Source of the DNA: a virus
Taxonomy: Duplodnaviria; Heunggongvirae; Uroviricota; Caudoviricetes
DNA: 16,216 bases
Reading direction: 5' to 3' (one strand)
Virus record (IMG/VR): IMGVR_UViG_2778261420_000018
Location: 1-16,216 of that record
Within the stretch, counting starts at the first letter, position 1; the number at the start of each line of letters is the position of its first letter. The notes beneath the pieces are model-generated. The model was not told where the DNA came from and did not search any database. It was given only the letters and a program-made list of their open reading frames with translations. A program made the position numbers and the translations under genes. Shown one piece after another: positions 1-16,216 of the stretch.

Positions 1-99
1 AGTATTCTGCGCAATTTCCCCGACGGTCGCCGGTTCGGTGACGCTTAATTCATTAAACACCACTCTGGCGGTTTCAGTCATATCCTGCTGTTTTAGCAT
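1..99 (-). CDS. Partial CDS (N-terminus only, continues past window start); hypothetical protein, N-term MLKQQDMTETARVVFNELSVTEPATVGEIAQNT
   Basis: ATG at 99..97 (minus) preceded by a purine-rich AAAGGGAAAAGG stretch; frame open for 33 codons to the window edge. Too short to classify. Confidence 0.3.
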   Translation of the reverse strand, partial: MLKQQDMTETARVVFNELSVTEPATVGEIAQNT

Positions 100-214
100 G
101 CCTTTTCCCTTTTCTGGTTAACGTGACATACCAATAACTCTTGTCGAAAAAGCCAGCAAGCTGAAAGACCGATATTAATAACTACCAGCGCGTTTAATGT
201 ACCGCACTTCGGGC

Positions 215-242
215 ATCAAAAAACCCGCTCAATGGCGGGTTT
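215..242 (-). terminator. Rho-independent terminator closing the 262..1059 gene
   Basis: Perfect 8-bp stem aaacccgc/gcgggttt (221-228 / 235-242) with 6-nt loop tcaatg; on the minus strand the hairpin is followed by TTTTTTG. It lies about 20 nt after the stop codon at 262-264. Confidence 0.6.
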
Positions 243-261
243 AATTAATGAGGTAATAACC

Positions 262-1059
262 TTAACTTGTTTGATTCTGTACTTCAGTGGCCTTCTTCCC
301 TTCAATACCTGCCTTGAAAGTCTCGAATGTTTCAACATTAAACAGCGAAAAAGATTCGATCTGATCGAAGGGCAACACATGCCTAAACTGATAAACTGAC
401 AATGGCTCAGAAGTTAATGTGATACCCTGACTAAGGTAGTAGTCCACATAATTATGCTCAACACAAAAAGTCAGAGTATCTTTATCTCTGTACCCGGACA
501 TAAAAGGGATTAGCACCAATGTGTTAGTATCTAACTGATTGAAACGTGCCTCATCAATCATCCCCACATAGACCTTGCGAGACTTCAGTGTAACCAACAA
601 TAACAATCCACGCTCAACTGATTCAAGAAGGATATTTTCCACGGCACTATGAGCCGCAATTTCTTCAAAAATAGCCTTGCGCTTTTGTGGGTCTTTATGG
701 TTTTTGGTTGCCTCTGATGCCTTCCCGATACTTACAATAATAGTGAAAGCTATCGACATAGCAGAGAACATGCTCAACCCAAACACTCGCATTTTGAGAA
801 AGTCATGGGCGAAAGTAAAGGGAGCGTACCAACCAAACAAGTACGCTGGAATGTTCCAAAGTGACATTCCAGCGTACAGAACAACAACCAATAAGGCAGC
901 GATAAGAATACCACTTATGAGAAACTCACCACCTTTCAGTGCAACATCAAAGTATGCATTCCAACCGATCGCTTTGCTTTGACGGTATCGTGACGGCAAA
1001 TGGCAGTTGGTATAGTGATAACCACAAACTAAAACAATAACAATCAGCGCAGCCCACAT
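262..1059 (-). CDS. Hypothetical inner-membrane protein, 265 aa: N-terminal ~115 aa with 3-4 hydrophobic helices, C-terminal ~150 aa soluble domain of unknown function
   Basis: Long ORF; hydrophobic segments (WAALIVIVLVCGY, FLISGILIAALLVVVLYAGMSLW, VFGLSMFSAMSIAFTIIVSIG) then a charged linker (KNHKDPQKRK) and a soluble domain. The upstream gene stop is 6 nt away (coupled). AT-rich (about 35-37% G+C on hand-counted lines) versus about 50-55% in the replication genes. No family recognised. Confidence 0.7.
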   Translation of the reverse strand: MWAALIVIVLVCGYHYTNCHLPSRYRQSKAIGWNAYFDVALKGGEFLISGILIAALLVVVLYAGMSLWNIPAYLFGWYAPFTFAHDFLKMRVFGLSMFSAMSIAFTIIVSIGKASEATKNHKDPQKRKAIFEEIAAHSAVENILLESVERGLLLLVTLKSRKVYVGMIDEARFNQLDTNTLVLIPFMSGYRDKDTLTFCVEHNYVDYYLSQGITLTSEPLSVYQFRHVLPFDQIESFSLFNVETFETFKAGIEGKKATEVQNQTS

Positions 1060-1065
1060 AGAAGA

Positions 1066-1293
1066 CTAACCCTTCTTCTTAGTACTCAATCCCTTAATAT
1101 TGGCTGCGAAAGCCTTTTGCACATCAGCGTTGTTGCGATTCAAAACCATCGAACCATTACTATCAATGAAAAACTTGTCACTTTCATGCTTAGCTTCTTT
1201 TCCATCACACATGGAAGCTATATCTGCAATTTTTTTGATGATCTTCTCAGGTGAGAGGATCGCGCGAGCGGCAAGTGTTAGATATTTCGGCAT
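1066..1293 (-). CDS. Hypothetical small protein, 75 aa (MPKYLTLAARAILSPEKIIKKIADIASMCDGKEAKHESDKFFIDSNGSMVLNRNNADVQKAFAANIKGLSTKKKG); first gene of a two-gene cassette
   Basis: Internal ATG at 1293..1291 is preceded by a strong SD (GGAGGGGAG, 5 nt spacing). The longer ORF to 1350 would add a hydrophobic N-terminus (MCAYFVCVLFVFYLL...) but its ATG lacks a properly spaced SD, so the start is ambiguous. Confidence 0.55.
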   Translation of the reverse strand: MPKYLTLAARAILSPEKIIKKIADIASMCDGKEAKHESDKFFIDSNGSMVLNRNNADVQKAFAANIKGLSTKKKG

Positions 1294-1471
1294 GCTCCCC
1301 TCCGTTAACAGATAAAAAACAAAAAGCACACAAACAAAGTATGCGCACATCCTAACCTATGTGGCTAACAACCACTTTCTTTTATAAGATGAGTGTATTA
1401 CCTAAAGGGTAACTCGGCAATAGCAGAATAGTTTTAGCAAGGTAAAACCGATGGTCTTTCGCTCAACTTAC

Positions 1472-1500
1472 GACAAAAGATAGCCCGCTCAGCAGCAGGC
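1472..1500 (-). terminator. Candidate tR'-like intrinsic terminator downstream of the Q-like gene
   Basis: On the minus strand GCCTGC-TGCTGA-GCGGGC (6-bp stem including one G-U pair, 6-nt loop) is followed by UAUCUUUUGU. Position matches lambda PR'/tR' logic. Weak stem, hence low confidence. Confidence 0.3.
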
Positions 1501-1553
1501 TTTGTTTAGTTTGCCATCGTGTACAAAATCAGCAAAATATCAGATTTACACGA

Positions 1554-1582
1554 AATATACGCGATTTAATTGACTTTTGCAA
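1554..1582 (-). promoter_or_regulatory. Candidate late promoter (PR'-like), minus strand: TTGCAA - 17 bp - TATATT
   Basis: -35 TTGCAA at 1582..1577 and -10 TATATT at 1559..1554 with a 17-bp spacer, overlapping the 3' end of the Q-like gene and about 50 nt upstream of the candidate terminator. Analogous to lambda PR' -> 6S RNA -> tR'. Confidence 0.35.
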
Positions 1583-2261
1583 TAACCCGCCGCGAAAAGG
1601 TCGCTTTTTGTTGCGATCTTGTTTTCATGGTATAAATCAAAGATTCGTTGTCGAGGTTCTTAAAAATGTCGCACATATCACGCCAGTAGTGCGCATAATT
1701 GTGGCTCCAGTTGTCTGACTTAACTCCACACAGTCTGGCAAGTTCCTGTCGCTGGTAGACGTCACACCCAGTAATCCTCCCCCTGACATCCTGCGCCGCC
1801 AGCCAGATTAATTTCTTCAGACGCTCAAGCGTTTTCCCTGTAATTTTTCTGGTGCCAAAATGCACCTGAAACTTATCCCACGCCCATTTCGCAATGACCA
1901 CCTGATAATCCCAACTCGGATTTTCACTGTATACCCACAGTACCCATGCCTTCTGATGCTCTTCAAGAGACAGAACGGCGCGTCGCCATGATGATGTCGA
2001 AAACTCAACCGGACTGACCAGGGCAATTGATGAACCTTTCGCCAGCGATTGCTTTCCCGGGATCGGTGGATTATCCAGCGTTACCATTTTTCCAGTGACC
2101 TTATCGCGGTACCGGATTTTTTTACGTCTGTAACGCCCTGTATCAAACATGGCATTCTCCTGCCAGGCTTCAAGCTGACCTTTTGTTGCCCCACTCAAAT
2201 CGGCGGTGGCGATAATGAGCTGCTCACGAACAAACTGTAAATACTGGTTATTCATGCGCAC
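1566..2261 (-). CDS. Putative late-gene antiterminator, Q-like (about 229 aa)
   Basis: Sits immediately downstream of rusA at the end of the early-right operon, the canonical Q slot. A likely ATG start at 2255..2253 overlaps the rusA stop as ATGA; the ORF-track start at 2261 is GTG. Candidate PR'/tR' follow it. My recollection is that Q-like antiterminators of cryptic E. coli lambdoid prophages are of this size and type; not verified. Confidence 0.5.
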   Translation of the reverse strand: MRMNNQYLQFVREQLIIATADLSGATKGQLEAWQENAMFDTGRYRRKKIRYRDKVTGKMVTLDNPPIPGKQSLAKGSSIALVSPVEFSTSSWRRAVLSLEEHQKAWVLWVYSENPSWDYQVVIAKWAWDKFQVHFGTRKITGKTLERLKKLIWLAAQDVRGRITGCDVYQRQELARLCGVKSDNWSHNYAHYWRDMCDIFKNLDNESLIYTMKTRSQQKATFSRRVIAKVN

Positions 2262-2611
2262 TCCAGCTCTGTGATTTTTATCCCCAACCGACCACCAGGA
2301 ACAGGCAGTCCGCGCACAATATTGATTTCATCAAACTGCTCGTCGTCGATAAGCAACCCCGCATGTGTCAGTGCATCCAGTGGTGCTTTCAGAATATTGT
2401 CCAGGTCACGACGGCGCTTATCCGGTGGCTCTGCAATCACCTTTATCGCCAGCCGTCCGGACAGGTTTAATTTCAGCCGCTGCTCGCGAACAATTAGCGC
2501 CACATCCCGGCGATAACGCTCACCGGCTTTTGATACAAAATATGTGTTGTCACGACGTCGCCAGTAGGTGTTCACCGTTGGCGGATAAGGCAAAACAAAC
2601 TCTATACGCAT
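2252..2611 (-). CDS. rusA: Crossover junction endodeoxyribonuclease RusA (Holliday junction resolvase), 119 aa
   Basis: Clear similarity to E. coli RusA as I recall it: N-terminal LPYPPTVNTYW (RusA: LPWPPSNNRYY), the catalytic-region motif RRRDLDN, then K..DALT.AG...DD and GGRL..ITE. SD GAGG precedes the ATG. Confidence 0.9.
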   Translation of the reverse strand: MRIEFVLPYPPTVNTYWRRRDNTYFVSKAGERYRRDVALIVREQRLKLNLSGRLAIKVIAEPPDKRRRDLDNILKAPLDALTHAGLLIDDEQFDEINIVRGLPVPGGRLGIKITELECA

Positions 2612-2623
2612 CAGTAACCTCTT

Positions 2624-3619
2624 TTACCCAAGCACGCCGGTTGCAAAGGCGTGATCAAGAAAATGAAAAATTAAATCAACCTGGGAACCATGCTTTTCTT
2701 CGAATACCAGCGGATCCGCATGAAGCTCGTTGTGATGCTCCCGACACAGCGGTAGTGTGAAAATATCGTGGGATTTTGTTCCCATTCCACCCTGACCGTG
2801 GCCTATCAGATGGTGGGGATCATCAGCAGGCTTTCCACAACATGCACACGGCTGTGTCTTAACCCAGCGCGTGTACTTTTCATTAACCCAGCGGCGACGT
2901 TTTGGGCGTAACATAAAAGACTCCGGCGACTCTGGATCCACTTTCAGCGCCAGCACCTTTTTCGCTTTATCCTGGATAATGCTGGTGGCAGGAACCGAAG
3001 GAACAAGGTCACTCTCCCGGGTGACAGACGGCACAACAGGCTTCGGTAATCTCAGTGCCTTACGGGCTGCACTTTCCGGTAAGGCATCAGCCAGGTCATT
3101 ACGAGCCAGCCACCAGCACAGTTCCGGCATTGTCACAACGTGACTGTCATCAAAACCGAGATCCCGACGCACAACAGACAACGCCCAGCGGGCACAGTTA
3201 TCCGTTGCCATTGATTCCAGCCGTTCCGTGAACTGATCGCGCAGCTGGTTATCGCAGTGCCAGCACAGACGGATTGCGCCCGGAGCGTGTCGCATTGTGG
3301 TCATGTTCTCGCTGTGCCAGTTGGAATGAGGCCACTGACAGCCCTTTTCACGAAGTAACCAGCTTTCAAGACATTCCACGCCACCAGCACGACGGATCAC
3401 TGCCTCATTGCGGAACACGGCCCGAACGGCAGGATCATCCGCCAGCGGTTGTGATGCCGCCGGAACGGCACCACTGGCAAAAGATGAATAACGTTCCGGC
3501 TCAGGCTCCAGCAGGACACGCCCCTGCATAAACAGGGGCATCAGCTCTGAACCGGGCCTGAACAATACGATCCCCATACGCGGGGCAATTTCAGGGGTCA
3601 GTAGTGCTCTCACGGTCAC
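2624..3619 (-). CDS. DUF968-like prophage protein with C-terminal Cys/His (HNH-like) motif, 331 aa
   Basis: C-terminus CACCGKPADDPHHLIGHGQGGMGTKSHDIFTLPLCREHHNELH is a Cys/His-rich putative metal-binding motif, which I recall as typical of a conserved lambdoid family found between the replication genes and rusA/Q. GTG start at 3619; exact start uncertain. Confidence 0.65.
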   Translation of the reverse strand: MTVRALLTPEIAPRMGIVLFRPGSELMPLFMQGRVLLEPEPERYSSFASGAVPAASQPLADDPAVRAVFRNEAVIRRAGGVECLESWLLREKGCQWPHSNWHSENMTTMRHAPGAIRLCWHCDNQLRDQFTERLESMATDNCARWALSVVRRDLGFDDSHVVTMPELCWWLARNDLADALPESAARKALRLPKPVVPSVTRESDLVPSVPATSIIQDKAKKVLALKVDPESPESFMLRPKRRRWVNEKYTRWVKTQPCACCGKPADDPHHLIGHGQGGMGTKSHDIFTLPLCREHHNELHADPLVFEEKHGSQVDLIFHFLDHAFATGVLG

Positions 3620-3664
3620 CTCAGCGAACGGTATTGCATGAACGCAGAAGAAAAAATTCAGCCA

Positions 3665-3922
3665 TCACGCAGTAAACTCCTTCACCAGTATTTCAAACTG
3701 GCTTACCTGGCCTTCCAGTTCCGCCACGCAATCCACCAGCTCATCCACCGCCTTTTGTGTGCGGTGTTTTGCCAGCAGCAGATCACGCAGCGCCGGAGTA
3801 AGCTGCTTGCGGAGCGTATCCTTTGCCACGCTCGTTTTTTCCATCTGTTCAGCACAACGAAGCATCTCCTGCGCCTGCCGACGAAGTTGTTCCGGTGAAA
3901 CAGTGGTTGTTCTGTTATTCAA
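3665..3922 (-). CDS. Hypothetical small protein (85 aa), predicted helical/coiled-coil
   Basis: ORF in the operon; TTG start overlaps the DnaB-like stop (TTGA); GGAG lies about 10 nt upstream. An internal ATG (MLRCAEQ...) is an alternative start. Confidence 0.5.
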   Translation of the reverse strand: MNNRTTTVSPEQLRRQAQEMLRCAEQMEKTSVAKDTLRKQLTPALRDLLLAKHRTQKAVDELVDCVAELEGQVSQFEILVKEFTA

Positions 3923-5310
3923 AATAAACGCTCCGTTTTACTGCCCGACATGCGGTTATTGCTGTATCTGCGCGGATTGCCCGGCGTCATGGGTGTGGAA
4001 AGAACCCGGGCACTCTCCTGGTCCACTGGCAGAAAATGTCCGTTATGAAAACGCCGGTAAATGGTCCCGAGCGTGCCATTACGCTGTTTCGTGATGTTGA
4101 TTTCTGCTATGCCTCCGGCCTGCGTTTCCGGGTTGTATACCTCATCCCTGTAAAGCATCAGAATGATGTCGGCATCCGCCTCGATTTCCCCGGAGTTTTT
4201 CAGGTCCGAGTTCATGGGGCGTTTATTGGGTCTGGATTCCACGCCGCGGGAGAGCTGGCTCAGAGCAATCAGCGGAAAACCGCCGGATTTTGCCAGGCTT
4301 TTAAGTCCCTTTGAGATTTCCCCCACCGCAAGGTCGTGACGCCCCGTGCTGCGGGTTTTAATCAGGCCGAGGTAATCGACCACCACCAGCGCCGTTTCCG
4401 GGTGTTTCATCCAGTGGTGCTTCGTGGTTGCACATATCTCATCAATGGTCAGGTTTGCCTGGTCCACCATCCAGATATTACGCCCCGTCATTCGTCCCAC
4501 ACCCTGTGAGAAGCGTGCCCAGTCTTCGTCTTCAAAACGGGCAACAGACTTAAGACGGGATACCGGCATTCCACCGGCAGCAGACACCATACGTTCACCA
4601 ATCTGGATGTTCGCCATCTCCATGGTGAACAGAAGCACGCCATGCCCCTGCTCAGTCACCTTGTCGATGATGTCCAGCGCCAGTTCGGTTTTGCCCATTG
4701 ACGGACGAGCCGCAATAAATACCAGGTCGCCGGGCTCCATGCCGCCTGTTTTTGCGTCCAGTTCATCAATACCGGTCATCAGCATTCTGGATTTCTCCAG
4801 TCCCTGATTCCGGCATTCAACACGGTCGACCACTTCCGGAAGTACATCATCAATGTGAACAGGCTGAATGACGCCCTTTTCCATCGACAATGAGGCCATC
4901 ATGTTTTGAGCATCCTTCAGAGCATCTTCAGCTGCTTCACAGGTATGCGCATCACGTAATTTCTGCAGCGCCTCATTCAGTGTTTTTTCTGCATCACGCA
5001 ATGCGGCATTGCGCCGCAGCGCTGCAACATAGTGCTCCAGTGACGACTTCACCCAGGTTTTGCGCCCGGTATCAGTAATCACCGGGGCAAGTTCCGGCAT
5101 ATCATTGCACAGCAGCACAGGATCAATCGCACCTGAAACACGGGCCTGTCTGCAGATGCCTGTGTAGATATCCCGATACGCTCGTACAGAAAAAACGTCC
5201 GCCGGTAGTGTGGCCAGAATATCCATCACTTCATGATCTGCCCCTCGCAGAAAAAACGCGCCAATGACAGCGCCTTCCAGGTCATCGTTACGCCAGACAG
5301 GAGAAGTCAT
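3919..5310 (-). CDS. Replicative DNA helicase, DnaB-like (phage-encoded), 463 aa
   Basis: Walker A AARPSMGKTELAL; other conserved DnaB-type C-terminal segments (VVVDYLGLI, SQLSRGVESRPNKRPMNSDLKNSGEIEADADIILMLYRDEVY); SD GAGGTG; start overlaps the DnaC-like stop. Confidence 0.9.
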   Translation of the reverse strand: MTSPVWRNDDLEGAVIGAFFLRGADHEVMDILATLPADVFSVRAYRDIYTGICRQARVSGAIDPVLLCNDMPELAPVITDTGRKTWVKSSLEHYVAALRRNAALRDAEKTLNEALQKLRDAHTCEAAEDALKDAQNMMASLSMEKGVIQPVHIDDVLPEVVDRVECRNQGLEKSRMLMTGIDELDAKTGGMEPGDLVFIAARPSMGKTELALDIIDKVTEQGHGVLLFTMEMANIQIGERMVSAAGGMPVSRLKSVARFEDEDWARFSQGVGRMTGRNIWMVDQANLTIDEICATTKHHWMKHPETALVVVDYLGLIKTRSTGRHDLAVGEISKGLKSLAKSGGFPLIALSQLSRGVESRPNKRPMNSDLKNSGEIEADADIILMLYRDEVYNPETQAGGIAEINITKQRNGTLGTIYRRFHNGHFLPVDQESARVLSTPMTPGNPRRYSNNRMSGSKTERLF

Positions 5311-6194
5311 GCAGCCACACCTCTGATACGAGAACGATAGCTGGGCCAGTTAAACGACAACCAGTTGCGTCCCCCGTCTGTGATCCTGTCGGCAATGCGG
5401 GGGCTGATGAATGCCCACAACTCTTCCGGTGAAAGGTTGCTGATCAGGATGGTGGGCAGGATGCTTTCGTACCGGGCATTGATAATTTCCTGCAAAATAG
5501 CCATTTCAGCCGCGCTGCCAAACTGAACGCCGACTTCGTCGATGATCAGCAAATCCATTGACGCATAATGCTCAATAACTTCATCCGCTGTTTTTTCGCT
5601 GTCATTTCGCCAGCAGTTTTTCACAGCACGGGTAAGGCGCATCACATCAGTAATCTCCACACTAGCCAGATGGTTACGGATGATGTGTTTTGCCATAGCC
5701 ACAGCCAGATGATTTTTTCCAGTACCACAACTGCCTGTCAGAACAAGACTGGTACCGTTAGCCAGAACATCCTCCCAGCTCTCCGCATAGCGGCGGCAGG
5801 CAGCAAGATTTCTGGCTGCATCAGAGTTAATCTCCTGATAGTTTTCAAACTCACAGTCGCGAAACCTACAGGCAACACCAGCATTCTCAATCAGCACATC
5901 AGCTTTCATTGCAACCAGAGTCCGATGTGTCACATCCATTTCATCCACCAGACACTCCGGACAGCGGGAAATTTTTGAGGCAGCGCCCCCCTGCCGATCA
6001 TCCCACACCAGTATATGCGTACGATATTTACCGTGTTTTTCGCAGCATCCAACCCCTTCAGATTCCCGACAGGCACGGTAAGGCCATGGCTTTTCGCCAT
6101 TCTGAGCAAATGCAATCTCTGCCCGTAACTCATCCATTCGCGCCTGTAGTCTTGTTTGTTTCTCACGTTGGTCAATCGTCATCATCGCTGTCAC
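5307..6194 (-). CDS. Helicase loader, DnaC/IstB-like AAA+ ATPase, 295 aa
   Basis: Walker A GSCGTGKNHLAVAMA and Walker B LLIIDEVG; N-terminal Cys cluster (CCEKHGKY...CPEC). Sits between the O-like and DnaB-like genes. Confidence 0.85.
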   Translation of the reverse strand: MTAMMTIDQREKQTRLQARMDELRAEIAFAQNGEKPWPYRACRESEGVGCCEKHGKYRTHILVWDDRQGGAASKISRCPECLVDEMDVTHRTLVAMKADVLIENAGVACRFRDCEFENYQEINSDAARNLAACRRYAESWEDVLANGTSLVLTGSCGTGKNHLAVAMAKHIIRNHLASVEITDVMRLTRAVKNCWRNDSEKTADEVIEHYASMDLLIIDEVGVQFGSAAEMAILQEIINARYESILPTILISNLSPEELWAFISPRIADRITDGGRNWLSFNWPSYRSRIRGVAA

Positions 6195-6195
6195 C

Positions 6196-7188
6196 TCAGA
6201 ATGTCAATTTGTTACTGGATTTACCGAATTTGTCAGACATGGCTCCCAGGCCAGCCAGGACATCGACCTGTCGCTGTCGCCCACCTCCGTGAGCGGCTGG
6301 CTGTTGCCAGTAATCTTCGAAGTGACGATCGGGTCCAAAGAACGTCGCAGCCTGCTTCACGAACTGTGTGCCGGTATTTCCTGTAGCACGTACCCAGGCG
6401 GCATACCGCTTCACGCCATCAAGCATGGTCTCCGGTTTTATTCCCTCCCTGATACGGGCTTTCCAGGCTTTGAAGGCTGCTGACTTGGAATTGCCACCAG
6501 CACGTTTGGGATATTCCTGCCAGGCCTGTTCAAATTCCGGTGAATATTCCTGTCGGGCAGAACGCGCTGGCGCAGACGCGTCAGCGGATGCATCAATAGT
6601 GTTTTTAGTCTCCGTTGTAATCTCTGTAGTAATCTCTGTATTTGTATCAACATTCGGCGTATCCCCTGTTCCGTTATGACGTCGGGGGGTGTTCCGTTTT
6701 AACGTAATAGCTGTATCGCTGATTGCATTATTGCTGTTACTTTCTGGCGAAACAGAAGAAGGTGTGGTGATGGCCGCAATTGCCTGTGGGTTGATCCCGA
6801 CAAACAAAATATTGCTGCATTTCACCCCATCGAGCATTTCCACCGTGCGTAAATCCAGAGTAATAAACCCTGCATCGCGCAGACGCTTCAGCGCATCTGC
6901 GGTTTCCCTTTTCCCGAAACCAAACTGCTCAGCAAACGCCTGGTAGCTTCTTTGCAGTTTGTCGCCCTGAAAACGCTTGCGATATCCCAGCAACGCTCCG
7001 GTGTGCTCATCCCTGACCTCTGTCGGGCGGTACCAGTAAACGATCTCTGAAAGCAGAGCGATAGCCGTCGCATCCGGACGCCCACTGGGTAGTCGAATAT
7101 ATTTCCACCAGTTCGCAGGTGTAACATTGCCGGAAATATTAATTTGACCAATAGCCATAACTTCCGGTGTGGGGGCGTAACGGCTCAT
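6196..7188 (-). CDS. Replication initiation / replisome organiser protein (lambda O-like N-terminal region, TEITTEITTE linker, C-terminal DnaT-like domain), 330 aa
   Basis: Strong SD AAGGAGG; start overlaps the upstream gene stop; central low-complexity linker encoded by tandem DNA repeats; C-terminal EFEQAWQEYPKR...KAWKARI resembles the DnaT/primosome C-terminal domain often fused to phage replication initiators. Confidence 0.75.
   Translation of the reverse strand: MSRYAPTPEVMAIGQINISGNVTPANWWKYIRLPSGRPDATAIALLSEIVYWYRPTEVRDEHTGALLGYRKRFQGDKLQRSYQAFAEQFGFGKRETADALKRLRDAGFITLDLRTVEMLDGVKCSNILFVGINPQAIAAITTPSSVSPESNSNNAISDTAITLKRNTPRRHNGTGDTPNVDTNTEITTEITTETKNTIDASADASAPARSARQEYSPEFEQAWQEYPKRAGGNSKSAAFKAWKARIREGIKPETMLDGVKRYAAWVRATGNTGTQFVKQAATFFGPDRHFEDYWQQPAAHGGGRQRQVDVLAGLGAMSDKFGKSSNKLTF
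6611..6698. repeat. Iteron-like direct repeats inside the O-like gene (candidate replication origin)
   Basis: Perfect tandem 12-mer GTAATCTCTGTA x2 (6617-6640) followed by a partial copy; GTTCCGTT repeated at 6668-6675 and 6691-6698; TCCGTTGTA at 6611. In lambda the ori iterons lie inside O in the inter-domain linker. Confidence 0.35.
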
Positions 7189-7484
7189 ACAACCTCCTTC
7201 CGCGGCATGAGAATTGTGTAGCCACGCGCAGGTTGTAGTCTGGCTTTTGCATCAATAGTAAGCGTTGCAATTTTTCGGATATGAAGATAACCAGCTCTTT
7301 CCAGTGCCAGGGTTTCCCTGAATATCGCTTGCTTAGAACAACAGCAGAAATCAGCAAGCACCTGATGATCAATAACTCTCTCGCCTTCACCGTCTGAAGA
7401 ACCCGACATCAAAACACGCAACATAATCAGGCGCTGAATCGGGTTATCGAAAGCACATCCGCACACAAACTGAAAACAGTTCAC
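7185..7484 (-). CDS. Hypothetical protein (99 aa), possible winged-helix DNA-binding protein
   Basis: ORF coupled on both sides (ATGA overlaps at 7481-7484 and 7185-7188); the segment VIDHQVLADFCCCSKQAIFRETLALERAGYLHI looks like an HTH. Confidence 0.55.
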   Translation of the reverse strand: MNCFQFVCGCAFDNPIQRLIMLRVLMSGSSDGEGERVIDHQVLADFCCCSKQAIFRETLALERAGYLHIRKIATLTIDAKARLQPARGYTILMPRKEVV

Positions 7485-7705
7485 GCCACACCTCCCAGAC
7501 GCTTAAACATTTTTCCAGACAGAAATACCGCCAGAGGGTAACTGATGGTGTAGCTACGCCCCTGTAGTTCGCACACGACTTTCTGGCTTTCAGCGTTGAC
7601 TAGGCAAACCCGCAGAACGTGGCCGTTGCTGGTGGCAAACCACTGCCCCACACGGGGGCAACGGTTGTATCGGTGATACAGGGAATTAACGACGCGGCGA
7701 ATCAT
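7481..7705 (-). CDS. Hypothetical small protein (74 aa; MIRRVVNSLYHRYNRCPRVGQWF...)
   Basis: Best start is the ATG at 7705..7703, preceded by GGAGGT with 6-nt spacing and overlapping the upstream stop (ATGA). The ORF-track start at 7720 lacks an SD. Confidence 0.5.
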   Translation of the reverse strand: MIRRVVNSLYHRYNRCPRVGQWFATSNGHVLRVCLVNAESQKVVCELQGRSYTISYPLAVFLSGKMFKRLGGVA

Positions 7706-8064
7706 GGGCGCACCTCCCATTGATTACGACGGAAAACAGTGTGATTCAGGTTGGTCTCAGCCTCATGGAATGCTTCAATGCAGCTCTCGTAGTACCGCAT
7801 TGTGCGCAGACTTAACCCAAGCTGAAGCATCATCAGACCATCAAGGGTGATGTAATAACCACGCAGGGAGTCACCGTAGATGTGATAAGTACCCGGTATG
7901 AAATTGCGGGTAAAAAACTCGCGTGAGCAGTTCAGATACTCGATTTTGTCGACGATGTTCTGGTGCATGCGCTTAAAGTGGCAGGCAACATGCAGGGAGA
8001 AAATAACGGCCTTGCCGTTGACAACTTCAATTTTCAGGTATGGGGAAGTTGGGACTGTAGCCAT
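7702..8064 (-). CDS. Hypothetical protein (120 aa from MATVPTSPYLKIEVV...); the ORF could extend to 8364 (220 aa)
   Basis: Internal ATG at 8064..8062 has a GGAGG SD 8 nt upstream. The upstream 100 codons lie in a GC-rich stretch where three frames are open and the ATG at 8364 has no SD. Confidence 0.5.
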   Translation of the reverse strand: MATVPTSPYLKIEVVNGKAVIFSLHVACHFKRMHQNIVDKIEYLNCSREFFTRNFIPGTYHIYGDSLRGYYITLDGLMMLQLGLSLRTMRYYESCIEAFHEAETNLNHTVFRRNQWEVRP

Positions 8065-8448
8065 GATGGCAGCCTCCGTATGCAATGGATAACTTCCACC
8101 ACCGGAGGTGCAAATCTCGCTGGTGGCGGACTGAACAGGGTTTGCACTACCGGCGCATACGGAAACCGGCGAGCCTTTCGGCTCCCCTGCCCAGCCCACC
8201 ATAATTCTGGCGTGCGCGAGCATGAACGATAAAAAAGACGCTGGCGCGTCATATATCGCCGTATGCAATTCCGGGGTGCAAATCCCGGCACCCGCTTTAT
8301 AAGGTGCCTGAACAGTGTAACGTCCCGAAATTGCAGAATCAATATTTGGTCTTGAAATGATCATATAGCTGCTGATATCTTTAGAACTGTTCTTGGATGT
8401 TTCGGAACCGTTTTATGCGAAACAGCTCCCCGTTATTGATGTTGAGTG

Positions 8449-8474
8449 AGCCGGGTTACTCCCGGCTTTTTTTT
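8449..8474 (+). terminator. Strong plus-strand intrinsic terminator, antisense to the early-right operon, abutting the rha stop codon
   Basis: agccggg (8449-8455) / loop ttact / cccggct (8461-8467), followed by T8 (8467-8474). On the minus strand the hairpin is preceded by A8 and not followed by a U-run, so it is oriented for plus-strand transcripts. Confidence 0.55.
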
Positions 8475-9181
8475 CACCGCTGCCAACCAATAACCTGAAA
8501 TAACCCCATTTTCGGGTGATACCAGCGAGTCCCTCGCGGTTCTGCTTCCTCCATAACCCGATAAAAAGCAGCCATAAACGGTTCCACAGCAACAATTGCG
8601 CGACGTGACAACAATCCGTCCGGCGTCATGAACTCATGGGTGTCTGTAGGAATTTGATAAGCGTTCACCAGATTGCGGCATTTATCATCTGACAAACCGG
8701 TTTTCGCTTTCAGTTGGCGATATCCGGCATAGCCCTCACGAATGGTGCCCTTTTTGATTTGCTCAACTGTTTCGGCAACGTGGCTGACTTTTTCTTCCAC
8801 CTGAGTGATCCGTTTCTGCTGACGAACTGCTTCAAGAGCCATCGCGGCAACCATTTCGATTTCGCTCATTGGCTTACGGATCTGTTCTTCCAGTTCGCGC
8901 CAGCGATCTACCAGGCGAGCAGTGAATTCAGGACAGAGCTGTGCGACGACAATGATGCTGTCGCGCTTACCTTGTTCTCCTTCAAACAGGTAATGCTCAT
9001 ATTGAACTTTAAAACCTAAGTTATTGATTCTTTCGGAAACCTCAATTTGAGGAGACCGGACAACGCCACCTTTGGCTAATGTTTCAATAGTGCGTTTCAC
9101 ATTGTCATGACGTTTACCCACCAGCTCTGCAATTTCAACGCTGGTCATGGATACTTTGCCGTTAAAAATTGCGATGTTCAT
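8474..9181 (-). CDS. rha: Phage regulatory protein Rha (N-terminal Rha domain), 235 aa
   Basis: N-terminal signature SVEIAELVGKRHDNVKRTIETL (Rha-family xxGKRHDNVxR motif); SD AGGAGA 6 nt upstream; start overlaps the cro-like stop (ATGA). Confidence 0.8.
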   Translation of the reverse strand: MNIAIFNGKVSMTSVEIAELVGKRHDNVKRTIETLAKGGVVRSPQIEVSERINNLGFKVQYEHYLFEGEQGKRDSIIVVAQLCPEFTARLVDRWRELEEQIRKPMSEIEMVAAMALEAVRQQKRITQVEEKVSHVAETVEQIKKGTIREGYAGYRQLKAKTGLSDDKCRNLVNAYQIPTDTHEFMTPDGLLSRRAIVAVEPFMAAFYRVMEEAEPRGTRWYHPKMGLFQVIGWQR

Positions 9182-9468
9182 TGTTTATCTCCTGCGTGTA
9201 TTCCATCCGCTCTGTGTGGTGAACTTGGATTTAGGCTTTTGCGTAACAAGTTAGGAATTCCATCTTCAGGGTGAGGATAAAGATCTGGCCTTAAGCCATG
9301 AGGCGTAACCTTCCATGCAACTACTTCACATACTCGTAAAACGAAACGAGCAGGAATTGTGCTTTTTGAAAACCACTGATTCACCGCTTGCGGCGTCACA
9401 CCAAGATTTCGCGCTATGGCATTTTGCGCAATTAATGCACGAAGTTTGTCGTAATCATTTCCTTCCAT
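9178..9468 (-). CDS. Cro-like / YdaS-family HTH regulator (96 aa), first gene of the early-right operon
   Basis: HTH LGVTPQAVNQWFSKSTIP followed by a ...GLRPDLYPHPED segment characteristic of YdaS/Cro-like prophage regulators; divergent from the CI-like repressor. Confidence 0.7.
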   Translation of the reverse strand: MEGNDYDKLRALIAQNAIARNLGVTPQAVNQWFSKSTIPARFVLRVCEVVAWKVTPHGLRPDLYPHPEDGIPNLLRKSLNPSSPHRADGIHAGDKQ

Positions 9469-9601
9469 AACAAAGCACCAATATTAACTTTATAAATCAA
9501 GAATACATCAAGTTTAAATTAACATGCAAGTTACAAAAGGATCGAATACACTAAAATCAAGTAAAGATTTATCCTTGTAAAGAAACCCACAGGATTTGGT
9601 C
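9469..9601. promoter_or_regulatory. Divergent immunity-region control region (PR/PRM-equivalent promoters and operators)
   Basis: 133-bp AT-rich intergenic region between divergent cro-like and cI-like genes; repeated motifs ATCAAG(T) at 9496-9501, 9507-9513 and 9556-9562, and ACATCAAGTT / ACATGCAAGTT. Exact operators not resolvable by eye. Confidence 0.5.
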
Positions 9602-10291
9602 ATGAAGAACGTCAAAAACACGGAAAATCGAATAGCCGCGATGCTGAAAGCAAAAGGATGGACTCAGGCTCAACTGGCCCGCAAGTTAGGTGTGAGTGCG
9701 CAATCAGTGCAGTACTGGACAACAGGAAAAACATTTCCACGGAGTGATAAGCTCGCGCATTTATCAGAGATTAGCGGTTATCCACAATCCTGGTTCTTAG
9801 GTGAAGACTCCTCACCAACCTTTTCCTCGCAAGAGAAACACCAGACAAGAACAGATAGCGTCGTGTTTAATGTCCTTGATGTTGAGTTTAGTTGCGGTGA
9901 TGGAACTCATGTCCGTGGTGACTTGATAGATGTAGTGCGCTCAATAGAACTTGATCCTGAATATGCCCGACGTCTTGTTGGAAATCGGGCATTCAAAAAT
10001 ATAGAAATAGGTAACGCCAGAGGAGACAGTATGGCTCCCACAATCTCACCTGGCGACCTTCTTTTTCTTGATAAGACAGTAACTTATTTTGATGGCGATG
10101 GTATTTATGCATTTTGTTTTGATGGAGAATGCTACGTGAAAAGGCTTCAGAAAATTGGAAGCAAAATCATGGTGTTATCTGATAACCCCAATTATCAACC
10201 ATGGAGCATCGAAAAAGAGGGGTTAGCTCTGCTTTATATCCAGTCTAAAGTGATCTCATCAGTACCATTCAACATAAACAGATTTGGTTAG
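9602..10291 (+). CDS. CI-like prophage repressor with N-terminal HTH and C-terminal S24 (LexA-like) self-cleaving peptidase domain
   Basis: HTH GWTQAQLARKLGVSAQSVQYW; C-terminal GDSMAPTI (Ser nucleophile motif) and YVKRL (Lys). SD AGGA 7 nt before the ATG at 9602; the ORF-track start at 9596 is TTG. Confidence 0.85.
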   Translation: MKNVKNTENRIAAMLKAKGWTQAQLARKLGVSAQSVQYWTTGKTFPRSDKLAHLSEISGYPQSWFLGEDSSPTFSSQEKHQTRTDSVVFNVLDVEFSCGDGTHVRGDLIDVVRSIELDPEYARRLVGNRAFKNIEIGNARGDSMAPTISPGDLLFLDKTVTYFDGDGIYAFCFDGECYVKRLQKIGSKIMVLSDNPNYQPWSIEKEGLALLYIQSKVISSVPFNINRFG

Positions 10292-10302
10292 TCTTTGATT
10301 TT

Positions 10303-10325
10303 AACGGGCTTTGCCCGTTTTTTTT
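10303..10325 (+). terminator. Rho-independent terminator after the cI-like gene
   Basis: aacgggc / ttt / gcccgtt hairpin followed by a T8 run, 12 nt after the stop codon. Confidence 0.7.
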
Positions 10326-10355
10326 CTGCCTGAAATATACGATATCAATTTTTTC

Positions 10356-10384
10356 TTGACAGCCTATTTCCCAAAACATAATAT
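10356..10384 (+). promoter_or_regulatory. Near-consensus sigma70 promoter for the 10438-11138 cassette (TTGACA - 17 bp - TAATAT)
   Basis: TTGACA at 10356-10361, 17-bp spacer, TAATAT at 10379-10384, about 55 nt upstream of the ATG at 10438, directly after the cI terminator. Confidence 0.5.
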
Positions 10385-10437
10385 CGCACCATCAATTATA
10401 ACTTGATTTTATTCAATTTAAAATTGTTGGCGGATAT

Positions 10438-10899
10438 ATGAAGACACTAAAAGCAACTCCAGAAACAACTAATTTTATCAACTGCGGCTGTGTTACGCTT
10501 AAGGGCTTAGAACTTGATTCCTTTGCATTAAATATTGCAAATTTGCTAAGTGCTGTACGCACATTCCATCTTCTGGATTGTGCTCGCTCAAAGGAACTGG
10601 GCATTGAGGTAATGGAATTTATCCATGAATATGCTCTATCTGCTGCTTCTCCTGCACAACAAAAACAATCCTTCCCTGAAAGCTGGCTGGTTAACCTTCG
10701 CACCCAACGCGAAGCCTGCGGCTTAACAACCGCCGAACTCGCCAGGCTGCTCGATCTCGATGAAGAAATTATCATCCAGTGGGAGAGCGGAGAGTATGAA
10801 CCAACTATCAGTATGCTTATCCCACTGGCAAATATTCTTGGCTGCGATGCGATGTGGCTGTTAACTGGCGAAACGGCAGCAAAGGATATCTGCGCATGA
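10438..10899 (+). CDS. Hypothetical protein with C-terminal XRE-family HTH and an N-terminal ~85-aa domain of unknown function (153 aa)
   Basis: C-terminal GLTTAELARLLDLDEEIIIQWESGEYEPTISMLIPLANILGCDAMWLLTG is a classic Cro/C1-type HTH; the N-terminal domain is not recognised. Own promoter; AT-rich (about 37% G+C on a hand-counted line). Confidence 0.7.
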   Translation: MKTLKATPETTNFINCGCVTLKGLELDSFALNIANLLSAVRTFHLLDCARSKELGIEVMEFIHEYALSAASPAQQKQSFPESWLVNLRTQREACGLTTAELARLLDLDEEIIIQWESGEYEPTISMLIPLANILGCDAMWLLTGETAAKDICA

Positions 10900-11138
10900 A
10901 AAACTGTGATGCTTACCATATTTGTCTCATTGGTGAATTGCTTGATTTCATACAAAAAAGCACTGCGCGCAATAATAAAAATATAACATATGGTGATCTG
11001 GTAATAATTTCAGAGGATATAAAGAGCATCGCTCTTAAATTCAAGGGCGACGCGAGTATTGATGACGCTATTTACGCTTATCTTGCGAAAATAATTGACG
11101 GATCCAAAATCCAGCCTCTGGATGAACCTCGTCAGTGA
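10896..11138 (+). CDS. Hypothetical small protein (80 aa; MKNCDAYHICLIGELLDFIQKSTARNNKNITYGDLVIISEDIK...), translationally coupled to the preceding gene
   Basis: ATG at 10896 overlaps the upstream stop (ATGA); AAAGGA lies 9 nt upstream. Its 3' 71 nt overlap a convergent minus-strand ORF with a better SD, so one of the two may not be real. Confidence 0.45.
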   Translation: MKNCDAYHICLIGELLDFIQKSTARNNKNITYGDLVIISEDIKSIALKFKGDASIDDAIYAYLAKIIDGSKIQPLDEPRQ

Positions 11139-11295
11139 AAAACTCCTTTGATGAAGATGTGAACTGCTTCATAAACTTTACTTTATCTTCAGGTGAAACT
11201 ACCTGACGAATTAATGCGGAGATAGCAACTTTGTGCCAAATTAATTCTTTTTTGAGTTCTGAAATCTCTTTTTCGAGTTGCTCTGCGTTAATCAT
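11068..11295 (-). CDS. Hypothetical small charged protein (75 aa), predicted helical/coiled-coil
   Basis: Near-perfect SD GGAGGA 3 nt before the ATG (11295..11293). Convergent with, and overlapping, the 3' end of 10896..11138. Confidence 0.5.
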   Translation of the reverse strand: MINAEQLEKEISELKKELIWHKVAISALIRQVVSPEDKVKFMKQFTSSSKEFFTDEVHPEAGFWIRQLFSQDKRK

Positions 11296-11474
11296 TTATC
11301 CTCCATTGAGAGCTGAATTGAAAATGGGGACCAACACGCGGCTACGTGTGGTCGTGCGCCGGACACGGATAAGCATCCGGTAACTGATTATCAATCATTG
11401 CGGAAACAGTCTCAATATGAAAACACTTCTGAGACTCGCTATATAGCAGGACATATAAGTCAGCTGAGGAAGCC

Positions 11475-11840
11475 ATGAAAAAGTTCGAAAACATAATTGT
11501 TCTCCATGTTGATGACTTTGATTATACAAACCCGGAACTTCTCCCGGAGGTTGTAAAGGCAATAGATGTTGCCGATATAGTGATTAGAGGAAAGAGAATT
11601 GTCAAAAACAGGCTCGCATGCACTTCAGAAGCAATGACAGAAACAACCTCACAGCAAGATAATTACGAAGGCATTTGTCTGGAGCCTGATTCATTTGCGG
11701 TAAATGTTTATCATTTATTGCATGCAACACAGGTATTACATATGTCCAGTAATCACGAAACGAAAACACTCGGCAGCGAAATTCTGAATTTTGCATGTGA
11801 GTATGCAAAAACTGCTGCCGAAAAAGAATTAGCGCAATAA
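11475..11840 (+). CDS. Hypothetical protein (121 aa), first gene of the early-left operon
   Basis: ATG preceded by GAGGAAG; a TATATA -10-like element lies upstream; no recognisable family. Confidence 0.55.
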   Translation: MKKFENIIVLHVDDFDYTNPELLPEVVKAIDVADIVIRGKRIVKNRLACTSEAMTETTSQQDNYEGICLEPDSFAVNVYHLLHATQVLHMSSNHETKTLGSEILNFACEYAKTAAEKELAQ

Positions 11841-11918
11841 CAATAAATATGCCCTGAACGTTTATTGCAGTTTTATCGCCGGGGAATGTTACAATCTTAA
11901 TCCACAGGAGGCTTTATT

Positions 11919-12032
11919 ATGACTTTTATAAAGAATATGGCATCACACAAGACCGCCTGCCTTATTGCACAATACGGTGAAAATTACATGCATATTGCCT
12001 GCTTATTTCTGCGTAAAGCATACGAGAAATAA
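11919..12032 (+). CDS. Small ORF (37 aa; MTFIKNMASHKTACLIAQYGENYMHIACLFLRKAYEK)
   Basis: Not in the ORF track (below 60 aa). AGGAGG SD 7 nt before the ATG at 11919; stop 3 nt before the next gene start. Confidence 0.4.
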   Translation: MTFIKNMASHKTACLIAQYGENYMHIACLFLRKAYEK

Positions 12033-12035
12033 CAA

Positions 12036-12395
12036 ATGACACATGAACCCATTAATACATATCGTCGCCGTATAGCTGTTGCAGCACTCCATCGAATAAA
12101 ACGTAAAACAGGTGGTGATCTGCTTATTGTTGACCTTCCGGATGGGAACATTACGACCATAGAAATAACAGAACAGTTTATAACCCAGTTGCTGTTGCGC
12201 TTTGAAGATATTACCCGTGGTGAATTGGGTCGAGTGGAGGGTGAAACAGAATTCCGAACTGCATACCAGAATGCTATCGGGATTAATCAACATACTGAAT
12301 ACCAGGCTGAAACCGGAAAGTTAATTATAGACAACCTTTTACAAGAGGTTATTGATTACGCGAAAGAAAAATATATCAGCGGAGGAATTAACTGA
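12036..12395 (+). CDS. Hypothetical protein (119 aa)
   Basis: ORF coupled to the downstream gene (ATGA overlap at 12393-12397). Confidence 0.6.
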   Translation: MTHEPINTYRRRIAVAALHRIKRKTGGDLLIVDLPDGNITTIEITEQFITQLLLRFEDITRGELGRVEGETEFRTAYQNAIGINQHTEYQAETGKLIIDNLLQEVIDYAKEKYISGGIN

Positions 12396-12610
12396 TGGCT
12401 AATTTATCCCCTGTATCTGTTGTACACGAAAAAGTGCAGATCGTTATGACAATTGAAAATGGCCAGGTAACAGATGTCTGCAAAGTCCGCGATGGAGAGC
12501 TGATTGCCAGCATGGATACATTCATATGGCTGGCAGAAAGAGCGGGGTATCAGATAACAGCACCTGCTCAGGAGGAAACCAGTGACATTAACAGCAACAC
12601 GAATTCCTGA
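12395..12610 (+). CDS. Hypothetical small acidic protein (71 aa)
   Basis: GGAGG SD 9 nt before the ATG at 12395; overlaps the next gene by 29 nt. Confidence 0.55.
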   Translation: MANLSPVSVVHEKVQIVMTIENGQVTDVCKVRDGELIASMDTFIWLAERAGYQITAPAQEETSDINSNTNS

Positions 12611-12800
12611 GTGGGTCCACCAGCAGGCGTTGCTGGTCCTGCGGCGGTACAGATGCCGACGTATATTCCCGCATCGGATACAGCGCAACGGATATCTCAG
12701 TCTGAAGGTTAACCGTCGCTGGCGGCTGTTATCGAAAGACGACGGCCGGAACTGGGAAGTAATGAGTCATGAACGTTATTCGGGAGAAATAAAGAAATGA
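12582..12800 (+). CDS. Hypothetical small basic protein (72 aa), GTG start; weak RelE/ParE-like C-terminal pattern
   Basis: GGAGG SD 6 nt before the GTG at 12582. C-terminal LKVNRRWRLLSKDDGRNWEVMSHERY loosely resembles the RelE/ParE pattern; unverified. Confidence 0.5.
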   Translation: MTLTATRIPEWVHQQALLVLRRYRCRRIFPHRIQRNGYLSLKVNRRWRLLSKDDGRNWEVMSHERYSGEIKK

Positions 12801-13189
12801 TCGACAACCGCACCGCCAGCGCCATTGACCAGGCATTACAGAAACATGATACACCCATCGGCCCGTTATTTTTTGTAACACGCCACGGAAGAACAAAAAA
12901 ATGCCTCACCCGAAAAACGGCAATTCGTTACCTGGCATTCTTTATGACCACCCGCGCTTTTGAACGTTCAGGATTCCGACAGCGCCATCCTGACAAGCGT
13001 TTTATCTTCAACGGGAATGAGATATGGAAACGAGGAGAATCAACCACAGAGTATACCCGCGCACACCAGCGAACAATCAGACGACTGCGCAGACTCATCG
13101 CCAGGAAACAGTATACAGAAAAATGGTTCAGAAAATATGACACATGGAGCGCCGGATATTACGAACTGATGGCAACAAAACCATTCTGA
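12797..13189 (+). CDS. Hypothetical highly basic protein (130 aa; Arg/Lys-rich, likely nucleic-acid binding)
   Basis: ATGA overlap with the upstream stop; GGAGA 9 nt upstream; many R/K residues (RRLRRLIARKQYTEKWFRKYD). Confidence 0.55.
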   Translation: MIDNRTASAIDQALQKHDTPIGPLFFVTRHGRTKKCLTRKTAIRYLAFFMTTRAFERSGFRQRHPDKRFIFNGNEIWKRGESTTEYTRAHQRTIRRLRRLIARKQYTEKWFRKYDTWSAGYYELMATKPF

Positions 13190-13431
13190 CGTAAACGAAA
13201 TTAACCATGACGCAATTAAATAAGGCAAGCCGAATACATCAGGAGGACCAGGAACATTTATTTCAAAATAGTTATATCACTGGCAATTATCGCATGCATT
13301 TACGGATTAATCGTTTCGGCCCTCATATCAATGAAGGATACGGTAGCAGTGATTTCTGGTTTTGCTCTGGCGTGTCTGACCCCGCCGTGCATTTGTGCCA
13401 TTTATAAGGGGCTTTCTTTCACCAAGGATAA

Positions 13432-13765
13432 ATGATGAAAAAAATTATTTTTTCTTTAGCCATTGTTCTGCCTGCCATTGGCCTTGTCGGTTGTGATCGT
13501 GTTGAGCCTGGTAATGTGGGCATCAAAGTCAACAAACTTGACGACGACAAAGGCGTCGGTGAAGTGGTCGGTGTTGGTCGCTACTGGACAGGCTGATGCG
13601 ATTCGCACAAAAGCCCAGGCTGAAGCCGATGCTATTCGTTTACGCGGTGAAGCTCTGCGTCAGAACCCCGGTGTTGTGGAGCTGGAAGCCATCAATAAAT
13701 GGAACGGCACGCTGCCGCAATACATGACCAGTGGTGCCAATACACCATTTATCCAGGTTAAATAA
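13432..13765 (+). pseudogene. Disrupted lipoprotein gene: lipoprotein signal plus SPFH/band-7-like N-terminus (13432-13596) and SPFH-like C-terminus in a different frame (to 13765); apparent internal deletion with frameshift
   Basis: Frame 1: MMKKIIFSLAIVLPAIGLVGC (lipobox) DRVEPGNVGIKVNKLDDDKGVGEVVGVGRYWTG, then stop at 13594-13596. Frame 2 continues ...QADAIRTKAQAEADAIRLRGEALRQNPGVVELEAINKWNGTLPQYM..., which looks like the C-terminus of band-7/SPFH proteins. Together about 110 aa, whereas intact SPFH proteins are typically about 250-300 aa. Confidence 0.45.
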
Positions 13766-13806
13766 CTTAATATGCCCGGCAGACCGTCGGGCTAAGGGAA
13801 AAGCAG

Positions 13807-14178
13807 ATGAACACTCATAATACTCAACCGCAAATAATGAACTATGACCCAAATCTGACGTCATGCGGACGCATGGCAAAACAAACCGTTCGATTAACTT
13901 TCGGGCTATGGGAATACCGCGAAACATTCGAAGTCACTGTCGGTGGCAACCTGACCGGACTCGATGTTATCAGTTGCGCTATTGAAAGCCTGTACGCAAC
14001 GCTGCCTTATGAAGAAGTCGAGGATGAGCGTACAGGGGAAACAGATATCATGGCCACCATTAATATTGGCGAACTGATATGCCAGGATGAAGACCTGTCC
14101 GGAGAGCTCTGGCTTGCCGGGATGCTTATCTCAGCAGAAATTATCAGTATTGAACCCGCTACAAACATACGGCTCTGA
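13807..14178 (+). CDS. Hypothetical strongly acidic protein (123 aa)
   Basis: AAGGGA SD; D/E-rich sequence (YEEVEDERTGETD, QDEDLSGELW). Confidence 0.6.
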   Translation: MNTHNTQPQIMNYDPNLTSCGRMAKQTVRLTFGLWEYRETFEVTVGGNLTGLDVISCAIESLYATLPYEEVEDERTGETDIMATINIGELICQDEDLSGELWLAGMLISAEIISIEPATNIRL

Positions 14179-14209
14179 AGTTCTCGCTATTCAGAGAGCA
14201 GGAGAAAAA

Positions 14210-14452
14210 ATGTTCGCTTTGATTAATCAGGGACAACTGTATACCGACAATGCCGGTTACCCGGTAAAAATTGTTCGCTGCATAAACAACACTGTGTTGT
14301 ACAGAAGAATGGATGGGCGAACACAGTCAGTAAAAATAAACGATTTCAATGAACTGTTTGAACGGATTGATCACCAGGAATACCGACAAATTCTGGCAGA
14401 AACAGAGCAGGAAGCTCATCTGAAAAAATTACGGGCCATGAAAAGGAAGTAA
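14210..14452 (+). CDS. Hypothetical small protein (80 aa; MFALINQGQLYTDNAGYPVKIVRCINNTVLYRRMDGRTQSVKINDF...)
   Basis: GGAGA SD 4 nt before the ATG at 14210. The ORF-track upstream extension to 14087 overlaps the previous gene and lacks an SD. Confidence 0.55.
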   Translation: MFALINQGQLYTDNAGYPVKIVRCINNTVLYRRMDGRTQSVKINDFNELFERIDHQEYRQILAETEQEAHLKKLRAMKRK

Positions 14453-14455
14453 AGA

Positions 14456-14602
14456 ATGAATAAAGCGTTTGAGCTATGGGTGCGCCAGCGTTACGGCAAT
14501 CGCTATGACCTGACGCGAGATGTTGACGGCTTCTACTGTCGTGAAATTGTGAAACGAATGTTTGAAGTGTGGTGCCACTGCCGTGGGCTGAGTGTTGTGT
14601 GA
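14456..14602 (+). CDS. Small ORF (48 aa; MNKAFELWVRQRYGNRYDLTRDVDGFYCREIVKRMFEVWCHCRGLSVV), Cys/His-containing
   Basis: Not in the ORF track; AAGGAAG SD 8 nt before the ATG at 14456; fills the gap before the xis-like gene. Confidence 0.4.
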   Translation: MNKAFELWVRQRYGNRYDLTRDVDGFYCREIVKRMFEVWCHCRGLSVV

Positions 14603-14610
14603 GGTAATGT

Positions 14611-14847
14611 ATGAGCAATGTGATTCAACTGGCTCCCAATGAATGGGTTTGTGAAAGCGTTCTTATCGCAATTACCGGGCTCAAACCAGGCACAATTCTT
14701 CGGGCCCGGAAAGAATGCTGGATGGTTGGAAGAGAGTATATTCACGTATCACCAGACGGTAATCCAAAGCCTTCCAGTGAATGTATGTATAACAGAAAAG
14801 CAATAGATGCCTGGGTCGCCTCAATGAAAAACAAACAACCCAGGTGA
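14611..14847 (+). CDS. Excisionase-like protein (Xis / AlpA-type winged helix), 78 aa
   Basis: Small gene immediately upstream of int; ITGLKPGTILRARKE resembles the HTH of AlpA/Xis-type excisionases; GAGGT SD. Confidence 0.6.
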   Translation: MSNVIQLAPNEWVCESVLIAITGLKPGTILRARKECWMVGREYIHVSPDGNPKPSSECMYNRKAIDAWVASMKNKQPR

Positions 14848-14902
14848 TTTAATATCATGAAATATGTAAGCTCGTATCGCTCTTGGGCGTCTGGAGGTAT
14901 CA

Positions 14903-16216
14903 ATGGATAAAGTCAAATATCCAACAGGCGTCGAAAACCACGGCGGCACATTACGCATCTGGTTTAATTTTAAAGGTAAACGTGTCAGGGAAAATCTTGG
15001 TGTCCCTGACACTGCCAAGAACAGGAAGATCGCCGGGGAACTGAGGACATCGGTATGTTTTGCCATCCGCACAGGAAGCTTTGATTATGCTGCACAGTTC
15101 CCTGACTCCCCCAACCTTCAGGCTTTTGGGGTAAGTAAAAAAGAAATTACGGTGAAGGAACTTGAAGAAAAGTGGCTGGATCTGAAACGAATGGAAATCT
15201 CTGCAAATGCATTCAATCGCTATGAATCCGTTGCAAGAACGATGGTTCCGAAAATTGGAGGCAGCAGACTGGTGTCATCGGTAACCAAAGAGGAATTGCT
15301 GTATATCAGGAAAGATTTACTGACCGGGTGTCAGAATTCAACGAAAAACAAAGCAGCAGCAAAAGGACGGAGCGTCGTTACTGTAAATTATTACATGACA
15401 ACTATCGCTGGAATGTTTCAGTTTGCTGCAGATCACGGTTACTTAGAAGCAAATCCCTTCCAGGGAATTAAGCCTCTTAAAAGAGCCAGGGCAGAGCCAG
15501 ATCCACTAACTCGTGACGAATTTATTCGCCTGATAGATGCTTGCCGACATCAGCAGACGAAAAACCTGTGGTCATTGGCTGTGTACACAGGAATGCGTCA
15601 CGGTGAACTGGTCTCCCTGGCCTGGGAGGATATCGATCTGAAAGCAGGAACTATTACTATCAGGCGCAATTATACGAAACTCAGTGAGTTCACTCTACCT
15701 AAAACTGAAGCAAGTACAAACAGGGTTGTGCATCTTATCCAGCCCGCTATCAGTGTCCTGAAAAATCAGGCTGAAATGACAAGACTGGGTAAGCAGCACC
15801 ACATCAAGGTTCAACTACGTGAATATGGGCGCTCAGTGAATCATGAATGTACTTTCGTATTTAACCCCCAGGTGGTTAGAAAAAGCAAACAGGTCGGTTT
15901 TATCTACAAGGTAGATTCTATTGGCGACTCATGGGAAACAGCCGTTAAGCGTGCGGGCATCAGGCACCGGAAAGCATACCAGTCACGACACACTTATGCG
16001 TGCTGGTCATTATCTGCCGGAGCAAACCCAAGCTTCATTGCCAGCCAGATGGGCCATGCAAGTGCCCAGATGGTATTCAATGTATACGGAGCATGGATGA
16101 CTGACAGTAATGCAGAACAGATCGCAATGCTGAATCAGAAGCTGGCAGATTATGTCCCAATGATGTCCCATGGTCACCAAAGTGACACAAGAGACTTATT
16201 AAAATCAGTGGGTTAG
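14903..16216 (+). CDS. int: Phage tyrosine integrase (site-specific recombinase), 437 aa; stop codon is the last codon of the window
   Basis: GGAGGT SD; catalytic-domain elements typical of tyrosine recombinases (GMRHGELVSLAWEDID, ...SRHTYACWSLSAGANPSFIASQMGHASAQMVFNVYGAW with the HxxR and terminal Y motifs). Confidence 0.9.
   Translation: MDKVKYPTGVENHGGTLRIWFNFKGKRVRENLGVPDTAKNRKIAGELRTSVCFAIRTGSFDYAAQFPDSPNLQAFGVSKKEITVKELEEKWLDLKRMEISANAFNRYESVARTMVPKIGGSRLVSSVTKEELLYIRKDLLTGCQNSTKNKAAAKGRSVVTVNYYMTTIAGMFQFAADHGYLEANPFQGIKPLKRARAEPDPLTRDEFIRLIDACRHQQTKNLWSLAVYTGMRHGELVSLAWEDIDLKAGTITIRRNYTKLSEFTLPKTEASTNRVVHLIQPAISVLKNQAEMTRLGKQHHIKVQLREYGRSVNHECTFVFNPQVVRKSKQVGFIYKVDSIGDSWETAVKRAGIRHRKAYQSRHTYACWSLSAGANPSFIASQMGHASAQMVFNVYGAWMTDSNAEQIAMLNQKLADYVPMMSHGHQSDTRDLLKSVG

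Follow-up and report, generated by a model that had tools for sequence, protein, structure and literature searches.

A moron, a concept that comes from HK97 and lambda, is an added gene, equipped with a promoter and a terminator of its own, that lies between genes adjacent in related phages. The inner-membrane proteins T4 Imm, P22 SieA and HK97 gp15 exclude superinfecting phages, and the exclusion proteins known to us form narrow, fast-evolving, single-gene families. MscS has three transmembrane (TM) helices in an N-out/C-in topology, followed by a cytoplasmic Sm-like beta domain, and forms a ring in the heptamer. Among the membrane effectors of abortive infection (Abi), lambda RexAB and CBASS Cap15 (TM helices plus a beta-barrel) belong to modules borne by prophages or islands, in which a multi-TM protein contains or accompanies a small cytoplasmic sensing domain and is proposed to collapse the membrane. 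The gpA-gpQ locus of P2 is the old/tin defense hotspot (Rousset et al. 2022, PMC9122126; PMC13586616).

Here we compare these systems with a two-gene cassette in 16,216 nt of phage DNA (the window, by which we mean the whole stretch analyzed). Both genes lie on the minus strand: a 75-aa ORF (1293..1066) is followed, after a gap of 6 nt, by a 265-aa ORF (1059..262). The features of the region are as follows.

1566..2261, minus strand: Q antiterminator gene, start of the late region (PF06323, E 1.5e-83; PHROG 304, E 1.8e-101)
1554..1582, minus strand: probable pR'-like late promoter, TTGCAA-17-TATATT, at the 3' end of Q (consensus scan, 9/12)
1482..1501, minus strand: upstream copy of a tR'-like hairpin, at the right-hand junction of the insert (terminator scan)
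240..1483, no strand assigned: inserted cassette of ~1.24 kb, missing from empty-site prophages (BLAST against L096 and L095)
1392..1420, minus strand: putative sigma-70-like promoter of the cassette (-35 TTGCCG at 1420..1415, 17-nt spacer, -10 TACACT at 1397..1392)
1295..1303, minus strand: Shine-Dalgarno sequence GGAGGGGAG of the small gene (direct sequence reading)
1066..1293, minus strand: small partner gene, 75 aa, soluble product (translation)
262..1059, minus strand: large gene, 265 aa, three TM helices and a predicted cytoplasmic Sm/LSm-like barrel
215..245, minus strand: intrinsic terminator closing the cassette (8-bp G+C stem, 6-nt loop, U6)
1..99, minus strand: start of a conserved 65-aa gene (phiP27 L23-like) that runs out of the window (translation)

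Translation, together with the Shine-Dalgarno sequence preceding the small gene, bears out the two-gene layout proposed in the initial annotation, and the Q-like antiterminator that it placed upstream is the PF06323 gene listed above. The base composition had been put too low, at 35-37% G+C; we compute 41.2% for positions 215-1293, against 47.8% in Q and 51.4% in the replication block.

The prophage is lambdoid, is integrated beside yecE in E. coli and has a late region of the phiP27 type; the cassette follows Q and pR' directly. In four prophages with an empty site (L096, L114, L115 and L116), Q is followed by the 65-aa gene after ~210 bp. This gene follows the slot in all related prophages and is annotated in L001, L002, L095 and L096. 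BLAST aligns positions 1-239 of the window with 3001-3245 of L096 and positions 1484-2300 with 3230-4046, placing the junctions at ~239/240 and 1483/1484; the same junctions are found in L095, which carries MazF instead. Both junctions fall at hairpins. The upstream one (1482..1501), in which an 8-bp stem precedes a degraded T-run (AUCUUUUGUC; -14.2 kcal/mol), aligns with the lone hairpin of the L096 empty site. The downstream one (215..245) is a copy of the same tR'-like hairpin; on the T-run side it shows homology to the one terminator that empty-site prophages have. Judging from these alignments, the cassette is inserted at the tR'-like hairpin of the phage, which is thereby present in two copies. 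The clean hairpin and T-run noted in the initial annotation is a strong terminator (-15.9 kcal/mol, z -3.7, with 0/200 shuffles folding equally well), though it belongs only partly to the cassette.

In other E. coli, what fills the slot is a MazF toxin, a GIY-YIG nuclease, a CPBP protease or an ORF6N protein, and in some prophages it stands empty; besides the empty site, the alternative cargoes number at least five. The pR'-like region is ~85% conserved among prophages in which the slot is empty or otherwise filled. In 2,097 E. coli genomes the slot flank was located at a total of 4,526 places; the pair occurs in 14 of 5,426 complete genomes of the species. Together with the mobility described below, the empty site, the alternative cargoes and this sparse occurrence uphold the suggestion that the pair is moron-type cargo in a variable post-Q slot; the pair is not invariably present, and the large protein is no known holin or housekeeping protein. 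The slot had also been equated with the one that carries stx. In phiP27, however, it is occupied by the GIY-YIG protein L22, and stx2e lies after the tRNAs, behind tRNA-Arg and ~2.5 kb downstream of the slot. Similarly, lysis genes, which had been reported missing, lie ~3 kb past the window edge, so that their apparent lack is an artefact of that edge. Strain E200086 has the identical prophage, and there the genes after the cassette, all within ~4 kb, are the 65-aa gene, a DNA methyltransferase, tRNA-Ile, tRNA-Arg, TerB, DUF3927, two holins and an M15 endolysin.

The locus is very probably a mobile moron cassette. Like lambdoid morons, it lies between genes that adjoin in empty-site relatives, is closed by a terminator, has a distinct base composition and moves between phages; its putative promoter may be a further similarity. 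It departs from them in comprising two translationally coupled genes rather than one, and in being closed by a duplicate of the phage's own tR'-like hairpin.

The cassette promoter lies ~100 nt upstream of the small gene. It matches the consensus at 8/12 positions only and was missed by the consensus scan; the case for it comes from comparison among cassettes. An 11-mer, GTAATACACTC, occurs once per locus in the Pantoea, Serratia and P. stewartii cassettes; it precedes the small gene by 89-112 nt in three of these cassettes and by ~98 nt in the window. More generally, the pattern TTGnnn-N16-18-TAnnnT is present upstream in 18/20 cassettes, compared with 6.0 +/- 2.0 in shuffled sequences and 0 on the reverse strand. 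A GGAG-type Shine-Dalgarno sequence is likewise conserved across the upstream alignment. The cassette thus appears to carry its own sigma-70-type promoter. Structure in the 5' leader was not significant (z -1.2), and Rfam returned only sub-threshold, chance-level matches over positions 1-2400 of the window.

The pair belongs to a family of ~2,750 clusters at 50% identity that extends from Enterobacterales to Acidobacteriota and Balneolaceae. Neither window protein has a match in Pfam, PADLOC or NCBIfam, and when the search was extended to 66 relatives and to PHROG, it yielded only unnamed PHROGs and two weak matches to DUF6338. Specifically, PADLOC-DB 2.0 (2023) gave nothing at E <= 1 for the two proteins and nothing at E <= 0.01 for the relatives. 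The accessions of the pair are absent from the DefensePredictor supplements, and nothing that we found in the literature on Sm-like TM defense, the pair's accessions, phrog_3630, DUF6338, Tai systems and AbjA describes it. DUF6338 (PF19865), a Pfam family of uncharacterized membrane proteins, is weakly matched by 2 of the 66 diverse relatives (best E 4.6e-5); the protein in the window does not reach the Pfam threshold, giving no hit at E <= 0.1. DUF6338 is not known to have a function, and a single incidental mention of it turned up in the literature.

We examined 80 loci of the family. By tblastn with the hallmark genes of the prophage, most of them are not in the same phage type. In Proteus, two prophages carry the identical pair. 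One, a siphovirus, has it between its tail chaperone and tape-measure genes; in the other, a myovirus, it separates the tape-measure and baseplate genes. The two loci share a 1.87-kb segment that includes 290 bp upstream of the small gene. Elsewhere the pair is found between baseplate and tail-fibre genes, in the baseplate region (Pantoea), between lysis and terminase genes (Hafnia), or after NinG and a 222-aa gene that has no Pfam match, with ParDE adjoining (Serratia). In Klebsiella aerogenes it adjoins an Imm_superinfect (PF14373) gene. These placements show that the two genes travel together between prophage slots that are unrelated to one another. The genes flanking the 80 loci are mostly ordinary, with few matching defense families. 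Many distant members lie outside prophages beside housekeeping genes (MFS transporters, permeases, glycosyltransferases), and chromosomal, non-phage contexts such as those in Bryobacteraceae make a more general membrane role possible.

Relatives of the pair also lie in or beside the gpA-gpQ locus of P2-like prophages. In Edwardsiella, apart from the pair, no ORF of >= 80 aa is called from gpA to the portal gene gpQ, and in Klebsiella phage ST15-OXA48phi14.1 it again falls between gpA and a portal gene, with a TIR protein as neighbor. It is near the portal gene in Dryocola, Citrobacter and Photorhabdus, near gpA in [Erwinia] mediterraneensis, and downstream of gpA, at the record end, in phages SEN4/SEN5. 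The pair differs from described cargo of this hotspot in not being among the named systems of PADLOC 2023, and the copy in the window occupies a lambdoid slot near Q rather than a P2 locus. Its repeated occurrence in phage defense hotspots makes this large, unnamed family a good candidate for a new anti-phage module.

The large protein has TM helices at residues ~2-19, 44-68 and 93-115, a helical linker, a predicted cytoplasmic Sm/LSm-like beta-barrel at ~139-240 and a C-terminal helix. Three to four N-terminal TM helices had been expected; the three found follow a positive-inside pattern that gives an N-out/C-in topology. The cytoplasmic domain had been called unrecognized, which holds for Pfam, NCBIfam and PADLOC but no longer for its fold: the monomer prediction shows an N-terminal helix and a strongly bent five-stranded barrel, and on this model the domain is an Sm/LSm fold. 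A BFVD fold search matched only unnamed Sm-like phage proteins. The residues invariant across the family (G13, Y36, G43, K162, Y164, G166, P185, S188, G189 and Y204) are concentrated in the barrel and the first cytoplasmic loop, suggesting that the two are coupled. One relative carries a fused H-NS DNA-binding domain.

Several features set this protein apart from described Sm, LSm and Hfq proteins. It is anchored in the membrane by three TM helices, has extra inserts and a C-terminal helix, and contains a conserved SGYRDKD that is not a canonical Sm2 motif. It also lacks a sequence-level match to them: Pfam, including the LSM and Hfq families, gave nothing at E <= 0.1, and a family-profile search of PDB sequences gave nothing at E <= 10. 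The Sm/LSm/Hfq fold is also that of the WYL sensor domains in defense regulators. In overall plan the protein resembles MscS, with three TM helices, N-out/C-in, directly followed by an Sm-like beta domain. However, MscS was not among the fold-search matches, and there was no sequence or fold match to any channel family, so the channel analogy is architectural only.

The small protein consists of a variable, helical N-terminal part and a conserved beta-hairpin plus helix (FFIDSNGSMVLNRNNADVQKAFAANIKGL). AlphaFold2 models this core at a pLDDT of ~84 (68.7 overall), with low confidence outside it. An iterated HMM finds homologues of the small gene directly upstream of the large gene in 49/80 loci, and the same motif is present in the remainder. 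A tightly coupled small upstream ORF accompanies 76/80 loci, with a median gap of ~6 nt and a product of 55-95 aa across the family. The pairing of the two genes is near-universal, and a neighbor census of the 80 loci revealed no third gene conserved nearby. Pfam gave no credible match for 11 small partners (that of the window and 10 divergent ones). Reading the hairpin-helix motif as AbrB/MazE-like found no support.

From sequence and genomic context, the most likely reading of the pair is a membrane-effector conflict or defense module, and we give this anti-phage or conflict role about an even chance. The order and spacing of the genes are typical of type II toxin-antitoxin (TA) systems, mobile and self-contained units in which a small gene comes first, in tight coupling with a larger one. 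An addiction module of this kind would stabilize the prophage or island through a membrane toxin and a small upstream antitoxin, with no dedicated anti-phage role. The small gene comes first, the 6-nt gap and the coupling in 76/80 loci fit, the pair is patchily distributed on mobile elements, and toxin systems occur nearby, with MazF in the same slot of another strain and ParDE beside the Serratia pair. However, neither protein has a recognizable toxin or antitoxin fold, and the putative toxin is an integral membrane protein. The small protein lacks a recognized antitoxin DNA-binding fold (RHH, HTH, AbrB) or Pfam match and is conserved C-terminally and variable N-terminally, whereas type II antitoxins mostly show the opposite. 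That the pair occupies the P2 hotspot and moron slots suits defense cargo at least equally well. We consider an addiction module unlikely, and because many TA modules are themselves abortive-infection systems, it overlaps with the explanation we favor. Superinfection exclusion, in which the inner-membrane protein and its small partner would block entry of the phage genome without killing, seems improbable to us as well. It would account for an inner-membrane protein encoded by a prophage moron, as T4 Imm, P22 SieA and HK97 gp15 illustrate, and for the Imm_superinfect neighbor in K. aerogenes, and a cytoplasmic fold of nucleic-acid-binding type, fused to an H-NS domain in one relative, could engage entering DNA. 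Against the narrow, fast-evolving, single-gene families of known exclusion proteins, however, this pair has kept invariant motifs across ~2,750 clusters from Enterobacterales to Acidobacteriota and Balneolaceae, which favors a generic biochemical activity over recognition of one phage's injection machinery.

The remaining alternatives concern functions outside immunity. The MscS-like architecture, and the many distant members found near housekeeping genes outside prophages, would suit ordinary prophage cargo with a host-fitness or lysogenic-conversion function in the membrane, such as a channel for ions or osmolytes or an envelope-stress device. We regard this as quite unlikely given the lack of any match to MscS or channel families; moreover, an obligatory small soluble partner and repeated capture by defense hotspots and moron slots would be unexpected for a housekeeping channel. 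A late lytic function in lysis timing or membrane remodeling, expressed solely by Q-dependent read-through from pR', might be expected of a membrane protein encoded inside the late unit, between pR'/tR' and the lysis genes. Yet related prophages do without the cassette, the actual holins and endolysin lie downstream, the pair carries a putative promoter of its own, and the same pair occupies tail, baseplate, P2 gpA-gpQ and non-phage chromosomal sites. With its position varying in this way among phages, and with neither Pfam nor PHROG matching it to a holin, spanin, endolysin or other lysis family, a lysis function was rejected on comparative grounds; we consider it very unlikely indeed.

As a candidate conflict or defense module, the pair shares with the Abi membrane effectors its carriage on prophages and islands and its combination of a multi-TM protein with a small cytoplasmic domain, and with RexAB its two genes. 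It differs in having no homology to them (no PADLOC match), no cyclase or signal-generating enzyme, and a partner of merely 55-95 aa. How such a module might work can be sketched. In the lysogen, the pair would be transcribed from its own promoter, with the flanking terminators insulating it from pR' read-in and blocking read-through into the lysis genes. The membrane protein may form a ring via its Sm-like domain, which would gather 18-21 TM helices in an arrangement seen in MscS and would act as a gated membrane effector. The conserved basic and aromatic loops (KSRK, SGYRDKD, Tyr164/190/204) could bind a nucleic-acid or nucleotide cue, and the small partner could bind the cytoplasmic ring, either as an antitoxin-like inhibitor or as an adaptor. 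Infection by another phage would then trigger the complex, so that the inner membrane is depolarized or blocked and the infection is aborted or excluded. This specific gated-ring mechanism is doubtful. A broader proposal, which we put forward tentatively and think somewhat unlikely, is that the family, with its ~2,750 clusters from Proteobacteria to Acidobacteriota, is a new and widespread two-component immunity with no described counterpart: on the cytoplasmic side of the inner membrane, a membrane-anchored Sm-like ring would sense phage nucleic acid or a nucleotide signal under a hairpin-helix gatekeeper, and the membrane would be opened or disrupted. The system is small (1.24 kb with its native promoter) and thus directly testable.

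If the pair does serve defense or exclusion, a large family without annotation (no Pfam, NCBIfam or PADLOC model) would join the bacterial immune repertoire. It would also be the first case of an Sm/Hfq-type fold as the cytoplasmic module of a membrane effector, and the position right after tR' in phiP27-type and Stx-type lambdoid prophages would represent a second cargo hotspot beside the stx slot, relevant to the exchange of accessory genes among pathogenic E. coli prophages. Even if its role is not defense, a three-TM Sm-like protein with a ~70-aa partner is an unexplained conserved unit that merits definition as a family.

Every gene at the left end of the window is encoded on the minus strand. 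The small gene, 6-nt gap and 265-aa gene that the initial annotation placed after a Q-like antiterminator were all found, with Q assigned to a named Pfam family. The features of the region are as follows.

2261..1566, minus strand: Q antiterminator ORF (Pfam PF06323, E 1.5e-83; PHROG 304)
1582..1554, minus strand: pR'-like promoter, upstream of the cassette
1501..1482, minus strand: upstream copy of a tR'-like hairpin, T-run degraded or lost (AUCUUUUGUC)
1420..1392, minus strand: putative sigma-70-like promoter, TTG(C/A)(C/A)G-17-TACACT, containing the 11-mer GTAATACACTC
1293..1066, minus strand: small ORF, 75 aa, with GGAGGGGAG ahead of its ATG; the spacer from Q is 272 bp
1059..262, minus strand: large ORF, 265 aa, after a 6-nt gap
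~245..215, minus strand: terminator, with a G+C-rich stem of 8 bp, a loop of 6 nt and then U6
242..221, minus strand: downstream copy of the tR'-like hairpin, T-run intact
99, minus strand: start of a 65-aa gene that continues past the window edge (13902-14099 in L001, the E200086 prophage)

The hairpin at ~245..215 has a folding energy of -15.9 kcal/mol (z -3.7; 0 of 200 shuffles as stable), in line with the closing terminator described earlier. The cassette is indeed AT-richer than its surroundings, with 41.2% G+C at 215-1293 versus 47.8% in Q and 51.4% in the replication block, although the hand-counted 35-37% was too low. A sub-threshold Rfam match to the Hfq-binding sRNA isrJ (window 1480-1550, minus strand; E 0.5, with 21.7 bits where the gathering score is 37) covers the putative short leader transcript from pR' to the hairpin and is probably due to chance. 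Elsewhere, in the early-left region of this prophage, the ORF at 12582-12800 (plus strand) is a ParE-family toxin-like protein according to RefSeq, and the neighboring region 9300-12400 is AT-rich (35-42% G+C).

A prophage next to yecE in E. coli E200086 is 99.9% identical to the window and extends beyond it. Past the edge, the gene order is the 65-aa gene, a DNA methyltransferase, tRNA-Ile, tRNA-Arg, TerB, DUF3927, two holins, an M15 endolysin and terminase. The apparent absence of lysis genes after the cassette, which had been remarked on, is therefore an edge effect. The cassette had also been assigned to the slot where related phages carry stx. However, in the same late region of phiP27, stx2e follows the tRNAs and the GIY-YIG protein L22 occupies the cassette position, so the cassette has a slot of its own that lies upstream of the one for stx. 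At the position of phiP27 stx2e, the E200086 prophage encodes TerB-family and DUF3927 proteins (L001 11653-12227, downstream of the tRNAs). The 65-aa gene after the slot is conserved; RefSeq phiP27 and a number of E. coli records call its product a "TrmB family transcriptional regulator", and it had no Pfam or NCBIfam match.

An empty site defines the insertion junctions. In the ECL27977 prophage, only 212 bp separate Q from the 65-aa gene; one side of this spacer aligns to window 1-239 and the other to window 1484-2300. These alignments have 16 bp in common, which fall on the one tR'-like hairpin that the empty site contains. This hairpin is present once in empty-site prophages and twice in the window, flanking the ~1.24-kb cassette, and its doubling suggests that cargo is exchanged at the slot by recombination at terminator hairpins. 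Between the same junctions, the PSS-15 prophage carries a PemK/MazF toxin. Among further E. coli sampled (L112-L116), the slot was empty three more times or held an ORF6N protein or, in an O157 strain, a CPBP-family protease. Counting phiP27 L22 and the pair itself, at least six states of the slot occur: it is empty or contains a PemK/MazF toxin, an ORF6N protein, a CPBP-family protease, a GIY-YIG nuclease or the pair. Comparing neighborhoods in related prophages had been proposed as a check for variable cargo between Q and the lysis genes, and both empty sites and other cargoes were found. Of 5,426 complete E. coli genomes, 2,097 have the flank that includes the 65-aa gene, at 4,526 places in all, and 14 have the cassette. 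Carriers include lambdoid prophages with other replication and lysis modules, and the order Q, pair, 65-aa gene, methyltransferase is constant in E. coli. In Stx-type late regions, the interval from Q/tR' to the 65-aa gene appears to be a hotspot for cargo that has not been described before.

The cassette also appears to bring its own promoter. Each locus has a single copy of the 11-mer GTAATACACTC ahead of the small gene; the distance is 89-112 nt in three cassettes that diverged independently, and ~98 nt in the window. A TTGnnn-N16-18-TAnnnT element precedes the pair in 18 of 20 cassettes, some of which are not independent, compared to 6.0 +/- 2.0 in shuffles (maximum 12 in 1,000) and 0 of 20 on the opposite strand. 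Because an empty site, a terminator, a composition shift and a conserved putative promoter coincide, the cassette fits the classical definition of a moron, as first proposed, and we are confident that it is a mobile one.

The pair is a unit that moves between unrelated prophage positions. It lies between tail chaperone and tape-measure genes in a Proteus siphovirus prophage, and an identical pair lies between tape-measure and baseplate genes in a Proteus myovirus prophage; the shared DNA spans 1.87 kb, including 290 bp upstream. Just downstream of the pair in both (L087/L088) is an opposite-strand 77-aa ORF without a Pfam match (6877-7110, minus strand). Other positions are between baseplate and tail-fibre genes (a second myovirus prophage), between lysis and terminase genes (Hafnia), inside baseplate genes (Pantoea stewartii) and, in one metagenomic locus, a purely chromosomal site. 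In Serratia, the pair follows NinG and a 222-aa gene without a Pfam match, with ParDE adjoining, and in Klebsiella aerogenes it adjoins an Imm_superinfect gene.

Some relatives occupy or adjoin the P2 gpA-gpQ locus, which is the old/tin defence hotspot (PMC9122126, PMC13586616). In Edwardsiella piscicida, calling ORFs of 80 aa or more from gpA to the portal gene gpQ yields nothing but the pair. The portal gene is close to the pair in Dryocola, Citrobacter and Photorhabdus, as is gpA in [Erwinia] mediterraneensis, and in phages SEN4/SEN5 gpA is followed by the pair at the record end. Klebsiella phage ST15-OXA48phi14.1 has the pair between gpA and the portal gene. Two genes downstream, inside the hotspot, is a 477-aa TIR-domain protein (L111 5559-6992), which may act in defence on its own or be functionally associated with the pair.

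A profile search of 1.84 billion cluster representatives matched 2,751 clusters (1,708 at E <= 1e-10), whose large-protein members are almost all full length at 240-310 aa. Our genome scan recovered 80 loci from Enterobacterales, Vibrionaceae, Shewanella, Pseudomonas, Psychrobacter, Neisseriales, Burkholderiales, Acidobacteriota and Balneolaceae. In 76 of these, the large gene is preceded on its own strand by an ORF of 40-115 aa whose end is no more than 90 bp away, with a median gap of ~6 nt. Iterated HMM searches identified 49 of the small ORFs as homologs of the 75-aa protein; the others share its hairpin-helix pattern (for example VKVVGRGTVxID...), and the reciprocal search from the small protein found the large gene directly downstream. 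There is no conserved third gene: 148 neighbors yielded 158 Pfam families. Three 62-aa Photorhabdus partners (P0131, P0133, P0136) are called "multidrug ABC transporter ATPase" in public records, evidently a propagated mis-annotation.

Neither protein matches Pfam, PADLOC or NCBIfam; the large one falls in PHROG 3630, which has no known function, and every name given in the databases is "hypothetical". Hydropathy and an AlphaFold2 model (mean pLDDT 91.2, pTM 0.74) give the large protein three TM helices, a helical linker, a β-barrel (~153-240) and a C-terminal helix, with an N-out/C-in topology from the positive-inside pattern. Foldseek agrees with an Sm-like reading of the barrel, and MscS is not among the matches listed. 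By the model and these matches, the cytoplasmic domain is a membrane-anchored Sm-like barrel. The three or four N-terminal helices proposed initially were recovered as three, and the domain called unrecognized now has a fold. Across 66 relatives (18-44% identity), G13, Y36 and G43 in the first helix and first cytoplasmic loop are invariant, as are K162, Y164, G166, P185, S188, G189 and Y204 in the barrel; R191 and F240 are almost invariant, and TM2, TM3 and the linker are unconstrained. Judging by sequence, the conserved loops (KSRK, SGYRDKD), being basic and aromatic, would suit a site for a nucleotide or nucleic acid. One relative, P0282, has an H-NS/StpA-type DNA-binding domain fused to its C-terminus (Pfam E 1.2e-9; motif TWSGKGRRPKW), a hint that the family has to do with DNA on its cytoplasmic side. 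The predicted structure of the small protein is confident only in its conserved core, a β-hairpin followed by a helix (pLDDT ~84; overall 68.7).

The cassette lies inside the late operon, 3' of the pR'-like promoter and the first hairpin. In a lysogen, pR' transcripts would end at that hairpin and the pair would be transcribed from its own promoter, with the second terminator blocking read-through to the lysis genes; in lytic growth, Q-modified polymerase would read through both terminators. At the protein level, the model with the most support is a ring-forming membrane effector with a small partner. The Sm-like domains would assemble as a ring, coupled to the TM bundle by the first cytoplasmic loop, which is conserved together with the barrel. 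Bound to this ring, the small partner would serve as inhibitor or adaptor, and release or activation of the complex by a phage-derived cue would abort or exclude infection. The analysis establishes the pairing, the fold, the mobility and the hotspot occupancy, whereas oligomerization, ligand, interaction and phenotype are inferences. We regard this gated-ring mechanism as doubtful in itself, and give the broader proposal of an anti-phage or conflict module an even chance. Competing with it are a simple toxin-antitoxin addiction module, exclusion of superinfecting phage at DNA entry, a membrane fitness function unrelated to phage, and a late lytic function, the last of which the comparative data largely refute.

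In its workings the cassette is like a moron. It is reminiscent of membrane-effector modules, among them RexAB and the CBASS effectors with TM helices and a β-barrel, and in architecture of MscS, without being a member of any of them. Sequence and fold tests were negative or sub-threshold for MscS, holins, PADLOC systems, Pfam LSM/Hfq and DUF6338. We found no description of the pair in the literature, the defence catalogue compared being PADLOC 2023. Overall, we rate the pair as a prophage accessory or conflict cassette built from an undescribed protein family.

Follow-up and report, generated by a model that had tools for sequence, protein, structure and literature searches.

An IsrK/C4 antirepressor control cassette and an adjoining candidate antisense RNA in the early operon of a lambdoid Escherichia coli prophage

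What is a strong transcription terminator doing in the early operon of a lambdoid prophage when it points against the direction in which that operon is transcribed? The window, by which we mean the whole stretch of 16,216 nucleotides that was analysed, is taken up by the immunity region and the early region of a prophage of the lambdoid type in E. coli. Over 8040-8520 (481 bases compared) it matches E. coli TD225-C4 without a difference; in that strain the prophage has inserted beside yecE/yecN. The plus strand carries a cI-type repressor gene (9596-10291) and a CII-like gene (10438-10899), and the rightward early operon occupies the minus strand, where it consists of a cro-like gene (9178-9468), a rha/roi-type regulator gene (8474-9181), the region studied here, a Rha-like ORF, two small ORFs and the O-like, DnaC-like and DnaB-like replication genes. 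The second gene of this operon, for which we keep the earlier name rha, belongs to the Ant/Rha family: its product matches Pfam Phage_pRha (40.2 bits) and phrog_63 (anti-repressor Ant), and its relatives are annotated as Roi or Rha.

A sequence-only reading of this locus had pointed to a hairpin with eight T residues directly after rha, oriented opposite to every surrounding gene, and had proposed an OOP-like antisense RNA next to a GC-rich stretch of about 400 bp that held no convincing gene. The orientation is as described, all the credible ORFs between 262 and 9468 being on the minus strand. The description of the stretch has to be revised: high GC (0.62-0.65 by segment) is limited to about 8100-8250, the spacer that holds the promoter and terminator signals is AT-rich (0.38-0.39 at 8300-8450), and the supposedly empty part holds, on the minus strand, two RNA genes of known families at full length, plus a frame that is open in all relatives. 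The interpretation that we favour, and to which we attach a modest preponderance of belief, is that two adjacent and separate elements meet here: a known IsrK/C4 cassette, and a spacer that would constitute a small plus-strand transcription unit.

The IsrK/C4 cassette on the minus strand

The interval 8065-8364 had been taken as a possible leader or as non-coding DNA. It turns out to contain, on the minus strand, the IsrK and C4 RNAs of a known system that is unrelated to the proposed plus-strand RNA. IsrK (Rfam RF01394; 8231-8307, minus) is matched over model positions 1-77 of 77 with 63.7 bits (gathering threshold 50), and the C4 antisense RNA (Rfam RF01695; 8119-8206, minus) over model positions 1-87 of 87 with 81.7 bits (gathering threshold 45); there is also a weak match to RF03163, which is a1b1-like, at 8268-8320 (16.7 bits). 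The intrinsic terminator of IsrK (8250..8237 followed by a U run, minus) was found independently by the terminator scan. Downstream of both RNAs lies a 120-aa ORF for a Rha-like regulator or antirepressor (7702-8064, minus, ATG at 8064), with matches to phrog_995 (1.9e-57) and to the Rha-like phrog_518; its Pfam Phage_pRha match (27.9 bits) is below the cut-off. From the sequence and the start of the IsrK model we read a putative isrK promoter (8314-8342, minus), with a -35 TTGATT at 8342..8337, a spacing of 17 nt, a -10 TACACT at 8319..8314 and a start at 8307; it scores 8/12, under the threshold of our scan, and its -10 ends 6 nt ahead of the IsrK model start. The upstream boundary of the cassette falls just 5' of the -35 of this promoter in every context examined.

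The three elements on which such a cassette would depend are all in place. A target copy, b1, lies inside IsrK (8266..8259, minus), the antisense loop b' lies in C4 (8163..8155, minus), and the second target, b2 (GCATACGG; 8073..8083, minus), overlaps the GGAGG Shine-Dalgarno sequence (8077..8073) of the antirepressor ORF. We compared some 100 distinct cassettes, taken from IMG/VR and from related loci. The 8-mer that begins immediately 5' of the Shine-Dalgarno sequence and overlaps it occurs in five forms (GCATACGG, GTCAACGG, GCTCAAGG, GTTATCGG and GATCAAGG); each of the five has its reverse complement at the same position of the C4 loop, and in most of the cassettes counted a direct copy stands at the same position of IsrK. 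The tally covered 193 cassette occurrences, 35 of which show no recognisable SD-plus-ATG pattern and were left unscored. This three-way covariation of IsrK, C4 loop and Shine-Dalgarno region is strong comparative evidence that the cassette is functional. The element is also widespread: of 5426 complete E. coli genomes more than 1300 carry it, as do 371 phage records, which include Stx phages, SfV, P1-like phages, phiKO2 and APSE. In at least two of these records it is annotated already, as C4 antisense RNA and isrK in F039 and as a C4-family sRNA in APSE-3.

The full-length Rfam matches, the independently found IsrK terminator, the five co-varying types, the Rha/antirepressor-like ORF and the mechanism described for Gifsy-1 together make it essentially certain that the DNA from 8342 down to 7702 is an antirepressor control cassette of the P1 immI, P4 CI and Gifsy-1 isrK type. 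By analogy, the isrK promoter would make IsrK, which would end at its own terminator, and read-through would enter the C4 RNA and then the Rha-like ORF. The C4 loop b' would pair with b2 over the GGAGG, so that translation of the Rha-like ORF is blocked, and b1 in IsrK would serve as a decoy or activator copy of the same 8-mer. What we observe here is the family membership and the b1/b'/b2 complementarity; the direction of regulation is an extrapolation from the P1 and Gifsy-1 systems (PMC4825925).

The closest parallel is the isrK-orf45(STnc1160)-anrP segment of the Salmonella prophage Gifsy-1, for which promoter activity has been shown and which its authors related to P4 SeqA/CI (Hershko-Shalev et al. 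2016, PMC4825925). Both have, in the same order, a promoter, an IsrK gene closed by its own terminator, a C4/CI-like RNA reached by read-through and an antirepressor-type gene, and in both the IsrK sequence, matched here by the full-length model, recurs at the downstream ribosome-binding region. However, the present cassette is part of the rightward early operon, with rha before it and the replication genes after it, whereas that of Gifsy-1 is next to a Q-like gene; its C4 frame is free of stops and continues in phase into the Rha-like ORF; its antirepressor is a short Rha-domain protein; and the plus-strand unit lies just upstream. With P1/P7 immI (c4-icd-ant) and the P4 CI RNA it shares a C4 member whose loop is complementary to a site at the downstream Shine-Dalgarno sequence and to an upstream copy, as well as heteroimmune specificity types that co-vary. 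Unlike P1/P7 immI, it has no icd homologue and its upstream target copy is packaged in a separately terminated sRNA, IsrK; and unlike P1/P7 and P4, the phage is lambdoid, with a cI/cro switch.

The frame that is open in all relatives is the one that PGAP annotates as a 220-aa 'ash family protein' (7702-8364, minus). Its first 100 codons span the isrK promoter, IsrK and C4, and the Pfam family Phage_ASH, matched by residues 16-108, covers exactly the IsrK and C4 RNAs. The frame is open in 41/41 distinct cassette variants, the remaining two sense frames being open in 22/41 and 0/41, and it remains in phase with the Rha-like ORF throughout, although its length varies from 99 to 102 codons. Its ATG at 8364 has no Shine-Dalgarno sequence in this prophage, whereas in other contexts the start has a GGGAGG and is coupled to the preceding ORF. 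[quoted passage not shown] Given this precedent and the openness of the frame among the variants, it is likely that part of the 8065-8364 region is translated; even full translation of the 220-aa ORF, which had been put forward as evidence against an antisense RNA, would not exclude one. The cassette as such is already known biology, and recognising it here corrects an annotation instead of adding a discovery, since annotation pipelines call the IsrK/C4 RNA region 'ash family protein' or 'hypothetical'.

A terminator on the opposite strand and its partly conserved spacer

The hairpin that raised the question lies immediately upstream of this cassette, at the end of rha. It is an intrinsic terminator of the plus strand (8448-8474) with the stem GAGCCGGG / CCCGGCTT, the loop TTACT and a T run at 8467-8474; the core pairs AGCCGGG (8449-8455) with CCCGGCT (8461-8467) across the 5-nt loop, and the terminal T at 8474 is the first base of the rha stop codon (8474-8476) on the opposite strand. 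A strict scan of both strands over the whole 16-kb window (at least 7 perfect pairs, at least 5 of them G-C, and at least 6 T) returned only three terminators, and 200 dinucleotide-preserving shuffles returned 0. Of the two others, one comes right after the cI stop codon and one after that of another gene, each on the strand of the gene it follows. The hairpin with its T8 is thus where it had been reported, has the polarity of a plus-strand terminator and is far beyond chance, and upstream of it (8449-8467) there is no plus-strand gene over 8 kb. On the minus strand no U tract follows the hairpin (CACUCAACAUC), and on this ground it is not a sense terminator. A permissive Rfam search of the plus strand gave only sub-threshold matches driven by the terminator (sroD at 24.5 bits against a threshold of 50, PrrF and BjrC1505). 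The possibility that the hairpin is simply a part of rha was discarded: distant Rha homologues in Yersinia, Providencia, Proteus, Budvicia and others have no hairpin, and in them the next gene overlaps or abuts the stop codon. In Stx1 phages, ant follows rha directly and the spacer unit is missing.

Between the rha stop codon and the isrK promoter there is a spacer of 130 bp, found at this junction only, in 237 of the 5426 E. coli genomes. It exists in three diverged forms, A in 204 genomes, B1 in 28 and B2 in 5; a search for the unit elsewhere, or for further variants, returned always the same junction and the variants A, B1 and B2 only. The other contexts in which the isrK promoter is found (DUF4222, tandem cassettes) have neither the spacer nor an antisense terminator. 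All three variants have the terminator, and the A run ahead of the hairpin, read on the minus strand, has a length of 6-8 in each copy.

Upstream of the terminator, the sequence-only reading had proposed a promoter with TTGAAA and TATCTT 18 bp apart. Such a site does exist on the plus strand (8352-8381), and it is better described as a candidate sigma-70 promoter with an extended -10: -35 TTGAAA at 8352-8357, an 18-nt spacer with a TG at 8373-8374, and -10 TATCTT at 8376-8381. It scores 9/12 plus the TG, the same as lambda Po in the same scan, and is the sole promoter-like site of the plus strand within 1 kb upstream, with 67 nt between the end of the -10 at 8381 and the start of the stem at 8448. 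Taken alone, however, the match is not above chance, since 2 such 9/12 sites were found in the 2.3-kb region against 2.4 expected. Its -35 is back to back with that of the putative isrK promoter, 9 bp away, and overlaps both codons 3-4 of the ash frame and the region upstream of the isrK promoter. A search of the spacer for operators in the form of inverted repeats gave nothing.

The argument for the site is in its conservation. It is also present in variant B: between A and B the promoter elements (-35, TG and -10) keep 13 of their 14 bases at an unchanged spacing of 18 nt, while only 8/16 positions are kept inside the promoter spacer and 46/94 in the rest of the intergenic piece (Fisher p = 0.0015, for what is effectively a single A-versus-B comparison). 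The 10-mer GTTCTTGGAT (8389-8398, plus), at or near the predicted 5' end, is conserved at 10/10 positions over A, B1 and B2, and the next 50 nt or so are roughly 50% identical, with indels. Further on there is a second hairpin, GGAACCGTTT / AAACAGCTCC (8404-8429, with no strand assigned), which in B1 and B2 has a different sequence and occupies the same place. Conserved blocks within sequence that is otherwise about 50% identical are the pattern of a small RNA gene, and on this comparative ground such a gene is the best explanation for the terminator, although the conservation of the promoter region may have other causes, namely the start of the ash frame (with its conserved CATATG) and the region upstream of the isrK promoter. 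Covariation, which had been suggested as a check on the hairpin, did not contribute: the terminator stem shows no compensatory changes among the three variants, and RNAalifold on these three found no compensatory pairs, the middle hairpins being non-homologous and impossible to superpose.

The positions of promoter and terminator would define an antisense RNA of about 87 nt (8388-8474, plus; 80-91 nt among the variants). Its predicted fold reaches -25.1 kcal/mol (z = -2.3), and those of the commoner variants z = -3.2 to -4.5. In an Hfq-type trans-acting sRNA one would expect a long U tail behind the terminator and a conserved seed that is single-stranded; the candidate would carry a U7-8 tail and the invariant 5' 10-mer, part of which is paired, in the B-type folds, with the block before the terminator. 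A genuine terminator that faces the wrong way, no plus-strand ORF ahead of it and a conserved promoter-like site 70-95 nt upstream make a short antisense RNA the most economical reading of this arrangement. Judged from sequence, such an RNA is plausible and a candidate only, with even chances of being real. The literature on isrK/O157, sar and C4, together with a full-text search for the hairpin, contained no report of a plus-strand RNA at this place.

Competing explanations and known antisense RNAs

The terminator might instead be an insulator of the plus strand and nothing else, its short product having no function of its own, which we consider unlikely. It would stop stray transcription from the AT-rich region behind the isrK promoter, transcription that would otherwise run antisense through rha and cro and in the sense direction into cI. 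A strong and correctly oriented terminator, in an AT-rich spacer that is back to back with a promoter of an active type, would suit that role, and so would the absence of any evident trans target: pairing between the candidate RNA and the IsrK-C4 leader was no better than with shuffles, and a search of the window at 0 mismatches for a second site of the 10-mer or of its target returned only the cis site. Insulation leaves unexplained, however, why the hexamers, the 18-nt spacing, the 10-mer and the internal hairpin should be conserved across diverged variants, and losing a stray promoter would be easier for selection than gaining a terminator. A similarly small weight goes to the opposite view, in which there is no plus-strand RNA at all, the T run is incidental and the hairpins work in the early mRNA of the minus strand, where they would stabilise the 3' end of cro-rha or mark a processing site there, or else form a structured leader for the 220-aa ORF of the ash frame. 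In keeping with this view, no variant has lost the ash frame or its ATG, the promoter match alone is at chance level, and in the common type A the minus-strand fold is very stable (z = -5.9), the second hairpin being better paired on the minus strand (10 pairs, with G.U) than on the plus. Moreover, two type-A polymorphisms (GGAACC, CAGAGCC) save the pairing of this hairpin through G.U on the minus strand only. The B-type variants and one terminator variant speak for plus-strand pairing instead, the changes of GAAG to GAGG and of C to T in the terminator giving G.U on the plus strand, where the minus strand would have A.C. Strand assignment by G.U/A.C asymmetry and z-scores is therefore contradictory. 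What also tells against the minus-strand view is that the run of A7-8 before the hairpin has no role in a sense mRNA as far as is known, yet 6-8 A are retained in every copy, that the minus strand has no U tract after the hairpin, and that the ATG at 8364 has no Shine-Dalgarno sequence.

The comparison with lambda OOP, under which the candidate had been introduced, survives as a loose analogy of position. In both cases a short antisense RNA (here a predicted one) has its place within the rightward early operon, ahead of the replication genes, with an extended -10 promoter (here a candidate) of equal score (9/12 plus TG) and a strong intrinsic terminator, a resemblance to Po/oop that might even suggest a true oop homologue destroying a cII-like mRNA. 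This we regard as very improbable: the best local alignment with oop is of 13 nt in the terminator only, with a score of 16 against 13.5 (sd 2.4) for shuffles, 17% of which are as good; oop (locus 700-777) overlaps cII (which ends at 754) by about 55 nt, whereas the candidate overlaps the stop codon of rha only; and the upstream gene is of the Ant/Rha type, the CII-like gene being elsewhere, at 10438-10899 on the plus strand. Least probable of all is that the unit encodes a very small protein. An ATG at 8397 does open a frame of 33 codons, but it has no Shine-Dalgarno sequence, the frame crosses the terminator into the antisense strand of rha and is not conserved, and the ATG is missing in variant B2 (GGATTCTTGG).

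The geometry of the candidate is closer to that of P22 sar than to that of OOP. As with sar, a small RNA of the opposite strand, here a predicted one, occupies the interval that separates a regulator gene from an antirepressor-type ORF; the end of its terminator lies on the upstream stop codon (sar is at 15021-15090, arc ends at 15022 and ant starts at 15091); and its promoter reaches into the next ORF, inside ant in P22 and, here, with the -35 within the ash-frame ORF. The likeness is one of layout, the local alignment score with sar (10) being below the mean of shuffles (13.3), and there is one structural difference: the predicted start at 8388 is 24 nt upstream of the ATG at 8364, and the ribosome-binding site would be left uncovered. 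A closer match to sar than the present junction would be that of phiP27-type phages, in which a non-homologous hairpin of plus-strand polarity follows the rha stop codon, and 52 nt separate it from an antirepressor gene of the Bro-N type. Inside the Bro-N gene lies a weak candidate promoter (8/12), and the putative RNA would cover both the Shine-Dalgarno sequence and the GTG of Bro-N; the case for a true sar layout at that junction is suggestive only.

A possible antisense layer on the antirepressor switch

Returning to the interpretation that we favour, a cassette with a small plus-strand transcription unit beside it, transcription would start near 8388 at the invariant 10-mer, pass through the internal hairpin and end at the terminator on the rha stop codon. 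The product of about 87 nt would be fully complementary to the rightward early transcript where this passes from rha into the cassette. In a lysogen, with the early promoter repressed, the plus-strand promoter would be free and the RNA would accumulate; when early read-through passes rha, the RNA would pair with the 87-nt junction, by analogy with P22 sar and lambda OOP. The duplex could lead to RNase III cleavage, or could alter the stability, translation or initiation of what lies downstream. In addition, the convergent plus-strand promoter would be occluded by early transcription or collide with it. The net effect would be a brake on the expression of the antirepressor and replication genes, in lysogens or against superinfecting relatives.

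From here one may go further and propose that the spacer is the gene of a third RNA of the IsrK/C4 switch, undescribed until now: an antisense sRNA expressed in lysogens that would set the threshold for the antirepressor and replication genes by pairing with rightward early read-through transcripts, either the prophage's own or those of superinfecting related phages. We hold this to be doubtful, more so than either the insulator or the minus-strand hairpin. In a bolder variant still, the unit would be a regulated attenuator, whose read-through transcript would cross rha and cro in the antisense direction and enter cI in the sense direction; this idea comes from the invariant 5' block, which can pair with the terminator's 5' arm by means of G.U pairs that are available on the plus strand only.

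Among complete E. coli genomes about 4% carry the spacer unit, with EHEC O111, O157 and O55 and ST131 represented. In O111:H- 11128 it lies at about 2,433,072-2,433,204 of NC_013364.1, and in CE10 at about 2,510,039-2,510,263 of NC_017646.1. The plus-strand unit is plausibly a new candidate within a kind of RNA already known, the antisense RNAs of phages. If it proves true, it would represent a second natural layout of the sar type among the lambdoid phages, and would add an antisense layer to the switch that governs prophage induction in many pathogenic E. coli, Stx-converting phages included.

Terminators and possible pairing at the 3' end of rha

In the 130-bp spacer that separates the stop codon of rha (an Ant/Rha/Roi-type gene) from the isrK promoter, and that holds the plus-strand terminator, the most conserved blocks are GUUCUUGGAUGUU (window 8389-8401, plus strand) and GAUGUUGAGUGAGC (window 8434-8451, plus strand). 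These blocks are complementary to one another, with several G.U pairs that make the pairing workable on the plus strand only; it would include the 5' arm of the terminator, and its consensus energy is weak (-4.6 kcal/mol). Only two further sites in the window qualify as strict intrinsic terminators. The first (plus strand, 10303-10319) lies 12 nt past the cI stop, the second (minus strand, about 222-241) after the ORF at 262-1059.

A different hairpin is found in the phiP27-type viral loci L005 and L006 (GGCCGG-9-CCGGCC plus TTTCTTATTT, 1196-1230), where it lies directly 3' of the rha stop and its polarity is again antisense. A Bro-N antirepressor gene begins 52 nt beyond it and contains a TTGATT-18-TATTGT (TGn) site, which, judged from its sequence, could give rise to an RNA covering the Bro-N SD and GTG start, like sar, the antisense RNA that precedes ant in P22.

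The rha 3' end and the frame over IsrK and C4

Ant/ORF6N-type genes from phages of Klebsiella, Providencia and even Elizabethkingia have 3' ends with about 80% DNA identity to the last ~70 nt of rha (window 8476-8548), which suggests that the C-terminal part of rha is a widely exchanged module. Further along the operon, the replication genes are separated from the early promoter by the intrinsic terminator of IsrK (window 8231-8250) and the C4 element, so that rightward early transcription must get past both. The ash-family frame (window 7702-8364, minus strand) spans the isrK promoter, IsrK and C4; in all 41 cassette variants (41/41) it remains uninterrupted and shares its reading frame with the Rha-like antirepressor ORF. 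The Pfam Phage_ASH match coincides with the two RNAs: either the same stretch has both a coding and a non-coding role, or the Phage_ASH family is largely a translated conserved RNA.

Tandem cassettes and specificity types

Some viral contigs carry the isrK promoter cassette in two or three tandem copies (L103, at 6500 and 7156; L106; L109, with three; L120; L128 and L160), spaced by 656 bp (or 863 bp). In these copies, GGGAGG-ATGA couples every ash-frame start to the Rha-like ORF before it.

On the minus strand of the window, the IsrK target copy b1 lies at 8259-8266, the C4 antisense loop b' at 8155-8163 and the SD-proximal target b2 at 8073-8083. Across about 100 cassettes from IMG/VR loci, the 8-mer shared by these three elements falls into five co-varying specificity types, implying that the antirepressor switch exists in heteroimmune classes among E. 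coli prophages.

Follow-up and report, generated by a model that had tools for sequence, protein, structure and literature searches.

The cassette downstream of cI in a phiP27-like lambdoid prophage probably forms the head of the early-left operon and begins with an XRE-family regulator gene

The cI repressor gene of a lambdoid prophage is followed by a promoter of the form TTGACA-17-TAATAT and by two coupled genes, here named A and B. As judged from the sequence, this promoter is in all likelihood the early-left promoter OL/pL, the counterpart of lambda pL. The explanation that we put forward is that a cI-repressed pL would head a transcript carrying A, B and L08 and continuing up to xis and int, and that the product of A would be a regulator modulated by paralogues of its own hairpin domain; taken as a whole, we consider this explanation probable. 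What the sequence shows directly is the anatomy of the genes, the identity of the helix-turn-helix (HTH) domain, the paralogy of the hairpins, the sharing of motifs between regulatory regions, and synteny.

The window, by which we mean the whole stretch of 16,216 nucleotides that was analyzed, comprises the immunity region and the early genes of a lambdoid prophage of the phiP27 kind, with yecE as its integration site. The window is 100% identical, over the stretch tested, to that of an Escherichia coli TD225-C4 prophage adjoining yecE; phage PhiR49_2 shows 99% identity to the window in parts, and the Stx2e phage phiP27 is about 91% identical in the early-left region. For comparison, 19 related loci were fetched and set beside the window, and the order cro (minus strand), cI and A (plus strand) and early-left genes was found in all 19. 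No member of the lambda CII or N families was found in the right arm (Rha, Ash, replication genes, RusA, Q). The gene order and the features of the regulatory regions are as follows.

Minus strand, in order: cro, Rha, Ash, DnaC-like and DnaB-like replication genes, DUF968, RusA, Q
Plus strand, in order: cI, the A/B cassette, L08, Ea22-type genes, xis, int
9178-9468, minus strand: cro, YdaS/Cro-like
9469-9601, unstranded: cro-cI spacer, OR equivalent, with operator-like sites at 9477-9493, 9507-9523 and 9556-9572
9602-10291, plus strand: cI repressor gene, with an HTH (HTH_3, 4.9e-8) and an S24 autocleavage domain (Peptidase_S24, 4e-17)
10303-10327, plus strand: intrinsic terminator of the cI transcript, stem-loop at 10303-10319, then TTTTTTTT
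10344-10360, unstranded: putative OL operator on the -35 hexamer, ATCAATTTTTTCTTGAC, one mismatch to the palindrome
10356-10384, plus strand: putative early-left promoter (pL equivalent), TTGACA-17-TAATAT, 10/12 consensus matches
10391-10407, unstranded: putative OL operator at the expected start site, ATCAATTATAACTTGAT, perfect palindrome
10412-10428, unstranded: putative OL operator, weaker copy, two mismatches
14903-16216, plus strand: int

The cI product shows 34-40% identity to the HK022 and P22-type CI repressors. The terminator, placed 12 nt past the cI stop codon, consists of a 7-bp stem with five G-C pairs and a 3-nt loop, and a T-run follows it. This terminator (10303-10319) and the promoter behind it (10356-10384) are present as an earlier note on this DNA had described them. 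In the phages of the phiP27 type there is no obvious terminator between cI and A, and in lysogeny some read-through of the cI transcript into A may occur in these phages.

The two hexamers alone do not prove a promoter, because promoter-like matches occur here at the level expected in shuffled sequence (10 found, 10.2 expected); it is the comparative evidence that carries the promoter. With at most one mismatch, the 17-bp palindrome ATCAA-N7-TTGAT is found at three sites in the 16.2 kb, one in the cro-cI spacer and two flanking the promoter core, and pairs of inverted and direct repeats connect 9497-9572 with 10344-10418. The copies on the OR side, which have two (9477), two (9507) and one (9556) mismatches, are poorer than those on the OL side. 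The palindrome count alone is not above chance (three observed and 1.1 expected, with 22 of 200 shuffles reaching three) and, the palindrome having been defined on the OL side, the independent observation is the OR copy only. Given that the count is not significant, the argument for OL/pL rests on the placement of the palindromes and on covariation across phages.

This covariation is seen in five other immunity types, each with a distinct motif that is common to the cro-cI spacer and to the promoter upstream of the A homologue. For instance, the shared motif is AGTATCA/TGATAC in the phiP27-type phages, TTAGTTA in locus L006, and ATAGAAC/GCAATAG in phage ASU11; the distant contig L019 has GTTTAG-N6-CTAAAC in the promoter spacer and CTAAAC-GCA-GTTTAG between cro and cI. 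Locus L011 encodes a cI with the same recognition helix as that of the window and, though its flanks have diverged a good deal, has kept the ATCAA-N7-TTGAT sites. Shuffle tests on the 8-mers shared by the two regions gave P = 0.007-0.04 in four of six loci, and P = 0.19 in two immunity types.

Downstream of the promoter, no plus-strand terminator was found from 10327 to the end of int, and the only other plus-strand promoter-like site with 10/12 matches between 10327 and int lies inside L08 and is probably a chance match; the promoter at 10356-10384 is the sole strong plus-strand promoter ahead of the array that runs from A to xis-int. The recurrence of the palindromes in the cro-cI spacer, the motif sharing in five other immunity types, and this terminator-free array are the reasons why the promoter is best read as OL/pL. 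Like the OL-pL regions of lambda, P22 and 434, it is a strong sigma-70-type promoter that comes directly 3' of cI and points the same way, palindromic sites found again between cro and cI (OR) overlap it, and it heads an operon ending in xis-int. In contrast with lambda, the first gene of the operon encodes an XRE-type HTH protein and not an N-type antiterminator, neither a nut-like element nor a protein of the N family was identified, and the occupancy of the sites by cI is putative. Neither A nor B matched the lambda N family (arginine-rich RNA-binding proteins) in Pfam or PHROGs.

In lambda, rexAB is located between cI and OL/pL, whereas in 434 and P22, as in the window, there are no rex genes between cI and pL. 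The cassette had been assigned to a position equivalent to that of rex or sieB; since the shared operator-like palindromes sit on the promoter right after the cI terminator, it would instead lie downstream of OL/pL, where lambda has N. A location of the Rex type implies genes placed between cI and OL and co-transcribed with cI, and here cI is separated from A by a terminator, and the operator-like sites are found 5' of A. The idea of an independent promoter of the lysogen type fares no better: putative cI sites overlap the promoter and it heads the xis-int array, for which reasons it should be repressed in a lysogen, that is, it is probably off and not on. It is the motif sharing, and this only, that suggests repression by cI.

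The first gene of the operon and the hairpin paralogue encoded downstream of it are the following.

10438-10899, plus strand: gene A, XRE-family regulator of 153 aa, HTH_3; phrog_4836 at 4.6e-77
11475-11840, plus strand: L08 homologue, 121 aa, phrog_5451 and phrog_4587; residues 69-115 are paralogous to the A hairpin

Residues 87-141 of A match HTH_3 (PF01381) with an E value of 1.1e-10 and 41.7 bits against a cutoff of 23, which agrees with the C-terminal XRE-type HTH, preceded by an unrecognised N-terminal domain, that had been noticed before. The AF2 model of A, of moderate confidence (mean pLDDT 65.9), shows residues 1-20 disordered, helices at 21-45 and 49-69 (pLDDT about 80), and a five-helix HTH domain at 82-143, C-terminal to the hairpin that the two helices form. 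When compared with Foldseek, the modelled HTH superposed on the DNA-binding domain of P22 c2 with an rmsd of 0.9 Å over 63 residues, and also on those of 434 and SinR. By sequence and by predicted fold it is a clear member of the CI/Cro-type and DicA-type XRE repressors (PF01381); in contrast to these, the HTH of A is C-terminal, behind the hairpin domain, no S24 peptidase domain is present, and the gene is found in the early-left operon and not at the immunity switch. Of the profile and structure searches that the earlier note had proposed as a check, those on A led to PF01381 and P22 c2, and those on B returned no structural match. It is very likely that A is a DNA-binding regulator, and among the three readings that had been offered for the cassette (exclusion, toxin-antitoxin-like or regulatory module) the last one is suited to an XRE-type HTH protein.

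Nearly all homologues of A come from E. coli prophages, and Salmonella and Shigella contribute a few. They are present on thousands of contigs, a single cluster being found on at least 1000 of them, and in 25 phage records, including those of Stx1a, Stx2a and Stx2d converting phages. The records name them 'helix-turn-helix domain-containing protein' or 'transcriptional regulator', or give the untested labels 'CII-like' and 'DicA'; a literature search on the A family, phiP27 L10 and 'CII-like regulator' found nothing relevant. The A family is an uncharacterised regulator family of E. coli prophages, and the family searches, together with the structure searches for B, agree with the previous view that neither protein belongs to a characterised system.

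The common form of A has about 230 aa and two tandem HTH domains, and the form in the window has one. Because the end of this single HTH matches the end of the second domain in the two-HTH forms, the window A looks like the product of a deletion between the HTH repeats. Across the family the HTH is nearly invariant, from which it follows that the DNA target of A is probably conserved across immunity types. The N-domain, in turn, occurs in at least six diverged types, and in all 19 related loci and the window each type is paired with one cI type (six types, one-to-one), while A from the HTH onward assorts freely relative to the N-domain and cI type. On the strength of this one-to-one match and of the free assortment of the HTH part, it is conceivable that the hairpin also touches a partner specific to the immunity type (cI or Cro), which would make A part of the immunity switch. 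The pairing may also be mere linkage, the conserved HTH DNA being the first patch of homology past the immunity block.

Residues 24-70 of A share 45% identity over 47 residues with residues 69-115 of L08 (BLASTP, E 9e-11), and A also matches phrog_4587 and phrog_5451, cross-hits that back the relationship between the two hairpins. In the family, a paralogue of A's own N-domain is always encoded downstream of A. In phages with the two-HTH form, a 66-aa hairpin-only protein is encoded within a few bases 3' of A; such proteins, of 66-72 aa, are present in L005, L010, L011 and L019, the last of which encodes one of 72 aa in addition to an L08 homologue. In L013-L018, A runs directly into L08, with the stop codon of the former overlapping the start codon of the latter. 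PGAP annotates just the C-terminal 68 aa of L08; L019 has conserved the N-terminal half as well, which makes it probable that the true protein is the one of 121 aa. The same L08 was found together with the phiP27-type N-domain of A, and this absence of covariation between L08 and the N-domain type weakens a simple model of specific A-L08 pairing.

In Bacillus subtilis, SinR is an XRE repressor with a helical-hairpin multimerisation domain, and SinI is its antagonist, a paralogue that consists of the hairpin only. Like SinR, A is predicted to have an XRE-type HTH fused to a two-helix hairpin, and, as with SinI, the gene of a small hairpin paralogue lies beside that of A. In contrast to SinR, the domain order of A is reversed, with the hairpin N-terminal, many members of the A family have two tandem HTH domains, and the setting is a phage early operon. 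No match to the Pfam SinI domain was obtained for A or L08 at E <= 1, and the comparison with SinR/SinI serves as the nearest working analogy without assigning A to a family. By this analogy the hairpin paralogues could antagonise A, which we regard as possible, if rather unlikely. It is more speculative, and on present evidence doubtful, that in the phiP27-type lambdoid phages, devoid of N, the early-left programme would start with a timing circuit of the SinR/SinI kind, where an immunity-linked hairpin would tether one or two invariant HTH domains (A), and L08 and the 66-72-aa hairpin paralogues, made further down the transcript, would titrate A.

The second gene of the cassette and the convergent gene that follows it have these features.

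10896-11138, plus strand: gene B, 80 aa, ATGA overlap with the A stop (translational coupling); phrog_23054
11068-11295, minus strand: gene C, 75 aa, convergent; phrog_20080; annotated by PGAP; pN/pS 0.27
11387-11296, minus strand: conserved, structured 5' leader of C, with a third hairpin predicted to sequester the Shine-Dalgarno sequence
11415-11387, minus strand: promoter-like sequence of C, TTGAGA-17-GATAAT

Genes A (10438-10899) and B (10896-11138) are coupled behind a promoter of their own through an ATGA overlap, as stated before, and a purine-rich AAGGA ends about 9 nt upstream of the start codon of B. The absence of a detectable family for this 80-aa protein was also corroborated: B had no match in Pfam, NCBIfam or PADLOC, and its only PHROG match was phrog_23054, of 'unknown function'; it is left unannotated by PGAP and in the phiP27 record. 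Word-based and exhaustive HMMER searches recovered only its own small family and P0133, a protein with 38% identity whose gene has the same neighbours, identically ordered, in the distant contig L019. The AF2 model of B is a three-helix bundle (pLDDT 72) of a slightly acidic, predicted soluble protein; its structure gave no match in PDB and BFVD at E <= 0.001, and its sequence none in PDB. When species-representative genomes were scanned for B and C, no relatives turned up, and viral contigs yielded only close relatives. The frame of B is intact over 80 codons in AT-rich DNA where the other frames have 1-11 stops, and its pN/pS is 0.23-0.33, as compared with about 0.8-1.1 for the same pair in the two other plus-strand frames tested (P ~0.01, from two haplotypes only). 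On account of this low pN/pS and of the syntenic homologue with 38% identity in a distant contig, B does look like a real gene, orphan though it is. Two possible origins of B were discarded: it does not derive from the hairpin domain by divergence (hhalign probability 0.2%), nor is it the split-off C-terminal part of the 230-aa A forms, in which the extra part is a second HTH unrelated to B. An Rfam search of the window and of 10280-11500 gave no match relevant to the cassette.

Regarding base composition, the G+C content is 41.5% for 10356-11138, 45.7% for A, 37.4% for B, 30.8% for the cI-A spacer, and 47.1% for the whole window; the AT-richness attributed to the cassette (about 37% G+C) is accurate for B, and the spacer is richer still in AT, but it extends neither to A nor to the cassette as a whole.

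The B segment was found in 54 of 5426 complete E. coli genomes; most A homologues have L08-type genes after them in place of B. B and C, whose 3' ends overlap by 71 nt, always co-occur, and in L019 the order is cI, promoter, A (29% identity), B, convergent C (61% identity, same position), leader (81% at the nucleotide level) and L08 (31%). An inverted repeat, AGTCTCA-N15-TGAGACT (11408-11436), was considered as a candidate A operator on the C promoter and dropped, as it is not conserved in L019.

These observations bear on whether B is the functional partner of A. It could be that it is not, and that a mobile block of its own, made up of B, C and the leader, sits between A and L08; B would then merely borrow the ATGA-coupled start context, which in phages devoid of the block serves L08. 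The block, 10896-11474, is bounded by a 9-nt repeat, CATGAAAAA, and is missing where A abuts L08 (L013-L018), so that the stop of A there overlaps the start of L08 directly; moreover, B and C are always together and jointly conserved in L019, and C has a predicted promoter and a leader of its own. However, the adjacency and coupling of A and B are kept in L019 despite identities of 29-38%, which indicates that the A-B arrangement is old and possibly selected. We see the mobile block as a serious contender, with a chance somewhat short of even.

A different role for A itself is that of a functional analogue of CII, an early activator expressed from pL that would turn on the int promoter and/or a promoter for the establishment of cI, and so set the frequency of lysogeny. 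The PHROG label 'CII-like regulator' and the record of phage ASU11, 'putative CII repressor', point in this direction, a lambda-type cII was not found in the right arm, A would be an early product, and an HTH invariant across immunity types is what would be expected for binding to a conserved site. Nevertheless, the labels are guesses of the annotators, A has no match to Pfam Phage_CII (PF05269), a search for a candidate activator site or an establishment promoter found none, and the position in the left operon is unlike that of CII in lambda, P22 or 186. We consider this role unlikely.

The reading to which the earlier note inclined, a lysogen-expressed moron at the rex/sieB position, exclusion or toxin-antitoxin-like, in which B would be the effector and A an HTH antitoxin or regulator, is very improbable: the terminator that splits the cassette from cI, its own promoter, the A-B translational coupling, the AT-rich B and spacer, the orphan character of B, and weak generic antitoxin matches of the A HTH (HipB-type 2.5e-5, MqsA-type 3.5e-4, both far below cutoffs) would suit it, but in six immunity types the promoter and the cro-cI spacer have their type-specific motifs in common, the promoter heads the whole xis-int array, no RexA, RexB, SieB or toxin family match was obtained for A or B (for the first three, in Pfam, NCBIfam, PHROGs and PADLOC), PADLOC returned for the A HTH generic HTH matches only (RmrA, CapH, HTH_VI), and B, a soluble bundle by prediction with no toxin-like fold match, is absent beside most A genes. 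A type II toxin-antitoxin pair calls for a partner with a toxin family or fold and for obligate co-occurrence; B gave no match to such a family or fold, and most A homologues occur without it. The likeness of the cassette to lambda RexAB or P22 SieB is limited to the neighbourhood of cI; A and B have no sequence or family similarity to these proteins, and, unlike their genes, the cassette is downstream of an operator-flanked promoter predicted to be repressed in lysogens.

Under the preferred reading, that of an early-left operon headed by A, events might proceed as follows; here we infer the repression by cI, the timing of expression, the oligomerisation of A, its interaction with L08, and its DNA target. 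In the lysogen, the cI transcript would end at the terminator (10303-10327), and cI bound at 10344-10360 and 10391-10428 would hold the promoter shut. Upon infection, or upon RecA-triggered autocleavage of cI, the promoter would fire and the transcript would run terminator-free through A, B, L08, the Ea22-like genes, xis and int. A, the first product, would act as a DNA-binding XRE regulator, probably oligomerising via its N-terminal helical hairpin, and the hairpin paralogues made later (L08 in this prophage) would probably modulate A by binding to its hairpin, in the way that SinI acts on SinR. B would be a small accessory early protein, made through its translational coupling with A.

An apparently mysterious cassette of the immunity region would in this manner become the ordinary head of an early-left operon. 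For hunts for lysogen-expressed defence genes beside cI, this means that a strong promoter after the cI terminator should be taken first as a candidate pL. The A family occupies the place of lambda N and has members in thousands of E. coli assemblies, Stx1- and Stx2-converting prophages among them; the architecture of these proteins, a hairpin joined to an HTH, together with the hairpin-only paralogues, makes a regulator-antagonist circuit in the induction of Shiga-toxin phages a testable proposal.

The small convergent gene C is preceded by a leader of about 95 nt, and copies of this element were also located at other loci, as follows.

Gene C leader and its copies
Window 11296-11415, minus strand: leader upstream of the small ORF C, together with a promoter-like site
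L004 3501-3593: copy of the leader
L019 (distant contig with the same gene order) 2402-2485: copy of the leader
L040-L043, about 1501-1593: copies of the leader

The promoter-like site lies upstream of the leader and has the sequence TTGAGA-17-GATAAT. For the leader itself RNAalifold predicted three hairpins, the third of which pairs CUCCAUU with AAUGGAG, a pairing that would sequester the Shine-Dalgarno sequence; compensatory changes were observed at three base pairs of the predicted structure. The leader had no match in Rfam, and it looks like an undescribed element of translational control. Among the 5426 complete E. coli genomes, around 1000 carry it with a nucleotide identity of 81-89%, most copies being located in prophages of the DicA/DicC/DicB type, where the leader is found upstream of dicB at a distance of about 470-560 bp and on the strand opposite to that gene. 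A small ORF adjoins the leader in most of the inspected copies, and the length and translation of this ORF vary from copy to copy. In L019, the leader retains 81% nucleotide identity, in contrast with only 29-61% for the neighbouring proteins.

The region of genes B and C is altered in two related phages. In PhiR49_2 (L001 7338-7886) both genes have been lost by a deletion that joins gene A to unrelated sequence, generating a fusion product of 182 aa, and in phiP27 (L002 4873-5173) the insertion of 1 nt in a T-run splits the convergent gene C into two ORFs, of which L09 alone is annotated in the phage record.

Further along the early-left array lies L08 at 11475-11840, for which the PGAP call in the identical prophage of E. 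coli TD225-C4 (L003 13335-13541) covers only the C-terminal 68 aa. The correct form is probably that of 121 aa, because the distant homologue in L019 shows protein-level conservation of the N-terminal 53 aa, and a good ribosome-binding site (GAGGAAG) precedes the ATG at 11475. In the same array, the ORF at 12582-12800 (plus strand) overlaps the end of the preceding gene; the identical 72-aa ORF of TD225-C4 (L003 14283-14501) is labelled by PGAP as a 'ParE family toxin-like protein'.

The 'Ash family' ORF of the right arm (7702-8364, 220 aa) contains two strong Rfam matches within its 5' part.

Rfam matches in the right arm
8119-8206, minus strand: C4 antisense RNA, 81.7 bits, E 4e-15
8231-8307, minus strand: isrK, 63.7 bits, E 7e-12

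Given their location, this ORF is possibly an over-extended call, and the matches suggest that the right arm may hold an antirepressor module of the P1/P7 or Gifsy type, controlled by antisense RNA.
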